From: a virus
Lineage: Duplodnaviria > Caudoviricetes
DNA length: 64,000 nucleotides
Virus record (IMG/VR): IMGVR_UViG_3300031134_000004
Location: 64,001-128,000 of that record
Reading direction: 5' to 3' (one strand)
Part shown: one piece after another, positions 1-64,000 of the stretch
Numbering within the stretch: the first letter of the stretch is position 1
Layout: each line of letters opens with the position of its first letter
Notes under the pieces: model-generated
The model's database searches: none
What the model was told of the DNA's origin: nothing
The model's input: only the letters and a program-made list of their open reading frames with translations
Translations under genes and position numbers: made by a program

Positions 1-2
1 CA

Positions 3-656
3 GAGACGGTTGAAGGCGTGATTCGTCGCGACTTGGGTTCGCACAGCGTGTCGGATGAAATGAAAAACAATTCGACATTAACGACAGTGGGTAAAGTCAT
101 TGAAGTTACGCTCATGGGTCGCACCATGACGCTGCGCGAATTGGCTGACCATCTCTCTGACGAGCGTAAAGAGTTGCGTGAGAAAACCATCACCAACCCG
201 ATCATGTTCGACAAGCTCTTCTCGACCATGCACAAGACGTACGAATCGCACACGATTGACACCATCATGCGTGAAGCTGGTTCGCTCATCGAGTGCCTGG
301 ATGCGGTGCGTACCCGTCTGGAAAAGATGAAGGGTGCTTCGCGTAATCTGTCAACCGATGGCGTGCCTGGCGCGCTGACGCAAGACGTGGGTGAGAAGAT
401 CCGTCAAACGCTGTCGAGCTTGCAAGAAGAAGTCATTGCTCTTAGCATGATTGCAGCAGAGATCACGCTCTTCTTCCGTACCTTGGAAACCTTGGCGAAC
501 CACGCCTTGGGCTTTGGTGTGGAAGTGGTGCGTAAATGCTCGCAACTCATGAAAGCGCAAAAGCAAGACATCCCTGATGGTTGGAAAGAAGTGCTGGAGG
601 AATTGAACGAACAGCACAAAGCCATCACTGCGGGTTACTTTAGCCTGAAACGTTAA
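3..656 (+). CDS. 5'-truncated hypothetical protein, probably virion-associated and helical
   Basis: The frame is open to the window edge (gag acg gtt gaa ggc gtg at 3-20), has phage-like codon usage and ends at TAA 654-656 before a hairpin. Confidence 0.75.
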   Translation, partial: ETVEGVIRRDLGSHSVSDEMKNNSTLTTVGKVIEVTLMGRTMTLRELADHLSDERKELREKTITNPIMFDKLFSTMHKTYESHTIDTIMREAGSLIECLDAVRTRLEKMKGASRNLSTDGVPGALTQDVGEKIRQTLSSLQEEVIALSMIAAEITLFFRTLETLANHALGFGVEVVRKCSQLMKAQKQDIPDGWKEVLEELNEQHKAITAGYFSLKR

Positions 657-661
657 ATCGA

Positions 662-702
662 CGTCATAGACCCCCGGCTCAAGTGGCCGGGGGCTTATGC
701 CG
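662..702. terminator. GC hairpin between convergent genes, flanked by CGTCATA/TATGCCG
   Basis: ccccggc-tcaagtg-gccgggg stem between the stops at 656 (+) and 706 (-). Confidence 0.7.
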
Positions 703-705
703 CTA

Positions 706-3609
706 TTAGGCGGTCATCGAATGGCGAATGATGTTGACAGTAACGTCTTCCTCGACAATCAAGCTATCGTCCGCTTGTGCTACGAGTCGCTTACGAATGC
801 TGCAGCGGTCCGATTCGTCAAGGACAGTTAAGGCAGGAATGAATTCATCCTCACCCATCGTCAAACGCATCGCCACCACATCGCTTCCGTACTGTGCACG
901 CAAACTAGCTTGGATCGAATCCAATGCCACCGTCGTGTTGTTCAACCCAGCGCTAATGCCAGCCACCGTTGTTTTACGCAGTTGCTCCACGAGTTCGAGG
1001 TTGTTGTACACAGCTGCTGGTACGTACAAGTCCACCCGGAACGATTGGGCAGCCTTGATCGTTTTGACCAGACCATCTTGCACCATGACGCGAATTGAAC
1101 CCAAGGTTGTCTTTGGATAGAAGTAGATGTTGGTCAGTTCGAGCAGTTCTTTCTCGATCCCAGCCAAATCGTTCGTCAACCAATTTACCACCGTGGCCGT
1201 CATCTCTGCGCGGTACTTCAGGGCTGTTGCATCCGTTGCAAATGCGTAAGCGCCTTCAATGAGCATGATGTCGATCTGACGAATCATCCCGCGTTCGTCT
1301 TCTACAACAGGTTGACCGTCACGCAAGACAACGTCGCCTTTACGGAACTTGTAGACGACTTCACCATCGGCGTAGTAGACAGGATCACCCTTAGCATGCA
1401 AGAGTTTTTGCACGAGCTTACCGTCGACGATCTTAATCGTTGCACCGTTGACGTCAGCTTCGTACACATCCTTTTCATACACGGCAGGCACATTGATTTC
1501 ATGGCGCTTGTAACCAACAGAGGAAATCACACTACGCGAACGTGCCCAGAGCGTCTCGAGTGCATAACCGAAACGAATGCGCAGCTTCTCATGCGAGATG
1601 CCAGCCACACGCAGCGGTAGCAAGAAGCGACCCAGTACCGTGTCGATAACGTTCGATTGCCACTGCACGTCCATGTACTTGCTACTCGAGTAGAGAATAT
1701 CGAATTCCGTCGTCAAGTCAGCACCCGTCAAACGCGGCTCCAGTGTGTAGAGGAAGAACTTCTCCAACTGCAGCTTGTGTTCTTTGGTGACGTTAAAGTT
1801 TGTCGACAAGTCAAACGTGTAGATACGTTCGTCATCTTCCGTACGTCCCACGAGCACGCCGTTCAGATATGCCCGCTCCTTTTCCCCTGCTGGGATGAAT
1901 GCCAACTGCACATGCACTTCGCTATCGTCGAGCATTTTGTACTCGTCGCCCGATTGCGTAATGACCGTGATACGGTAACCCCGTGCAACACGCTCGATCA
2001 TGTACGAACCAGTATTAACTTGCAAGAGCGTTGTGTCGTTTTCAGCCACGAACAGTTTCGTCTCAGCGATTGGATCATCCAGATAGTAAGGCCGCACAGC
2101 AAACTCTGCCCCACTGGCATCGAGTACGTAATGAAATGGCGTGAACAGATAGTTCCCGTTCGTCACTGCCGTGGCCCGCTTGTCAACCGACAAGTTCTTA
2201 AGGTAAGTAATGTCTTGGCTCGAGACCATTGACGTTACCCCATCGATCGTCCGGTACATCGTCTCTGGCGTGATCGTAACACTCGCACCATTGTTAATGA
2301 CCGTGTCGTGTTCGACTGCAGACTTCAAAGACACTGAAATCGTTTCAATCGATGCCGCTGCTGCCGTGATCAAGCGGGTGTCGCTTGGCGTTGGCATGGC
2401 GCGGGTGGCTTGGAATTCACGCCGGGTAATGTTGTCGATGTTCTTGACAACCGTGTAGCCATTACGTTCGAGCGTGGTTTCGATCTGGGTTGGGGTAATT
2501 GGCAGAGACGGCGAACCAATTGCATTTTTAATGACGCGTTCACGCAACTGTTCAAACGTCAGCGAGTTCGCACCACCTGTGATCGGGTTTTCTGCATACA
2601 CAGCAATCGAACGGAACGTTTTGATCGGTGCGTTGTACACATCCTTGTCGGTATTGTCGTACGACACCCACGTCGCTCCAAAAGCGGTAAATGGGTAATC
2701 CATTGGGATCAAGTTAATTGGTCCTTTGGTTTGGTAGACGTCAACCCGCACGGAACTACTGAGCAGATTGCTGCTCGTGTAGATTTGTGGGATCGTGACC
2801 GAGACGCTCTTACCCACTACTTTCAACACTGCCGTTGGCGTGGTGATGTCGTAGACTTGGTCAGTGTGTGTGGTGCGGATTTCTTTCCACGAACCGTCAG
2901 GGTTCTCCACATAGACACGGGTGTAGTAATACTGGTCTTCCAGTGTCAAGTCGATCTTGAAGTCTTGCGCTGCGGTGGTCGAACCGTACTGGCTTTCGAT
3001 ATCGAACTGCTGCACATCGACTTGGAAGTAAATCCAGTCACCATCCCCATTGCGACGAATCTCGTGGGCAATGACGTTACTGGCCAACGTTTGCAGAGGC
3101 GACGGTTGGTCCACATCGTACACCACTTGAATACCACCGTGCAGGAGCTGGCGAATTTCAATTGGGTACTGCATGCTGAAATTGATGTCAGCGATGGTAA
3201 AGAAGCTGTTGCGTGGCAGGGTCAGCTTACGAATACCGGTAGCAGGATCGAGTACCATCTTTTCGATTGTCTCGTCGTAAGGCAAAGCCAGCGAAAACTT
3301 CGTGCTCGATGGCGTAGCGAACCGGTTCACGAAGTCTTTGTCGGACATGTGGATGTACAAGTCCTCTGGCGTTTGCGCAGCGTACGGATACTGACGCCGG
3401 GTATTGGTTTCGTCCTTGATCATCGCCGCTGCCGTCAAGACGGCTGCAGACTCCAGACAAAAGACGAAGGGGTTCGTTGGGTCAACAATGTCCATGTCAC
3501 CCCCCAAGGCATTGCGCAGCGTTTGCAAGACAGCGCGCTGAATGGCCGTGGGATTGGTTTGGAAAGCAAGTACATTGTCAATGAGGTTGCTCACTGGGGT
3601 GTCGCTCAT
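706..3609 (-). CDS. phiKZ gp87-like virion protein, putative baseplate wedge subunit
   Basis: 967 aa with N-terminal DPTNPFVFCLE motif and baseplate-J-like GGANSLTFEQLRERVI. Size, inverted orientation and synteny match my recollection of phiKZ-like virion blocks. Confidence 0.7.
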   Translation of the reverse strand: MSDTPVSNLIDNVLAFQTNPTAIQRAVLQTLRNALGGDMDIVDPTNPFVFCLESAAVLTAAAMIKDETNTRRQYPYAAQTPEDLYIHMSDKDFVNRFATPSSTKFSLALPYDETIEKMVLDPATGIRKLTLPRNSFFTIADINFSMQYPIEIRQLLHGGIQVVYDVDQPSPLQTLASNVIAHEIRRNGDGDWIYFQVDVQQFDIESQYGSTTAAQDFKIDLTLEDQYYYTRVYVENPDGSWKEIRTTHTDQVYDITTPTAVLKVVGKSVSVTIPQIYTSSNLLSSSVRVDVYQTKGPINLIPMDYPFTAFGATWVSYDNTDKDVYNAPIKTFRSIAVYAENPITGGANSLTFEQLRERVIKNAIGSPSLPITPTQIETTLERNGYTVVKNIDNITRREFQATRAMPTPSDTRLITAAAASIETISVSLKSAVEHDTVINNGASVTITPETMYRTIDGVTSMVSSQDITYLKNLSVDKRATAVTNGNYLFTPFHYVLDASGAEFAVRPYYLDDPIAETKLFVAENDTTLLQVNTGSYMIERVARGYRITVITQSGDEYKMLDDSEVHVQLAFIPAGEKERAYLNGVLVGRTEDDERIYTFDLSTNFNVTKEHKLQLEKFFLYTLEPRLTGADLTTEFDILYSSSKYMDVQWQSNVIDTVLGRFLLPLRVAGISHEKLRIRFGYALETLWARSRSVISSVGYKRHEINVPAVYEKDVYEADVNGATIKIVDGKLVQKLLHAKGDPVYYADGEVVYKFRKGDVVLRDGQPVVEDERGMIRQIDIMLIEGAYAFATDATALKYRAEMTATVVNWLTNDLAGIEKELLELTNIYFYPKTTLGSIRVMVQDGLVKTIKAAQSFRVDLYVPAAVYNNLELVEQLRKTTVAGISAGLNNTTVALDSIQASLRAQYGSDVVAMRLTMGEDEFIPALTVLDESDRCSIRKRLVAQADDSLIVEEDVTVNIIRHSMTA

Positions 3610-3624
3610 GATGGTTCCGTGTAG

Positions 3625-4695
3625 TTATCGTTTCAAGGCAGGCAGGCGGTAGTTGTACTCTTCTTTACTGACCCACCACTCCAACTCATACGTCAGTGGA
3701 TTGATCCGTGGGTAGCCGCGCCCGTTAAAGAGTTCCAGTGCTTGGGCAGGCACCTTCTTGTAAAATTGTTGACGCTTGCCTTCAGCCAACGACGAATTGA
3801 ACATCTCACCGACGAAGTTAAATTCGTGAATCAAGATGTCGTCGTCGTACTCTACGCCAATGACGCGCAAGGGAATACTGATCTGGTCCGACATGGCGTT
3901 GTTGACAGGACGGTCCGATTCAAAGTTGTACTGCGCACCCTTAGGGATCGACAAACAAAACGCAGCAGCGCCTTTAGCAATGCCTTTGACAAACGTTTTG
4001 GTCGAATCCATCACCAAGCGATAAATGCCCGTTTGGTAATCGATTTCGTTTTGCACAATGAATTCTGGATACGGCACCATCAAACCTTGGGTGACGTAAG
4101 TCGAGTACAAACCCCAGACATAAAACAAGCCCATGATTGGGTTACCTGGGATGTTGCGGAAGTTGGCAGTTATATCGTATGTTCCCCAATTGTCCGCATT
4201 GCCGTCGACATGACTGTAAGCTTCCTTATACACACCTTCGGGTGACGTGAACGTTGGAATGTTCACATCAGGCCATCCACTCATCGAGAGTAGGTGGTTT
4301 GATAGGATAGGTATGAAGGCTTGCTGGTTGTCAACAAACGGACTTGCAATACCGACTGCTGCCAAATTAGGGTCAAGCGTACAGCGGATAATCCGTTGCA
4401 CACTGGCTGGTTCTAACGTAAGCAGCGAGGCGAACTTGCGAATCATGCGCACGTTTTCCGTGGTCATGTTGCAAAGCGGGCGCGTGAAAAACGTGTAACC
4501 GAAGTAATCTTTGTTAATCTGGATTGCATTGGGCGTTTGTCGATGGTTGATACCATAGAAGCTGTCGCCAATCGCGGTGCTCAAAGCACCCACAGGCGTT
4601 GCTTGAAAGATGTTATCGACAACCTGCGCTGCCGGCCCTAATTGGCTTTCTTGTAAAAGTTGGGCCACATTTTTTTGTTTAAACTCATCAGCCAT
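3625..4695 (-). CDS. phiKZ gp88-like virion structural protein
   Basis: Likely start MADEFKQ at 4695; the longer ORF overlaps the divergent gene. Motifs YGYTFFTRP and NEIDYQTGIYRLVMD; adjacent to the gp87-like gene. Confidence 0.6.
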   Translation of the reverse strand: MADEFKQKNVAQLLQESQLGPAAQVVDNIFQATPVGALSTAIGDSFYGINHRQTPNAIQINKDYFGYTFFTRPLCNMTTENVRMIRKFASLLTLEPASVQRIIRCTLDPNLAAVGIASPFVDNQQAFIPILSNHLLSMSGWPDVNIPTFTSPEGVYKEAYSHVDGNADNWGTYDITANFRNIPGNPIMGLFYVWGLYSTYVTQGLMVPYPEFIVQNEIDYQTGIYRLVMDSTKTFVKGIAKGAAAFCLSIPKGAQYNFESDRPVNNAMSDQISIPLRVIGVEYDDDILIHEFNFVGEMFNSSLAEGKRQQFYKKVPAQALELFNGRGYPRINPLTYELEWWVSKEEYNYRLPALKR

Positions 4696-4729
4696 CTGAA
4701 AAACCCTCTGTGATGAAAAAGGAATAGTA

Positions 4730-6154
4730 ATGTACAGCGAATTGAGCAATCTCGGGATTTCCGCGATCCGTCGAATCACCGATCTGTGGCGAGGTGCCAA
4801 GTCGGATTCCCTCATCGATTATACCCAAGTGGCACGCGTCGAACCGATCGTTCTGATCGACTCGGACTGCCTGTATCTCGACCTGCTGCCGGAAGTCCAG
4901 CAGTCACTCCTGTCGATCTTTGCTGGTTATTACCTGCAAGCGATCGCCATTTCCACGACCGTCGGTAAGATCGATGTGCGTCGCCATCTGGACCGCTTGA
5001 ATCCCAAGCGCAATCCAGTAGACTCGGCTGCCGACACTGCCGGCTACCTGCTGGCCCAAGAGTCCTACAAGTTCCGTCTGCCAAAGCCGATGAGCAACCT
5101 GGCCATGGAAGCGCTGCCGGAAGATGAACGCGACGACATGGAGCGCGAACGTCACGACTGGGCAGGTCAGCAAAACGACGCTCGCTGGGCAGACATTGCT
5201 TTAAAGCGTGCCCAGAACGAATCGGACCGCGAATACAAGTCCCGTCAAGAAGCGTTCCAGCGCGAGAAGTTCACGTTCGATCGTGAAAACATCGAAGCGA
5301 AGAACAAGGCTGACGGTGCCAAGGTTGAAGCCCAGGCGAAAGAAGTCCAGCGCACTTACAACCTGAACCGTGAAAAGTTCGGTCACGACAAAGCCATGCA
5401 AATGGCAATGCAGGATCTGCAAAAGCGCAACCTGCAACTGAGTACTGACAAGTTCGAGTACGAGAAGTCAACGTCGTCGATGGGCTTTGGCAAGGACACG
5501 ATGTCCACGCTCAAAGACCTGGCAAACCTGTCGGTCGGTAAGCAGTTTAGCGTTGAGATCACCGATGGCAATCATAGCGCGTCGATCCCTGTGTCGATCC
5601 GCCTGATGGCGTCTTCGCTGCCAACGGCGAACCTGGTTCATATCTTATCGCTCAACAGCGCCGATAACTCGGTCAAGGGCCGTTACCACAAGTACCGCGC
5701 CGGCCGTATCGAATTCATCAAGGACTTGGTGCTGTGCCAAGACCTGATCGATGCGCATCGCAAGAACCTGATGGCTGACAAGGACGGCATCTACTCGAAC
5801 CTCGTAAAGCGTTCGCGTAACAACGGCCTGGCCACCATCGTTTCGGGCAACCCATCGATCGCCACGGCGTCGAACCTCGTCATCATGTCGAGCGACACCG
5901 CAGCACGACTCGAACTGGAAATCAACGGCAAACTCGACGACTTCAAAACCCGCGAGAAGATCTTCAAGGAAACCTACCTGATGATCGTTGCCGTGATCGA
6001 CAAGCAGTGGGAACGCGTGACGTTCTACCACCGCGGCATCCACAGCCGTACTGAAGTTGGCATGCGCGATATCAAAGCGGCCAACAAAGGCAACGGTCCG
6101 GACGTGTCGGAAATCCTCAAAGCCTACCAAGTGGGCAATTCCCCATCGCTGTGA
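4730..6154 (+). CDS. phiKZ gp89-like inner head protein
   Basis: aaagga SD. Motifs SLIDYTQVARVEP and DLVLCQDLI; A-x-E sites (LAQE, LAME); central charged coiled-coil. Confidence 0.65.
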   Translation: MYSELSNLGISAIRRITDLWRGAKSDSLIDYTQVARVEPIVLIDSDCLYLDLLPEVQQSLLSIFAGYYLQAIAISTTVGKIDVRRHLDRLNPKRNPVDSAADTAGYLLAQESYKFRLPKPMSNLAMEALPEDERDDMERERHDWAGQQNDARWADIALKRAQNESDREYKSRQEAFQREKFTFDRENIEAKNKADGAKVEAQAKEVQRTYNLNREKFGHDKAMQMAMQDLQKRNLQLSTDKFEYEKSTSSMGFGKDTMSTLKDLANLSVGKQFSVEITDGNHSASIPVSIRLMASSLPTANLVHILSLNSADNSVKGRYHKYRAGRIEFIKDLVLCQDLIDAHRKNLMADKDGIYSNLVKRSRNNGLATIVSGNPSIATASNLVIMSSDTAARLELEINGKLDDFKTREKIFKETYLMIVAVIDKQWERVTFYHRGIHSRTEVGMRDIKAANKGNGPDVSEILKAYQVGNSPSL

Positions 6155-6209
6155 TCCACCGGCGCCTCCCTTCTTAATTAGAAGGGGGGTTCCCTACGAA
6201 GGCATTAAC

Positions 6210-7106
6210 ATGAAACTCCAACAATTTGTCGCATCCGTCCTGCCCTCGTTCGGTAAGGATCGCGTGATGGAAGACATCCGTCTGACGCGTACCGAGCTGA
6301 AAGACATCACCCTGCCAGCGTTCCATCAGGCAGCCGTGGCATTTAAAGGCCACAAGTTCAAGTCCAAAGCGCTTGCAGACCAGATCGCTACTTTTGGCCG
6401 TATGGTCAAGGGTGGTTCGGGCAACGTCATCGAGACCATCGAGAAGCAACTGCCGATCGCACTGAAGAACCTGGACGAAGTGGAAGACCTCATCGAGCGC
6501 GGCTTTAACGAAGAAGTCGCCGGTGCTGGCCTGACCTACATGAAGGCAAACCTCCTGCAATTCTCGGAATGCCTGCACTTCGTTTCGCGTTTCTCGCGCA
6601 AGTTCCTGCTCTACATCTTCGTGTGCGAAACCGCAGAATACGAAGAATCGGGCACGACCATCGCTGAGAGCATGACGCCAGCGGAGATTGAGTACATTCG
6701 CGTGAACTTCGTGAACTACTGCACCGCGTTTAACGCTGTGGTGAACCAACCACAAACCGTGCGTAAGCTGCTCGAAGATGTGCCAGACATTCTCATCACG
6801 AGCGAAAACGTGGCAAGCCTGTCCTCGACCCTGGGTGAGAAGAAACTGGACCCGCTCCAGATGAAGCTCATCCCGATCTGGCTCAATCCAATCTACCACG
6901 TCGGCATGTTCGTCGCCGAATGGCAAGCGGATCGCTACAAGGTCGCTAAGGAAGAGCTGCGTCTCATCCAACTGCGCAAACTCAATCTGGAAAAGATCAG
7001 CGCCGGCAAGCCCGATGCGCACGTCCAGAAAGAAATCACGTACCTGGAAAGCCGCGTGCAGACCATGAACTTCAAGATCGCTAAGATGGAGGCGAAGAAT
7101 GTCTAA
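6210..7106 (+). CDS. phiKZ gp90-like inner head protein
   Basis: Start MKLQQF at 6210. WLNPIYHVGM motif, C-terminal coiled coil, synteny with the gp89-like gene. Confidence 0.6.
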   Translation: MKLQQFVASVLPSFGKDRVMEDIRLTRTELKDITLPAFHQAAVAFKGHKFKSKALADQIATFGRMVKGGSGNVIETIEKQLPIALKNLDEVEDLIERGFNEEVAGAGLTYMKANLLQFSECLHFVSRFSRKFLLYIFVCETAEYEESGTTIAESMTPAEIEYIRVNFVNYCTAFNAVVNQPQTVRKLLEDVPDILITSENVASLSSTLGEKKLDPLQMKLIPIWLNPIYHVGMFVAEWQADRYKVAKEELRLIQLRKLNLEKISAGKPDAHVQKEITYLESRVQTMNFKIAKMEAKNV

Positions 7107-7707
7107 AGAAGCCACCACGCTTCGGCTGTATCCGCGTGGCTTCTTAGGCGCTGACATCAAGCCACAAGTTCAAAAGACGCCCAAGCCGTTCTCGGACAAT
7201 GTCCAGCGGCAGACGTACCACGTCGAGGACTTCAAGTCGGTCAACAAAGATCTGTTTGCTAACGCAACAGTGGAAGCATTGTATGCGAGCTACATCAAGC
7301 GTAGCGCCACCACGGGTGACTTCCTTTTCCGGGAAGCCATTCTGAGCGCTGTGTTTGCGGCCCTGGGCACCAAGAACTTTGAGTTCTGGTTCATGGCACA
7401 GTTCAAGTCGCCTGCTTGCGGCGATCTGCACAACCGCTTCCTGACTGACACCTTGCGCTTCATCGCTGAAGGCAACCGTGAGATGTCGCTGGAGACCTGG
7501 GCGAGCTTGCTGGTCATTACTGGCGAGAGCGATCCTGTTGGTCACATGAACGAATACGCCAAGAATTTCTTTGGTATGAATTCGAACATGTACGGTCAAG
7601 GTCGTCAAAACACGCAGCTGACTGACGTGGTCCAAAAGTGGTGCGAGCATCCAAACGGCATGGAAGACATGCTCGGTACGCTTCACCTGTTGTTCGGTAA
7701 TCCATAA
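7099..7707 (+). CDS. conserved phiKZ-like hypothetical protein (gp91 position)
   Basis: Overlaps the previous stop (translational coupling), 202 aa, synteny. Confidence 0.6.
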   Translation: MSKEATTLRLYPRGFLGADIKPQVQKTPKPFSDNVQRQTYHVEDFKSVNKDLFANATVEALYASYIKRSATTGDFLFREAILSAVFAALGTKNFEFWFMAQFKSPACGDLHNRFLTDTLRFIAEGNREMSLETWASLLVITGESDPVGHMNEYAKNFFGMNSNMYGQGRQNTQLTDVVQKWCEHPNGMEDMLGTLHLLFGNP

Positions 7708-7820
7708 GCCCCGCGTAAAAATACGAATAGTATAGTGGCTAGTTCTCACAAGTCAATAGAATCTAGTACCCCGCGGAAGTAGTACTCTTTTAAATCACCT
7801 ATTGCAATAGGAGCATCAAC

Positions 7821-9170
7821 ATGCGTCGCATGAACACCCAACGCCAGGGCCTCCTGGTCTCGCTGGAAAACGAAAACACCAACACCGACTCCGGTACTGC
7901 ATCGGAAAACGACGTCGAAGTCGCTGAAGCTGGTGCTGAACTGTCGGACGACGTCGCCGAGATCGTCGACTCCGTCGCTGAAGGCGATGCGGACACCGCA
8001 GAAGTCGAAGAAGCCACCGAAGTTGCTGAAGCCCTGGAATCGATCGCCGAAGCTGTCGGCGTCTGCGCCCAAAACGGCGGCCTGGATCGCCACGCTGCCC
8101 ACGCTATCGGCCTGGCCGTTGGCCACATGTACAACCGCGTCGGCCTGGAAGCCCAAGCGATGCCTGCTCTGGAATCGTTCGGTTCGTCGAGCCAGCGCAT
8201 TCCTTCGACCAGCCTGGCGATGGAAGACATCAAAGAACAAGCCGGCAAGATCTGGAACCACATCGTCGAAGCTGTCAAGCGCGCGATCAAGTGGGCCCAG
8301 GACTTCTACAACAAGCTGTTCGGCGCCGCTGAAAAGCTGAGCAAGCGTGCAAGCGCACTGCAAACCAAAGCCGAAGGCATCACCGGCGGCAAGGCCAAAG
8401 AAGCCTCGTTCGAAAACGAGAAGCTGGTCAAAGCCCTGCACGTGAACGGCAAAGTCCCAACCGCTCTGGGCGCTGCCCTGGGTAAAGTCGGCGCCATCGG
8501 CCGCGACTGCTTCGGCGAAGCCAGCGACTGGGCACTGAAAGTCGGTTCGGAAATCACCGCCGACATGGAAAAAGAAGGCGCTGAAAAGACGTTCCTGGAA
8601 TCGTTCGAACTGCCAGCTGGCGGCCTGATCGGTGCAGAAGTGTCGAACGCTGAAGGCGCGGGCTTCGCAGCTCCAGCTGACGGCCTGGTCATCTACCGTT
8701 CGGAAGAAATGCCAGGCGGCATGGCTGTGGCCGGCGCCGGCACCAAGAACGGCATGAAGGGCGAAGCAGCTGTCGACGCATTCCGCGGCGTGGGCCAGAA
8801 GGTCCAGCCGTTCGATCCGAAAGCCAAAGCACCGGCCGACAAGAAAGTCACCACCCTGACAACGCGCGACATGGTCGAGACCTGCAAGGCAGTCGCTACG
8901 CTGGCTGAAGAAATCAAGAAGTTCCGCGACGGCCAAGCCAAGCTGAACGAAATGAAGAAGAAGTTCCAGTCGGCTTCGGAAAAGCTGGCCAAGAAAGCCT
9001 CGAGCGGCGATGAAGGCCGCGACGGCCTGCGCGCCATGGCCAAGGTCGCTGGCAAACTGCCAAGCCTGGTGGACAATCCTGCAGCGTCGTTCTCGGCCTA
9101 CGCGATCAACACCTGCAAAGCAGCCCTGGACTACGTCGATGCATCGACCAAGCAATACGCGTCGGCCTAA
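7821..9170 (+). CDS. internal head protein, phiKZ gp93-family paralog
   Basis: aggag SD. Acidic propeptide with SLE/ALE/AME sites followed by IWNHIVEAVKRAIKW amphipathic helix; extreme codon bias. Confidence 0.75.
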   Translation: MRRMNTQRQGLLVSLENENTNTDSGTASENDVEVAEAGAELSDDVAEIVDSVAEGDADTAEVEEATEVAEALESIAEAVGVCAQNGGLDRHAAHAIGLAVGHMYNRVGLEAQAMPALESFGSSSQRIPSTSLAMEDIKEQAGKIWNHIVEAVKRAIKWAQDFYNKLFGAAEKLSKRASALQTKAEGITGGKAKEASFENEKLVKALHVNGKVPTALGAALGKVGAIGRDCFGEASDWALKVGSEITADMEKEGAEKTFLESFELPAGGLIGAEVSNAEGAGFAAPADGLVIYRSEEMPGGMAVAGAGTKNGMKGEAAVDAFRGVGQKVQPFDPKAKAPADKKVTTLTTRDMVETCKAVATLAEEIKKFRDGQAKLNEMKKKFQSASEKLAKKASSGDEGRDGLRAMAKVAGKLPSLVDNPAASFSAYAINTCKAALDYVDASTKQYASA

Positions 9171-9265
9171 TCGGTCAGCCGGGTAGTTACAAAGGGAGAG
9201 TCCGCTAAGGCGGGCTCTTCTTTTTGAACGCCTACAACACAATCGAACAGAAAGCAAACAACATC

Positions 9266-10594
9266 ATGCGTCGTCATTTCATCAACACCGTGGCCCTGGA
9301 AGGCTACCAAAACCAAGTCGCCCTGGAAAGCATTTCCATGGAAGAAGAGCAGGTCATGATCGACGAGGCCGCTGGCGCCGCTGTCGAAGCAGACCAAGAG
9401 CTGGCTGAAGCCGAGCGCATCATCGAAGTGTCGGACGCGCTGGAAGATCTGGCCATCATCGCCGACGGCATCGAAGAAGCATCGCCTGCTGAAACCCAAC
9501 TGGTCGAAATCGCTGGTGACATGGCTGTGGCCGGCACCGACGTCTCGCCAGAAGAAATCGTGCCTGCCATGGAATCGTTCCGCGGCGGCAAGATCGCTAC
9601 CGAAGGCATCCGCGAGACCGCCAAGAACATCTGGGAATCGATCCAGCGCTACCTGAAGCAAGTCTGGGAGAAGATCGAGAAGTTCTTCTACAACATCCTG
9701 GGCACCGTGCCACGCCTGCGCAAGTCGCTCGAAGCACTGGAACAGAAAGTGGAAGACACCGTCGGCAAGAAGGCCGAAGGCAACGTCACCATCAGCGCCG
9801 GCATCAGCAACATCTCGATCGCCTACTCGCCAGCCAAGAACGAAGGCGACCTGTCGAACTGCATCAGCGCCCTGACCGACGCTGCCAAGTGGACCTACGG
9901 CTCGCACGTCGACTCCGTCACCAAGCGCGGCGAATCGATCGCCAAGATCATCGGCGAATTCGACCCAGCCAAGTCGGCTGAAGCCGTCACCGCCATGCGC
10001 GACGCCCTGAAAGCCCACAAGGCTGACAAGGTTCCAGGTTCGGGCTCGGCTGACAACGGTCGCTTCCCAGGCTTCGGCACCTTCGTCGGTGCTCCGCTGC
10101 CAGGCAACAAGTCGATCGCGTACAAGTGGTTCGCTGACAACGGCGACGACACTTCGGACCTGGGTTCGCTGGATCGTTACCGCAACAGCCGCGTCGAACT
10201 GATCGACACCTCGGACAAAGCTCCAACCGGCGCCAAGAACGAAGTCGAGATCACCCCGGTGACCACCAACGGCGCCAAGAAGCTGATCAAGGAAATGCAA
10301 GCGCTGCTGACCGTGCTGGAAGACTACAAGCGTGGTCCAAAGTCGAAGGCCATCACCAAGACCCAGAAATCGATCGAAGACGCATCGTCCAAGGCCAACA
10401 AAGCCATGGGCACCGCAAAATCGGACGACGAAGGCTCGAAGGCTGCCGTGGCACCGTTCCGCGCCCTGCTGAACTTCAACGCGGCCTACGCACGCTGGGC
10501 ACAATCGCCAGCAGTGCCGCTGATGTCGCACAGCATCACCACGATCAAGACCGTCATGGTCGTGATCCAGAAGTCGATGGCTGCTCACAAGTAA
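9266..10594 (+). CDS. internal head protein, phiKZ gp93-family paralog
   Basis: Start MRRHF. Repeated ALE/SME/AME/ATE sites then IWESIQRYLKQVW helix; paralogous to 7821-9170. Confidence 0.75.
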   Translation: MRRHFINTVALEGYQNQVALESISMEEEQVMIDEAAGAAVEADQELAEAERIIEVSDALEDLAIIADGIEEASPAETQLVEIAGDMAVAGTDVSPEEIVPAMESFRGGKIATEGIRETAKNIWESIQRYLKQVWEKIEKFFYNILGTVPRLRKSLEALEQKVEDTVGKKAEGNVTISAGISNISIAYSPAKNEGDLSNCISALTDAAKWTYGSHVDSVTKRGESIAKIIGEFDPAKSAEAVTAMRDALKAHKADKVPGSGSADNGRFPGFGTFVGAPLPGNKSIAYKWFADNGDDTSDLGSLDRYRNSRVELIDTSDKAPTGAKNEVEITPVTTNGAKKLIKEMQALLTVLEDYKRGPKSKAITKTQKSIEDASSKANKAMGTAKSDDEGSKAAVAPFRALLNFNAAYARWAQSPAVPLMSHSITTIKTVMVVIQKSMAAHK

Positions 10595-10614
10595 TTGGGC
10601 GCCGCCGGCTTACC

Positions 10615-10697
10615 TTAGGCTACTGGGGGTTCCCGGTGGCCTAATTGCAGAAAGCATCTAAGAGCCGGCTGGGGGTTCCCGGCTGGCTCTTATGCCG
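10615..10697 (+). terminator. two tandem hairpins sharing a ctgggggttcccgg core; the second ends in TATGCCG
   Basis: ttaggctactggg-ggtt-cccggtggcctaa and taagagccggctggg-ggtt-cccggctggctctta. Confidence 0.65.
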
Positions 10698-10750
10698 CGA
10701 TTGTTGTGTTATGGATGGATTTTATGATCATCCATTTTAAAGGATTTACC

Positions 10751-12283
10751 ATGCCCAAGATTTTACTGACGGTGCCTGAGACTGAACTTAGCGTTACCCG
10801 TCCTGTGGTGTTTGACATTACGCGTCAATTGATGAAAGACACCGGCATCTCAGATAAGACCACGATTTCGTATCCTGGCTTTCAAGAACAAAATGCCCAA
10901 CCCAATTCCTTGATTAGTGATTCAAGTGAATCGGACATGTTCCCATTTAACGACCGCATTACGGTTGAGGTGCAAGAGAGCTATACTGCCGACCGCATCC
11001 TTTCGGAAGCAGCGTTTGAACCAGAACACTTGTTTGTCTTCCGGGACGACAAGATCATGACGACTATCAAGCCTGTCTACAGCATGGCTGACATCGTCAT
11101 CAATATCAAATTCCGCGCTGCAGATAGTACGTCGGCTAAACGTTGGCGTGACGACATGCGTGCTCGTATCGGCATGATGAAGGATGAGCGCTACCACACG
11201 GTATCGTACCACTACCTCATTCCGCCAGAGTTCATTTACATCTTGAATGAACTGCACCGCATGCGCGAGGCTGTTGAAGGTTATGGCGACACCATCGACC
11301 AATACCTTAAAAACCACCTGACAACCAATGCGTCGATTCTGACCAATCTGGCTGGTAAGCAAGGTCAATGGGGCGTGGCTGAAACTCAGCAGCGTATTGT
11401 GGGGTACTTCGACTTTGATCCGACACCAGACGAAGGCTCCAAAGAAGACGAAGGCGACACCTCTACCACGACGGTAGCCTACAAGTTCAGTTACGAAAAG
11501 CCCATTGCTTGCGCGATGTCGTATCCACTGGTTATCCACAACCAATTGCTCAGTGAGCGTTTCCGCCCGAGCGAACAGTTGCCTGACCCTGCCTTTGCCA
11601 TTACCTCGCGTACGGCCAGCATGATGGCGTGGGAGCCGTTTGAAGTGGCTATGTCTAAAGGGTTGATCGAAGGGATTGCTGTACCGTACTTCGATGAATT
11701 CATTCCGTCGTCAGTGCCTGCTAAGACCAAGCGTTTGGTGACCATGATGACTACGCTGGACCCAGTGCGACCGAACATGCTTCTCACCCCAGAAGAGTGG
11801 GCAAGCATTGGATTGAATCCCGTCATCCTTGCCTTCATGAAAAAGGAAGCACCATTCATGACGCGCCGGTATCAATCGGTTCTTCAACTGGACCTGTACC
11901 GTAACGGCAACATCGTGCCACAAGACATGATGGAGATGAATGGAGCGTTGCAATTGATGGCAACAGAAGCGTTGTCACTGCGGGACAATTTCCATGTACG
12001 CTTTAGTGTCGTGGAAGACTTGCGGCTCTTGCCACCTGCTGCAATCGATCGGATTCGTCAGAATGGCGCTGCAGCGCAGATCATCTTGGACTACCTCGCA
12101 CCTTGGTTAAGTGGCGTGGGTTTGATTCCAGAAATCATCATCCGCGACATCATCGGTCGACAAGACCTGGAAGCTGCCATTGACACGATCAATAGCGGCA
12201 TCATTTCAAACGGCAATGGACAAGGTTACCAGATCAATACGGTCAACTCCATTTTCGTCCAAGCGTTTAAAGGACAACCATAA
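10751..12283 (+). CDS. phiKZ gp98-like virion structural protein
   Basis: aagga SD before MPKILLTVPE; about 510 aa; position after the internal head paralogs. Confidence 0.6.
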   Translation: MPKILLTVPETELSVTRPVVFDITRQLMKDTGISDKTTISYPGFQEQNAQPNSLISDSSESDMFPFNDRITVEVQESYTADRILSEAAFEPEHLFVFRDDKIMTTIKPVYSMADIVINIKFRAADSTSAKRWRDDMRARIGMMKDERYHTVSYHYLIPPEFIYILNELHRMREAVEGYGDTIDQYLKNHLTTNASILTNLAGKQGQWGVAETQQRIVGYFDFDPTPDEGSKEDEGDTSTTTVAYKFSYEKPIACAMSYPLVIHNQLLSERFRPSEQLPDPAFAITSRTASMMAWEPFEVAMSKGLIEGIAVPYFDEFIPSSVPAKTKRLVTMMTTLDPVRPNMLLTPEEWASIGLNPVILAFMKKEAPFMTRRYQSVLQLDLYRNGNIVPQDMMEMNGALQLMATEALSLRDNFHVRFSVVEDLRLLPPAAIDRIRQNGAAAQIILDYLAPWLSGVGLIPEIIIRDIIGRQDLEAAIDTINSGIISNGNGQGYQINTVNSIFVQAFKGQP

Positions 12284-13641
12284 TGCCATTACCTATTATC
12301 ACCCCAAGCGTCACGCAACCTGCCCCCAAACCCCCAGAACCGATCATTGCGAAACCAGAACATCAAAGCACGATTGTCGACACCCGCTACGAATCGACGT
12401 CTTCGCTCATGGTCAATGTGGAAGGCAGTCCTTGGACGGTTGACTGGGTCAGTCAGGTACTCGACAAGGATTCGCCACTGTCGGGTCAGCAAGTGAACCA
12501 AGCGGCGCTCTACCAGCAATACAGCTTGATCAAAGAGTTTGAGCTGCGCGTGACGCAACCGCTGTCCACGTCGCAAGATGCGGCCACCAAACAGATGGTA
12601 GTCACGGGCGCTGCCAACGTGTTCTTGATCATTCCTAATAACGGCGATATGTTCTTCGCAGACATTGGCGATGGTCGGGAAGGTATCTTCAAGATCACCC
12701 ATTCTGAACGCAAGTCGTATTTGAAGGGTGCTGTGTACGCTGTTGAGTATCAGCTCATCGATTACGCTTCGCCAGTGCGCAAAGCAGACATCAATAGCAA
12801 GATTATCAAGACGCGCTACTTCGTTAAGAACTTCATGCAGTACGGTCAAGACCCACTGCTTGAAGAAGAAGATTACCACATCATCCAAGAACTCGAAGGA
12901 CGCTTGCACGAAATGACGCAGCGTTACTTTAAGCTCTTTACGAGTAGCGAGTTTCGTACCCTGATCGTTCCAGGTCAGCAGCACTACGTGTACGATGCGT
13001 TCTTAACCAACGCCATCATGTCGTTCTTCACTACGTACGACGCGCCTGAGATTCGGTACATCCGCAAACTCAATGTGCAAGAAGACCACTTGATGAAGTC
13101 GCCAACCATCTGGGACGTAGTGCGTGATCGGGATTTGAGTTTGCTCAAGTTCTGTAACCGTAAGGTCGGACTGATGTCAACGCGTTCGTTCCACAAGAAC
13201 CCAATGATGGATGGAATTTATCATTCCGGCATTCACTATGTAGTCTACCCGAAAGACCCTGAGTACGGGGTGGATTACGAAATGCACGGGAAAGAAAAAG
13301 CGCTCTCTGGTGAAGTCTTGCAACCTACGTCATCGCGCGTGCGTCGTCTGGCTGACTTGGTCGGTGACAAAGAGTTCGACGGCTTAACGTTGCCGGACTG
13401 CCCGCCGATCTACAAGGTTGCGTTTGACGACCATTACGTGTTGTCAAGCCACTTCTATAACGACACGACCAAGCAATCGATTCTCGAACGCTGCGTACGT
13501 GACTACCTCGAAAACAAAGCACCGAACCTGCGCGCACTGCGTGCACTGTGTGCAACTTACCATGGCTGGGGCGGGTTGGAACGGTTCTACTACATTCCGC
13601 TTTTGCTCATGCTTATTAAGGCTACGATTAGGAGTTTCTAA
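12283..13641 (+). CDS. phiKZ gp99-like virion structural protein
   Basis: Coupled start/stop. VEGSPWTVDW and IIPNNGDMFFADIGDGREGIF motifs typical of phiKZ-like virion proteins. Confidence 0.6.
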   Translation: MPLPIITPSVTQPAPKPPEPIIAKPEHQSTIVDTRYESTSSLMVNVEGSPWTVDWVSQVLDKDSPLSGQQVNQAALYQQYSLIKEFELRVTQPLSTSQDAATKQMVVTGAANVFLIIPNNGDMFFADIGDGREGIFKITHSERKSYLKGAVYAVEYQLIDYASPVRKADINSKIIKTRYFVKNFMQYGQDPLLEEEDYHIIQELEGRLHEMTQRYFKLFTSSEFRTLIVPGQQHYVYDAFLTNAIMSFFTTYDAPEIRYIRKLNVQEDHLMKSPTIWDVVRDRDLSLLKFCNRKVGLMSTRSFHKNPMMDGIYHSGIHYVVYPKDPEYGVDYEMHGKEKALSGEVLQPTSSRVRRLADLVGDKEFDGLTLPDCPPIYKVAFDDHYVLSSHFYNDTTKQSILERCVRDYLENKAPNLRALRALCATYHGWGGLERFYYIPLLLMLIKATIRSF

Positions 13642-14264
13642 TGTCCTGCTCATGGATTCCACCCGAAGAACGTGACACACGTTGGCCGATCTGGCACAAG
13701 AAGTTCTTGTGTCGGGTCAACGCGTTTAAGAGTCGCTCACTGGAACACGTCGAGCACTTCGGCGTACCAGTCTCTGGTGATCCACTGTACGACCAAGCCA
13801 TGATGCAGGAAGACATTCAGCGCATGCTCAGTATTGATGAGATGGTTGAATTCTTCCGGCAAGGTCTGGTTGTCGGTGTGCTCAAAGAAAAAGAAACGAA
13901 AGCGATTTACGAACACATCACGGACCATTTGGAAGCGTGGAAGAAGAAGATCGAGAACGGTTGGCATGTACGGGAAGCACCGATTGAAGACTTGATCCTC
14001 ATGGACAAGTTTGCACACGCTGTTCACAAGCATGCCCGCCACCACTTCACGACGGAAATCGTGGAATCGATCCTTGCCCGCCGCATGTCCGGTACGCTGC
14101 GTATTTCGCGTGACAAGATCTTGGGTGCTGGTCCAAAGACACAAGTGGTCAACAAGCTCGAAGAAGGTGAGGAAGAAGAAGACAAGTTCCCACAACGCCA
14201 GAGCATGGCTGATCTCTTCGCTGCCAAATCCGACATCGCGCGAGGAGCACCGAAGTGGAGATAG
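13641..14264 (+). CDS. conserved phiKZ-like hypothetical protein (gp100 position)
   Basis: Coupled to neighbours, 207 aa, synteny. Confidence 0.6.
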   Translation: MSCSWIPPEERDTRWPIWHKKFLCRVNAFKSRSLEHVEHFGVPVSGDPLYDQAMMQEDIQRMLSIDEMVEFFRQGLVVGVLKEKETKAIYEHITDHLEAWKKKIENGWHVREAPIEDLILMDKFAHAVHKHARHHFTTEIVESILARRMSGTLRISRDKILGAGPKTQVVNKLEEGEEEEDKFPQRQSMADLFAAKSDIARGAPKWR

Positions 14265-15607
14265 AACACACAGCACTTTATCGTGAAGTCGAAGCGATCG
14301 TGGGTGATGTGGTCAAACCTGTCCACTTCAGTTGGCGTGCTGACATCCACGTCAATGGCGTAACCTACACTCCACTGAAATTGTTGTCGATCGATACGGT
14401 GCAAGACTTTGAAAGCAATTACGCTGACGAAGTTTTGGTCACGCTTGCCGTCTCTGGTGGTACGTACGCCAAACGCATCTATCCGTTCCAAGACAAGATC
14501 GACATCACGCTCTACCGCACACCACTGCGGGAAGTGGCCGATACGACGGATGAAGAACAAAGTCCCTCGTACGAACGCTATAGCGCAACGCTACTTGAAA
14601 ATGGCAATCCACTCATTGAGGCCAATAGTCACAATAGTCCCAGTGAAGAAGCGATGAACTTGACCAACATCTTTGAAGTAACGTTCCAATTGGTAGGGAA
14701 AGGATTGGAGCAGCTTCGGATGAAGTCAGTCGGTCGCATCTTCCGAAACACGGATGTGGAAAGCGTGATTAAGACTTTGATGACGAATGATTCCAAAGCC
14801 ATCAAGGTTGACGGCGTGAATCTCCCACAAGGCGTGACGATGGTGGAAGCATCAAACAAAGCCATCCGTCCATTCGTGGAAATCCGTCATGGCACCAAGC
14901 TCGTTGACGTGCCGCAGTACGTACATCACAAGTGTGGCGGTGTCTATAGTGCTGGCATGGGGTATTACCTCTACCGCAACTTTTGGCACATCTATCCGTG
15001 TTACGATACGACGCGCTTTAATAAGGCGCTCAAAACCATGACGCTCATTAATTTGCCCAGCAATAAAATGCCAGGCATTGAGCGTACGTATCGTAGCAAT
15101 GGTCGCAACTTGGTGGTCTTGGCAACTGGTGAAGTCAGGCTGAAAGACGATTCAGAAGGCATGCAGTTAAATGCAGGCAATGGCGTTCGTTTCGCTACGA
15201 CCAAGGGCATGATGGAAGGCACGTTCGTTAAGACCAAAGGCAACAAGACTTCCGGTCAGCGCGGCGTGAGTACAAGCGAGTATGTGGCGAGTGAGCGACG
15301 TAATGGACAGAACAATGTCCACATTAGCCAAGATGCGATTACGGCCAACCCGTACATCGAACACAGTAAGCTTGCTCGTCGTCAAGGCGCGCTCATGACG
15401 TTTGTGTGGGAAAACTCCCAGCCAGATTTGATTGCCCCTGGCATGATGATCAAGGTCTTGTATGTGGAAGAAGGCGACGTCAAAGAAGTCTACGGCACCC
15501 TTCTTAAAGCGCACCACTACACCCAGCTGCGTGGTCAAGGTATGCAAGCGAGCCGCTACATTTCACAATCTGCACTTGCAGTATTCATTAAACTCATTAG
15601 GGAGTAA
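14255..15607 (+). CDS. phiKZ gp101-like virion protein, putative baseplate hub
   Basis: 450 aa with GVYSAGMGYY and WENSQPDLIAPGM motifs; beta-rich; synteny. Confidence 0.6.
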   Translation: MEIEHTALYREVEAIVGDVVKPVHFSWRADIHVNGVTYTPLKLLSIDTVQDFESNYADEVLVTLAVSGGTYAKRIYPFQDKIDITLYRTPLREVADTTDEEQSPSYERYSATLLENGNPLIEANSHNSPSEEAMNLTNIFEVTFQLVGKGLEQLRMKSVGRIFRNTDVESVIKTLMTNDSKAIKVDGVNLPQGVTMVEASNKAIRPFVEIRHGTKLVDVPQYVHHKCGGVYSAGMGYYLYRNFWHIYPCYDTTRFNKALKTMTLINLPSNKMPGIERTYRSNGRNLVVLATGEVRLKDDSEGMQLNAGNGVRFATTKGMMEGTFVKTKGNKTSGQRGVSTSEYVASERRNGQNNVHISQDAITANPYIEHSKLARRQGALMTFVWENSQPDLIAPGMMIKVLYVEEGDVKEVYGTLLKAHHYTQLRGQGMQASRYISQSALAVFIKLIRE

Positions 15608-15609
15608 TT

Positions 15610-15885
15610 ATGGTTGAACGCTATCGCGATCTGGGTATTTCGTTTGAGCCGACTGTCAAGCTTGAGCAATTACCGGTCGCTGGCGCGGTTGCACCTGGCG
15701 CGTACATGGCCCGTAGCGCTTTCCTTCTTGTGGACGTTATTGCACAAGACACCAAGACTGGCCGCGTCACTATTGAGTTCAACCAACTCGATAGTGAGAA
15801 CAAAGCAGTTGATACGATCAGTGCTGAACTGTTCAATCAACTCTTTGCACAATTGCCACCGATGACCCTCGGTAAGCAGGCGTAA
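15610..15885 (+). CDS. hypothetical protein
   Basis: ggag SD, 91 aa, followed by hairpin plus TATGCCG. Confidence 0.7.
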   Translation: MVERYRDLGISFEPTVKLEQLPVAGAVAPGAYMARSAFLLVDVIAQDTKTGRVTIEFNQLDSENKAVDTISAELFNQLFAQLPPMTLGKQA

Positions 15886-16005
15886 TAAGAGAGGGCTACC
15901 AGCCCTCTTTTTATGCCGCAAAATGTAAAAGTAAAAAGATATCTTATGCTTAGGACGCAGTATTCATTTAACCATTTACCTTGATATTCGATTAAAGGAG
16001 TAATC

Positions 16006-16719
16006 ATGGCTGTTGAACCCAAGCCGTTACTTCTCTATTTGGACTTCACGAAGCCTCCAGCTGAAATTATTGTTGAATTAATCAACTACTGTAACGGCAC
16101 GTCGCTCACTTCGGACATGCTCACTTATGGCTTACCGGCAGTCATTACCGGCAACCATAACACAGTGGTGATTGCAAGCTCGACTTCTACGTCCCCTTAC
16201 GAGGGTGATTTGGAAGTGACGTACAACCGTATTGATTTGGGCGAGTATTTTGCTGACCTTGACAAGTTCTTGGTCGCTGAAGATGGTGCACGGTATGTCT
16301 CCGATATCATCCCCCAGATTAATGCCACGTACAAGCTGAACTTAACGCGTGACGATTACCTCGATGCACCTTTACCGGACTCCAGTCAAACGGACAGTTC
16401 GCAAGGCGCTTCGTTCGTCCTAAAAGCCAATCCGCGCTCGTTGATCTTTATCGGTCAAGTAGCCTTGCGTGTGACCAATAACGACACCACGCCAGCGCTC
16501 GAGCAAAATGTTGTGATTCGGACTTACATCTTCCAAGATGAAATGCCGCTTCGCATCAAACACAACATGAATTCCGTTGACTTCATTGAATCCATTCGTG
16601 GAGTTGACAATCGAAGAATTTACGCCAACGTTGTCGCGGTCGATGAAATGGAGATTCTGGTTGAGTTCACTGAACCAGAGTCCGGTCGCATCACGATTGC
16701 GTTTGGCATAAATCCATGA
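16006..16719 (+). CDS. virion structural protein (YNRIDL-type jumbo phage paralog domain plus C-terminal HNMN beta module)
   Basis: aaggag SD. VTYNRIDL motif resembles MYRRLSL of 37505-38056. Confidence 0.6.
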   Translation: MAVEPKPLLLYLDFTKPPAEIIVELINYCNGTSLTSDMLTYGLPAVITGNHNTVVIASSTSTSPYEGDLEVTYNRIDLGEYFADLDKFLVAEDGARYVSDIIPQINATYKLNLTRDDYLDAPLPDSSQTDSSQGASFVLKANPRSLIFIGQVALRVTNNDTTPALEQNVVIRTYIFQDEMPLRIKHNMNSVDFIESIRGVDNRRIYANVVAVDEMEILVEFTEPESGRITIAFGINP

Positions 16720-16764
16720 GTCGTGAAGGCTCTGTAATTTTCTGTTATTTTTTAAGGTATAGAC

Positions 16765-18468
16765 ATGGCATTCCCAAAACACCACGGTATTGAACTGGCC
16801 AAGAATAGCTGGATCAAGAACCTGCACCTCGAGCCACTGGTTGCCGATCCGGTTGCCCCGCTGACCGCTGGCCGTGCATGGCACAACACCACCGACGGCG
16901 TGTTCCGCTACACCGTCGACATCGATGGCGTTACCGTTGTTCGCACCATCGCTGACCTGGAAGGCGTGCAAGCTGCGATCGCTTCGCTGCAAGCCGCACT
17001 GTCCAAGGAAGTCACCGATCGCACCGCTGCCGATACCGCTGAAGCAACTGCGCGTACCGAAGCGATCGCCTCGCTGACCGAAGCCCTGGCAACGGAAACC
17101 GCATCGCGCATCACCGGCGACCAAGCCGAAGCACAAGCACGTCTGGACGGTATCGCTGCTGAAGCTGCTGCTCGCTCGGCCGCTATCGCTACTGCTGCCC
17201 AAAACGCTGCTGATGCACAAGCTACCGAAACCGCCGCCCGTCTGGCTGGCGATGCTGCCGGTAACACCCGCGCTGACGCAATCCAAGCCGAACTCGATGC
17301 TTCGCAAGCTGCCGCCGGCCTGAACGTCGACGGTACGTACACCGCACCAGAAAACACCACCTACCTGGGCGAAGCTGTTTCGCTCAAGGCAGCTGACGTT
17401 GCGCTGGATAAAGCGCTGGTCGACGAAGTCACCCGTGCCACCAACACCGAAGCCGCCCTGGCATCGGCGCTGGCCAACGAACGCCAACTGCGTGAAGATG
17501 GCGATGCGAACCTGCAAGCCCAGCTCCAGGAATGGGTCAACACCCAGCTGGAAGGCAACGAAGCATCGGACGCGGCTGAAGTTGCTGCCCGTATCGCTGG
17601 CGATGCTGCCCTGCAAGCTGAACTCGACCAAACCCAAGCCTCGATCGGTCTGAACACCGACGGCACCATGGGCGGTCTGGAACAGACCAACTTCATGGGC
17701 GAAGCTACCACCGTCTTCGGTGCTGCTTTCGCGCTGGACAACCAACTGAAAGTTGTCACCGACGGCCTGGTTGCTGAAGCACTGGCACGCACTACCGCCG
17801 ACGAAAACTTCCACACCCAGCTGCAAGGTGAAGCCACCCTGCGCGAGACGGCTGACCTGGCACAACAGGCTGAAATCGACAAGATCGAAGCCGGTGCTGG
17901 TCTGGAAACGGATGGTTCGTACGCCGCTCCTACGGCCTCGAACTACCTGGGTTCGGCCACCAACCTGAAAGACGCTGACACCAAGCTCGACAGCGCCCTG
18001 AAGGTTGTGTCGGATCGCGTGGACGTCATCGAGACGACCGCCATTCCACAACTGGCTGCGCAGATCAGCGCTGAAGTCGAACGCGCTACTGCTGCTGAGA
18101 GCGCTAACTCGACCGCAATCGCTGGCGAGACCAACCGTGCACAAGGCGCTGAAGCTGCCCTGCAAGCGAAGATCGATGCACTGGTGGTTGCTTCGGGCGA
18201 CGGCGCTGCTGCGCTCAAGACCAGCCTGAACGGTCGCATCTTCACCTACAAGGCTGCTGAAGCAAAGCTCACGCACACCATCGAACACAACCTGAACACC
18301 GAGTTCTACGTTGTCGACGTGATGGTCAAGGGCGCCGACGGCGTGTTCCGCAAGGACATCATGCCAATCGAAGAAGACGAAACCAAACCACTGGACGCCT
18401 TCGTCATCACCCTGAGCGAAGCGGCGATCATCAAGGTCGTCGTGGAGAACAAGTCGCCGATCGCTTAA
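16765..18468 (+). CDS. alanine-rich coiled-coil tail fibre/whisker-like protein
   Basis: Recurrent E..R..A coiled-coil segments, three ~42-aa repeats QAE(L/I)D...(A/I)GL..DG starting at 17284, 17614 and 17866, and a C-terminal HNLNT module. Confidence 0.65.
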   Translation: MAFPKHHGIELAKNSWIKNLHLEPLVADPVAPLTAGRAWHNTTDGVFRYTVDIDGVTVVRTIADLEGVQAAIASLQAALSKEVTDRTAADTAEATARTEAIASLTEALATETASRITGDQAEAQARLDGIAAEAAARSAAIATAAQNAADAQATETAARLAGDAAGNTRADAIQAELDASQAAAGLNVDGTYTAPENTTYLGEAVSLKAADVALDKALVDEVTRATNTEAALASALANERQLREDGDANLQAQLQEWVNTQLEGNEASDAAEVAARIAGDAALQAELDQTQASIGLNTDGTMGGLEQTNFMGEATTVFGAAFALDNQLKVVTDGLVAEALARTTADENFHTQLQGEATLRETADLAQQAEIDKIEAGAGLETDGSYAAPTASNYLGSATNLKDADTKLDSALKVVSDRVDVIETTAIPQLAAQISAEVERATAAESANSTAIAGETNRAQGAEAALQAKIDALVVASGDGAAALKTSLNGRIFTYKAAEAKLTHTIEHNLNTEFYVVDVMVKGADGVFRKDIMPIEEDETKPLDAFVITLSEAAIIKVVVENKSPIA

Positions 18469-18486
18469 GCATCGGGAACTTCGTCT

Positions 18487-18516
18487 AAAAAGGAGGGGCT
18501 TCGGCTCCTCCTTTTT
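18487..18516 (+). terminator. intrinsic terminator
   Basis: aaaaggaggggc-ttcg-gctcctcctttt followed by a T-run. Confidence 0.8.
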
Positions 18517-18548
18517 ATTTTGTCTACCCAGTCAGTTAGAGAAAGAAC

Positions 18549-19229
18549 ATGACACATAACACTAAAATGACATTTCACGGCAGTGTACGTGTGGCGGGGA
18601 AGGCATCGCGAGTCAGTAATCTTCAGCTGGAAATGGCAACAACTGATCCACCCAATTTGGAAACTAGCCGTGTCTGGTTAAACACCACAGATAAGGCAGT
18701 GAAGGTTGTTGTAGGAATCAAAGCTGACGGCGCACCAGAAGTCTTGTCGCTATTAAGTAATCTCAACCTGAGTTCTGTTATTCGCTACATCTATTCAGGT
18801 GTTGTAAATCAGATGACAGGTTCGTCAATCATTTCGATTGATTCTGTTGTACCAAGCGCTGTTGCCGGTACACTTGTGTGGACGCAACTCATTACACCTA
18901 AGTCAAGTAAGTCAAAGTTCTTGATTGACTTTACTGCGATGGTCGATTGCGGTGTCATTCTCCTTGGCTCGCGTCTTGCTGTTGCAACGCTGTGGCGAGA
19001 CAGTACCCTCATCGCGTTTGATGTTGTTTCATTAGGTAATGGTAATTCACCACAAAAAGTCTCGTTTCATGTTACTGATCAATTTCCCACTGGTCTTGCC
19101 AGTGCGCGCTATACAGTGCGTTTTGGTCTGAACACCAATGGTACGTGGTATCTAGGGCGCCCAGCGCTGGCGAACTTAGGTGGTGCAAACCGAACAAGCT
19201 GGACGATTACCGAGTACGAGACTTCGTAA
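18549..19229 (+). CDS. fibre-associated protein with C-terminal beta-sandwich
   Basis: N-terminal RVWLNTTD motif like RAWHNTTD of the upstream fibre; beta-rich C-terminus. Confidence 0.55.
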   Translation: MTHNTKMTFHGSVRVAGKASRVSNLQLEMATTDPPNLETSRVWLNTTDKAVKVVVGIKADGAPEVLSLLSNLNLSSVIRYIYSGVVNQMTGSSIISIDSVVPSAVAGTLVWTQLITPKSSKSKFLIDFTAMVDCGVILLGSRLAVATLWRDSTLIAFDVVSLGNGNSPQKVSFHVTDQFPTGLASARYTVRFGLNTNGTWYLGRPALANLGGANRTSWTITEYETS

Positions 19230-19349
19230 TCGACAAAGAATCTTAACCGCAGCTATCTACAACTTGGATGGCTGTGATAAACGAATAAAGACAACCCTTG
19301 TCTTTAAGTGTGCGGGAGCGTTCCCGCTTTTTAATGAAGGAGTGAAATC

Positions 19350-19820
19350 ATGGATCGCGTGACCGTGGTTTTCACAAAGAGCAACTTCAGCTTCATCTCG
19401 TGGCTGATTCGTTGGGCTTTGCCGCGTAGTCGCTTTGCGCTTGCCTTGTCGTCGCACTGCTTGGTTAAACTCGGTAATGAAGTAGATGGTTACCGTACGT
19501 TTGACATGGGTTTCGGTATGGAACTCAAAGAAGTCGATTGGCAAGACGCAATGAAAGACCGTGTTGCCGTGGCCACTCGTATTTATCTTGTCCCAGATTT
19601 GGCAGCAGGCATTGCCTTTGCCAAGATGCAGTTGGGTAAGAAGTACGACACCAAAGGCGCGTTTGGCTTAGCAATTGCTCCTAGCCGGGATTGGTCCAAT
19701 GAAGAGGACTGGTTTTGCTATGAGTTCGCTGCAGCCTTTCTCAAAGCGTCAGGACTGGATATCTTTCACAGTCTTGCTCATATCACGGAAACAGCACTAC
19801 TCTCTTTGCGAAGTCATTAA
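19350..19820 (+). CDS. permuted papain-like (YiiX/NlpC-P60-like) cysteine hydrolase
   Basis: N-terminal SH (ALSSHC), central LGKKYD and C-terminal WFCYE: the His-before-Cys order of permuted NlpC/P60 enzymes. Confidence 0.7.
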   Translation: MDRVTVVFTKSNFSFISWLIRWALPRSRFALALSSHCLVKLGNEVDGYRTFDMGFGMELKEVDWQDAMKDRVAVATRIYLVPDLAAGIAFAKMQLGKKYDTKGAFGLAIAPSRDWSNEEDWFCYEFAAAFLKASGLDIFHSLAHITETALLSLRSH

Positions 19821-19977
19821 GGCAGCATACGGGCTGGGGGCAACCCCAGCCTTTATGCCGTCTAAAAATACTACTTAGGCAAATCTTTTAGGTGGAGCCT
19901 ATTGAAGATAGTTTCAACCATATATTCCTTAAGTGAGATGATTATCGTCTCTTGAATCTTTTCACTTAGGAGAAAGC

Positions 19978-20103
19978 ATGTATAAGCGTTTTCTGAAAGA
20001 TAGCTTGGCAACAGCTATCGGTTTTGTGGTGCTTTTATCCCCCATGATTATGGCTGGGTACGAAGCGCCTTCGGACGAGCCTATCGTCATCACAGTCCCA
20101 TAA
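19978..20103 (+). CDS. small membrane protein, 41 aa (below the ORF-track cutoff)
   Basis: aggag SD; MYKRFLKDSLATAIGFVVLLSPMIMAGYEAPSDEPIVITVP with one hydrophobic segment. Confidence 0.55.
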   Translation: MYKRFLKDSLATAIGFVVLLSPMIMAGYEAPSDEPIVITVP

Positions 20104-20121
20104 AGCAAAGGAAGCCTCACC

Positions 20122-20586
20122 ATGAAGTACGGTCGCACCAATCCCAAAGTCCGTTACCAGCCTAACCGCTTTCAGAAGTTCTTGAACCGCGTTGGCACGG
20201 TGTGTCTCTTTCCTTTCGCTTTCCTCTGGTTCTTTTTGATGGAATGGATGCCTGGCCTTAAGAAGCTGTGGAATCCTGAAGTCGTCAAGGTCTACATCGT
20301 TGGTAGCAACCTCAGTAACCAACACCATGGCGTAGCGCGCTGCACCGGTGCTGTCAAGATCAAACAGCATGCCTCCCAACGCGACATGCGTCAACGTGCC
20401 ATGCATTTGTCTGTTGTTCCCGGTCCTGAATACGAACTGGCGTTTCGTGTGGATCGTCCAGAAGAACTGAAAGACCCGAGCCAAAGTACCATGCGGGCCA
20501 TTCAAAAGAAGTTCGAGGAAATCGGTTACGAGATTCGTAGCGTGATCCTTAAGGTGGATGGGCAAGAATTCATCCACATGTTTTAA
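20122..20586 (+). CDS. hypothetical membrane-anchored protein
   Basis: aagga SD; hydrophobic VCLFPFAFLWFFLM segment. Confidence 0.65.
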   Translation: MKYGRTNPKVRYQPNRFQKFLNRVGTVCLFPFAFLWFFLMEWMPGLKKLWNPEVVKVYIVGSNLSNQHHGVARCTGAVKIKQHASQRDMRQRAMHLSVVPGPEYELAFRVDRPEELKDPSQSTMRAIQKKFEEIGYEIRSVILKVDGQEFIHMF

Positions 20587-20640
20587 ACGAGTAGCGCTCT
20601 TTGCTACCACTCACTAACTTAAACTAGAAAGACCATCATC

Positions 20641-21003
20641 ATGAACATCTTCGAAAAATTCTTCGGCAACAAAACCAAATACGACAAGCTCGAACTGCGT
20701 GTCTACAAGCAAGCCAATGCCCACGGTGAACACGGCCGCGTGAACGTCACCCACGTCAAGCATGGCCTGGTGGAAGCATCGGTCGCTATCGTCTTCGTTG
20801 GCGTGACTACCCCGCCCAAGATGGACCGCAACACGATGAACTACCTGTGGGAAGAACTGATGCACCAAGGTTACATCCCACACTACGTCGAAGCGTACGG
20901 CAACAACAACGAGATCGTCAACCCAGTCTCGGCACCTGCCGCAGAAGTAACTGGTCTGCCCAAAGCCAAAGTCGAACACATCAAAGAACCGCAACTGCAA
21001 TAA
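20641..21003 (+). CDS. hypothetical protein
   Basis: Strong phage codon bias, 120 aa. Confidence 0.75.
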   Translation: MNIFEKFFGNKTKYDKLELRVYKQANAHGEHGRVNVTHVKHGLVEASVAIVFVGVTTPPKMDRNTMNYLWEELMHQGYIPHYVEAYGNNNEIVNPVSAPAAEVTGLPKAKVEHIKEPQLQ

Positions 21004-21015
21004 AGGAAGCGTGTC

Positions 21016-21393
21016 ATGAAAGAATTCGCACTCATCTTCATCCAAGCCCCCATCGTCCAAGTCATCATGGCGGCGGGTTTTCTGCTGATCGCAACGTGCC
21101 ACTATCTGGACAACATGAACCGGCAAGTTGCCGTTGGTGTCTCGGAAATGCTGGACGCTGGAAAACGTCACGGTAACGCATGGGTGGAACTGAACGGCGT
21201 GGTTGTTCAGCGTCGCTTCATGGTGGATAAGCCACACCTTCTGGAAGACCCTAACCGGTTCCAGATCAAAGATATCTTCAACCAACTCCATGCCATGGGG
21301 TTTAAATTGACGTCCCTTGAAATCCTTGTTGGCGACAAAGTCCGGGTGTATCATCCGGGCCAGACTCGTCCCGTTCTTGTCGATGCGCGTTAA
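21016..21393 (+). CDS. hypothetical protein with N-terminal hydrophobic segment
   Basis: aagga SD; followed by a hairpin and T-run at about 21415-21450. Confidence 0.7.
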   Translation: MKEFALIFIQAPIVQVIMAAGFLLIATCHYLDNMNRQVAVGVSEMLDAGKRHGNAWVELNGVVVQRRFMVDKPHLLEDPNRFQIKDIFNQLHAMGFKLTSLEILVGDKVRVYHPGQTRPVLVDAR

Positions 21394-21474
21394 GCGCCTT
21401 TAAGTTACGGCTTTTGGCCACCCGGTTTCGATCGGGTGGTTTTTTTTTTTGTGACACACTAGGAGAAAATAACA

Positions 21475-22296
21475 ATGACTAAATTCGAACAACTTGTCCA
21501 AGCCAATCTCATTCCACTTGCGTTTGTCGCAGCTGGGATTTACTTTAGCTACCTTGGGTGGCTGATGTATCGCAAACGTCAACGAGAAAAGAACAAGACG
21601 TGGCGGGAAGTGCCCCAGATCAAGTGGAACAACCAAGGCATGGCGCTCATTACCGATAGTGCAGTAACGACTACGCCATTTACACCTCATCACACCGAAT
21701 TGATCGGTCGCTATTTCCCTGACTATCTGGCAGGCTTTATCGCCAACCTGTCTCCAGGAGAAATCTCCACGATCTTACTCGAAGTACAAACGCACACCAA
21801 CAAACTCGCTGACGAAAAACAGAAAGACATTCTGCGGGCCTGTACGATAGCTGCAGCGCGTTACGGTTTCTTGCTGCCCATTCCCTTGGTTTGCCTTGAT
21901 GCACGCACCCACGCCCTCTACAGCATGCTTAGCAAGGATCTGGAGATGCAAAAGGTATCGACCGACATGCTGGTCAATTCAGGCGGACCTGAACCTGCAC
22001 AAAACTATCTGCTCGTCTTCGCCATTGTCGGCCATATCCTCATGCACTACGCGTCCAAGGGTCCGTATCCGTCGGTGCAGAACTTCCTGAAAACGGTCAA
22101 CCGCAATCTCAAAGGTGCAGCACCTTTGTCTGACGAGAGCACATTGTCCGTAGCGACAGCCTGGGCGGGTTTATCCAGAATGCCACTGCCGCATCGCTAC
22201 CATCGTTACAACGAAATTACCGACGCTGTGTATAACAGCAACCATGTTCACAAAGTCGTCGAGGAAAGCAAACCTCGCTTGACCCTCGTTAAATAA
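21475..22296 (+). CDS. hypothetical membrane-anchored protein
   Basis: aggag SD; N-terminal TM segment followed by basic residues. Confidence 0.75.
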   Translation: MTKFEQLVQANLIPLAFVAAGIYFSYLGWLMYRKRQREKNKTWREVPQIKWNNQGMALITDSAVTTTPFTPHHTELIGRYFPDYLAGFIANLSPGEISTILLEVQTHTNKLADEKQKDILRACTIAAARYGFLLPIPLVCLDARTHALYSMLSKDLEMQKVSTDMLVNSGGPEPAQNYLLVFAIVGHILMHYASKGPYPSVQNFLKTVNRNLKGAAPLSDESTLSVATAWAGLSRMPLPHRYHRYNEITDAVYNSNHVHKVVEESKPRLTLVK

Positions 22297-22305
22297 AGGA
22301 TCATC

Positions 22306-23001
22306 ATGAAACTCATTATGTTTGCAGGTGCAGGTGCAGTCGGTAAGACCAAACTACTCGAAGCGTGCGTAAAGTTGGCTGAGACTCGGCGTATGCGTGT
22401 GGCTGAACACAAGTCCACTACCCGTAAGACGTACGAGCGTCACGGTTATACGCAAGAGAGCGATGCGCTTAGTAACCCAGAGACGAATCGCTTGTTCCAA
22501 CACGAAGTCATGTCGGACAATATCCGTGCACTGGAAGAGACGGTTTGCACAGCAGTCGGTCGTCGTCTGGATGTGGTCTTTGCTGATCGCACACCGCACG
22601 ACTACGCTGCGTACTACTTCACCGTCTTTGCTGACATCCTGGATATTCACACCATCCAGCGCAAGCGCGACATAGCTGATACGGCATTGGCGCGCATGCA
22701 CAATGAATTTGACAAGCGTGTTGAAGTTGTCATCTACATGTTGCCGTTCCCTTGCTACTGGTCGGTTGACACTGATTCGTCCGATGGCTGGCGACGCGAT
22801 ACCACGGGCAAGAACCTGCTCTGGTCAAACTCGGTGGAAGCAGAAGTTGCTAACATCAAGCGTCGTCTTGAACTTGAAGGCTTCGAGCAAAACCACATCA
22901 CGGTTAAGCGTCTGCCACCGTTCTTTGAAAACGGTACGCCAGAAGAACGCGCGATCGGTATTCTCTCGGAAGAATTCCCACTTAAATCTCGTTTTGGATA
23001 A
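22306..23001 (+). CDS. P-loop kinase-like protein (AAA_28/NadR- or dNMP-kinase-like)
   Basis: Walker A GAGAVGKT; hhhhDR motif VVFADRTPHD. Confidence 0.7.
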   Translation: MKLIMFAGAGAVGKTKLLEACVKLAETRRMRVAEHKSTTRKTYERHGYTQESDALSNPETNRLFQHEVMSDNIRALEETVCTAVGRRLDVVFADRTPHDYAAYYFTVFADILDIHTIQRKRDIADTALARMHNEFDKRVEVVIYMLPFPCYWSVDTDSSDGWRRDTTGKNLLWSNSVEAEVANIKRRLELEGFEQNHITVKRLPPFFENGTPEERAIGILSEEFPLKSRFG

Positions 23002-23004
23002 AAC

Positions 23005-23454
23005 ATGAGTAACTTAGTCAAAGAAGCCATGGCGTTTGAATCGGACATGACGGTCAGTCATTTCCTTGTAGAGAACCAAGCCATGGTCTTAACGGTCAAT
23101 GCTCCTTACATGACCAAAGCGCAAGTTGAAGAAGCTGGCTACGAAGAAGGTAACGTCGTCTATCCTGAATGGGTGGTTGACGAATTGCGTTCTGAAGTCG
23201 AGCGCCTGCAAGCCATGATCGAGCCTCACCCGCCGAGTCGCGATTGCGAGTGCCAGCGTTGCCAAGACGATTTCGCTGAGAAAGACAAGACGCCTTCGGA
23301 TGGCGAAATCTACAGCATCGTCAAACCGCCTCCAGCGTGGGACGAGACGAACGCCCAAAAAGCAATCGTCATGGCAATGCACGGTACGCCTGAACAACGT
23401 AAAGAAGCCACGGCGTTTTTCCGTCACCATCTCAACACGAACAAAAAGGACTGA
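23005..23454 (+). CDS. hypothetical protein
   Basis: In-operon, 149 aa, CECQRC motif. Confidence 0.7.
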   Translation: MSNLVKEAMAFESDMTVSHFLVENQAMVLTVNAPYMTKAQVEEAGYEEGNVVYPEWVVDELRSEVERLQAMIEPHPPSRDCECQRCQDDFAEKDKTPSDGEIYSIVKPPPAWDETNAQKAIVMAMHGTPEQRKEATAFFRHHLNTNKKD

Positions 23455-23457
23455 CCA

Positions 23458-23991
23458 ATGTTTGACGCAACCGGCTGGCTTCTTTTTCTCGGCGTTGTGG
23501 GATGGATTTTGTTGTTCTGGTTAATGCGCACTCTTAACGCGCGTGATAAGAAGGAATTGCTAAAACAGAACACAGCTTTTAGCGTTGCCAAAGAACTCGG
23601 TTACGACGGCTCAGAAAAAGACTGGCTCAACGAATTTGTCAATGAGGAAAGAGCGCCTTCTTTCCCCTGCCATGATCCGTTTCATGAGTACTGGTTTGGT
23701 TACCAAGACAACGTGCCTTCGTACGAGAGCGCGGACGGTTTGGATGTGCGGTTGGGAATCCCTTACGCCAATCCTTACGTCCCCATGAGTTACGAATACA
23801 CGTACTACAGTGGTGACGATCGGGTCTCGGGAACTGACAACATGCTTCCTTACGAGAAGATGATGGTGGAAATTAGAGCGGTGCTCAATCCACGTTTTGG
23901 CGACATGAGCGCGTACCGAAAAGCTGTGGCTAAAGAGCGGGTGAATAAACACATGCGTACTCACCGCATGCGTCCTGCTCGCGTTAATTAG
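23458..23991 (+). CDS. hypothetical membrane-anchored protein
   Basis: aagga SD; N-terminal TM segment. Confidence 0.7.
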   Translation: MFDATGWLLFLGVVGWILLFWLMRTLNARDKKELLKQNTAFSVAKELGYDGSEKDWLNEFVNEERAPSFPCHDPFHEYWFGYQDNVPSYESADGLDVRLGIPYANPYVPMSYEYTYYSGDDRVSGTDNMLPYEKMMVEIRAVLNPRFGDMSAYRKAVAKERVNKHMRTHRMRPARVN

Positions 23992-23999
23992 GAGCACGT

Positions 24000-24428
24000 A
24001 TGGAAAACATACCTTGGCTGGTAGGTTTTGTGGTGGCTGCTTTGATCTTGGCCAAAATCTTCAGCGTCTTTCCGTTTCGTCCTAAGCGTTCGAACTTGAC
24101 GTATCGTGAAGTCATGCAAGACGGTTCGGTTAGGGAGATTCCCAATCCACACCCGTACGGTAGCCGAGAAGCGTTCCACGAGCTTCAGCTACAGCGCAAT
24201 ATCGCCATGTATCGACAACAAACGGGGAAGGAACCAAGCGAAGAAGAGCGCTACATCGCGATGATGCATGCAACAGGTTACGTGCAAACAGGATTGACTT
24301 ACCGTGATTACTTACGGGACTTCGGGCCAGCTACTCATACGAGAAGAACCGCTATCGAGCGTGCGCAAAAGCGTAAGCTCAAACCACTGCAACCGACGCG
24401 TCCTCGTCGCTCTGTTGCTCGACCTTAA
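24000..24428 (+). CDS. hypothetical membrane-anchored protein
   Basis: aggag SD; N-terminal TM segment and basic C-terminus. Confidence 0.7.
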   Translation: MENIPWLVGFVVAALILAKIFSVFPFRPKRSNLTYREVMQDGSVREIPNPHPYGSREAFHELQLQRNIAMYRQQTGKEPSEEERYIAMMHATGYVQTGLTYRDYLRDFGPATHTRRTAIERAQKRKLKPLQPTRPRRSVARP

Positions 24429-24439
24429 AGGAGAACAGC

Positions 24440-24547
24440 ATGCGTAAGCGTTATCGTAGTTCGGAGGATGAGTGGCTTGCGGGCTTTATCATCACCGTCG
24501 TGTTCGGTGTCGTTTGCTGGCTCATCTATAAGTTCGTGATCCAATGA
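24440..24547 (+). CDS. small membrane protein, 35 aa
   Basis: aaggag SD; MRKRYRSSEDEWLAGFIITVVFGVVCWLIYKFVIQ; its stop overlaps the NADAR start (ATGA). Confidence 0.6.
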   Translation: MRKRYRSSEDEWLAGFIITVVFGVVCWLIYKFVIQ

Positions 24548-25050
24548 CAGTCGGTGTTGTAGACGACTTCTTCTTGTTCTTCGGTAAGGAAGATCTTTTC
24601 TCTCAATGGAATTGGCGGGGCATTACAGTTAAGGGAGTGTTCTTTAAGACGTGCGAACACTTCATGATGTATTGCAAGGCCAAGCTCTTTAAAGACGATG
24701 AGATTGCCGAAGAAATACTGATAGCATCCAGTCCTAGGGAAGCCAAACGTCTTGGTCGGCTCGTTAAAGGGTTCGACGAAGACGTTTGGGTACAACACCG
24801 CTTAAAGTACGTCACGGCAGCTTGCCTTGCCAAAGCACGCCAATACCCAGAAGTCATGGCGCTGCTTAAATCGACTGGCGCAAAGATCATTGTCGAGGCA
24901 AGTCCTTACGATGGTATTTGGGGTGTGAAACTGGGAGCGAATGATTCACGTATCTTAGACCCAGATGCGTGGCGGGGATTGAATTTGTTGGGTCAAGCGT
25001 GGATGATTGCAAGAACAACACTCTGGTTAGAAGAAAGGAAAGCTGCATGA
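24544..25050 (+). CDS. NADAR (YbiA-like) family protein
   Basis: Motifs LFSQW, CEHFMMYCKAKLFKD, AKRLGRLV, KARQY, IVEASPYDGIWG and GLNLLGQAWM. Confidence 0.9.
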   Translation: MTVGVVDDFFLFFGKEDLFSQWNWRGITVKGVFFKTCEHFMMYCKAKLFKDDEIAEEILIASSPREAKRLGRLVKGFDEDVWVQHRLKYVTAACLAKARQYPEVMALLKSTGAKIIVEASPYDGIWGVKLGANDSRILDPDAWRGLNLLGQAWMIARTTLWLEERKAA

Positions 25051-25187
25051 TTGATAGAATTTTCAATGCGGTTACTAACATGACTGTAGATAATGCGATA
25101 GCCTTTATTCTTGGCATGGGGATTGGTTTCGTATTGATCTACGTTATTCCAGCATTGTGGAAACGTAGGGGGGAAGATGTGGTTTGA
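25047..25187 (+). CDS. small membrane protein, 46 aa
   Basis: ATGA overlap with the NADAR stop; hydrophobic AIAFILGMGIGFVLIYVIPALW. Confidence 0.55.
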   Translation: MIDRIFNAVTNMTVDNAIAFILGMGIGFVLIYVIPALWKRRGEDVV

Positions 25188-25635
25188 TAGTGCAGTGCAA
25201 GGAAAACCCATGCGTGCTTTCGGGTATCGCTGGGAAAGCTGGTGGTATCCGTACTTAACCAAACAGCTACTCGAAGATGGTGATAGTTGGATGGCGCGTG
25301 AGTTGTACGTGTGTGATGACACCACAAGCTGGGAGTCGCCACACATTCAAGGCATGCGTTTGTATCTCATCCACTTTGACATCAAGAACCCTTTGGTGAT
25401 CCTTAATTCTCGCAAGTGTTACGAGTGGGAGTTCGGACACAAAGAAGTCGATGCAGTGCGTGCAAAAGGATACGACGCTATTATCTACACGCCCCATGCA
25501 AAGGTAAAGCCGTCAACGAATCGGCAAACGTTATTGCTCTACCCTGCTCAGCAAGTGCTGGAGATTGAACTACTGCAAGGGGATCACCATTGTGGTTTGC
25601 CACCGGGTGTGGACGTTTGGTCGTGGGGCGACTGA
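25177..25635 (+). CDS. hypothetical protein, possibly a divergent ART-PolyVal-like ADP-ribosyltransferase fold
   Basis: LYLIHFDIKNPL, KGYDAII and LLLYPAQQV resemble the VY.V.L...NPL, GYDGI and VVF.P.QI pattern. Confidence 0.45.
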   Translation: MWFDSAVQGKPMRAFGYRWESWWYPYLTKQLLEDGDSWMARELYVCDDTTSWESPHIQGMRLYLIHFDIKNPLVILNSRKCYEWEFGHKEVDAVRAKGYDAIIYTPHAKVKPSTNRQTLLLYPAQQVLEIELLQGDHHCGLPPGVDVWSWGD

Positions 25636-25666
25636 TTGTCAAAAATAACTGACTAGGGGAAATAGC

Positions 25667-25960
25667 ATGAGTGAAACGAATGCAGTAGCAGTACCTGAAG
25701 TTGTCAAGCTTGAGCCGATTGACTTTAATGACTTGCCAGAACAATGTAAGCCCAGTTTAGCGAGATGGATCGTAACGCAAGAAAAATCCTACTATCCAGT
25801 GGTGATGTTTTTCCGTGAAGAAGTCGAAGCTTACCAGTGGGCGGGGTATTTGTCTTCACAGGTTAATCCGGAAGACAACCACGAACGGGTGCGTGCTATT
25901 ACTGTTGCAGAAATCAAACAACAAGTCGTCATGCCTGGATACGACATTGCCGATGAATAA
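25667..25960 (+). CDS. hypothetical protein
   Basis: gggg SD, 97 aa. Confidence 0.65.
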   Translation: MSETNAVAVPEVVKLEPIDFNDLPEQCKPSLARWIVTQEKSYYPVVMFFREEVEAYQWAGYLSSQVNPEDNHERVRAITVAEIKQQVVMPGYDIADE

Positions 25961-25991
25961 GTAAGCCAACCAGAAAACAAGGAAGAAACAA

Positions 25992-27041
25992 ATGAGTGCA
26001 ACACAAAGCTACCACGATCTTATCAACCGTGTCCGCGCTATGGGTGACGTCATGCCCAACCGCACCGGTGTCGACACTATCAAGACCGTGGGTGAGATGT
26101 TTAAGATCGACCTACGCCAAGGCTTTCCTCTCTTGACCAGCAAGAAGATGGCAGGCAATGGTGCTGTGGCAATTAACGAGACCTTCGGGTTCTTCCGTGG
26201 TTACACGAGCGCTGCAGACTTTCGTCGTCTGGGCGTGAACGTCTGGAACAAGAATGCCAATTCCCATGGCGTCAAACCCAATGCCTGGCTCGACAACCCA
26301 TTCCGTGAAGGTGTGGACCATCTGGGTGCGGTGTACGGTGACCAGTGGCGTAACTGGCCTGGCTACAAGGTGATCAAAGCCTTGCCGAAGGATGCGTCGA
26401 AAGAAGAAGGCGAGCGCTACATGGTAACGGTCGCCATGCTGGAAAAACAAGGCTGGCAGTTTATCGGCACGACATTCGAAGACGAGCGGATCTATTACAA
26501 GTCGCTCGACCAACTCGGCGAATGCGTACGCAAGATCATCGAAACGCCAGAAGACCGCCGCATCATCTTCCACGCATGGAACGTTGCGATGCTCGACCAG
26601 ATGGCGCTGCCACCATGCCACCTGCTGTACCAGTTCTTCCCGAACACGACCCACAAGCGTTTGGACATGGTGATCTACGTGCGCAGCAACGACCTGTGCC
26701 TGGGTACGCCATTTAACATGGTCGGCGCCGCTACTGTGCTTGCTGCCATGGCGCGGGTGACTGGTTACGAAGCCGGTATCGTCTCGTACATGATCGGCGA
26801 TGCGCACGTCTACGCCAACCAACACGAATACCTCGACGAACAAATGTCGAAGGTGCCGTACAAACAACCGTCGTGGAAGTGGCGTGATGTGGTGCCTGGT
26901 GAAGAAACCTTTGGTCCATCCAATCCGAACTGGATCAAGGATGCGATTCGTGCGCTGACGGAATTCGAGGCGCAAGACATCATCATCGAAAACTACGAGT
27001 ACCACGAACTGGTCACGCCCGTTCCACCAATGGTTGTTTGA
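25992..27041 (+). CDS. thyA: thymidylate synthase
   Basis: Motifs RTG, GFPLLTSKK, LGAVYGDQWR, DRRIIFHAWN, ALPPCHLLYQF, VRSNDLCLGTPFN and GDAHVY. Confidence 0.95.
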   Translation: MSATQSYHDLINRVRAMGDVMPNRTGVDTIKTVGEMFKIDLRQGFPLLTSKKMAGNGAVAINETFGFFRGYTSAADFRRLGVNVWNKNANSHGVKPNAWLDNPFREGVDHLGAVYGDQWRNWPGYKVIKALPKDASKEEGERYMVTVAMLEKQGWQFIGTTFEDERIYYKSLDQLGECVRKIIETPEDRRIIFHAWNVAMLDQMALPPCHLLYQFFPNTTHKRLDMVIYVRSNDLCLGTPFNMVGAATVLAAMARVTGYEAGIVSYMIGDAHVYANQHEYLDEQMSKVPYKQPSWKWRDVVPGEETFGPSNPNWIKDAIRALTEFEAQDIIIENYEYHELVTPVPPMVV

Positions 27042-27058
27042 TAGCAAGGGGGAAAGAA

Positions 27059-27781
27059 ATGAAGTATTTGAAGTTGGATGAGATCGCCACGCATCAACAA
27101 GTCGGTATCATCAGTGAGCTTGCTGCTGACGATGTGAATGAACTCGATCAATTGCGTTCACTCATTATCAAGAACGTCCAGTTGCTGGACCATCCTGGTG
27201 TGCGGGTTCTCAATACGTTACTCAGTAGCGTGGTCGACCTTCAGCATGCCAAGTTCGACAAGGACTTGCCTGTCACGCAGGATTGGGTACACAGCCTGAC
27301 GCTCATGCAGCAGTCAGTGCTCTTGACCGCGATCCGTGGACCAGACGGCCGCGCTAAATACGAAGCGCCTAAGATGCTGGTTCGCTGGTATCGCCGGTGC
27401 GTTCTCATCTCCGCGTTCGACCGCGAGACGATCGACAATCCATGGGACGCGCGTGGTGGTAGCTTTACTGGCCCATCAATTCAAGTTGGGATGAACGAGC
27501 AGTACTCTTCGCTCAGTCGTCTCTTAAAGCCGGAAGTCGATGCGTACCTGAAACAACTCGACGCCGTCCCTGTGCACTTCCAGCGACACTTCATGCATGC
27601 GGCTGAAATCCTCGGCTACAAGCATCCGGTGCCAGAGATTCGTGCGTTCTGGCTCGACTTCTACGTGCAACTCGTTGAAGAGATCCACTTGACGCCGGAG
27701 ACGGAAGAAGAGATGGACAAGCGCCTGGGTGACAACCGGGAAGGTTGGCTCGAACGCAGCAGTGATGCTACCAGGAATTAA
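27059..27781 (+). CDS. conserved phage hypothetical protein
   Basis: Start MKYLKL after a gggg SD. QDWVHSLTLMQQSVLLTAIRGPDG, GGSFTGP and HFMHAAEILGYKHP are motifs I recall from other phage hypotheticals. Confidence 0.75.
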   Translation: MKYLKLDEIATHQQVGIISELAADDVNELDQLRSLIIKNVQLLDHPGVRVLNTLLSSVVDLQHAKFDKDLPVTQDWVHSLTLMQQSVLLTAIRGPDGRAKYEAPKMLVRWYRRCVLISAFDRETIDNPWDARGGSFTGPSIQVGMNEQYSSLSRLLKPEVDAYLKQLDAVPVHFQRHFMHAAEILGYKHPVPEIRAFWLDFYVQLVEEIHLTPETEEEMDKRLGDNREGWLERSSDATRN

Positions 27782-27783
27782 CG

Positions 27784-28116
27784 GTGGCTACTGTCAAGGA
27801 ACGCCTTCTTACCAAGGCGGAGCTAAGTCCAATGAGTAACGAAGCACTCTCGTCGACCCATCAAGCAGGTGACACGGTGTGGCTTTGGCACTCAAAGGAC
27901 AAGCATGTGGAAGGTCACGTACAAGGCGTGACGTTTAGCAACGGTTGGATCGTGTCTTACGATGTGGCCGTTGAAATCCAAGACTCAGGACTGTACGTTG
28001 TGACGTATGGTCTTCGAGGGGGGATTACGAAACCGGGTGGTGATTATCCGGGGGACGATGGCGGGTTGACAAAAACAAGCGACACGCCTTATACCAGCAA
28101 ACGACTGCATCACTAA
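27784..28116 (+). CDS. hypothetical protein (SH3-like beta core)
   Basis: agga SD with GTG start; GDTVWL...VEGHVQGVTF. Confidence 0.6.
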   Translation: MATVKERLLTKAELSPMSNEALSSTHQAGDTVWLWHSKDKHVEGHVQGVTFSNGWIVSYDVAVEIQDSGLYVVTYGLRGGITKPGGDYPGDDGGLTKTSDTPYTSKRLHH

Positions 28117-28132
28117 CAAACAAGGGGAAACA

Positions 28133-28831
28133 ATGCAAACCAAGCCTTACCTCCAAAAGAAACTCATTCCGATCGTCTTGGTCGGTCTGGGTTCGAGCAA
28201 CGAGCAACTGAACGAAGCTGTCAAGCGGATGTTCGAAGAAGACCTCGTCGATATCTCGGAACTGAATACCTCGATGTCAGTGAACCTCACTGACAAGAAA
28301 ATCGAATACGCCAGCGCCGATGGCTTTACGATTCGCCTGAACGAAACCAAGGAAAAGCAGTTCCAGCGTATTTTCGAAGCCTGGGCGTTTGAAGCCATCA
28401 GCTGTAAAGAATTCACACCGGACATGGAAGTGCTGTTTGTCGAACCTGACGAACAAGGCGACATGGTCGATGCGTGGATCGTGCGTGTTGTCGGTCCAAC
28501 CTACTTCGACGGCAATGCTGCGCAAATGGTGCCGCCTACCGAAGCCATGGTCGAGAACAACTCGCATTATCGTCCAAGCGCCATCGCCATGAGCTTTGCC
28601 GGGCGCATCACGACGGGTTACCCAATCATGGAACGCGTCATGCCGGTCTACCAGCAGTACCGGAACAACCAGCAAGAAGCCAGCGAACCAGTGCCGATCA
28701 AACGCACCCCCCGCGCTAAAGGCCCGTCGGCCAAGGTCCGCGCTGGTCTCGAAGAAACGGCCAAGCTGGTCGACGCTGCAGCCGAAACCAAACCAAAGCG
28801 CAACCGCGCCGTTAAAGTTAAAGCTGCGTAA
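28133..28831 (+). CDS. hypothetical protein with basic Lys/Ala-rich tail
   Basis: aacaagggg SD; strong codon bias. Confidence 0.8.
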   Translation: MQTKPYLQKKLIPIVLVGLGSSNEQLNEAVKRMFEEDLVDISELNTSMSVNLTDKKIEYASADGFTIRLNETKEKQFQRIFEAWAFEAISCKEFTPDMEVLFVEPDEQGDMVDAWIVRVVGPTYFDGNAAQMVPPTEAMVENNSHYRPSAIAMSFAGRITTGYPIMERVMPVYQQYRNNQQEASEPVPIKRTPRAKGPSAKVRAGLEETAKLVDAAAETKPKRNRAVKVKAA

Positions 28832-28856
28832 CTTCGATTGAAGACATGCGTGAGGG

Positions 28857-29432
28857 GTGACGCCCTCGCGCTCTATGAATGGCTACCTAAGAAAAATGCC
28901 TGCACACAAAAAAGAAACTCGCAAACACGACCATCCTCAATACAAACGTTGGTTAAGTATGAACCAGCGCTGTAACAATCCGTCTATCCGGGGTTGTAAT
29001 GAGCGTCGTGCTCTTGGAGTGAAAGTCGACCCTGTTTGGGAACAAGACAATCCTGAAGGACTCAACAACTTCACAATGTGGGTTGAGGAGAAGTTGAAAG
29101 AAACACCCGAACTACGTTCTGTAGAGTATCGCATCATTCGGACTGACCTTAGCAAAAACTATGGTCCTAACAACTGTATTCTGGGAACACCCCAAGAGGC
29201 CACGCAGCATCGTGTCACAAGTGTATTGACGGAAGAACTCGTCATTGCCATGCGTCGACATAAGCGCGCTAATCCGGATACCAGTTTAGCCCAAATGGAG
29301 AAACTCTTTGGACAACATCAAGTCAATATTTCACGCTGTCTTCGCGGTATTACGTGGGACAGTGTCAACCATATCGAAGCACCCATCCCGAAACACGGGA
29401 GCATTAAAGAGGACAAACAAGATGAACACTAA
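28857..29432 (+). CDS. HNH homing-endonuclease-like protein, apparently degenerate, with C-terminal HTH
   Basis: YKRWLSMNQRCNNP, VKVDPVW, NFTMWV and NYGPNNC match a phage HNH family; C-terminal SLAQMEKLFGQHQVNISRCLRG. The start may be 28876 or 28897. Confidence 0.6.
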   Translation: MTPSRSMNGYLRKMPAHKKETRKHDHPQYKRWLSMNQRCNNPSIRGCNERRALGVKVDPVWEQDNPEGLNNFTMWVEEKLKETPELRSVEYRIIRTDLSKNYGPNNCILGTPQEATQHRVTSVLTEELVIAMRRHKRANPDTSLAQMEKLFGQHQVNISRCLRGITWDSVNHIEAPIPKHGSIKEDKQDEH

Positions 29433-30024
29433 ACAAATTCGCTCGAATGACGAAGTCGTGGCAATGGCCATGATCACCAAACGGCTCATTCACCGCAATG
29501 GTTGCAACTCCCACGAATACGTCGTGAGCGATCCTGCGGGCAATGAACTGTTCGTCATCGGCGTTGGTGGTGTGTTCGTCGGTAAAGAGATGTACGCAAC
29601 CGATGCGCCCATGCATCGCTTGATCGAACAGTCGGCAAAGGAGCAAGACCTTAACACTACTGCCGGCACTATCTCGTTCCTGTCCGAGCAAGCAGCCCTT
29701 AATAATCCGCCTCGCGCTGAAGAACTCACGCGCGATGAAGCAGAAATCCCAGGGTACGTTCGCATTCATTCGAAGAAGACGGACTGGTTCGTGGGCTTGT
29801 CAACGCAAAAGCTGATCCCTAACAAGTTCGCTGAAGTTGTCAAGTACCTGAACGAAAAAGCACCACAGCCTTACACCGAGCAGCAACTTGCGACCATCGC
29901 TATCCACGAAGATCGCCGGCGCCTGAGTGCCGGTTACACCATCACGCTTAACATTTCGGGTGATGGTCCAATGGAAGTGGCGTTCCTGTCCGGCCCGATC
30001 GAGGACTACCCAGTAACACCTTAA
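29422..30024 (+). CDS. hypothetical protein
   Basis: gagga SD before MNTKQIR. Confidence 0.7.
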   Translation: MNTKQIRSNDEVVAMAMITKRLIHRNGCNSHEYVVSDPAGNELFVIGVGGVFVGKEMYATDAPMHRLIEQSAKEQDLNTTAGTISFLSEQAALNNPPRAEELTRDEAEIPGYVRIHSKKTDWFVGLSTQKLIPNKFAEVVKYLNEKAPQPYTEQQLATIAIHEDRRRLSAGYTITLNISGDGPMEVAFLSGPIEDYPVTP

Positions 30025-30111
30025 CCATTTATTACTGCAATCGTGCTTGTATGAATCTAGCCCATAGGTTCATACAGCCGATTGCCCTTTATGATCAAAC
30101 AAGGAAAATAA

Positions 30112-30579
30112 ATGAGTAGCGAGAACGAATCAAGCAATGGTCTGCGCGACTACGAGATGTACGATGGTCCTGACCGTGAGCACAATCTGGGCGTTATTCG
30201 TGATGTCAATGCAGCGATTAGCCCGCTGGTTATTCAGTCTGTAGAAAAGCACAACCTGGGTGGTTTCTTGACGCGTCACCATCCTAAGCAGCTAGACTAC
30301 GGTCAGCTCGTACACCGTGGCTGGCTCAAAGACGGCTCGCCCTTTAACATCTACGAACGGGGCTTTATTCTCGTACGACGCAAGAAGGGTGACGAACCGC
30401 AGGAAGTTGGCGAACACTTCACACGTCAAAATGTGCTCAATAGCGGCTCGTACTTTTGCGAGGCCGAACTGACACCATACCAGATCAAAGTTTTGACGGA
30501 ACGCATCCGTCACAATGACTACGCCAGTTACGATTTTACGCAACGCGATTTGCAATATCTGAAACTGATTCGAGAATAA
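30112..30579 (+). CDS. hypothetical protein
   Basis: AAACAAGGAA leader, 155 aa. Confidence 0.7.
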   Translation: MSSENESSNGLRDYEMYDGPDREHNLGVIRDVNAAISPLVIQSVEKHNLGGFLTRHHPKQLDYGQLVHRGWLKDGSPFNIYERGFILVRRKKGDEPQEVGEHFTRQNVLNSGSYFCEAELTPYQIKVLTERIRHNDYASYDFTQRDLQYLKLIRE

Positions 30580-30591
30580 GGACAACGATTC

Positions 30592-31899
30592 ATGGGTGGT
30601 TTGTCTGTACAGTGTGAGACCCCAGGTTGTTCAGAAAGGTACGATGGCGGTAATGGCACCACAAAGCCAGGACCCTATCGTCCTCAGGGGTATCATTTTA
30701 GTGAGAAAGCACGTATTCTTAAAGACGTCGCCACACTAGGATGGATTCACTTGAAAGAAAAGAATATCGACTACTGCCCCCAATGCGCAAATACCATGTA
30801 TGAGAGAATGAGAACAGCTCTCATGAAAGAACAAAACAGATCCATCGAGGAAGATAACATGACCGAACAAGTTACCGCACACATTCTGAACGATTCGCCA
30901 ATGGGCGTCATCAAAATCGAAGCCCTGGGTGAAGGACCATTTGGTGGCCACAACCACTACCTCATCACAGGCTTTGACAAGACCAAGAACCCCCACTACA
31001 GCGACCGCGATGCAGACATGGCGCATCACCGCGCTCAGACTGACATCTACTTCCAGCATGGCAATCCTGTACCCGATGGTCCGAACGGCATTACGATCGA
31101 AGTACTGCTCGCCATCGCCGCCCATCGCCTGGAAGGCTTCCAGAAAGGCAAGTTCGCTAACGAGCACAACGTGGTTGCCCTGGACAAGATCTACGGCGCC
31201 CTCGACGCTCTCAAAACGCGGGAGCTGAGTTACCTCAAACCTGACTCGGCACCCGACACGTCCAAGACTACGCACTTCCCGAATAAGGAACTGCAGTACT
31301 CGGTCAACACCTTGCGTGAATTCATGCATCTGTTTTCCAAAGACACGCTCGACAAAATGGAGCTGTGCCATTTCTCGGAAGAGTTGGTCGATCAGATGGA
31401 AGCAGAAGTTGGCGCGATGGATGTTTCGGAAATCATCAAGACAGAACTCATGGCTGCCATCCAGCGCTGCGCTGGCAAGTCCCTGATTTCGATCACCAAT
31501 ACGTCCGAGCAAGAACTGCCTGAACGCGTTGTCATGACCGATCCCGAAGAACTGTGCGACACTGCTTACTGGAGCGAATATCCACATCGCCCCATCAAAG
31601 CGCACGATGCTACGATTGAAGTGACCATTGTGACCGACGCCCGGCAAAGCGGCACCGACGTACTGGCTGAACACATTCGACGCACGCTCATCGACGGTGG
31701 TTACAAGCGGGTTGCGCAGTACGCCCGTATCGAAGAAGACGGTTCAGTCGATCCACGTCCAACCCATGGTTCGGACGCAAAACGGCTGGTGGAACTGTAT
31801 GGTCAGGAAACTGCTGACAAGATCATCGACAATCTGAAGAACGTCAACATCAAGATCGTCACTGACATCGTCGCAAGCAAGCAACGCACCCGGCAATGA
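30592..31899 (+). CDS. multidomain protein: N-terminal Cys4 Zn-ribbon-like region, Tad1-like signal-sponge domain and unknown C-terminal domain
   Basis: EGPFGGHNHYLI...IYFQHG...GPNGITIEVLLAIAAHRLEGFQKGKFANEHNVVALDKI aligns by eye with the Tad1 pattern EGPGGAYHEYVI...FQKG...DLLEIVRDRLKSFQAGPF...N..ALT. Confidence 0.7.
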   Translation: MGGLSVQCETPGCSERYDGGNGTTKPGPYRPQGYHFSEKARILKDVATLGWIHLKEKNIDYCPQCANTMYERMRTALMKEQNRSIEEDNMTEQVTAHILNDSPMGVIKIEALGEGPFGGHNHYLITGFDKTKNPHYSDRDADMAHHRAQTDIYFQHGNPVPDGPNGITIEVLLAIAAHRLEGFQKGKFANEHNVVALDKIYGALDALKTRELSYLKPDSAPDTSKTTHFPNKELQYSVNTLREFMHLFSKDTLDKMELCHFSEELVDQMEAEVGAMDVSEIIKTELMAAIQRCAGKSLISITNTSEQELPERVVMTDPEELCDTAYWSEYPHRPIKAHDATIEVTIVTDARQSGTDVLAEHIRRTLIDGGYKRVAQYARIEEDGSVDPRPTHGSDAKRLVELYGQETADKIIDNLKNVNIKIVTDIVASKQRTRQ

Positions 31900-32171
31900 A
31901 ACGCCACCAGCAGTTGCTCTTAATACTGCTGTACGGCGTCATGTCCTGCGCGATCGTATTGCCCGTCATGCGTTTTCTTGAAGCAACGCGTGTTTGGCAT
32001 ATCGAACGTGGGTACTACGAAATGCGGTACATGCGAGAACATAAGTGCTACCCAATTCCAGAACTGGAAAAGACGTACTTGATTCTTGAGTGCCAAGAAG
32101 GTCGGATGAATGCCGGTGACTTACGAGATCTCTCGTGGGACAACGTAGACATCAAGTTTCGTTTGTTCTAA
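31896..32171 (+). CDS. small membrane-anchored protein
   Basis: ATGA overlap; N-terminal TM segment. Confidence 0.6.
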   Translation: MKRHQQLLLILLYGVMSCAIVLPVMRFLEATRVWHIERGYYEMRYMREHKCYPIPELEKTYLILECQEGRMNAGDLRDLSWDNVDIKFRLF

Positions 32172-32173
32172 AG

Positions 32174-32207
32174 AAGTAGGGGACTTCGGTCCTCTGCTTT
32201 TTTTTTT
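32174..32207 (+). terminator. intrinsic terminator
   Basis: agtaggggac-ttcg-gtcctctgct plus a long T-run. Confidence 0.85.
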
Positions 32208-32449
32208 GCCGTCATAGACCCCTTTAGCCCAGTGAGACCAAATGGTCTTGCTGGGTTTTATGCCGCTGGTAATAAAGAGAAATTTAATTAATTCTATGAT
32301 TCTGTGATATTTTTTTACCTCTAGAATGTCGCATTGAGTCAAGGTATATTCGTCACTTGCTCTTGTGAAAACGCAAGGTGCATAATGGCTACGCACTGAG
32401 GTGTAGTGTTGTGCGCTAGTCTCCAAGCTTTCTTATTTAGGAAACAAAC

Positions 32450-33460
32450 ATGTCCAAGGCAATTCAAATCCACAGTGGTGTTCGTATCGGTGGTGCGCTC
32501 ACGCTGACGCTGGGTCAAACCCAGTTCCCAGCTAACCCGAAGCCGGGTCAGGTCGATCTCGTCAACCGTGGTCTGTATGGTTACCTCGACATCGGCAACG
32601 GCCTGCTGAGCTGGTATCCGCTGGTTAAAGCACCTGACACTTACCAGCACAACCAAGACGTTGCTGCTGAAGAGTGGGTCGTCAACCACCAACTCAACAC
32701 CGAAAACATCTGGTATCAAATCCAGGATGAAAACGGCCAGATGATCCTGCCAATGGGCGTGGACATCGTCAACGAAAACCAAGCCCGCCTGACGTTTAGC
32801 GAACCGGCTGTCGGTAAAGTACTGGTCTTGACGACCGGTGGTGAACGCGGTACGGCTGGTGCCGATGGCGCTGCTGGTAAAGATGGTGCGGCCGGTAAAG
32901 ACGGTGAATCGACTTACCAGATCGCTGTGCGTAACGGTTTCATCGGTACTGAAGTGCAGTGGCTCCAAAGTATCGTTGGTGCCGCCGGTAAAGACGGTAT
33001 CAATGGTGCTGACGGCAAAGACGGCATTAACGGTAAGGACGGCGCCAACGGCAAAGACGGTGCTAAAGGTGACACCGGTAACGATGGTCCGCGTGGTCTG
33101 CAAGGTCCAGCGGGCGGTACTGCCATTTACCTCGACAAAGGCACCAACGCCGTTGCAGGTGCCACCGTTACCTTCAACGCCACCGAAGCACAACATCAAC
33201 GCCTGCAAGTGGGCGCTGCGACCACGATCGCCCTTGCCGGCTGGCCTGAAGGCAATCACACGGGCGAACTGATGCTCGAGCTGGTCAACGGTGCTGCATT
33301 TACCTTGACCTTCCCAACCATCAAGTGGCTCAAGTCCGACGGTACGTTCGTTACCTCGTTTGCAGCATCGGACACGCCACTGCAAGCTAACGGCACGGAC
33401 TTCCTGCTGTTGTGGACGCGTGACAATGGTGCGACGGTCTACGGTAAAGTGATGCGTTAA
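32450..33460 (+). CDS. collagen-like fibre protein with HQLNT module and C-terminal adaptor-like domain
   Basis: G-x-y runs (GKDGAAGKDG, GPRGLQGPAG), one YQIAVRNGFIGTE repeat, ends in GKVMR. Confidence 0.75.
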   Translation: MSKAIQIHSGVRIGGALTLTLGQTQFPANPKPGQVDLVNRGLYGYLDIGNGLLSWYPLVKAPDTYQHNQDVAAEEWVVNHQLNTENIWYQIQDENGQMILPMGVDIVNENQARLTFSEPAVGKVLVLTTGGERGTAGADGAAGKDGAAGKDGESTYQIAVRNGFIGTEVQWLQSIVGAAGKDGINGADGKDGINGKDGANGKDGAKGDTGNDGPRGLQGPAGGTAIYLDKGTNAVAGATVTFNATEAQHQRLQVGAATTIALAGWPEGNHTGELMLELVNGAAFTLTFPTIKWLKSDGTFVTSFAASDTPLQANGTDFLLLWTRDNGATVYGKVMR

Positions 33461-33537
33461 TTCGTCTTACATAATCGCCCAAGACCCTCTACTTCGGTAG
33501 AGGGTTTTTCTTCGTCTCGATAAAAAAAAGGATACCC

Positions 33538-34620
33538 ATGTTTATCCGCACAATGATGTTCGCAGGTACGCCTAAAAAGCGCATCCCTACGCTTTGCGAA
33601 CTTTATATCTTTAACTCCAATGCTGATGACGTACGGGAAATGTACGGCGTTGACACTGGAAAGAGCACCTTCACAAAACTGCCCAATCCACCACGCGCTC
33701 CAGTTCAAACTTGGAATGCTGTGTATTCGCCAGACGGTAACTTCCTTGTTTTGGTGTTGCGTTACGCGCCGTTTCTTTCGCTGTTTCGTCGTGATTCTGC
33801 CGGTCAATATACCCCAGTTACGTTTGGAAACGTCACAGGCAATCCTCTGCCAAGCGAACCTGCTATCGATGGCGTGTCCTTTACGGCAGATAGTAAGCGT
33901 ATGGTTGCTGTGCCTTCAAGCACTGCCTTTCCACACGTTTATGAATTGACGGAAGACAAAAGTACGTATGCTTTTAAGTCTAGCTTGAGTGCCGGTAACC
34001 AAGGTACTGTCAGTTCTGCTATTGTCTCTCCAGACGGTACGCTGCTTGCTCTTTCTGCCAACGCCACTCGCGGTGCTTACATCTTCAAGTGGAATGGTAC
34101 GAATTATGCGTACTTCAACAGTTCCGCAGACTATGGAAATACTTCATTAGGCAATTCTCCAAAAATGCTGTGGACCAAAGACAGTCAGCGCCTTATCGCC
34201 GCCAATACTAACGAGAGCTATTCGTTGTTCATTTGGCGGCGCGGTGCCAACGATGTGTTCACTCGCATTCTCACTCGCGCCATCACCAACGGTGTTCGAA
34301 ATCTTGCGCTCAGTCCAGATGAAACCCATTTGATGACTGGTGGCGCGTCTTCCACTAAACTCTTACTGCAAGGCTTTAAGTGGGATGGTGCGAGCACGCT
34401 GACGGCTTTGTCTGTCACACCACTGCCTCCTAACAGTGTGGAGTCCTTCTCGTTCACCCCAGATGGTAACTATCTGGCAGTGGGTCACACGCAGTACAAT
34501 GCTTACAATTCCGCAGTGTCGATTTATGCACGCACGGGCGACGCTTATGCTCGTGTTGCAGCAGACTTTAGTACGTATCGCGCCACTGGTCGTGCTGTGT
34601 TCCGGCCTGTTCTTCAATAA
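33538..34620 (+). CDS. WD40-like beta-propeller protein 1
   Basis: Repeating (Y/F/V/L)(S/T)(P/A)D(G/S/E) blades about 45-50 aa apart. Confidence 0.8.
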   Translation: MFIRTMMFAGTPKKRIPTLCELYIFNSNADDVREMYGVDTGKSTFTKLPNPPRAPVQTWNAVYSPDGNFLVLVLRYAPFLSLFRRDSAGQYTPVTFGNVTGNPLPSEPAIDGVSFTADSKRMVAVPSSTAFPHVYELTEDKSTYAFKSSLSAGNQGTVSSAIVSPDGTLLALSANATRGAYIFKWNGTNYAYFNSSADYGNTSLGNSPKMLWTKDSQRLIAANTNESYSLFIWRRGANDVFTRILTRAITNGVRNLALSPDETHLMTGGASSTKLLLQGFKWDGASTLTALSVTPLPPNSVESFSFTPDGNYLAVGHTQYNAYNSAVSIYARTGDAYARVAADFSTYRATGRAVFRPVLQ

Positions 34621-34629
34621 GGAGAAGCG

Positions 34630-35688
34630 ATGTCTTCCCGCATGTTTAAATACCATACGCTGACAAACGCACCTAAAGTACTTCCCAAAAGGGTGCGGTT
34701 GTTTCTTGGCTCTGTAACGCAAAGTGCCATTGGTCGAATGTACCTTAACGATCCGAGTAAAGATACATTCGAGGCCACGCTCACACCTACGCTTCGTTCC
34801 AACGCATCCAACGCGCAGTTTAGTCCAGATGGTAAGTTCTTTGTGGTGACTTCGATGAATGCACCGTACGCAGTGTTGTTCCGTAGAGATGACGACGGCA
34901 ACTATGTGGAGGTTGCTGACAGTGGTCTGAACCCAACCAACGTCGCAAGCGTTGTCAAAGGAAAAAGCATTTGCTTTAGTACAGATGGTTCTATCTTAAC
35001 GTTTAGTGGTAATGGTTCGCGCTTGTATTTTTTCAGGCGTCGTGCAGATGGTTCCACGTACGACTTCGTCTCCAAGGTCGCCAGCTCGTCTGATTTTTCA
35101 GCACTGAGTCCCGATGGCCAGTACGCTGCTATCGCGGCCGGTGGTGACCAGCTGTACATGTACAAACGCAATGGTGACGTCTTTAGCTACTTGAATTTTT
35201 ACGACCTTAATTTAAGTAGCGGCAGCATTCAGCACGTGGTGTGGGGTAAAGATGGTAAGTACCTCTTTGTTTGCACAAGCAATGAATCACGCATACTTGC
35301 TATTGTGAGCTTTTTCAACGAAGTCATGACGCAGGTGAGTTCAGCAACTGGACCTGGTTATCCAGAATCCATCGCTGTGAGTCCAGATGGTCAGCACATT
35401 GCCATCACTGGGACTAATTACCAAAGTTCATTCCTGCAAATGTACAAATGGGAACCAACCATCCCGCGTCTTACCACGATTACGATGACAGGAAGACCTG
35501 CTGAAGCATCTTACGGTGCTGCGTTTAGTCCTGATGGTGTGTATTTCGCGTACGGACATCGCACACTCAATAACAGCAGTTTGAAAGTTTGGCGCCGTAT
35601 TGGCGATGCGTATATTTTGCTCAATACTGGCATTCCGGCGTTTCCTGAAAATTCCGGCTGTCGGCCAGTGTTTAGCCCTATTGTTTAA
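34630..35688 (+). CDS. WD40-like beta-propeller protein 2
   Basis: FSPDG, FSTDG, LSPDG, WGKDG and VSPDG blades; aggag SD. Confidence 0.8.
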   Translation: MSSRMFKYHTLTNAPKVLPKRVRLFLGSVTQSAIGRMYLNDPSKDTFEATLTPTLRSNASNAQFSPDGKFFVVTSMNAPYAVLFRRDDDGNYVEVADSGLNPTNVASVVKGKSICFSTDGSILTFSGNGSRLYFFRRRADGSTYDFVSKVASSSDFSALSPDGQYAAIAAGGDQLYMYKRNGDVFSYLNFYDLNLSSGSIQHVVWGKDGKYLFVCTSNESRILAIVSFFNEVMTQVSSATGPGYPESIAVSPDGQHIAITGTNYQSSFLQMYKWEPTIPRLTTITMTGRPAEASYGAAFSPDGVYFAYGHRTLNNSSLKVWRRIGDAYILLNTGIPAFPENSGCRPVFSPIV

Positions 35689-35702
35689 TAAAAGGATTCA
35701 TC

Positions 35703-36734
35703 ATGTCTTCACGGCTGTTTAAGCACCAAATGGCGAGTACGGCTCGTCCTCCAGTTCAGCCCCATCTGCTCAATTCGATGGCAGATATTTACGGCTTTAA
35801 TAACAAGACCGACACGTTCACAAAACAAGGTCGCATCCCGGCAGTTGAGCCATCCTCGACCATGTCGTATAACGGCATCCACGTCTCGCCCGATGGCCGT
35901 TACGTCGTGACCACCACGTCGACCACCGGTGTGGTTGATGCCAATGCTGTTTATAAGCGCACTGCGGGCGGTTATGTGCGGCTGTCATTGCCTAACTCGT
36001 CAGGTGAGTTCAATAGCGTTTGCTGGAGTAAAGACAGCAAAAACCTGTTAATTGGTAACGGCAGTACGCTTCGCTGGTATCGTCTCAACGCTGACGGACA
36101 ATTCGTACAAGTGACAACGCTTGGGTTTGCTTATCGCGTCATGAGTATCGCGCTGTCGGAGTCCGGTAAGTTTTTGGCAGTCTCGCAGCAACTGACTGTT
36201 TTCTTGTACATGTATCCAATTGATCTTGTTACGGGTAAATTTGGCGCATCGATGAGCGTTGGCACGCAGCCAGGTAACTACGCAGCGAAGATCAAGTTTG
36301 TTGGAAGTGATTTGCTGTATTTCGGCACTTCTTCCAGTGGCGGTAACTTCATTTATTCGATTAATGAAACTACCGGTGCAGTCACCCGGTCTGTACCGAC
36401 AGGTGCCTCCAGCACTTACGCGTATTCGATGGCTGTGAGTGCCGACAATAAGTACGTCGCTGTGGGTCGTCTTCAAGGTCTGGATTATTACGCTTACGAC
36501 AGTGCAACGCGGTCGTACCGGAAAATCTACGAGAATCTCTTCGGTGCTCGTACGCTGGATGTGGCGTTTTCCAAAGACGGCAACTACCTCGCTCTGGCAC
36601 TCAACGCTGCGCCGCACGTGCTCGTTTATCGTCGTGTGGGTGACACGCTCGTACAACTTACCATCCCTGCTGCTACTGTGCCTCCAACGGGCGGCATGAA
36701 CGGTGTGGGTTTTGCAGAACCAGACGGGTACTAA
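35703..36734 (+). CDS. WD40-like beta-propeller protein 3
   Basis: VSPDG, WSKDS, LSESG, VSADN and FSKDG blades; aagga SD. Confidence 0.8.
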   Translation: MSSRLFKHQMASTARPPVQPHLLNSMADIYGFNNKTDTFTKQGRIPAVEPSSTMSYNGIHVSPDGRYVVTTTSTTGVVDANAVYKRTAGGYVRLSLPNSSGEFNSVCWSKDSKNLLIGNGSTLRWYRLNADGQFVQVTTLGFAYRVMSIALSESGKFLAVSQQLTVFLYMYPIDLVTGKFGASMSVGTQPGNYAAKIKFVGSDLLYFGTSSSGGNFIYSINETTGAVTRSVPTGASSTYAYSMAVSADNKYVAVGRLQGLDYYAYDSATRSYRKIYENLFGARTLDVAFSKDGNYLALALNAAPHVLVYRRVGDTLVQLTIPAATVPPTGGMNGVGFAEPDGY

Positions 36735-36897
36735 TCGCGCCTGTGTTTTGTGCGTAATTTCAGTAAGGAAAAGGAGAGTAAGACCATCTCCTTTTCTTGT
36801 TTTTAGCTTGCTTAGCGGTATTTTTTAACTGCTAATTCTATAGTGTTCAGCCTGCAATATAGGCTGTTCTTTTCTGTGTAATTAAAGGATCACAATC

Positions 36898-37437
36898 ATG
36901 TCCCTCGTACGTATCCGCGCTACCGGCGAAGTCGTTCTGCGCTCGGTGTTTGCTAAAACCCTGCCAAACGTCAGCCTCGCTGATAACCTGACCGACTACG
37001 AATTCAATCTGTACGGATTCGACGAAGTCAAACAAGTTCCACAACCGAATGTCGAGAAGTTCGAGAACGTCAAGTATCTGGGCGTTGTGCAGCTCGAAGA
37101 CGGTTCGTTCGCCCAAGGTTGGGAAGTCACCCCAATGGAGCAAGACGAGATCGACGAAATCACCACGCGCGAACTCGAACAACTGCGCAGCGAAGCGAAA
37201 GCCGAGCGCCAAGCGCTGGTCGATCTGATCGTCGTTGACATCAACGGCAAGAAGTTCGACGGCGACGAAACCAGCCAGAACCGCATGAGCCGCGCGATCC
37301 TCGCACTGGAATCGGCCGGCCGCACCAGCACCAACTGGATGCTGCACGACAATCAATTCGTCGAAGTCACCCTGGACGAACTGAAGCTCGCGCTGCAAGC
37401 TGCTGGCGAAGAGCAAACTCGCCTCTGGGCTATCTAA
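36898..37437 (+). CDS. tail fibre assembly-like protein (DUF4376-like C-terminus)
   Basis: RIRATGEV N-terminus, QGWEV, and DGDETSQNRMSRAI...WMLHDNQFVEVT. Confidence 0.7.
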   Translation: MSLVRIRATGEVVLRSVFAKTLPNVSLADNLTDYEFNLYGFDEVKQVPQPNVEKFENVKYLGVVQLEDGSFAQGWEVTPMEQDEIDEITTRELEQLRSEAKAERQALVDLIVVDINGKKFDGDETSQNRMSRAILALESAGRTSTNWMLHDNQFVEVTLDELKLALQAAGEEQTRLWAI

Positions 37438-37504
37438 GTAGTCCGGCATAAGAGCAGGGGGTAATTCCCCTGCTTTTTATTCTGTGTTTTAAAAAGGGTC
37501 AAAG

Positions 37505-38056
37505 ATGAGTGACGTTATCAAAAACTTTGACAGACCAAGTAAAGAGATCCTCATGGATCTTATCTACCAATCGAACAAGTATCGCGTACCCGTTCAGCAT
37601 ATCACTTTTGGTTTGCCTGGACCGCTCGATATCTACCCTGACATTCTGACCGATGAGAACACGTTCGTTCCCGTCGTTGTTAATGCGGTGTTCGATGACC
37701 GATTTGATGGCCGAAACGGTTTCATGTACCGTCGCCTGTCGCTCGCAGAAGAACTGGTAGAAGACGAGTCTGTCACCTTTGATCTGCCGGAGTTCCCTTT
37801 CCGCATGGTGGAAATCCTCCCGCTGATCAACCAAAAGTTTCACACGCAACTGGAAGCTGGCGACATCGAGAATACCTTGGTGGAAAGCCCAGCGCAACTG
37901 GTTGTCCGTGCGAGTGAGTATTCCTTAGTGTGGGTCGATTCAGTGCGCTTTAACCCAGGCGGCTACGTGCCTGTCGTGGGACGCCTTTTGGAAGACGGCT
38001 CTGCCCGTCTGATGGAAGACGGTTCGGTGCGCTTGCTCGAAGATCCACCTATCTAA
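37505..38056 (+). CDS. virion structural protein (YRRL-type jumbo phage paralog domain)
   Basis: FMYRRLSL motif; C-terminal LLEDGSARLMEDGSVRLLED. Confidence 0.6.
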   Translation: MSDVIKNFDRPSKEILMDLIYQSNKYRVPVQHITFGLPGPLDIYPDILTDENTFVPVVVNAVFDDRFDGRNGFMYRRLSLAEELVEDESVTFDLPEFPFRMVEILPLINQKFHTQLEAGDIENTLVESPAQLVVRASEYSLVWVDSVRFNPGGYVPVVGRLLEDGSARLMEDGSVRLLEDPPI

Positions 38057-38082
38057 TAGGTTCAAGAAAGAGAGAATGTGAT

Positions 38083-39582
38083 ATGGGTACTGCACTGAAA
38101 ATCTCCGAACTCCCAACCGCCGGGGAAGTATCGGGCAGCGAATTGCTGGAAATTGTACAAGACGGCGTGAACAAAAGCGTTCTGGTAAGCACCCTCGTAC
38201 CGCGCGCTCGTGACGGTCGCGATGGTAAAGACGGCGTGGACGGCAAGAGCCCGTTCGAGCTGGCCCAGCGCAATGGCTTTACTGGCACGGAAGTCGAGTG
38301 GCTGGCAAGTCTGAAAGCCCAAGACGGCGTTGACGGTATCGATGGTACGGACGGTACGGACGGCCGCGATGGCACCAATGGCAAAGATGGCGAATCGAAC
38401 TACCAGGTCGCCGTACGCAATGGTTTCGTCGGCACTGAAGCCCAATACCTGGCTTCCCTTAAAGGCACCGCTGGCCGTGATGGTACGAACGGCAAGGATG
38501 GTGTCGATGGCAAGGACGGCACCAACGGCAAAGATGGCGCGCCTGGTAAAAGCAACTACCAGATCGCTGTGGACAACGGCTTTGAAGGCACCGAGGCGCA
38601 ATACCTGACCTCGACTGCTGGTGAAGACGGTCGTGACGGTGTGGATGGTCAAGACGGTGAAGGCATCTACCAACTGGCACGCCGCAATGGCTTTGTCGGT
38701 TCGGAAGCTGAATACCTCGCCTCGATCAAAGGCGCTAACGGCGCTGATGGTATCGATGGTGAATCGAACTACCAGCGTGCTGTGGAACTGGGTCTGTTTG
38801 TGGGTACGGAAGCAGCGTACCTGGCTTCGCTCAAAGGTGCCGATGGTGTTGATGGCACTGATGGTGTCGACGGTACTGACGGTACTGATGGTGCCGATGG
38901 TATGGATATCTACGCGCTGGCTAAGTCGAAAGGCTACGCTGGTTCGGAAGATCAATACCTGGCTTCGCTGCACGGTCGTGATGGTACGAACGGCAAGGAT
39001 GGCACCAATGGTAAGGATGGTGTCAATGGTAAGTCCTCGTATGAAGTTGCCAAAGCAGGTGGTTACAACGGTAGCGAAGCGGAATGGCTGCTCTCCCTTA
39101 AAGGCACTGCTGGCAAAGATGGCGTCGACGGTAAGAGCGCTTACCAAGTCGCTACTGCTGGCGGTTACGTCGGTACGGAAGCTGCGTGGCTGCTGAGCTT
39201 GAAGGGTGCACGCGGTGACGCAGGTCCTCCAGGCGGTGAGGCGACGTTCTTTGACCTGGGTAAGAACACTGTTGCCGGTACGGTGATGACGTTCGACCAG
39301 ACCAAGGGTACTGTGCAAAAGCTGGAAGTTGGTGCGCCAACGACCGTTGCTCTGTCGAACTTCGCCCCAGCTGGCCGCAGCAGCGAACTCGTGCTCCAAC
39401 TGGTCAATGGTGGACTGTTCACTACCACGTTCCCATCGGATGTGAACTGGATCAAGATCGATGGCACCACCACCAAAGTGTTTGCTGAAACGGGCATTGC
39501 CCTGCAAGGCGCTGGTGTGGACTTCGTGATGTTCTGGTCCTACGACGGCGGTGTTACTGTCTTCGGTAAAGTCATGCGTTAA
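38083..39582 (+). CDS. collagen-like fibre protein with eight helical spacer repeats and C-terminal adaptor-like domain
   Basis: N-terminal KISELP, G-x-DG-x-DG runs, C-terminal domain paralogous to 32450-33460, ends in GKVMR. Confidence 0.8.
   Translation: MGTALKISELPTAGEVSGSELLEIVQDGVNKSVLVSTLVPRARDGRDGKDGVDGKSPFELAQRNGFTGTEVEWLASLKAQDGVDGIDGTDGTDGRDGTNGKDGESNYQVAVRNGFVGTEAQYLASLKGTAGRDGTNGKDGVDGKDGTNGKDGAPGKSNYQIAVDNGFEGTEAQYLTSTAGEDGRDGVDGQDGEGIYQLARRNGFVGSEAEYLASIKGANGADGIDGESNYQRAVELGLFVGTEAAYLASLKGADGVDGTDGVDGTDGTDGADGMDIYALAKSKGYAGSEDQYLASLHGRDGTNGKDGTNGKDGVNGKSSYEVAKAGGYNGSEAEWLLSLKGTAGKDGVDGKSAYQVATAGGYVGTEAAWLLSLKGARGDAGPPGGEATFFDLGKNTVAGTVMTFDQTKGTVQKLEVGAPTTVALSNFAPAGRSSELVLQLVNGGLFTTTFPSDVNWIKIDGTTTKVFAETGIALQGAGVDFVMFWSYDGGVTVFGKVMR
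38215..39235 (+). repeat. coding tandem repeat: (G-x-DG)n collagen plus S.YQ.A...G(F/Y).G(T/S)EA.(W/Y)L.SLKG, eight copies
   Basis: Eight units counted in the translation. Confidence 0.85.
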
Positions 39583-39696
39583 GTCGCGTAGAGGGGAGCT
39601 TCGGCTCTCCTTTATGCCGTACCTAAATTATCTTGGTTACATATCACCCTACTAGCAATACACACGTATTTAACTATTACTAGGGGTTATAAAAAC

Positions 39697-40065
39697 ATGC
39701 CACGTTTTAAAATAGAAGGAGATGGTGACTTCGGTTACGTTCTTCGTTTGAATAATTTGCTAGGTCGCAATAAGCTCGATGGCCGGCTTGACCAGATTAG
39801 CCTAGGTCCGTGCGAATCGATTGAGACACTTCGTACACTCTACGAGAATGAACTGGTTGAACCTTACGATGAAGAAGGTCCGGACTTGATTATTCATGGG
39901 GAGATGAAAACCTACACCAAGTACTTTCGTAAAGGCGGTGGTCTTGAATGGTGCTGTCCACTGAACAACCAAGCGCAATGGGAAGGCATGGATGAATCAG
40001 GTGCAGGTCTGGATGATGTCTTGCTGCGGGTGACGAACATTACGAAACGCGAGCCCTGTGAGTAA
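39697..40065 (+). CDS. hypothetical protein
   Basis: gggg SD, 122 aa, stop TAA at 40063-40065. Confidence 0.65.
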   Translation: MPRFKIEGDGDFGYVLRLNNLLGRNKLDGRLDQISLGPCESIETLRTLYENELVEPYDEEGPDLIIHGEMKTYTKYFRKGGGLEWCCPLNNQAQWEGMDESGAGLDDVLLRVTNITKREPCE

Positions 40066-41065
40066 AAATTTACATGACGACATCATTCTTTGCAAGAACA
40101 CAGCGCCATGGAACGACAATGTGTTTGAGACCTCGCTTCGTAGAAGCTATCTGAAGAGCCGTGAAAGTCGGCATGCTGGGTGTCAACGTCCAGTAAAGGT
40201 GAAAATCCTTCGAAACATAACCACACAGTGCACGGCGATGCGTCGCCCAGTTACTGGTGTCATGCAGCTCGCTTGCGCCTCGCTATTGCGAAACGGCGCG
40301 ATGGCGGCAGCCTTTGCCCGAGTCCTTCGAGTCTTGGGATGCTTTGGTGGTTGTGTCATAGCAGCGAGACTTTACAGTGGACAAAGCACCGGGAGGTGTG
40401 TCGGGACTGACTATCCTAAAAACTGTACGACTGGTTTCATCGGGCTGTCAACCCATGATCCAGTAAGTTGTTCTCCTCTCTTAAAAGTTAGGAGGTTGTT
40501 TTCATGTGGCCGCCTTTCGAAGAACTCGAATTGGCCGCCGGAGCGAAGCGCCTGAAGGTTGAGGACGCAGGTGCTTGGCTGCTCTCTTGCAGCCTTGGCT
40601 TGCACTACCAATAGTGCCTATACGCAACGCAACATAAAGCAGCACGCAGCCGCAAGGTGTTCACATTTGAGTCTTCATTCCTCAGAGAAGACACGAACGA
40701 TTTGCTAGAGGCCAGTCTTCATCGATAGAAGGCGGACGCACAAGTTCGGACTTGAGAATACCTTGTGGATGCGGTAATACACGCAACCGATTTCACACAA
40801 CTTCACTACCTTTGTTTCTTGATGCATCTACTTACTCCTCCTCCGTTGTTGGTTCGTCTTGGACTTGGATTTCTTCGTCGATTTGGGGAGTTGTGTGAAT
40901 CTATTAAAGTCCTCTACAGATGGTTAGGCGTTTGTGTGTGATGAACATCCCAACTCCCGTTGGCGTCAGCAATGTTCGCTACACATGGCCTTAATTAGTA
41001 GCAGTCTGTGGTAGGGCTCTTTTGTTCGTGCTACGAGTCTTCCTTAACGGGAAGACTCTATGCCG
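40066..41065 (+). ncRNA. candidate large structured non-coding RNA (family unassigned)
   Basis: No credible ORF. More than 15 hairpins plus long-range helices (40216-40224/40347-40355; 40373-40378/40422-40427; 40792-40804/40887-40899), GNRA loops, and a terminal hairpin plus TATGCCG. The strand is inferred. Confidence 0.55.
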
Positions 41066-41122
41066 ATGTGTTGTACCTGAGTTACGGCGGGTCTCCGTAA
41101 CACTACTATTAGGAGCATTACC

Positions 41123-41548
41123 ATGAAGTTGAAATTCGAGAAAGAAACGCAAGACGTCATCAACGCTATTGCCCAACTGCCTGATGAAGCAGGTTCACCT
41201 GCAGGCTTGGCCAAACCCAACCAGTTAATTGGTGTGTTTGACAAGGTCATTCTCGGTGACAAAGCCAATCGCAATGCGCCATCGAAACACTGGGCTAAGC
41301 TGCGGCGTCAATTGAGTTTCCTCTACGAGATCGTCAACATCGGTGCTATCGCTGGCAAGAAGGTGTCGCAAACCGGCGGGGAAGAAAGCCTTAAAGAATC
41401 GTACCGGATGATCGTGACGATCTGCAAGAAGATTGTTGCAGGCACGTCGCTTGACCATCCAATGTTTGTGCGCCTTGCACTCAGTTATGGCGTGCTGCAT
41501 TTGTCGGACCATGAGATTCAAAAGCTGATCGACGGTAACAACGTTTAA
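41123..41548 (+). CDS. hypothetical protein
   Basis: aggag SD, 141 aa. Confidence 0.75.
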   Translation: MKLKFEKETQDVINAIAQLPDEAGSPAGLAKPNQLIGVFDKVILGDKANRNAPSKHWAKLRRQLSFLYEIVNIGAIAGKKVSQTGGEESLKESYRMIVTICKKIVAGTSLDHPMFVRLALSYGVLHLSDHEIQKLIDGNNV

Positions 41549-41562
41549 CATAAGGAACTACC

Positions 41563-41829
41563 ATGTCGCGTCGCTTATTCCTTAAAGGACTGGCTGGATT
41601 GTTTGTAGCTCCAGCAATTGTCAAAGCCGAAAACATCATGAAGATTGCAGTTCCTAGGACAGAGATTATTCTGCCCGAAGAATTCAATCCACTGAACTTC
41701 GGCAACATGGTGTGGAGACCTGAATTGACGTTGGTTTTGCCGACTACGTGTAACGTCAAAGAGATCCATGTCCAACCAATGTTCAGACAAAGCATTGAAT
41801 CCTCGATGCCTATTCTGTTGACGTCGTAA
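41563..41829 (+). CDS. small protein with twin-arginine (Tat) signal-like N-terminus
   Basis: aagga SD; MSRRLFLKGLAGLFVAPAIVKA. Confidence 0.65.
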   Translation: MSRRLFLKGLAGLFVAPAIVKAENIMKIAVPRTEIILPEEFNPLNFGNMVWRPELTLVLPTTCNVKEIHVQPMFRQSIESSMPILLTS

Positions 41830-41901
41830 TCTATTCAGTTGCGGCCTGTCCCTCGGGGCAGGCTTTTATGCCCTAATACCGCAATAAAGAAACAAGGAAC
41901 A

Positions 41902-42537
41902 ATGATGAACACTACAAAACTTGAAGCGGCTTTGCTGTCGCACTGCACTGGTAACTTCCTGGACATGCACTTGGAGTTTAACGACCACAAGAGCTGCTAC
42001 GGCACCATTGAAGACCACGAGAAAAGCTACCCCAATATCACCTATAAGTGGGTGAGCGAAGAAGAACGTTTGGCCGCTTACGCTGCTAACGAGATGTGGG
42101 GTATTGCTACGACGGGTGCAGGTAAAGGCGCGTATCGCTCCAATACCAGCAACAAACTTTCCACGCTTGTTCAAAGCTGGGGTGAGATCGATCAAGAAAC
42201 CATCGAACAAGCCGAGCAGCTGGCTGAGTGGTTGCGCTCCCAATTCGAAGGCAAGTACGCTTCTGCCAACATCACCTACACGGTGGGTCAAGAAGTGACT
42301 CGCTATATTGACAACAAGTGGGTAACGAGTATCGATAACGTTGCAACCATCGTCGCTGAAGAAGGGAGTAACTTTTCCGATGAAGAAGATTGGGTCAGCG
42401 TGGAAGAGCGTCAAAAAGCCATTGATCAAAATGGCATTTGGTCTGTGCAGATCTACCCAAACACGCCGATCGGTTCTTACTCGTATCACGCAGCTTCGCT
42501 GCAAGCTATCCTGGAATTTTTGATGCGGCTTAGCTAA
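41902..42537 (+). CDS. hypothetical protein with internal duplication
   Basis: AAACAAGGAA leader; WVSEEERLAAYAANEMW and WVSVEERQKAIDQNGIW. Confidence 0.75.
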   Translation: MMNTTKLEAALLSHCTGNFLDMHLEFNDHKSCYGTIEDHEKSYPNITYKWVSEEERLAAYAANEMWGIATTGAGKGAYRSNTSNKLSTLVQSWGEIDQETIEQAEQLAEWLRSQFEGKYASANITYTVGQEVTRYIDNKWVTSIDNVATIVAEEGSNFSDEEDWVSVEERQKAIDQNGIWSVQIYPNTPIGSYSYHAASLQAILEFLMRLS

Positions 42538-42623
42538 TAAGTCAAACGCCTTCCTTTCGGGGAAGGTTTTTTGATTGTTCTTGTATTAACAATATGTAAA
42601 TAATTACGATACGAGTATAAGTT

Positions 42624-43043
42624 ATGTGGAACTCTCTCCCCCCTGTTTTTATGCCCCCAAAACCCGATGCCATCATTTTGGACATCGAAGAATACGTGCG
42701 CATTTTTCGCTGGTCAATCAAGCCTAAACACAACTATCCAGAGTTTGTCAATGAGATCGTCCACAATGTGATTTGCTGTTTTTCTGATGCGAACATGGCA
42801 GAGTACGAGTTGACCGAGTTCGTCTCGCAAATTGACATGCAGATGTATTGGGACACTGAAGTAGCGATGATGATTCGGCCCGATTACGCGCGTCCTATTT
42901 TGGACTTGGGTGTGGCCATCCTTAAACACCTGCACGACTTACGGGTCTTTGACTTGGATGGGAAATTATCCTACGAGTACTACTCGTATGAAATCCCAGA
43001 TTTCCCTGGTGTTGTGCTTAAACAAATTGAAAAGGAAGAATGA
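42624..43043 (+). CDS. hypothetical protein, PD-x-I paralog family member 1
   Basis: KPDAIILDIEE motif; start may be 42650. Confidence 0.65.
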   Translation: MWNSLPPVFMPPKPDAIILDIEEYVRIFRWSIKPKHNYPEFVNEIVHNVICCFSDANMAEYELTEFVSQIDMQMYWDTEVAMMIRPDYARPILDLGVAILKHLHDLRVFDLDGKLSYEYYSYEIPDFPGVVLKQIEKEE

Positions 43044-43456
43044 TCATGGGTGTTATCATGCGGCAAATTCTTGCTGAAGCCAAGCTACGTGTTTCGCTGG
43101 AAGAACTGGCTGAAGTAAAAGGCGACGGTTGTGTGGCATTTGATCTGGACGGCACATTAGCCGAATACCACGGCTGGAATGGTATTAGCCACATCGGCAT
43201 GCCCATTATTGCCATGGTCGATCGGTTGAAACAATACCGCGCCAATGGTGTCAAGTGCGTCATCTTCACAGCCCGCGCCTCCGATGCACCGGACCAAGAA
43301 ATGGCCATGAAGATCATCGATGCTTGGTCGCTCTTGCATCTGGGAGAAATCCTACCCATCACCAACAAAAAGACACCTGACATCGTGCGCATTTACGATG
43401 ACCGCGCTCGTCAGGTAATTGAAAACACCGGCTTTGTTGTAGGAGAAGAGAAATGA
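43040..43456 (+). CDS. HAD-superfamily phosphatase
   Basis: VAFDLDGTLA (DxD motif I), IFTAR (motif II), YDDRA (motif IV). Confidence 0.8.
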   Translation: MIMGVIMRQILAEAKLRVSLEELAEVKGDGCVAFDLDGTLAEYHGWNGISHIGMPIIAMVDRLKQYRANGVKCVIFTARASDAPDQEMAMKIIDAWSLLHLGEILPITNKKTPDIVRIYDDRARQVIENTGFVVGEEK

Positions 43457-43713
43457 AAATGCGTGACCGTAAGCGTCGCCATTACGCGCCTAATGTACGC
43501 AGTAACAAATCCATGAAGCGCATGTGGAAACGGATTGGTGAAAAGTTCAAAGCCAAGTTGACTAACTGCATGAGCGATGCCATCAAAAGGAGCAAAGTCC
43601 ATGTCAAAGAAATACTCGAGCGTATGGGACCTAGCCTGCACGCCGCAGCATGCGCAGCCGCCCTCCATCTCGCTACCACCGAGCAGCAACAAACCGCGCC
43701 TGCACCACTCTAA
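43453..43713 (+). CDS. small basic protein
   Basis: aggag SD; MKMRDRKRRHY...MWKRIGEKF resembles the peptide at 52900. Confidence 0.5.
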   Translation: MKMRDRKRRHYAPNVRSNKSMKRMWKRIGEKFKAKLTNCMSDAIKRSKVHVKEILERMGPSLHAAACAAALHLATTEQQQTAPAPL

Positions 43714-44257
43714 TTACAGCCATGTGCCAGACGCACTCATCATGGAGTTTCGTGATGAGATTCAAGTCTTTAATGAAGCCACTGCCGACATGCGGGTGTG
43801 CGAATACAGCATCAATGAAGTGCTCGCTGAGATTTTGCTCTTTGTTTCTGACAAGGATTTCATCGACACTGGCATTGAAGACTTGAGTAAGCAGTTCCGG
43901 CTCATCCATGGTCGTAATAACGATGAAGGTGAAGTCGATGAAGATAACAAGCGCTTCATTGAATCTGACGGCAACATCATGGGCGATGCAGTAGCGAACC
44001 TTGCTCACTCCATGGTGGCGCGTTTTAAAGACTTGGAACTATACTTAACAGACGGGAATTTACCGTTCGAATTTAAAGAGTGTCTGGTGCCTGACTTAGC
44101 GTACGTGTTCGTTAAGCAAACAGACTTTAAGCCTACAATTGAAAGAGAAGAAGATGAGTACAACCCAAACTGCTGGCACGAGTCCAGAATTCCGGACAGC
44201 GATCCAGAACACGTTTATGAAGGAAGCGTGGTGGAAGGAGAATTTGGTAGCGGTTAA
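43601..44257 (+). CDS. hypothetical protein, PD-x-I paralog family member 2 (start uncertain, possibly GTG 43724)
   Basis: VPDALIMEF...DLELYLTDGNLPFEF resembles 42624 and 62302. Confidence 0.55.
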   Translation: MSKKYSSVWDLACTPQHAQPPSISLPPSSNKPRLHHSNYSHVPDALIMEFRDEIQVFNEATADMRVCEYSINEVLAEILLFVSDKDFIDTGIEDLSKQFRLIHGRNNDEGEVDEDNKRFIESDGNIMGDAVANLAHSMVARFKDLELYLTDGNLPFEFKECLVPDLAYVFVKQTDFKPTIEREEDEYNPNCWHESRIPDSDPEHVYEGSVVEGEFGSG

Positions 44258-44492
44258 GAAGATGCTGCCTGAGACGTGGACGCACATGGCCAACGTCAAT
44301 GGGTTGGCACTGGGTTTCCAAATGAAGACGCTCGGCATCGACTGGCGTAGTCAAGAGGAATTCGGTCGGGTCATGGTGTTCTTTGAAAAGATCGGCCTCA
44401 TGCAGCGTCAAGCGCTCATGCAGATTCGCTGCAATCCGCACTGGGAGTTTTCCAGCACCATGTTCGATGAACTCAAACAGGAGAAGAAATAA
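44139..44492 (+). CDS. hypothetical protein (start uncertain)
   Basis: Fills the gap between genes; its stop is coupled to the next start. Confidence 0.55.
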   Translation: MKEKKMSTTQTAGTSPEFRTAIQNTFMKEAWWKENLVAVKKMLPETWTHMANVNGLALGFQMKTLGIDWRSQEEFGRVMVFFEKIGLMQRQALMQIRCNPHWEFSSTMFDELKQEKK

Positions 44493-45070
44493 TGAACTGG
44501 TTCTTGTGGTATTGCAGTGCTTCGGTTGCGCTTGCTGGCGGTGTGCTGCTTAGCTTTGCAGCGTCGGACCTGGCAGCGCTCATGGGTTACACTGAGAAAG
44601 ACCCAAAGTTCGGTTACGCCACTACTGTGGAGCGCCACCGTGGTTTCGGTATCGGCTGGTATTTTGCCGGTGCCTTCCTTCCCATCATCAACCTCTTTAC
44701 TCTGTACCTGCTTACGTATAACTGGACGTTTGGCCGGATGAGTGATGAGACGCATGAAAAGCTCACAGCACTGTTTCGCTCGGACAAAGAAAAGAAGCGT
44801 ATCGAAGAAATACGTTTTGTCAATCAGTTGATTGAAGATAGTTTCTCGTTCGACTATCTTCCACCAAGTGTGGCTGATCGAACCAAAAGCATCTTGCTCA
44901 ATTGTTCATCCACGGATTTGTCCGACGGCTACCGGATTGAAATCATGCGTGATACGCGTTTGCGCATGCATGCTCCAGATGGTCGTTTGGTGCTGGACCG
45001 AGAAGTCACAGGGCTTGAAGCCTACCTGCTGCGTCACTATATCGTCGAACTCGCTAAGCAAGGAGTGTAG
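44492..45070 (+). CDS. hypothetical membrane protein
   Basis: Two hydrophobic segments; aggag SD. Confidence 0.7.
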   Translation: MNWFLWYCSASVALAGGVLLSFAASDLAALMGYTEKDPKFGYATTVERHRGFGIGWYFAGAFLPIINLFTLYLLTYNWTFGRMSDETHEKLTALFRSDKEKKRIEEIRFVNQLIEDSFSFDYLPPSVADRTKSILLNCSSTDLSDGYRIEIMRDTRLRMHAPDGRLVLDREVTGLEAYLLRHYIVELAKQGV

Positions 45071-45097
45071 TTACTATAAGAAACAAGGGAGTGTTAA

Positions 45098-45586
45098 GTG
45101 AAAGAGAATAAGCTGTCAGATAGGATGTGTCGCTTGATCGAACAAGCAATCTGTCAAGTACTTCAAGAAGCTGCACAATTGAAAGAATGCTTTCGTTTGG
45201 ACGTTCGCGTGCACGCAGTAGCGGTAGTAGAGAGCCGCCCTCTGTGTGTGAGCATGCGTCTTATTAGTACGCAAAACAAAACGAACCGCATTGTGGCGCG
45301 CTTACTCAAAGACAAATGGGGACGCTCGCATTTTCCAGAAGTTTTGCTCATGGAGTCGTGCGATCGCGATAGTACCTTGCGCGTGATGTACAACGCAGAA
45401 TACCATGTGTATCATGCAATGCAAAACAATGCTGACTGGGAGCGTTTTAGCCAGACAGTAAAGTATGTAAAAGACCTCACTGTGGATCACACCACACAAG
45501 AGCGCAGCATCGTTGAAAACATCATCAGCTTTTTGGTGCAAGGCTTATTCGATGACAAACCCTATCCGGGTTTCCAGCCAACTTAA
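45098..45586 (+). CDS. hypothetical protein
   Basis: aagggag SD with GTG start; followed by hairpin plus TATGCCG. Confidence 0.65.
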   Translation: MKENKLSDRMCRLIEQAICQVLQEAAQLKECFRLDVRVHAVAVVESRPLCVSMRLISTQNKTNRIVARLLKDKWGRSHFPEVLLMESCDRDSTLRVMYNAEYHVYHAMQNNADWERFSQTVKYVKDLTVDHTTQERSIVENIISFLVQGLFDDKPYPGFQPT

Positions 45587-45796
45587 CAACCACAGGAAGA
45601 GGGTAACCCCCTCTTCCTTTTATGCCGCCTCTTTTTTTTGTTGTATTTTGTTACCGCTCAGACAGCAATTATGAGTGACAGTCTCCTTGCACAGAACTGT
45701 CCTAAGATTTTTCAAGTATCCTATTGCCTCGCACTTGAGGTAAGACGATTTCGCACTTTGGTGAACCCCACTAAGAACCCTAAGGAACACGATAAC

Positions 45797-47965
45797 ATGT
45801 TGAACCAAGCACCTGCCACCACCTCCTCGCACATTCCACTGCAAGCGACCAGTCTCGACATCTGGGACGAAAAGTATCGTCTGCGTGGCAACGACGGCAG
45901 CATCATCGATCAAGACATGAGCGCGACGTACGATCGCGTGGCCAAAGCTCTGGCTGCTGTGGAAAAACCAAACAAGCGTAAAGCATTCGAAAAGAAGTTC
46001 CGTGAAGCCCTCGCCCTGGGCGCGACTGGCGCCGGCCGCATCATGAGTAATGCAGGCGCTGAAGCGCACAAGACGGCGGTGTCGCTGATCAATTGCACCG
46101 TGTCGAATACCATCGGCGACTCGATGGAAGAAATCCTGCAAGCGAACAAAGAAGCTGGCCTGACCCTTAAAGCTGGCTGCGGCATCGGTTACGAATTCTC
46201 GACCATCCGTCCAGACGGCGCCCACGTCAATGGCGCTGGTGCTGCAACGTCCGGCCCACTGCCATTCATGGACATCTTCGACCGTACCTGCGCTACCGTC
46301 AAATCGGCTGGCGCGCGTCGTGGTGCGCAGATGGGAACGTTCGACGTGTCGCACCCTGACGCACCGGCTTTCATTTCGGCCAAGCGTACTGACGGTCGCC
46401 TGCGCAACTTCAACCTGTCGCTCTTGATCACCGACGAATTCATCGAAGCGGTCAAGAACAAGACGATGTGGGAATTCAAGTGGGAAGGTCTGCCTTTCTA
46501 CCGTAAGAACCACGAAACGGGCGAATCGATCAAGGCGGAAATGCCAGCGCTCGAACTGTGGGAACTGATCATGAAGTCGACCTACGACTTTGCTGAGCCA
46601 GGCTTCCTGCTGATCGACCGTATCAACCAGTACAACAACCTGTGGTTCTGCGAACACCTGCGCGCTACGAACCCGTGCGGCGAACAACCACTGCCACCGT
46701 ACGGTTCGTGCCTGCTCGGCTCGATCAACGTCGTGCACTTCGTCATCGATCCATTCACGCCAAATGCGCGCTTTGACTGGAAGAAGTTCTACGAAGTGGC
46801 CCGCCTGTTCGCCCGCATGCTCGACAATGTCGTCGAAGCGAACAACCTGCCGCTGGCCCAACAGCGTCACGAAATCGAACACAAGCGTCGCCACGGCATG
46901 GGTTACCTGGGCGCCGGCTCGGCCATGATCATGATGGGCATGAAGTACGGTAACGACGAATCGGTCGCGTTCACCGATAAGCTGTCCCAGCAACTGGCTT
47001 ACGCCAACTTCGAAGAAGGCGCAATGCTGGCCAAGGAAAAGGGTGAAGCCCCAGTCCTCATGGCCGAGTACGACTACGAAGACATCGTCGCCGGTGGCCA
47101 CATGGCTTACAACAGCACGTTCCGTACGCAGTACGAAAAGCGCCAGATCGGTCTCAAATACACCGGTCGCGAACTGTTCCTGATGTCGCACTACTTCGAC
47201 GCGTGGAAGAACGACGAAGAAGGTCTGCGCATCCTGAACCTGCTGGCAATGTACGGTTCGCGTTACTCGCACGCTACGTCGATCGCACCAACCGGCACCA
47301 TCAGCCTGACCTTCGGCAACAATGCTTCGAACGGCATCGAGCCATCGTTCACGCACCACTACGTGCGTAACGTCATCCGTCCAGGCCGCAAGACCAAGGA
47401 AGCAGTTGAAGTGTATTCGTACGAGTATCTGCTGTACAAGACGCTCGTCGATCCGGAAGCTACGCCAGTTGTCATGACTGCGCAGCAAATGGAAGCACTC
47501 GAAGCCTTCATCGCCGAGGGCGCTACCAAAGAAATGCGCAAAGCCATCATCGCCGAATACTGCCTGCAGCAACACATCCTGCCACCGCAGTTCGCTGACA
47601 CCTCGACCTTGACGCCGAAAGAACACGTCGACGTCCAAGCTGCTGCCCAGAAGTGGATCGATTCGTCGATCTCCAAAACCATCAACATCGACACGGACTT
47701 CCCGTTCGACAAGTTCCAAGACGTGTACATGTACGCGTACGAGATGGGTCTGAAGGGTTGCACCACGTTCCGTTTCAATCCAGAAGCCTTCCAAGGCGTG
47801 CTGGTCAAGCAGAGCGACCTGGCAGCGACGATGTACCGCTTCAATCTGGCTGACGGCACCAGCGTGGAAGTCTCGGGCGACACGATGATCGATTACGACG
47901 GCGGCACCCATACGGCGGCCAATCTGTTCGACAGTATCAAGGAAGGACTCTACGGTCGCATGTAA
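45797..47965 (+). CDS. nrdJ: class II (adenosylcobalamin-dependent) ribonucleotide reductase, large subunit
   Basis: Motifs SLINCTV, GARRGAQM, TNPCGEQPL, GSCLLGSIN, RRHGMG, IAPTGTIS, NGIEP and WIDSSISKT. No ATP cone and no class I beta subunit nearby. aagga SD at about 45782. Confidence 0.9.
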   Translation: MLNQAPATTSSHIPLQATSLDIWDEKYRLRGNDGSIIDQDMSATYDRVAKALAAVEKPNKRKAFEKKFREALALGATGAGRIMSNAGAEAHKTAVSLINCTVSNTIGDSMEEILQANKEAGLTLKAGCGIGYEFSTIRPDGAHVNGAGAATSGPLPFMDIFDRTCATVKSAGARRGAQMGTFDVSHPDAPAFISAKRTDGRLRNFNLSLLITDEFIEAVKNKTMWEFKWEGLPFYRKNHETGESIKAEMPALELWELIMKSTYDFAEPGFLLIDRINQYNNLWFCEHLRATNPCGEQPLPPYGSCLLGSINVVHFVIDPFTPNARFDWKKFYEVARLFARMLDNVVEANNLPLAQQRHEIEHKRRHGMGYLGAGSAMIMMGMKYGNDESVAFTDKLSQQLAYANFEEGAMLAKEKGEAPVLMAEYDYEDIVAGGHMAYNSTFRTQYEKRQIGLKYTGRELFLMSHYFDAWKNDEEGLRILNLLAMYGSRYSHATSIAPTGTISLTFGNNASNGIEPSFTHHYVRNVIRPGRKTKEAVEVYSYEYLLYKTLVDPEATPVVMTAQQMEALEAFIAEGATKEMRKAIIAEYCLQQHILPPQFADTSTLTPKEHVDVQAAAQKWIDSSISKTINIDTDFPFDKFQDVYMYAYEMGLKGCTTFRFNPEAFQGVLVKQSDLAATMYRFNLADGTSVEVSGDTMIDYDGGTHTAANLFDSIKEGLYGRM

Positions 47966-48011
47966 CATCGGCTGTACGATCCCACTTAACACAACAAGGA
48001 AATAGTAGAAA

Positions 48012-48701
48012 ATGTCTGAAGAAAAGAAAATGATTGCGATCACCCAGAAGATCACGAGCGTCGCTCTGGCTGACAGCACTGTCCCGGCTGAAATCAAACC
48101 GGAACCAGTTGTCGTGCGTGAACAACTGAACGAGCGCGTCAAGCGTCCTCGCGTGCTCAATGGTCGTACGTACAAGATCGCCGTGCCAGAAAACATCCTG
48201 TCCTCGGCCCTGTACCTGACGATCAACGACATCGTGCTCAACGAAGGCGGCGAGCACGAAAGCGTCCAACCGTTCGAAGTGTTCTTCGCGTCGAAAGACA
48301 CGAAAGCCTTCCAATGGGTCGCGGCGCTGTCGCTGCTCATCTCGGCAGTGTTCCGTAAGGGTGGTGACGTCACGTTCCTGATCGAAGAACTCAAATCGGT
48401 CACCGATCCAAATGGTGGTTACTTCCACCAAATGGCGCACGGCATCATGCCATCGATCGTCGCGCACATCGGCTACACCATCGAAGAGCACTTCAAGTAC
48501 CTGGGCATCATCAAGACCGAAGTTGCAGAACCGATCCCAGAAGAACTGAAAGCGTTCATCGACGAGCGGCGTGAAGAATACGTCGCTACCGGCGGTTCGA
48601 TGGCGCACGCTACTGTTTGCGAGAAGTGTCATGAAAAAGCAGTGATCCGTCTGGACAACTGCCCGACCTGCACCAACTGCGGCGATAGCAAGTGCGGCTA
48701 A
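48012..48701 (+). CDS. NrdJb-like small subunit (TSCPD domain plus C-terminal Cys cluster)
   Basis: RPRVLNGRTYKI, LYLTIND, PFEVF, SIVAHIG and CEKC...CPTCTNCGDSKCG, directly after nrdJ. Confidence 0.85.
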   Translation: MSEEKKMIAITQKITSVALADSTVPAEIKPEPVVVREQLNERVKRPRVLNGRTYKIAVPENILSSALYLTINDIVLNEGGEHESVQPFEVFFASKDTKAFQWVAALSLLISAVFRKGGDVTFLIEELKSVTDPNGGYFHQMAHGIMPSIVAHIGYTIEEHFKYLGIIKTEVAEPIPEELKAFIDERREEYVATGGSMAHATVCEKCHEKAVIRLDNCPTCTNCGDSKCG

Positions 48702-48801
48702 CTTAGCCGTCATAATGGCTGGGGGAAACCCCAGCCTTTTATGCCGCCTGTGTCTTTTTATTGACCTGCTCTCTAGTATGTGGCGGTTATGAATGAATTG
48801 A

Positions 48802-48819
48802 TTTTGGACCGTATATTAC
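48802..48819 (+). promoter_or_regulatory. putative early (virion RNAP) promoter TATATTAC
   Basis: ttttggaccgTATATTAC in an AT-rich gap upstream of an accessory operon; TATATTAC is the reported phiKZ early consensus. Confidence 0.6.
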
Positions 48820-48866
48820 CAATTTAGCATCCCTAGAGATGTCCACAACTAAACAAGGAAGCTTTT

Positions 48867-49409
48867 ATGAACTTAATGAATAACGACCCATTTGAAGAGA
48901 GTTTGGGTGAATTTCTTAATGGCCGTTTGAAAGAGGCTAAGTGGGAACTGGATGATGCGCCAAACACACCAATCACGTACGGTGCTGAAGTGTCGATTCC
49001 TGTTGTCATGCACTACACCAACCTCATGCAAGCTGAGAGCATGATGTTGCTGTTCAAAGAATTCTTCAAAGAGTTCTACGATAAGCTTGAAGTGGCGGCC
49101 ATGGAAATGATGGCAGGTAAAAACTTCACCATTAGCGAGAGCTGGGCGCAAGCGCCAGATCGGATGTCGCAACTCATCTTAACGATGATGACTGATCCGT
49201 TTTACATTCCTTACCTGAACGAACAATATCCAACGCAAGAACAAGCGTTCGGGGAAAAGATCATCTCGGTGTGGGGGCGCGCTGCGATTTACGAAAAACT
49301 GAGCGGCCAGTACGTCATGATGTTCGCAGGTTCTACCAATGCAATGCTTCAATCCAAAGAAGACATCTTCAAGTACAACAACGGTAAGCACTTTACCACG
49401 ATCTATTAA
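48867..49409 (+). CDS. hypothetical protein
   Basis: AAACAAGGAA leader, 180 aa. Confidence 0.75.
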   Translation: MNLMNNDPFEESLGEFLNGRLKEAKWELDDAPNTPITYGAEVSIPVVMHYTNLMQAESMMLLFKEFFKEFYDKLEVAAMEMMAGKNFTISESWAQAPDRMSQLILTMMTDPFYIPYLNEQYPTQEQAFGEKIISVWGRAAIYEKLSGQYVMMFAGSTNAMLQSKEDIFKYNNGKHFTTIY

Positions 49410-49422
49410 ACAAGGAAGCGTT

Positions 49423-49788
49423 ATGTCTCAAAACTATTGCCTCTCGTTTGTGCGTAAAGGTCAAGCGCCTATTTACTACGTTCGTGGTAGAGACAATGAA
49501 GAGTGGAGCCAAAACCCCAAAGGGGTCATTATCTACACAGACTTTTCTGACATCATGCGAAGAATTGACTCGCTGCGGGAAGATTACCATGATCCGGAAA
49601 ACACCCTCAAGAAATTGATCGGCACTGTTCGCACTGATGACGAATCCCACGGCATTGATGTTTGGGATACCGACAGTCTTATCAGCGCAATGATTGCGAC
49701 CACGCCCTTCGGGCAAGTCATTACCGCAGAAGGCGAACTTACCACCAATGAAGTACAAATCAAAGCCGTGATGCACACGAGCTATTAA
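49423..49788 (+). CDS. hypothetical protein
   Basis: AAACAAGGAA leader before MSQNYC. Confidence 0.7.
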   Translation: MSQNYCLSFVRKGQAPIYYVRGRDNEEWSQNPKGVIIYTDFSDIMRRIDSLREDYHDPENTLKKLIGTVRTDDESHGIDVWDTDSLISAMIATTPFGQVITAEGELTTNEVQIKAVMHTSY

Positions 49789-49805
49789 ACAAGGAAAACA
49801 AGATC

Positions 49806-50345
49806 ATGGAAATCAAAAACCCAGTACTGAACGCCATCAAGGGTCGTGAATTTACCGACAAGGTTACCGAGATGCTTTCCACCCACGGTTACGCTTTCAT
49901 CGGCGTGAACGAAGCGTCGGACAATCCGAACGAGCCTACGCCAGCGTACGTTTATACGGTCGGTCTGCACCAGCGTGGTTTTCCTGACCTGTTCGTCTCG
50001 GGCAACCTGCCACAAGAAACGGCAATGCGCTTGATCAACCACGTCATCGAACTGTGGGAAATCAAAGGCGTGAAACTGGGCCGCATCAACAACTTCCTCT
50101 TGATGGCTGACAAACGCACCAAGATGGGGATTGGCTTGAAAGAAGTCGACCTGGAAGACGATGCATCGGGTACTCCGTCGGCACTCAAGACCCACATGCC
50201 GGACTTGGTCAAGTACTTCCCTGACCTGGAAAAACGTCGTGTGGTGCAACTGCTCTGGCCTGACGTGCGCGGCTACCTGCCAATCAACGACGGCTACACG
50301 AACGACGCTTCCGAACAACAACACCTGTTGAACTGGAAAGAATAA
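49806..50345 (+). CDS. DUF4262-like protein
   Basis: AYVYTVGL..RGFPDLFVSG and VVQLLWPD.RG.LP motifs. Confidence 0.7.
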   Translation: MEIKNPVLNAIKGREFTDKVTEMLSTHGYAFIGVNEASDNPNEPTPAYVYTVGLHQRGFPDLFVSGNLPQETAMRLINHVIELWEIKGVKLGRINNFLLMADKRTKMGIGLKEVDLEDDASGTPSALKTHMPDLVKYFPDLEKRRVVQLLWPDVRGYLPINDGYTNDASEQQHLLNWKE

Positions 50346-50659
50346 TGGCGCAAGCAGGTACTCCGACGAGCATCGAAATGTTCGTCGTTAATTCCGCCGG
50401 TGTGGAAGTCTACAGCGAAATCTTCAACGCGTACTTGCAGATTCCGCCGTATTGCAATGACGACCATCAAATGACAACCATCCATCTGCAATGCCAAGCG
50501 CGTCTTAAAGCATTGCAAGTGTTTCGCCAGCGGATGATTGTGGACTGCGAGAATTTCAGCTCGAAGATGCTCGAGTTGCTGCGCGACCGCATGTGGGTGG
50601 TGCACGTCAGAGATGTCCGCGTCATCAACCCTGTTTCGGAAGAAAAGGAACTGACATAA
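50345..50659 (+). CDS. hypothetical protein
   Basis: Coupled TAATG junctions at both ends. Confidence 0.65.
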   Translation: MAQAGTPTSIEMFVVNSAGVEVYSEIFNAYLQIPPYCNDDHQMTTIHLQCQARLKALQVFRQRMIVDCENFSSKMLELLRDRMWVVHVRDVRVINPVSEEKELT

Positions 50660-51066
50660 TGGCTGCTAAAAACGATACGCCCCCGGTTGTGTCGCCAGAA
50701 CTCGTTGTGAAGATCGACGAGATCAACAGCCAGTGGTTGATCCATCAAAGTGTCATTCTTGAAGCTTACCTGCAAAGCGACGAGTACAGCGATAACTGGA
50801 AGCTGCGGATCGTCAGTACGTTCTTGAAAGATAAACAGGGAAACCCAGTTGTCATTCTCGACTACCTCGATCCAAGTGCTGCTGACGGCCACACGTACAT
50901 GCTTTTTGTTTCGGCATTTAAAGACAAAGCTGTGCGTGACCACGAGCTCGGTATGGCGACGGCTGTTGCGCGAATAACAGCCAAGTTGTGCGAAGCGGCT
51001 GGGTGCAGTAAGAATGATGTCCATGAAATCTTCGAGAAGAACTTCTTGAAGCCTAGCTACCGGTGA
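50659..51066 (+). CDS. hypothetical protein
   Basis: aagga SD before MAAKND. Confidence 0.65.
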   Translation: MAAKNDTPPVVSPELVVKIDEINSQWLIHQSVILEAYLQSDEYSDNWKLRIVSTFLKDKQGNPVVILDYLDPSAADGHTYMLFVSAFKDKAVRDHELGMATAVARITAKLCEAAGCSKNDVHEIFEKNFLKPSYR

Positions 51067-51093
51067 TACAAAAATACTAACAAGGAGATTCGT

Positions 51094-51513
51094 ATGGATA
51101 CCTCAAAACGCGAACCTGTTCCGCAAGACGTGATTGATAAAATCAACGCCAGCCTCGATGCACAACAACCGCCATTTACTCCGAAGATGCGCGCTTACTG
51201 GTTCGATAAAGGCATCGAGCATTACTACGAAGGCGTCGAGCACGGTTTGTCGCAAGTGCAATCGGAAGTGCATGTGGGTGGCTTGGTTGGTCAGCGCATT
51301 GCTACCGACATCTTTAACCTCTCCATGGGCCAAGCTGGCTTGCAGGAATTTAAAGAAGGCGTCATTGCGCAGAAAGACATGACGGAGATCTTTAACCTCA
51401 TGCTCCAGCAAGCCTTCATGAAAGGCATGCACTTTAACTACCTGTTACGGGAAAAGGGCATAACCAATCACGAAGAACTGTACAAACAGCTCGCACCAAA
51501 GAAAACCACTTAA
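51094..51513 (+). CDS. hypothetical protein
   Basis: aaggag SD, 139 aa. Confidence 0.75.
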   Translation: MDTSKREPVPQDVIDKINASLDAQQPPFTPKMRAYWFDKGIEHYYEGVEHGLSQVQSEVHVGGLVGQRIATDIFNLSMGQAGLQEFKEGVIAQKDMTEIFNLMLQQAFMKGMHFNYLLREKGITNHEELYKQLAPKKTT

Positions 51514-51534
51514 CACAACAAGGAAGAATTCCCC

Positions 51535-52395
51535 ATGACCATTCTCGCAGATCGCCAGATCAAACGCATGTCGATGCGTCCACCTTTCGTCGTGCTGCGC
51601 CACGATGCAAGCGAAACGTTCAGCTTTGAAACCGAAGCCGACTTGATCGCAAAGCGTGCCAAGAAAGAAATCGCACATTACGCGCCAGCTACCTCGGACA
51701 TTCTCGAGCGCTTGAACTGGCAGCCAATGATCGCCCCGTTCGAGCAAAAGAACGTGCGCATGGCAGAGCGCAGTGCAACCAAGCAAGAACTCCAGATCAT
51801 TCGTGGTCTGGGTAACGGCATTCGCTACGAACCAAAGAAAGCCGAAACGCTCCAGGCGCTGCAAGAACATCGCAGCAGTATCAAAGACGTGCGCGTTGAT
51901 CCAGTTCTGGGCGTGCAGGTGCTGGAAAAGATCCTGTCGTATGGCACCTCGAGTTTCGGCTACGACGTTACGTTGCAAGACGAATTCCGTATCTTCACCA
52001 ACGTCAACGGCGGCATCATCGATCCACTGAACTTCAGTGAAGAATGCCTCGTGCCATTCAAAGGCGACGTGTGCATCATTCCACCCAACAGCTATATCCT
52101 GGGTGTGACGCGGGAATACTTCAAGATTCCACGCAACGTGATGGTGGCCTGCGTTGGCAAATCGACTTACGCACGCTGCGGCGCCATCGTGAACGTGACG
52201 CCGATTGAACCTGGCTTTGAAGGCCATGTTGTCATCGAAATTTCGAATGCAACGAACCTGCCACTGATGGTCTACGCCAATCAAGGCGTGGCGCAGTTCA
52301 TGTTCTTCCAAGGCGACGAAGAGTGCGAAACTTCCTACGCTGATAAGGAAGGCAAGTACCAAGGTCAGACCGGCATGACGCTGGCCAAGGTGTAA
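51535..52395 (+). CDS. dcd: dCTP deaminase with two N-terminal insertions
   Basis: Motifs [45 protein letters not shown] and KYQGQTG. Confidence 0.9.
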
Positions 52396-52398
52396 GCC

Positions 52399-52896
52399 AT
52401 GAAGCAATCTGAACTGGAAGAGTCAATCGGCAAGAAAGCGCGGATCAATGGCGGTCGTGACTTGGGCATGATTGCCGAGATGCGCTCCGTCATTGGTGAA
52501 TTGTGCACGGTTGTCAAACGGTGCAAGAGCGGCTTGGTCTTGGTGGAACACGAAGGCAAGCACTATTCGCTGGCGTTGTACAACCTCGACAAAATCGGCA
52601 CCTACATCGAGGGTGGTAAATACAGCGATGAAGTGGGCTTGAAGCTGGTGTGGACGGCGCAAGAAAAGTCGCCAGGTATTTTGGAGACTACCTACAAAGA
52701 GCACGAGCTGATGATGCGTCCTGTGGGTGGTGGTTCAGAATACGACGGGATCTCCGACGGTTGTATCGTCTACGGCTCGGACGACTTGGAAGACATCGAG
52801 CGTCACCTGATGTGGTTCGTTAATGGCGTACCATTTCCAAAGCGTCCCACTCTCCTTGTTCGTGAGGTCAGTGTCAACGTTGTACCGAAAGGATAG
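52399..52896 (+). CDS. hypothetical protein (SH3/KOW-like N-terminus)
   Basis: In-operon after dcd, 165 aa. Confidence 0.7.
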   Translation: MKQSELEESIGKKARINGGRDLGMIAEMRSVIGELCTVVKRCKSGLVLVEHEGKHYSLALYNLDKIGTYIEGGKYSDEVGLKLVWTAQEKSPGILETTYKEHELMMRPVGGGSEYDGISDGCIVYGSDDLEDIERHLMWFVNGVPFPKRPTLLVREVSVNVVPKG

Positions 52897-52899
52897 ATC

Positions 52900-53025
52900 G
52901 TGAAAATGCGTAAGCGTAAGAAGGCGCACTACAAGTTCGTCAAGTGCTGGCGGCGTTGGTGGCGTTGGCGTCGGTTTGGTGAGATGTTCTTCCCCACAAT
53001 CGTCATTGGTCCAGAAGACCTGTAA
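52900..53025 (+). CDS. Arg/Trp-rich cationic peptide, 41 aa
   Basis: aagga SD with GTG start; MKMRKRKKAHYKFVKCWRRWWRWRRFGEMFFPTIVIGPEDL; followed by a ggcggcc-ttcg-ggtcgcc hairpin. Confidence 0.55.
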   Translation: MKMRKRKKAHYKFVKCWRRWWRWRRFGEMFFPTIVIGPEDL

Positions 53026-53073
53026 GTACGGTGGCGGCCTTCGGGTCGCCTTTAATTTAAAGAGGAGTAACAA

Positions 53074-53496
53074 GTGAGCAAGATTACTGAACTGAACCAG
53101 TTTCGTCAACAGCGTGAACAAAAAGCAAAGGAAACTGAGCAAGAAGAAATCACGGAGCTGATGGTCAATCCAGTCATTCACGGCATGAACAATCTTGTTT
53201 TCGTCGTGCGTGGTAACGGTAAGGTCGTAGAACTGTATCAGAAAAAGAATGCAGACGATCCGTTTGACAAGTGGGAATTTAAAGGCCATCACCACTGCGA
53301 TCATCTGTTGCATTTGGCATTGATGACAGCAGGCGTACTGGAACAAAAGGTCTTCATGCTGCGCGACAAGTACGAGCCGGAGTCTATTCGCATGGACTTA
53401 CCGCCTTCGTTTGGCGTACCCACTGGTGTTACGCCTGATGGCAAAGAAACAGGTTACACCGAGCAATACGAAAACAAACCAAAAGACGGCAAGTAA
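53074..53496 (+). CDS. hypothetical protein
   Basis: gaggag SD with GTG start. Confidence 0.7.
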   Translation: MSKITELNQFRQQREQKAKETEQEEITELMVNPVIHGMNNLVFVVRGNGKVVELYQKKNADDPFDKWEFKGHHHCDHLLHLALMTAGVLEQKVFMLRDKYEPESIRMDLPPSFGVPTGVTPDGKETGYTEQYENKPKDGK

Positions 53497-53525
53497 GCGT
53501 CAATAACTAAACAAGGAAAACAACC

Positions 53526-54548
53526 ATGTTTGCAACACAAGAACAAGTCGCACAATTAAAGGTTCGCGCATTGGGATGGCAAGCACATGGCTACCCAGGC
53601 GCTGACCCACTTATGCCCGCAGTGCTGGACCTACTTCTGCAATTACCTGACATCGCTCCTTTGTGGAGCTGCGAAGGTCACTATCCGGATCGCAACACTG
53701 GTGATGAGCGTGATGAAGATTTCTACATCATGTTCGCCGCTACGCGCCACGGCTTGGCGGTGCTGGAAGAACTGTACGTCGGCATGCAACAATACCTGCT
53801 GCCGCTGCAACAAACGTACGACACCTTCATCCTCAAGCGTAAAAAGCTGCGTGAGAAGGGTGAGAATCTTCCACCACCAGTACCAGTGAACCCCGGTCTG
53901 AATGCGCTGCGTTTGGCAATTGGTAACCGCCTCCATCCTGAATGCGGTCCCGATGGTCCGTTCGAATGGTGCAACGTGATTAACTTCACGGGTAAGACCA
54001 ATACACCATCGTCCAAACACATGTTCTTCGAAGGCATCATCCCGGTGCTGCAAGAGATGATTGAGAGTCGCAAGAATCTCTTCTACAAGAATGTCCGGCT
54101 GCAACGCGTTAAAGCGCCAAATGTACAGACTGGTTTCTTCGAATGGTCACCTGAATTGATCGACAAGGCAATCGCTGTCTTTAACAAGCGTGCCCCTGTT
54201 CATGGTGAGTTTGGTTACGAATACAGTTTCCGTGCACCGAATTCACGCGCTCGCCACATCCAGATCCACGAGGACATGGTCTCGCACCGTGCGTCGAACA
54301 TGCGTGTTGTGGATGGGTGGATCGTCTGCGACATTGAGGTCATCAAGGCTACGCCATTCGGTGAAATCATCAGCCGTGAAATCGGTAAGACGTATCCAGA
54401 ACACACCGACCCAGTCGAGATCGACAAGGCGATGTACTTCAAGATACGCTTCATGGCCTATAAAGAAGCCGGTGACGCAATAGTTAGTGATCTGGCTTTC
54501 ATTACGGTCGACGCCAATCGCTTACCACAGAAAAAGGAGCCAGCATGA
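53526..54548 (+). CDS. two-domain protein: SCEGH-motif domain plus degenerate T4 gp21-like (S80) protease fold
   Basis: AAACAAGGAA leader; PLWSCEGH; C-terminal VHGEFG...VSHR...VVDGWIVCDIEVIKATPFGEII. Confidence 0.55.
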   Translation: MFATQEQVAQLKVRALGWQAHGYPGADPLMPAVLDLLLQLPDIAPLWSCEGHYPDRNTGDERDEDFYIMFAATRHGLAVLEELYVGMQQYLLPLQQTYDTFILKRKKLREKGENLPPPVPVNPGLNALRLAIGNRLHPECGPDGPFEWCNVINFTGKTNTPSSKHMFFEGIIPVLQEMIESRKNLFYKNVRLQRVKAPNVQTGFFEWSPELIDKAIAVFNKRAPVHGEFGYEYSFRAPNSRARHIQIHEDMVSHRASNMRVVDGWIVCDIEVIKATPFGEIISREIGKTYPEHTDPVEIDKAMYFKIRFMAYKEAGDAIVSDLAFITVDANRLPQKKEPA

Positions 54549-55222
54549 TGAGTCAAGAGCATCGCACTAAACCGTACTCGCCAGAAAACATTGAGCTTTT
54601 AGCCCGGTTGCACGTCCTGTCACTTTTTGCCGAGACTGGTTATAGCCTTCATTCCAACAGCCATGGCGACACGTACGACGTTGTGTTGGCTGACATGCCA
54701 GGTCCAGAAGTGCGAACAAGTGCCTCGGAAATTTTGTGGTATCCACTGAGCGAGGCCATTAAACTCCTTGAAAAGTACATGGATGATCGGTACATCAACT
54801 ACCCCTTGGCTGGTGATACCGAGATTCGCAAGGAAGCGTTCTGGCACGATAAAAACAGTGGGCAAGTCTTTGAGTATCCACAAGGGCAAGCTGCTCTCGC
54901 GCCGTGGTTAGGTAAGCAGTACTTCGCCAGCCAACTCGCTGCAGTTGAAGGTATCTTGCTTAACGAGAACGTTCTGCAAGACTTCCGTTTCCCGCCAGTG
55001 ATCCAGTACCGCAGTGCAATTCGCTGCCTGGCGTGCGACACAAGTGTGGGTGGTACGGTGTACTCGTACGGCGGGTGGAAGTGGCCACAAGGCTTACTGC
55101 ACTACGTCATCGAACACAACTACCGCCCTACCGATGCGTTCATCAGCTTCATTCGCGGCTTGAACGTCAAACAAATCATCAAGACGGACTTGTCCGTTGT
55201 CAATCAACGAAAGGAGAATTAG
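54545..55222 (+). CDS. hypothetical protein with C-terminal CxxC...WPQGLLHYV domain
   Basis: aaggag SD; YRSAIRCLAC...WKWPQGLLHYVIEHNYRP. Confidence 0.7.
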   Translation: MMSQEHRTKPYSPENIELLARLHVLSLFAETGYSLHSNSHGDTYDVVLADMPGPEVRTSASEILWYPLSEAIKLLEKYMDDRYINYPLAGDTEIRKEAFWHDKNSGQVFEYPQGQAALAPWLGKQYFASQLAAVEGILLNENVLQDFRFPPVIQYRSAIRCLACDTSVGGTVYSYGGWKWPQGLLHYVIEHNYRPTDAFISFIRGLNVKQIIKTDLSVVNQRKEN

Positions 55223-55223
55223 C

Positions 55224-55412
55224 ATGATCCTCGACTGGACGCAAGACCCGCAGGTGCCAGAACTGCAAACGGCATTTTATCGCCGTGAGAATCTGCGCAT
55301 CGAAAAGCAAGGTGAAGGCGACTACGCCGGTTACGTCGGTTCCATGGACCACGCCTTCGTGGGTGAGACGCCTGAAGAAGTCGAAGGCAAGCTCATCGAG
55401 TTTCTCGGTTAA
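55224..55412 (+). CDS. hypothetical protein
   Basis: aaggag SD before MILDW. Confidence 0.6.
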   Translation: MILDWTQDPQVPELQTAFYRRENLRIEKQGEGDYAGYVGSMDHAFVGETPEEVEGKLIEFLG

Positions 55413-55429
55413 ACAAAGGAAGGAGTAGC

Positions 55430-64000: not shown

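Follow-up and report, generated by a model that had tools for sequence, protein, structure and literature searches.

Phage-encoded ADP-ribosyltransferases (ARTs) and the erasers of ADP-ribose are central to work on phage-host conflict (DarTG, AdfN/AdfM, AcrIF11, Thoeris). In the YbiA-YarT system of myxobacteria, a NADAR gene lies 5' and a small ART gene 3', and the two form an experimentally established toxin-antitoxin pair (Toxins 2024; PMC11125620). The erasers of YbiA-YarT and of DarT1-NADAR are specific for N-glycosidic (guanine) ADP-ribose (PMC11125620, PMC11543638). DarTG1 is countered by phage NADARs that fall into several clades, one of these NADARs being from the Vequintavirinae (PMC11825919), and against DarT2 chimalliviruses deploy proteins of the Macro-domain class (PMC13309987). 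ART-PolyVal (PF18760) belongs to the Tox-ART-HYD2 clade, occurs in polyvalent proteins of phages and conjugative elements and is described as H-Y-D, with the His in strand 1, the Tyr in strand 2 and the Asp in strand 5 (Iyer et al. 2017; PMC5512222).

The window analysed here, a stretch of 64,000 nucleotides, is part of a jumbo phage genome of about 225 kb. At positions 24440-25635 it holds four ORFs on the + strand, each junction overlapping, which lie inside a long same-strand gene string:

24440-24547, + strand: putative ORF of 35 aa, encoding a single hydrophobic helix of TM-like character, the first of the four-gene string
24544-25050, + strand: NADAR-domain protein of 168 aa, YbiA (Glu) type, with matches to PF08719 and phrog_1017
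25047-25187, + strand: ORF of 46 aa whose single TM-like helix precedes WKRRGE, overlapping the NADAR gene and the ART-like gene and bridging both
25177-25635, + strand: 152-aa protein predicted from its AlphaFold2 model and family profile to be a single ART-fold domain, with an 11-nt overlap with the 46-aa ORF

The 35-aa ORF has an AAGGAG site 7 nt 5' of its ATG, its stop overlaps the ATG of the NADAR gene (ATGA), and the ATG of the 46-aa ORF overlaps the NADAR stop in the same manner (ATGA). The NADAR, 46-aa and 152-aa ORFs that a first-pass annotation of this DNA had described as translationally coupled were confirmed: all of them are present on the + strand and overlap. Terminator-like sites were looked for on the + strand from 21441 to 28000 and none were found. 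The four-gene overlap, with ATGA on both sides of the NADAR gene, has exactly the look of a functional pair and counts against the two genes being independent. The genes are arranged alike in a ~98%-identical strain from a separate biofilm study, of which contigs bridge positions 22000-25134 and 24880-25427; this strain is too close, and therefore provides no independent conservation of the NADAR/ART-like pairing. Megablast of positions 23000-27100 against phages yielded no match. In a sister phage, a 74-aa TM protein stands in the place of the 46-aa ORF. By eye the two small proteins look alike, in that an aromatic residue and [KR]3-G-E come after the TM helix in each, yet this resemblance is unsupported, as BLASTP gave no alignment between the 46-aa peptide and the 74-aa TM protein of the sister phage.

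The NADAR assignment made in the first-pass annotation is correct. The protein matches PF08719 with an E-value of 2.2e-41 (142.3 bits; cut-off 35.1) and phrog_1017 with 6e-44, and aligns with the Phytophthora NADAR of PDB 8bau (E 4e-17) and with E. coli YbiA (2b3w; E 9e-8). Both catalytic glutamates are kept: E38 and E118, which are invariant in the NADAR family alignment, align to E45 and E127 of the PDB 8bau chain, corresponding to E43 and E125 in the numbering of the paper. Relatives were found in 707 phage records, and the closest NADARs of isolate phages are those of Vequintavirinae, at 48% identity. Judged by its sequence, the NADAR is an ordinary member of the Glu-type (YbiA) family and a predicted ADP-ribosyl N-glycohydrolase, and in itself routine. 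Its job is probably that of an orphan antitoxin, AdfN-like or of the anti-DarT type, a role that we infer, the enzyme class being read from the sequence. The same genome also carries a Macro-domain gene, at genome positions 48876-49202.

The 152-aa ORF is a real gene, because it has 47 relatives and an AlphaFold2 model with a mean pLDDT of 90.1 on their alignment. The relatives, 47 cluster representatives at E<=1e-3, were recovered from a search of 1.84 billion proteins. No Pfam family and no PHROG family was matched by the 152-aa protein, word-indexed protein searches found only the copy of the sister phage, and PDB sequence searches with the single protein, the family alignment and the ART-PolyVal alignment returned nothing meaningful. 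The public gene call begins at M12 (25210). Residues 3-11, however, match a conserved F-[ED]-x4-G-x-P block in the relatives and are modelled at a pLDDT of 95; since they are both conserved and confidently modelled, the start at 25177 given in the earlier annotation is better than the public one.

An ART-like fold had also been suggested for this protein, together with AlphaFold modelling and a Foldseek search as the way to check it. Both were run and bear the suggestion out, with ART matches in the PDB, the ESM Atlas and BFVD. In comparison of the AlphaFold2 model (pTM 0.83) with 48,161 chains by VIA-align, NatT scored highest (Z 8.0), followed by MbcT (7.4), diphtheria toxin (6.7), PARP1 (6.7) and ParT (6.4), all within the range of Z<=8 that the tool terms 'middling'. 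About 45 of the best 50 matches were ARTs, and these covered model residues ~7-140. ARTs likewise dominated the Foldseek list against the PDB, where the best E-value was just 0.019, and no single PDB match was statistically strong. In the ESM Atlas, the model matched ART-PolyVal, RES and PARP clusters at TM 0.53-0.61, and RES clusters also at TM 0.60-0.67. In BFVD the top match was gp096 of phage pVa-21 (2.7e-13), and an N4-like vRNAP and several proteins named 'ART-PolyVal-like' came after it. The case for the fold thus comes from the consistency of the match list and not from any single PDB match, and on the model the ART fold of the 152-aa protein is well supported.

Nine residues form the signature of the protein within its 48-member family profile, namely R18, Y44, D47, W52, P72, E83, D100, R116 and Q117. 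W52, P72 and D100 are present in all 48 members, D47 and E83 in 47 each, and R116 in 44. Position 117 holds Gln in 44 members and Glu in four, position 44 Tyr in 34 and Phe in 13, and position 18 His in 35 and, as in the 152-aa protein, Arg in 10. The ten members with Arg at position 18 keep all other signature residues, the sole exception being one with Ser at position 83; a decayed decoy is therefore disfavoured. In the profile alignment, [H/R]18, [Y/F]44 and D100 correspond to the H-Y-D of ART-PolyVal, and R18, at the end of the strand formed by residues 12-20, aligns with the His of the ART-PolyVal YHGT motif. By end-anchored counting over the aligned ranges, and with published residue numbers, R18 falls on H21 of DT, H440 of ETA, H428 of PARP2 and R27 of MbcT. 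The classical ART catalytic Glu, which opens the strand behind the ARTT loop, was not found in the 152-aa protein. Its position is probably occupied by Q117, which follows the near-invariant R116 and which, by range arithmetic and motif similarity, we take to map to DT E148, ETA E553 and PARP2 E558. With an Arg for the strand-1 His and a Gln at the Glu position, transferase activity is not assured.

The motif reading of the first-pass annotation can be followed residue by residue. The strings YPYLT, LYLIHFDIKNPL, KGYDAII and QTLLLYPAQQV that it had listed all occur in the 152-aa protein, and three of its four equivalences to ART-PolyVal-like motifs (IKNP, GYD and LL.P..Q[IV]) are borne out in the profile alignment. 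The fourth, of YPYLT with FYFT, is wrong: hhalign places YPYLT on an F-T-x-F block, and it is LYVCDD (residues 43-48) that corresponds to GFYFT. Nor does the protein lack a clear YHGT start, as had been stated, since the counterpart is present as GYRWE (residues 16-20), for which the family consensus is G-Y-H-W. The absence of a catalytic Glu, also noted there, is no defect by comparison with ART-PolyVal, which is itself H-Y-D, and the matching D100 is invariant.

The affinity to ART-PolyVal is apparent in profile comparison. Against a set of 13 domains passing PF18760, hhalign aligned the family profile with a probability of 84.9% (E 6.4e-6), or 90.6% in global mode, with all motif blocks of the two in register. 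Direct matches to PF18760 were weak and confined to two of the 48 members (best E 0.011), and the 152-aa protein gave none (threshold 31.2 bits), even at E<=10 in a six-frame search of the genome. As judged from these profiles, the protein belongs to a phage family that was unannotated until now and is a divergent sister of ART-PolyVal (HYD2 clade). Members derive mostly from metagenomes, and the carriers are jumbo phages where long contigs or genomes exist; among 50,697 records of isolate phages, only two carry the family. Relatives show a leaning towards NAD/ADP-ribose functions, in that a NUDIX domain (E 5.6e-16) forms part of one member and another has a weak cpYpsA/SLOG neighbour. In relatives of 645-739 aa, the rest of the protein is without a family match save for phrog_17986 (of unknown function) in two of them.

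A possible eraser/writer module had been proposed in the earlier annotation, to be refuted if the two genes did not co-occur in other phages. This check goes against a conserved module, as no NADAR stands beside the family gene in the available flanks of nine other contexts, most of which are short; for two relatives, the search covered the near flanks of the contigs only. In the sister phage, in which the ART-like gene is 55% identical and its flanks are syntenic, there is no NADAR within 12.5 kb, and this comparison suggests that the NADAR gene was inserted in the lineage of the present phage. Phage pVa-21 has an ART-like domain and no NADAR genome-wide, and the domain is thus evidently tolerated without that eraser. 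In FLC9, a NADAR is located 36 kb from the ART-like gene. An Xre-RES-like pairing was also considered for FLC9, where an HTH gene lies directly 5' of the ART-like gene, and was rejected, as this adjacency is lost in a partly syntenic contig. A predicted complex of the NADAR and the 152-aa protein scored 0.22 against a mark of 0.32, which speaks neither for binding nor against it. The reading of the locus as a module, i.e., a dedicated writer/eraser pair, is weak.

We favour, with moderate confidence, the explanation that two separate NAD+/ADP-ribose enzymes stand side by side at this locus, a divergent ART-PolyVal-like protein and an independent NADAR that is probably of the anti-DarT type. 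The NADAR would strip ADP-ribose from guanine in phage DNA that had been marked by DarT1-type defence toxins of the host. The 152-aa protein may bind NAD+ and transfer ADP-ribose onto a host target during infection, and hydrolysis appears less likely. The close linkage of the NADAR gene to the ART-like gene is confined to the present phage lineage and is best explained by two accessory functions with a shared biochemical theme having come to lie together, without forming an obligate writer/eraser pair.

The gene overlaps could alternatively reflect a writer/eraser or toxin-antitoxin-like pair, in which the ART-like enzyme would mark a nucleic-acid base or another N-linked target and the co-translated NADAR would limit, time or reverse the modification, thereby shielding phage molecules. 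Such a pair is consistent with the overlap at every junction, including ATGA on both sides of the NADAR gene and the 11 nt shared by the 46-aa ORF and the ART-like gene, and with the recurrence of the arrangement in the ~98%-identical strain, although that strain is too close for independent conservation. It also has a precedent in a Glu-type NADAR 5' of a small H-Y-[EDQ] ART, which act as antitoxin and toxin (PMC11125620), and the present NADAR is of the Glu type. However, the pairing is missing in all nine sufficiently diverged contexts examined, including the syntenic sister phage, and pVa-21 carries the ART-like domain without a NADAR. We consider the pair unlikely. It is intriguing, if quite doubtful, to propose that this lineage recruited a Glu-type NADAR beside an ART-PolyVal-like enzyme and so assembled a phage unit for reversible ADP-ribosylation, equivalent in a virus to YbiA-YarT. 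In this scheme, N-glycosidic marks would be set by the ART, e.g., on guanine in host nucleic acid, the co-translated NADAR, possibly placed by the membrane peptides, would keep phage molecules clean, and R-Q at the classical Glu position would represent a new catalytic variant within the ART superfamily.

Two further readings concern the 152-aa protein alone. It could be a non-catalytic ART fold whose role is to bind NAD+, ADP-ribose derivatives or a toxin of the host (an ART or NADase), as a sponge or decoy. Such a role would fit the Gln that 44 of the 48 members have at the site of the classical Glu and the Arg that stands for the strand-1 His in the 152-aa protein, pseudo-PARP domains exist, and TASOR is among the VIA-align fold matches. 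Yet many active mono-ARTs, e.g., the H-Y-I/L PARPs, lack the Glu, and a strand-1 Arg is the usual NAD-binding residue in R-S-E ARTs and RES toxins. Moreover, the charged residues D47, E83, D100 and R116 are near-invariant across sequences of ~30% identity, which is typical of an active site, and ART-PolyVal itself is H-Y-D without a conserved Glu (PMC5512222). The inactive ART decoy, which the first-pass annotation had offered as its alternative, is not favoured, as the nine signature positions are near-invariant in a very divergent family, and we regard it as improbable. Even less probable is that the protein degrades NAD+ in the manner of RES, MbcT and NatT, as an NADase or NAD+ phosphorylase, and would thereby reshape the NAD+ pools of the host or destroy NAD+-derived immune signals. 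NatT (Z 8.0) and MbcT (Z 7.4), both toxins of the RES type, are indeed the two top solved structures, the RES clusters of the Atlas reach TM 0.60-0.67, R18 falls on MbcT R27 by end-anchored counting with a known residue number, and one relative carries a fused NUDIX domain, an enzyme type that acts on soluble ADPr. PF08808, on the other hand, was never matched, and the profile affinity is to ART-PolyVal (hhalign 85-91%). The Z gaps among RES toxins, diphtheria toxin and PARPs lie within about 1.5 units, and the structural ranking therefore does not discriminate between them.

The analysis adds a compact ART-fold family with at least 47 clusters at 50% identity that was missed by Pfam and PHROGs. 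Its conserved residues form an unusual signature, in which R-Q occupies the site of the classical Glu and either His or Arg stands in strand 1. A natural operon of an ART-like gene and an intact NADAR offers a cheap test case for the target of this family and for the action of a NADAR on phage-made marks.

Compared with ART-PolyVal, the 152-aa protein has the same predicted fold and the same order of blocks (YH.. / aromatic-Y-F-T-like strand 2 / [IL]KNP / [YF]DG-like / hhF.P.Q[IV]), its structural neighbours in BFVD and the Atlas bear that name, and the domain is N-terminal in the relatives of 645-739 aa (pVa-21 gp096 and three others). In contrast, the invariant set of D47, W52, E83 and R116-Q117 belongs to the new family and is absent from ART-PolyVal, the link from IKNP to the Asp strand is much shorter in the new family, and the present protein has Arg for His and is a stand-alone protein of 152 aa in a nucleotide-metabolism gene string rather than part of a virion polyvalent protein. 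The NADAR resembles AdfN (T4 gp30.3, AdfN-Bas32, AdfN-Bas60; Nat Commun 2025, PMC11825919) as a stand-alone phage NADAR without the N-terminal extension of DarG1, and its closest isolate matches are in the Vequintavirinae, the subfamily with AdfN-Bas60. T4-type AdfN, however, has His at the position of the last-strand Glu, which the present NADAR keeps (E118).

AcrIF11 (PDB 6kyf) and T4 Alt/ModA/ModB are likewise compact, stand-alone phage ART domains, which modify host proteins and are directed at the host or its defences. AcrIF11 was among the VIA-align fold matches with a Z of 4.6, a weaker match than those to RES toxins, diphtheria toxin and PARPs, and its sequence showed no relation to that of the 152-aa protein. 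The T4 enzymes Alt and Mod are of the R-S-E clade and have a genuine Glu. The gene order resembles YbiA-YarT (PMC11125620) and DarT1-NADAR (DarTG1; PMC11543638), in which the gene for a NADAR, of the Glu (YbiA) type or another, likewise directly precedes or adjoins that of a small, ARTD-like ART in the same orientation. YarT is a member of the HYD1/Rhs-toxin-like clade and has a conserved Glu, whereas the present protein is HYD2/ART-PolyVal-like with Gln; DarT is of the BC4486 family. Unlike in YbiA-YarT and DarTG1, a 46-aa TM ORF intervenes between the two genes in the present phage, the pairing is unconserved among relatives, and the carrier is a lytic-type jumbo phage rather than a bacterial chromosome.

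The window takes up bases 64001-128000 of an IMG/VR virus record that is 224,654 bp long at an estimated completeness of 84%, and its source virus is therefore a jumbo phage. Four + strand open reading frames (ORFs) overlap head to tail at 24440-25635, with ATGA, ATGA and an 11-nt overlap as junctions. A strong terminator-like hairpin lies at 21416-21441 and no further terminator-like site was found on the + strand from there to 28000, which places the four ORFs in a long same-strand string:

22306-23001, + strand, thymidylate-kinase-like P-loop protein
24440-24547, + strand, 35-aa ORF with one hydrophobic helix; AAGGAG 7 nt 5' of its ATG
24544-25050, + strand, NADAR, 168 aa (ORF with PF08719 and phrog_1017 matches)
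25047-25187, + strand, 46-aa ORF, one hydrophobic helix followed by WKRRGE
25177-25635, + strand, ADP-ribosyltransferase (ART)-like protein, 152 aa
25992-27041, + strand, thymidylate synthase

The closest relative of the ART-like protein (P0005, 55% identical) is encoded by a metagenomic sister phage in a clearly syntenic stretch, with flanking genes 41-66% identical. In 21475-25187, a run of ORFs (177, 142, 35 and 46 aa, and probably also one of 273 aa) encode one hydrophobic helix at the N-terminus or nothing else. This set lies within a nucleotide-metabolism gene string, and TM-anchored proteins are also encoded at the matching positions in the sister phage. The thymidylate synthase is long (349 aa versus a 266-position model) and shares just 29% identity with the sister phage's ThyA in the corresponding place, as compared to the better conserved flanking genes; judged by this divergence, the gene may have been replaced in one of the two lineages. 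In a biofilm metagenome, a strain ~98% identical to this phage carries 181 unrelated bases in place of 197 bases at 25777-25975, which exchanges the C-terminal part of the 97-aa ORF that closely follows the ART-like gene (25667-25960).

The NADAR matches PF08719 (142 bits, E 2.2e-41) and phrog_1017 (6e-44), and its best solved relatives are the Phytophthora NADAR 8bau (4e-17) and, next, E. coli YbiA (2b3w). Residues E38 and E118, invariant among six bacterial relatives, align with 8bau chain residues E45 and E127, i.e., the mechanistically relevant glutamates E43 and E125 of Schuller et al. Because its last-strand residue is Glu, the alignment assigns the protein to the YbiA/Glu type and not to the His type of T4 gp30.3. 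By tblastn, NADARs occur in 707 phage records, the nearest (48% identity) in Vequintavirinae, which include AdfN-Bas60, a phage NADAR shown to neutralise DarTG1 (PMC11825919). A Macro-domain gene (PF01661, E 5e-12) is located on the - strand at 48876-49202 of the phage's full record, some 15 kb before the window begins, and gives the phage a Macro eraser in addition to its NADAR. Recent work identified Macro proteins as AdfM, the chimallivirus factor against DarT2 (PMC13309987). Family matches, conserved glutamates, phage relatives and the AdfN/AdfM parallels place the NADAR, with nothing unusual about it, in a class of phage counter-defence proteins that is already known, with a predicted role of this kind in the present phage.

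The 152-aa protein has no Pfam or PHROG match. Its AlphaFold2 model, computed on a 48-sequence family alignment (pLDDT 90.1, pTM 0.83), has seven strands and three helices. VIA-align against 48,161 PDB representatives retrieved NatT (Z 8.0), MbcT (7.4), an insecticidal ART (7.2), diphtheria toxin (DT; 6.7), PARP1 (6.7) and ParT (6.4), with tankyrases, exotoxin A (ETA), Rhs ART toxins, AcrIF11, Arr and pertussis toxin further down. Z-scores of ~7-8 are common by the tool's own warning and no single one is decisive; the case for an ART fold is that the top 50 belong almost wholly to one superfamily, covering residues ~7-140. Foldseek returned the same PDB proteins at weak E-values (best 0.019). 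ESM Atlas, searched by shape and language-model features, gave ART-PolyVal, RES and PARP clusters, and BFVD gave pVa-21 gp096 (2.7e-13), an Erwinia jumbo phage (RisingSun) protein (1e-6), many 'ART-PolyVal-like domain' proteins and an N4-like vRNAP. For the modelled structure, all three libraries agree on an ART fold, and membership in this superfamily is highly probable. The public gene call begins at Met12 (25210; 141 aa); we favour the upstream ATG at 25177, as the N-terminus is conserved across relatives and residues 1-11 are confidently modelled.

An hhalign comparison of the family with 13 ART-PolyVal domains passing PF18760 (from Clostridia genomes and one Agitococcus MAG) gave a probability of 84.9% (E 6.4e-6; 90.6% in global mode), with five blocks in register (family, then ART-PolyVal):

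G-Y-[H/R]-W, V-Y-H-G-T
L-Y-V-C-D-D, G-F-Y-F-T
L-Y..IKNP, A-Y-L-N-I-K-N-P
G-Y-D-[ASG]-I-I, Y-D-G-[IV]
R-Q-x-L-L-x-P-x-x-Q-[IV], x-Y-[IV]-V-F-x-P-x-Q-I-K

The likeness to ART-PolyVal seen in the first-pass annotation is thereby largely borne out, except that LYVCDD, not YPYLT, is the equivalent of FYFT. The catalytic Glu listed there as lacking is normally absent from ART-PolyVal, which has H (strand 1), Y (strand 2) and D (strand 5) and belongs to the Tox-ART-HYD2 clade (Iyer et al., PMC5512222). The sole invariant Asp of the 13 domains, that of YDG, aligns with D100 of the 152-aa protein. The family is likely a divergent sister of ART-PolyVal. The ART-PolyVal profile also weakly matched H. pylori Cag3 (6x6s/8ynx; F-T-x-F ... 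Y-L-x-I-x-N-P segment, E 0.22), probably by chance.

Conserved columns among the 48 family members are:

Position 18, H 35, R 10 (R in the window protein)
Position 44, Y 34, F 13
D47, 47/48; W52, 48/48; P72, 48/48
E83, 47/48; D100, 48/48
R116, 44/48; position 117, Q 44, E 4

In a tree of poor resolution, the ten proteins with Arg-18 are spread over three or more parts; they retain the other signature residues (except P0034, with Ser at 83), so Arg-18 looks like a tolerated His/Arg exchange and not decay. R-S-E ARTs and RES toxins have Arg as strand-1 residue. Counting inward from VIA-align range ends to literature residue numbers, assuming few gaps near the ends, R18 presumably falls on DT H21, ETA H440, PARP2 H428, PARP3 H384 and MbcT R27, and Q117 within one residue of DT E148, ETA E553, PARP2 E558, PARP3 E514 and TNKS1 E1291. 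If this mapping is right, the family would have R-Q, in rare cases R-E, where classical ARTs have their catalytic Glu, besides the HYD Asp. The same Asp-versus-Glu question was posed for the HYD1 clade by the YarT authors (PMC11125620). Catalytic activity on NAD+ is predicted with little more than even confidence.

Searched exhaustively with phmmer, 1.84 billion representatives yielded 47 relatives of 117-661 aa (E<=1e-3). Among 50,697 isolate phage records, four different family queries agree on only two carriers, both jumbo phages: Vibrio phage pVa-21, which has the domain at the N-terminal end of gp096 (739 aa), and Burkholderia phage FLC9 (gp167). Contigs of 93, 168 and 277 kb are among the metagenomic contexts. 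Most members are the domain alone; some, of 245-661 aa, carry it at the N- or the C-terminal end, and their remaining parts had no family matches. In a single member (P0046; L037 1522-2454) the domain is fused to an N-terminal NUDIX hydrolase (5.6e-16); this gene adjoins one for endonuclease VII on a short contig from a metagenome. Another member has a neighbour with a weak cpYpsA/SLOG match.

The first-pass annotation had raised the possibility that NADAR and ART-like gene form an ADP-ribose writer/eraser pair. Their arrangement is retained in the ~98%-identical strain, from an independent biofilm study but too close to count as conservation, and is tight in this phage lineage. The NUDIX fusion adds an NAD/ADPr theme among the relatives, and YbiA-YarT is an experimental precedent for a coupled NADAR-ART (PMC11125620). 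Against this, the sister phage has no NADAR in the 12.5-kb locus around its ART-like gene, which is directly preceded by a 74-aa TM protein; none was detectable in the other context loci (L006-L010, L036-L040) or the whole pVa-21 genome, and in FLC9 the two genes lie 36 kb apart. The first-pass annotation had named a lack of co-occurrence as a ground for rejection; by that measure and in these contexts, a conserved pairing is unsupported. Functional coupling appears unlikely.

In FLC9, an Xre-type HTH gene (gp168, 110 aa) 9 nt upstream of gp167 (L002 3570-4645) recalls Xre-RES toxin-antitoxin pairs; we rejected such a pairing, as contig L007, which is partly syntenic, does not retain the adjacency. 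The biology of the NADAR is already known. The ART-like family, missing from standard family libraries, is a new variation on a known kind, marked by a conserved R-Q that is unusual and by its His/Arg switch.

Follow-up and report, generated by a model that had tools for sequence, protein, structure and literature searches.

The 435-residue protein P0001, encoded in a window of 64,000 nucleotides (bases 64001-128000 of a 224,654-bp IMG/VR virus record), is best explained as a signal sponge of the Tad1 family, altered in its specificity and joined to accessory cassettes that would add binding or oligomerising functions, a reading to which we assign a probability of roughly 0.55. Its four modules, A to D, are delineated in Table 1. 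In the proposed mechanism, module B would oligomerise and sequester a Thoeris- or CBASS-type nucleotide signal in the host cytoplasm, like other Tad1 proteins, cytoplasmic immune signalling being a threat against which the phage nucleus would offer no shield. The ligand range of this module would differ from that of CbTad1, as a Tyr takes the place of the second pocket Arg and a linker takes the place of the lid or tail. Modules A, C and D would be separable accessory cassettes, and the latter two most likely add further binding or oligomerising functions rather than catalysis.

Table 1. Modules of P0001 and the ligand-site residues of its Tad1-homologous module, with positions in the window
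Feature	Position	Strand	Residues in P0001	Description	Basis or remark
Whole ORF (P0001)	30592..31899	+	435 aa + stop	four modules A-B-C-D	
Module A	30592..30858	+	1-89	zinc-ribbon-like: C8, C13, C62, C65	alignment to P0003
Module B	30859..31242	+	90-217	Tad1-homologous: β-sheet and two-helix hairpin (169-215)	sequence and fold
Module C	31285..31491	+	~232-300	four-helix mini-bundle	pLDDT 84-94
Module D	31594..31896	+	~335-435	β-α-β-α-α-β-α mini-domain	pLDDT 66-90
CbTad1 F82			F183	gcADPR/dinucleotide pocket	
CbTad1 N92			N193	gcADPR/dinucleotide pocket	
CbTad1 R109			R210	gcADPR/dinucleotide pocket	
CbTad1 R113			Y214	gcADPR/dinucleotide pocket	invariant in fusion subfamily
CbTad1 R90			E191	trinucleotide phosphate contact	
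CbTad1 T97			D198	trinucleotide phosphate contact	

The reading frame is longer than was supposed when the sequence alone was read, as the start proposed at that time, 30859, is the codon of an internal Met (Met90). The true start at 30592 lies 12 nt past the stop of the preceding ORF, with an AAGGA Shine-Dalgarno-like motif 11 nt 5′ of the ATG. The 89 upstream residues are judged to be coding because the frame through them is open, with no stop, because AAGGA precedes the ATG, and because the stretch is conserved in the full-length relative P0003 (57% identity, all four Cys kept). Searches of the genome by tblastn recovered homologs of phiKZ chimallin (5e-16), PhuZ (6e-16) and two RNAP subunits (6e-79 and 3e-106), matches that identify the genome as chimallivirus-like and bear out the earlier supposition of a nucleus-forming-type jumbo phage. 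The order of genes is the same in this phage and in that of P0003: thymidylate kinase and synthase, an HNH-like gene and two genes without assigned function precede the fusion gene, and a collagen-like fibre protein and then β-propeller paralogs follow on its 3′ side. A megablast search of the phage collection returned no match, and scans for promoters and terminators gave results at or below chance.

A Tad1-like domain had been recognized at about 30859-31225, and the residues are indeed present there (residues 90-211 are encoded at 30859-31224) and are matched to Tad1 by single-sequence, profile and HMM searches alike. With the whole protein as the query against the PDB, phmmer returned phiKZ gp184 (8Y6V chain I) at 1.2e-6 and chains of CbTad1 and CmTad1 at about 0.04, and a profile of four fusion-family sequences returned gp184 at 3e-13 and CbTad1 (7uav) at 2.9e-7. 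An HMM of nine single-domain homologs bearing PF24729 aligned with residues 90-214 from end to end at 115 bits, a score above the 99.5 bits that the same HMM gave for phiKZ gp184. By these matches, module B is homologous to Tad1 over the whole domain, far beyond chance. The Pfam family itself (PF24729, Acb2_Tad1_hairpin) gave no reportable score for P0001 in hmmscan and a Pfam search of the whole protein, its parts and its relatives returned nothing; P0002, which is 93% identical to P0001, carries a precomputed PF24729 match. In PHROGs, three families without assigned function were matched, all of them on the Tad1 part.

The predicted fold is in keeping with this homology. The full-length AF2 model has a mean pLDDT of about 70, rising above 90 in the hairpin, and the models are of moderate quality, having been built from shallow alignments of 14 and 23 rows. 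The top nine Foldseek matches of the full-length model are nine Tad1 chains (probability 0.97-0.99, TM by target 0.46-0.52), and VIA-align gives Z values of 5.8-6.8 against Tad1. The hairpin superposes on that of CbTad1 at 1.0 Å over 52 residues with 29% identity, and the hairpin and sheet together align with Tad1 over 79-82 residues at 3.9-4.6 Å, so that the tight fit is limited to the hairpin. The superposition on Tad1 that the sequence-only reading had made its own test is thus obtained for the hairpin, and the sheet half is only moderately defined and less certain because of the moderate quality of the model.

Alignment of module B to CbTad1, for which the roles of the ligand-site residues are established by mutational data (PMC10680739), allows its putative binding site to be mapped residue by residue (Table 1). 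Three of the four pocket residues are kept, namely F183, N193 and R210, and no aligned homolog departs from P0001 at these positions. The two positions that contact the phosphates of cyclic trinucleotides, in a site that also forms part of the hexamer interface of CbTad1, are acidic in P0001, making trinucleotide binding in the manner of CbTad1 unlikely. By alignment, phiKZ gp184 has Glu and Asn at these same positions, and this site, varying as it does among Tad1 homologs, therefore marks the function of CbTad1 and CmTad1 and not the family. At the C-terminal end of the domain, the canonical R..R.ARGVEGT tail gives way to RELSYLKP and a linker, just as the loss of the usual C-terminal segment had been noticed beforehand. 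The closest single-domain relatives, P0016 and P0017, are also without the second Arg and the tail, and both losses are for this reason a subclade trait that is older than the fusion and does not result from it. Taken together, these replacements suggest that the nucleotide pocket is retained with a changed specificity and without a CbTad1-style trinucleotide site; altered ligand specificity, as already proposed, is therefore a plausible reading of the alignment. Given the absence of one pocket Arg, of the C-terminal lid and of both trinucleotide contacts, sponge activity could also have disappeared altogether.

N-terminal to the sponge domain, module A combines its four invariant Cys with a strongly conserved YDGGNG..KPGPYRP.GYHFSEK stretch, followed by a long helix. 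The AF2 model shows short strands and a helix at residues 63-87 with pLDDT of 62-76, and an insert at residues 20-48 falls below 50. A word-indexed search with this module found no sequence homologs, and a feature search of the ESM Atlas with residues 1-92 yielded leads only.

The roughly 220 residues that follow the Tad1 domain, including VTIVTDARQSGTDVLAEHIRRTL at residues 344-366, had been taken for a single domain; the length is about right, and the segment resolves into two separable modules, since C and D are each found alone elsewhere. An exhaustive HMMER search with the C-terminal half against 1.84 billion representatives gave only 12 matches, of which about ten are true. Two of the 12 are the full-length relatives, P0007 is a fragment corresponding to a C-terminal piece of P0004, and P0010 is spurious, being a repeat protein. 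The others divide between the two halves of the segment: P0005 (87 aa, 1.1e-11) and P0006 (84 aa, 1.2e-10) match the helical part only, and P0008, P0009 and P0011-14 (96-130 aa, E 3e-5 to 6e-4) match the last part only. It is their occurrence as free phage proteins of 84-130 aa, together with their shuffled order beside Tad1 domains, that leads us to read C and D as cassettes. The stand-alone genes sit in phage-like contigs of small genes without assigned function, and neither Tad1 nor any recognisable anti-defence gene was present in their neighbourhoods.

Module C bears the conserved motifs FS..TL and IS.E.A..M..DI and a C-terminal RGK(T/S)(I/L), which is AGKS in P0001; it is duplicated in P0003 and occupies the C-terminus of P0004 and P0015. 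Module D is marked by the strand-loop P(E/D)DA.I.V.I.(T/S)D.RQ.G and a GY.NV motif, as well as by a hydrophobic strand with Asp at its end and a terminal TRQ. Both are remote from characterized families in the databases searched. Pfam gave no match for residues 218-435, PHROGs gave none for modules C and D or their stand-alone homologs, a profile of the C-terminal half found nothing in the PDB below E 0.69, and a feature search of the ESM Atlas with residues 218-435 produced no usable match. Foldseek comparison of the C-terminal model with the PDB, BFVD and AFDB clusters gave no match at E ≤ 0.001 and none with TM > 0.25, and in a wide VIA-align search module C resembled only generic small helical bundles (Z ≤ 5.7). 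Two specific identities for module C were considered and rejected: a duplicated Tad1 hairpin, for which hhalign between the modules gave a probability below 1%, and, at the level of sequence, Sequestin (PF21825), which nothing in the genome matched at E ≤ 10 and which was likewise absent from the Pfam search of residues 218-435. Tad2 (PF11195) and Acb4 (PF13876) likewise had no match in the genome, and Acb2 was absent from the PDB searches with modules C and D. The charge and pI of the modules were uninformative.

The suggestion that this region contains a degenerate P-loop-like β-loop-helix is reasonable as a guess at the level of fold, and applies to module D. Its structural resemblance, though weak, is to P-loop kinases and SIMIBI GTPases (Z 3.7-4.9, TM < 0.45); TK1, APS kinase, thymidylate kinase, FtsY, MeaB and a designed P-loop ATPase recur among the neighbours, at scores within the range that the search tool attributes to common arrangements. 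A shape search of the Atlas also returned P-loop fragments, at TM ≤ 0.44. In the alignments, which start from the first strand of the enzymes (thymidine kinase 1, APS kinase, thymidylate kinase, FtsY/SRP54, MeaB), the strand-loop-helix-strand core of module D and its last, hydrophobic strand, which like a Walker B strand terminates in Asp, are matched to their N-terminal Walker A/B core. Unlike these enzymes, module D is limited to three strands and about 100 aa, carries (T/S)D.RQ.G in the place of Walker A, and has no sequence-family match. The loop at the Walker A position, TDARQSGT in P0001, is without the lysine, the (T/S)D.RQ.G pattern is conserved across the homologs, and a GK at this loop is confined to three stand-alone members. 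With the Walker A lysine missing and no match to an enzyme family, the further proposal of a nucleotide-processing second module is not upheld, and module D may instead be a miniaturised P-loop-type fold that lacks the catalytic lysine. A paralog encoded by the same genome has GDQDSGKT (HMM E 3.9e-5), and D-like genes form a tandem cluster elsewhere in the phage genome.

A protein of such composite build invites the suspicion that faulty assembly, a frameshift or a single chance deletion welded neighbouring genes together, and the SD-like motifs that stand 5′ of Met90, at the A/B boundary, are what a relic of separate genes would show. Against this, the frame of four modules reads through without interruption in three independent assemblies, among them that of P0003, which shares only 39% identity with P0001 over 100% coverage and lies in a locus collinear with the 20-40 kb part of the window; the position of the gene is collinear with a 168-kb relative contig. 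Other relatives have different but related module orders, as P0003 itself is A-B-C-C-D, P0004 is B-D-C and P0015 is B-C, the latter two being without module A. Between P0001 and P0003 the Tad1 module is 63% identical, the most conserved part of the protein, compared with 38% for the C-terminal half. The recurrence of the full-length form in a collinear locus, together with the B-C and B-D-C variants, indicates that the fusion is genuine and selected, and its conservation across diverged genomes effectively refutes an artefact, which we regard as highly improbable.

A biologically richer alternative is that P0001 is packaged in the virion and injected, with the extra module or modules serving to anchor it in the capsid until a prohead protease frees the Tad1 part, which would enter the cell along with the DNA. 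This would be compatible with sponge function and differs from the preferred reading in the role given to modules A, C and D. The precedent is phiKZ gp184, a Tad1 protein of the inner vertex complex of the capsid that the head protease cleaves and that is reported to be injected, and in FLC9 gp131 a long extension likewise precedes Tad1. The gene of P0001 lies directly 5′ of a virion-type block (collagen-like fibre, β-propeller) in both phages, and an [S/A]-I-E motif occurs at the A/B boundary of both full-length orthologs (SIE 84-86 and AIE 78-80), which we take to resemble the S/A/G-x-E type of site cut by the phiKZ protease. However, so short a motif turns up by chance 4-7 times in each protein, P0004 and P0015 dispense with module A, and nothing outside the Tad1 domain is similar to gp184 or to FLC9 gp131. 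In place of an N-terminal anchoring extension of the gp184 type, P0001 thus offers a generic [S/A]-x-E at the A/B boundary, and packaging is considered unlikely. Less probable is that the Tad1 fold was co-opted for a structural or protein-binding role and no longer binds immune signals. In its favour are the replacement of R113 by Tyr and of R90 and T97 by Glu and Asp, the absence of the canonical C-terminal lid and the embedding of the domain between other modules, which could block formation of the hexamer. Yet the Phe, Asn and Arg of the pocket are invariant across the fusion subfamily, in which the Tad1 module is the best-conserved part, and P0016 and P0017 share the loss of the second Arg and tail, so that changes of this kind occur in ordinary small Tad1-like proteins.

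The sponge with accessory cassettes may also be extended in a more ambitious direction. Since C and D are found both as free-standing phage mini-proteins and beside a genuine Tad1, they are candidate new anti-immunity parts. It is conceivable, if unlikely, that one or both found new anti-defence families, such as further sponges for immune signals, with D as a miniaturised, non-catalytic nucleotide binder derived from a P-loop fold, the whole protein as a multi-specificity sponge put together from shuffled cassettes and the cluster of D-like genes as part of the same arsenal. Should neither module have a role in anti-defence, the finding would amount to an unusual architecture of a known sponge.

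Among known systems, CbTad1 (7UAV/7UAW/8SMD, 8KBE-H) and CmTad1 (8KBB-D) share with module B the fold of sheet and helical hairpin and the residues equivalent to F82, N92 and R109. They are single-domain proteins of about 125 aa, whereas module B is internal to a four-module protein of 435 aa and differs in R113 (Tyr), R90 (Glu), T97 (Asp) and the tail. The sequence-only reading had described Tad1 proteins as single-domain, a generalization that does not extend to jumbo phages, in which Tad1 with an extension is already known. Indeed, the best relatives of module B in the PDB and among phage records, respectively, are phiKZ gp184 (230 aa; 34% identity over 106 aa), which has an N-terminal extension, and gp131 of Burkholderia phage FLC9 (338 aa; 49% identity over 92 aa), in which Tad1 is C-terminal. 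The Tad1 of phiKZ is a known anti-defence protein of a jumbo phage, and according to one report (PMC13282480) no anti-defence protein other than Tad1 has yet been described from jumbo phages. In Aeromonas phage AerS_266, the gene matched by Tad1, which is annotated as anti-Thoeris, abuts one annotated as an anti-CBASS nuclease. The extension of gp184 has been described as its capsid-anchored part (PMC11297242; bioRxiv 10.1101/2025.11.23.690004). Both gp184 and gp131 are extended at the N-terminus alone and end with the Tad1 domain, whereas the Tad1 domain of P0001 is internal; gp184 moreover keeps the canonical Arg-rich tail that P0001 lacks, and its packaging has been demonstrated.

A limited search of the literature found no description of modules C and D, or of a Tad1 domain set between a zinc-ribbon-like module and two cassettes. 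The closest parallel in design is with the published sponge-sponge fusions Tad2-Acb4, Tad2-Sequestin and Sequestin-Acb4, which provided the route to the discovery of Sequestin (bioRxiv 10.1101/2025.07.12.664507). The partners in those fusions are Sequestin, Tad2 and Acb4, none of which is matched by C or D, but the logic is the same, in that a known sponge is joined to short modules that occur mostly as stand-alone small phage proteins. Seen beside these systems, P0001 offers a variant of Tad1 with a changed pocket and without the canonical lid, together with two very rare, separable partner modules, each small enough for direct expression and for tests of signal binding and defence inhibition.

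The Tad1 module of the fusion gene opens at an internal Met that is preceded by an SD-like motif in both the studied virus (GAGGAAG-5 nt-ATG) and its relative, the phage carrying the 39%-identical full-length ortholog (AAGGAA-6 nt-ATG), and the residues encoded at this motif are not the same in the two proteins. Such a site could direct synthesis of a shorter isoform composed of the Tad1, helical-bundle and P-loop-like modules, or could be a relic of once-separate genes. At the 3' end, the stop codon of the fusion gene is overlapped (ATGA) by the start of a 91-aa ORF, which suggests that the two are translationally coupled. This small ORF matched no family, and no counterpart was found in the relative's locus when ORFs of 50 aa or more were compared.

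Directly 3' of this region lies a block of fibre-like and β-propeller proteins, probably parts of the host-recognition apparatus; the relative's β-propeller proteins give faint WD40 matches. The HNH-like ORF is syntenic in the relative and 67% identical there; it thus behaves like a resident gene that is conserved, and not like a mobile homing endonuclease.

Beyond the window, at about 139,800-144,100 of the whole virus record (locus L010), five tandem ORFs share an N-terminal strand-loop-helix-'G(F/W).NVT' unit. Mutual kinship is detected by blastp in four of the five (p3-p4, 2.5e-7; p1-p4, 7e-4; p3-p5, 0.017), while that of p2 to the rest is seen by eye only. An HMM of the C-terminal P-loop-like module D matches one of these ORFs (E 3.9e-5), the loop of which reads GDQDSGKT, and another bears a canonical Walker A, GTSNTGKT. 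Aligned to the cluster by hhalign, module D scores a probability of 49% (E 1.7e-4). Searches of the cluster ORFs against Pfam and PHROG returned no matches.

Coordinates of the features discussed
Feature	Location	Strand	Remark
HNH-endonuclease-like ORF	window 28857-29432	+	PHROG E about 1e-12
Internal SD-like motif	window 30840-30861; L003 (relative) 10215-10232
91-aa ORF	window 31896-32171	+	hydrophobic N-terminal helix
Collagen-repeat fibre-like proteins, three tandem β-propeller paralogs	window 32450-36734 and 38083-39582	+	phrog_19311 (propellers)
Cluster ORF 1	L010 1290-1769	same for all five
Cluster ORF 2	L010 2281-2727	same for all five
Cluster ORF 3	L010 2826-3143	same for all five
Cluster ORF 4	L010 3741-4424	same for all five
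Cluster ORF 5	L010 4434-5576	same for all five
AerS_266 Tad1 match and adjoining gene	L011 2342-3201
FLC9 Tad1 protein	L012 1793-2809		338 aa

Tad1 relatives occur in other phages. The match in Aeromonas phage AerS_266 is a gene annotated as anti-Thoeris, which adjoins, end to start, one annotated as an anti-CBASS nuclease, and in Burkholderia phage FLC9 the Tad1 domain forms the C-terminal third of a protein annotated as hypothetical.

Follow-up and report, generated by a model that had tools for sequence, protein, structure and literature searches.

The largest gene-free gap in the phage DNA analyzed here probably holds a + strand non-coding RNA gene, in which a type I hammerhead ribozyme is predicted to free a structured cargo RNA of about 415 nt. 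The putative ribozyme carries three hairpins where other hammerheads have one short helix, and the same variant is found in cultured jumbo phages; the cargo is conserved and rich in compensatory base changes in two uncultured relatives, and contigs from environmental RNA libraries cover both parts of the locus. To our knowledge, phiKZ-like phages have so far lacked a described large functional RNA; a 2026 review goes no further than to mention non-coding RNAs without specifying them (PMC13282480).

Genome Context and Coding Potential

The window (the whole stretch of DNA that was analyzed, 64,000 nucleotides) comprises bases 64001-128000 of a 224,654-bp IMG/VR virus record. The phage is phiKZ-like, with a major capsid protein of the PhiKZ type, and one large structural protein shares 49.5% identity with Burkholderia phage FLC9 and 37-41% with Ralstonia and Xanthomonas jumbo phages. 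Genes are otherwise tightly packed, and the gap at 40066-41122 is the largest in the window. A preliminary description, made from the letters alone, had found no open reading frame (ORF) of phage codon bias there, and a codon model built from 118 long ORFs of this phage genome agrees, giving negative log-odds over 40066-41122 in all six frames. ARAGORN identified neither a tRNA nor a tmRNA. Comparison of the phage genome with itself by blastn and tblastx revealed no similarity of the gap to other regions, and the idea of a repeat or paralogue was rejected on that basis.

The least probable of the readings that we considered is that the gap encodes small proteins, for which there are two candidates: ORF 40058-40555, which stays open for 165 aa, and a 34-aa ORF at 40504 whose ATG follows, at a distance of 8 nt, a Shine-Dalgarno-like AGGAGG. 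The former was rejected as a gene on a codon score of -0.25, compared with +0.24 to +0.54 for the neighboring genes, and on the absence of any homologue among 5.8 billion proteins searched. The latter is ruled out by strain variants in the contigs of the RNA libraries, which show indels at 40479, 40486, 40512, 40533, and 40621; these are of 1-2 nt, not multiples of three, and break the frame of the small ORF. Moreover, the AGGAG that resembles a ribosome-binding site is the 3' arm of a hairpin, which relatives keep with a different sequence. Gene callers gave no matching ORF in the two relatives introduced below, L002 and L005. A 77-aa ORF called in L005 was also rejected; only its last ~28 codons resemble L002, and these correspond to the conserved terminator region.

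Relatives of the Locus

The downstream gene (41123-41548, 141 aa) has nine homologue clusters. Among the genomes concerned, L002 and L005 are uncultured and syntenic with the window, each has a large gap at the same place, and both have retained hammerhead and cargo (L005 also stands for L006 and L007, which are identical to it); the comparison set for the cargo thus consists of three lineages only, the window included. Two segments, 40093-40247 and 40640-40796, share 76-89% identity with L002 and L005, compared with 65-72% for the flanking genes. RNAalifold applied to the three lineages predicted 180 pairs, 46 of which show compensatory change.

The element is absent from the other lineages examined that carry the downstream or upstream gene families. 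GenBank phages gave no match to the 2-kb region by blastn or to either flanking protein by tblastn, and no relatives were recovered from IMG/VR with three flanking proteins or with invariant strings; 33 matches from one invariant-string search were rejected as chance. Scans of JGI metagenomes and of species genomes were likewise without a match. L002 is itself a JGI contig with the first pattern in it, so the scanned collections seem to lack this clade. As judged from these comparisons and from those of the ribozyme below, a single uncultured clade has the cargo, whereas the hammerhead module is common to cultured Ralstonia and Burkholderia jumbo phages as well and precedes different non-coding sequence there.

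Table 1. Predicted features of the gap and its borders (window coordinates)
Feature	Position	Strand	Basis or remark
Near-palindromic, promoter-like box GTAAAAATTTAC	40062-40073	+	Overlaps stop codon of upstream gene (39697-40065)
5' leader, conserved CAAGAAYAC...UGGAACGACA, with distal extension of stem I	40094-40145	+	Alignments
Hammerhead ribozyme, type I (predicted)	40146-40362	+	Descriptor scan, covariation
Stem I, 5' strand GCUAU	40146-40150	+	Pairs with 40358-40362
Core C3-A9, CUGAAGA	40151-40157	+	Identical in window, L002, and L005
G10.1, three-hairpin stem II domain, then C before GAAA	40158-40211	+	54 nt in all three lineages
Core G12-A13-A14, GAA	40212-40214	+	Descriptor scan; kept in L002 and L005
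Stem III, 5' strand ACAUAACCAC	40215-40224	+	Pairs with 40347-40356; first pair A15.1-U16.1 (A40215-U40356)
Loop III insert, variable, 122 nt	40225-40346	+	Between stem III strands
Stem III, 3' strand GUGGUUGUGU	40347-40356	+	Covarying helix
C17 (H17), then stem I 3' strand AUAGC	40357; 40358-40362	+	Predicted cut between 40357 and 40358
Cargo RNA, ~415 nt (predicted)	40358 to ~40773	+	MFE z -3.56 (40358-40775), alignment fold, RNA-library contigs; ends approximate
M domain: three-way junction, then hairpin	Closed by 40373-78/40422-27; hairpin ~40430-64	+	Part of cargo
Conserved GUAAGUUG	Within cargo	+	
Cargo hairpin	~40473-94	+	
Variable domain V	~40495-40642	+	Part of cargo
Domain B: 20-bp closing helix, hairpin 40671-40692, helix CGAAC/GUUCG	40645-40773	+	Covariation
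Unconserved spacer	40774-41034	+	Not alignable with L002 or L005; MFE z -2.27
Terminator-like hairpin GAGUCUUCC-UUAACG-GGAAGACUC	41035-41058	+	9 bp, 41035-43/41050-58
TATG, match to phiKZ late promoter	41059-41062	+	TTTATGCCG conserved in L002 and L005
5'UTR hairpin GUUACGG-CGGGUCU-CCGUAAC of the 141-aa gene (41123-41548)	41081-41101	+	Precedes every homologue

A Hammerhead with a Branched Stem II Position

In order and spacing, the elements found between 40146 and 40362 are those of a type I hammerhead, with a predicted cut after C40357 (Table 1). The conserved core (C3 U4 G5 A6 N7 G8 A9; G12 A13 A14) is present, and a descriptor made up of stem I, CUGANGA, G...C, GAAA, a stem III opening with A-U, a non-G, and stem I matched only once on both strands of the 224-kb genome, compared with 0.125 matches per randomized genome. 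The core and stem I are kept in L002 and L005, and stem III is altered by compensatory substitutions (ACACGGACG/CGUCCGUGU in L002, AUACGAAUCG/CGGUUCGUGU in L005). The three hairpins that occupy the stem II position are GCCG-UGAAAGU-CGGC, GCUGGGUG-UCAA-CGUCCAGU, and AAGG-UGAAAAU-CCUU.

A search with a covariance model of the core and the three hairpins (R2) detected the same arrangement in the cultured Ralstonia phage RSF1 and Burkholderia phage FLC9, and weakly in Burkholderia phage SURPRISE13. The descriptor then gives a complete hammerhead in each of them, with entirely different stems I and III; the core reads CUGAAGA in RSF1 and SURPRISE13 and CUGAUGA in FLC9. The RSF1 and FLC9 hammerheads lie within annotated gene-free gaps of 0.5-0.6 kb, both on the - strand (about 194200 to 193850 of AP014927.1 for RSF1 and about 137960 to 137780 of LC667451.1 for FLC9), and that of FLC9 begins at the stop of the upstream gene. 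In all six phages, A15.1-U16.1 is the first pair of stem III, and a single non-G (H17) stands between this stem and stem I, without spacers. H17 is C, A, C, U, C, and U (C, A, and C in the window, L002, and L005), stem I occurs as GCUAU/AUAGC, GGCGU/ACGCC, GCUCU/AGAGC, or GGCUU/AAGCC, and the 8-10 bp of stem III differ in sequence among all six.

In the branched domain, aligned over five sequences, 94% of cells pair and six of the 16 pairs change on both sides, a count that none of 500 shuffles reached. Four of the six phages have G after A9 and C before G12, with the three hairpins in between; in RSF1 and SURPRISE13 position 10.1 is a U, which seems to pair inside hairpin 1. The outer pair of hairpin 1 is U-A rather than G-C in RSF1-type phages, which points to hairpin 1 as the true stem II and to the remaining two as an insertion ahead of G12. 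In RSF1 and SURPRISE13, the sequence from hairpin 1 to G12 would then be an insert adjoining the predicted catalytic core. Hammerheads with a stem II of only one or two pairs have been documented (PMC3088659). The hammerhead region as a whole folds no better than its shuffles (MFE z -0.49).

The window element shares with the type I hammerheads of bacteria and phages the CUGANGA...GAAA core, the A15.1-U16.1 pair, a non-G at position 17, and covarying stems I and III, as well as a place in the intergenic part of a phage transcript, where an RNA cut would be expected; known examples process phage transcripts or flank genes within them, including those of prophage operons (PMC3088659). It differs from them in having three hairpins (54-91 nt) from A9 to G12, in place of one short helix, and a stem III insert of 113-173 nt in five of the six examples described here, and in going undetected by the Rfam hammerhead models, which gave no match at the gathering score or at E up to 10 on 39900-41300. 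The large inserts may account for this failure. Discontinuous or extended hammerheads with large stem inserts do exist, for example in the 3'UTR of mammalian Clec2. As in these, the catalytic core of the present elements is built from segments more than 100 nt apart; Clec2-type hammerheads, however, keep a simple stem II, whereas the stem II position here is branched.

Structure and Conservation of the Cargo RNA

Downstream of the predicted cut, structure was assessed by alignment folding, with three-lineage alignments shuffled within column classes as controls. The segment 40366-40775 gave z -6.6 on the + strand and -3.0 on the - strand. Within it, domain B (40636-40775) scored -10.0 on + compared with -6.3 on -, with a structure conservation index (SCI) of 1.04, and the M part (40366-40470) -2.9 compared with -0.9; no shared structure emerged for 40471-40635. 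These scores and the G-U pairs both favor a + strand RNA, as the preliminary description had proposed. Domain B is present as a single copy in the phage genome. Across the three lineages, 97.6% of its cells pair, and 11 of its 41 pairs have changed on both sides, compared with 3.6+/-1.5 in shuffles (none of 500 reaches the observed number) and with only one or two in slid-partner controls. The hairpin at 40671-40692 displays an invariant 10-nt loop, AUUCCUCAGA (40677-86), around which five of six pairs have changed, and junction strands such as AUUUGCUAGAGGCCAGUC are conserved. Folded one by one, the three RNAs show a common layout, including the hairpin with the AGGAG arm and a closed variable domain.

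The preliminary description had portrayed some 1 kb of densely paired sequence and had proposed shuffled controls and covariation among homologs as checks. Covariation was found. Folding energy bears out dense pairing for 40358-40775 and, in the alignment fold, for domain B, but not for the whole kilobase, which is no better than its controls (z -1.67 on +, -2.59 on -). A large ornate RNA was the interpretation offered; what stands is a conserved, structured, covarying non-coding RNA, and what falls is a single 1-kb molecule, the locus being composite. The helices listed there do pair where we re-checked them (the gcc-GCAA-ggt, gtcttc, and caagt stems were outside that recount), and cataaccac/gtggttgtg, tacagt/actgta, gcacc/ggtgt, and the first gtcttc/gaagac are all kept in the relatives by compensatory change. 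Other stems did not survive comparison: the 13-bp helix 40792-804/40887-899 is not alignable with the relatives, like the rest of 40774-41034, those inside 40471-40635 fall in the variable region without shared structure, and caagt-tcgg-acttg is broken in both relatives, with CGAAC/GUUCG as the conserved alternative.

A GOLLD or ROOL RNA had been suggested as well, and was not found; Rfam, with GOLLD, ROOL, group I and II introns, tmRNA, and RNase P included, gave no match at the gathering score or at E up to 10. The cargo resembles GOLLD and ROOL in being a phage-borne, multidomain non-coding RNA of several hundred nucleotides with strong covariation and no assigned function. Unlike them, it is smaller, is predicted to be released by a ribozyme, and belongs to other hosts and phage types. 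The 5'UTR-derived or intergenic sRNAs of phiKZ and 201phi2-1 (PMC11512511) are also non-coding transcripts of phiKZ-like phages, with a promoter, a nearby terminator, and a conserved position, but they are shorter than 250 nt, are without a ribozyme, and lie ahead of tail genes.

The domain B model (R1) gave no match in L004, L008, L009, L011, L013, L048, L049, FLC9, RP12, or LucasX. No cargo motifs are shared by the sequences downstream of the FLC9 and RSF1 hammerheads, and no sequence similarity to the cargo was found in cultured phages. Neither the descriptor nor Rfam gave a match to a second ribozyme at the cargo's 3' end, and this idea was rejected.

Borders of the Locus

Within the near-palindromic box at the start of the gap, AAATTTAC (40066-73) matches AAanTTAC of the phiKZ middle-promoter motif, which in full reads AAanTTACc and lies ~24 nt before the transcription start (PMC4666361). 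L002 and L005 have the box as GTAAATTTTTAC, and the pattern AAnnTTAC followed by A, C, or T has 21 intergenic occurrences in the genome compared with seven expected, a three-fold excess. The box may be a middle promoter, and we infer a transcription start at about 40094-40103.

The 9-bp hairpin with which the preliminary description had closed the RNA was recovered as a terminator-like element with compensatory changes in L002 and L005 (GGCCUUCCC...GGGAAGGCU). The next letters are UAUG in the window and UUUAUG in the relatives; lacking a long U run, the hairpin went unlisted in a simple terminator scan. The phiKZ late-promoter motif is TATG, with G as +1 (PMC4666361), and the TATG that directly follows the hairpin is probably the mRNA start of the next gene. 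The hairpin at 41081-41101, of which L013 has the compensatory version GCCACGG/CCGUGGC, is by its distribution part of that neighboring gene and separate from the RNA.

Representation in RNA Libraries

Words from the gap were matched in 20 runs (16 studies), of which six are on record as RNA, and a control with the capsid gene returned 20 runs of 17 studies, again with six RNA. The comparable control indicates that the phage is simply widespread, and we do not claim exceptional abundance of the RNA; we claim only that its representation in the libraries is no poorer than that of the capsid message.

We examined the contigs of eight RNA or RNA-like runs, which belong to seven studies or more and stem from phyllosphere, soil, wastewater, freshwater sediment, an insect, and one other organism; they were chosen because they hold this stretch, and they provide assembled contigs only, without strand, true ends, or usable depth. 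In these libraries, matching contigs lie only on 40103-40353 and 40368-40767. The two upstream contigs (runs X5 and X7) both start at 40103 and extend to 40350 and 40353. Seven downstream contigs, with 95-100% identity, start at 40368-40417 and end at 40647-40767, and an eighth (X18) covers 40540-40705; the cargo contigs measure 154-394 nt, all within 40368-40767. None of the eight runs has a contig on 39600-40100, on 40778-41015, or across 40353-40368, and the contig break brackets the predicted cut in every run. At their outer limits, the contigs agree with the promoter-like box on one side and with the foot of domain B on the other.

Proposed Maturation Pathway

We present the following pathway as a model based on the available sequence and library data. 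Transcription would begin at ~40094-40103 behind the box resembling phiKZ middle promoters, and the first ~260 nt would fold as a type I hammerhead, for which the sequence, its covariation, and the family of related elements argue. Self-cleavage after C40357 would then leave a ribozyme piece with a 2',3'-cyclic phosphate and a downstream RNA with a 5'-hydroxyl. The RNA so freed would be the ~415-nt chain of folded domains described above (M, hairpin, variable domain, and domain B), which ends at the foot of the 20-bp helix. The 5'-hydroxyl end and the terminal helix may protect it from end-dependent nucleases and make it a long-lived RNA; such protection would account for its recovery in environmental RNA libraries. 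As a guess, the RNA most likely acts by binding a protein or ligand in its folded form and is made in the middle to late phase of infection. The last ~290 nt of the gap would contribute an unconserved spacer, followed by the terminator-like hairpin and the late-promoter motif of the next gene.

Alternative Explanations

A structured RNA might also be present whose likeness to a hammerhead is merely formal, any cut being made by host or phage RNases and the three-hairpin block serving, for example, to bind protein. The lack of an Rfam hammerhead match, the branching at the stem II position, the G or U at position 10.1, and the chance that the contig breaks stem from assembly all speak for this explanation. 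We nevertheless regard it as unlikely, given that the core, A15.1-U16.1, the non-G at 17, and the joins with zero spacing persist in six phages whose stems I and III are completely different, that the descriptor is unique in the genome, and that the RNA contig break brackets the predicted site. Lower still is the probability that we attach to a long untranslated part of an mRNA, be it the 3'UTR of 39697-40065 or the leader of 41123-41548, in which the hammerhead only separates messages and the cargo is functionless. Hammerheads that flank genes are indeed known from phage transcripts (PMC3088659), and the one in FLC9 directly adjoins its upstream gene. Functionless sequence, however, does not fit well with an M domain and a domain B that are conserved above the flanking genes and rich in compensatory changes; the terminator-like hairpin and a separate TATG motif stand between the RNA and the next gene, which keeps its own 5'UTR in genomes without the RNA, and no RNA-library contig joins the RNA to either neighboring gene.

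A DNA-level element (a replication origin or a packaging or recombination site) or the remnant of a decayed gene or mobile element seems very improbable. The palindromic nature of the promoter-like box could be read in this way, as could a copy of a capsid gene fragment nearby and the finding that the - strand, too, folds below its shuffles. Against it, the G-U pairs and both alignment folds favor the + strand, the gap is free of genome self-similarity, of a coding signal, and of protein homologues, and the stretch is found in RNA libraries in which its flanks are not. We therefore retain the + strand RNA gene with a hammerhead head and a structured cargo as the probable explanation.

Implications for Jumbo-Phage Biology

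If the ribozyme is active, a three-hairpin domain beside the catalytic core would extend what this fold is known to tolerate. The question is directly testable, as the same variant occurs in cultivable phages of plant pathogens (RSF1, FLC9, and SURPRISE13). The combination of a ribozyme head with a structured cargo may also flag further unannotated RNA genes in the seemingly empty gaps of jumbo-phage genomes. A more tentative proposal, which we hold to be possible rather than likely, is that the cargo founds a new class of phage RNA acting by its fold in infections by nucleus-forming jumbo phages, for instance as a defense decoy or sponge or as a protein scaffold, and that the hammerhead with branched stem II is a maturation module reused across lineages for different structured RNAs. 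With its conservation and its traces of expression, the cargo may bear on how RNA is handled outside the protective nucleus of these phages.

Conserved Hairpin Upstream of the 141-aa Gene

The 141-aa gene that directly follows the RNA locus carries a hairpin in its 5'UTR, and this hairpin was found with every homologue of the gene, including those in unrelated gene neighbourhoods. Its loop, CGGGUCU, and the CCUGA ahead of it are invariant among the homologues, and the contig L013, which has two copies, shows a compensatory change in the stem (GCCACGG/CCGUGGC). The hairpin resembles a conserved cis-regulatory RNA or a site for protein binding.

Coordinates of features in and around the RNA locus and its counterparts
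Feature	Sequence	Coordinates	Remark
Box GTAAAAATTTAC	window	40062-40073	
Box GTAAAAATTTAC, second copy	whole genome	25199-25210	outside the window
Hammerhead core strand	window	40150-40157	UCUGAAGA
Domain B loop	window	40677-40686	AUUCCUCAGA
5'UTR hairpin	window	41081-41101	homologue copies in L013, L008, L009, L011, L004
5'UTR hairpin copies	L013	1202-1230; 1803-1867	
88-aa ORF	window	41563-41829	weak match to PhiKZ major capsid protein C-terminal end
True capsid gene	whole genome	131381-133255	
Called 165-aa gene	L004	556-1053	takes RNA locus position
ORF203, ORF204	RSF1 (AP014927.1)	193143-193667	very small annotated ORFs, ~64 and ~80 aa

Possible Pairings and Neighbouring Sequences

Within domain B, the conserved 3' domain of the cargo RNA, the invariant loop AUUCCUCAGA is complementary to the hammerhead core strand UCUGAAGA at seven of eight positions. 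The CCUC of this loop might instead pair with GAGG of the conserved junction strand UAGAGGCC, which could form a pseudoknot; alternatively, CCUC could mimic an anti-Shine-Dalgarno sequence. Because the bases in all of these candidate pairings are invariant, covariation cannot discriminate among them. Across the 224-kb genome there are only two copies of the near-palindromic, promoter-like box GTAAAAATTTAC, and the second is intergenic.

The weak capsid match of the 88-aa ORF covers Pfam PF25620 profile positions 573-613, and the same match adjoins the RNA locus in the syntenic relative L005. In the cultured Ralstonia phage RSF1, the hammerhead and its terminator-like hairpin are closely followed by ORF203 and ORF204, which may be an over-annotated non-coding region. 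The 165-aa gene of L004, which immediately precedes that lineage's homologue of the 141-aa gene, showed no match to the spurious 165-aa ORF of the window and is unrelated to it.

Distribution of the Phage

The hosts of the nearest cultured relatives are Burkholderia, Ralstonia, and Xanthomonas. Runs labelled phyllosphere, plant, biofilm, soil, root, air, plastic, lake, and wastewater, from approximately 17 studies, contained near-identical DNA or RNA of this phage. Either the phage or its host has an unusually wide distribution.
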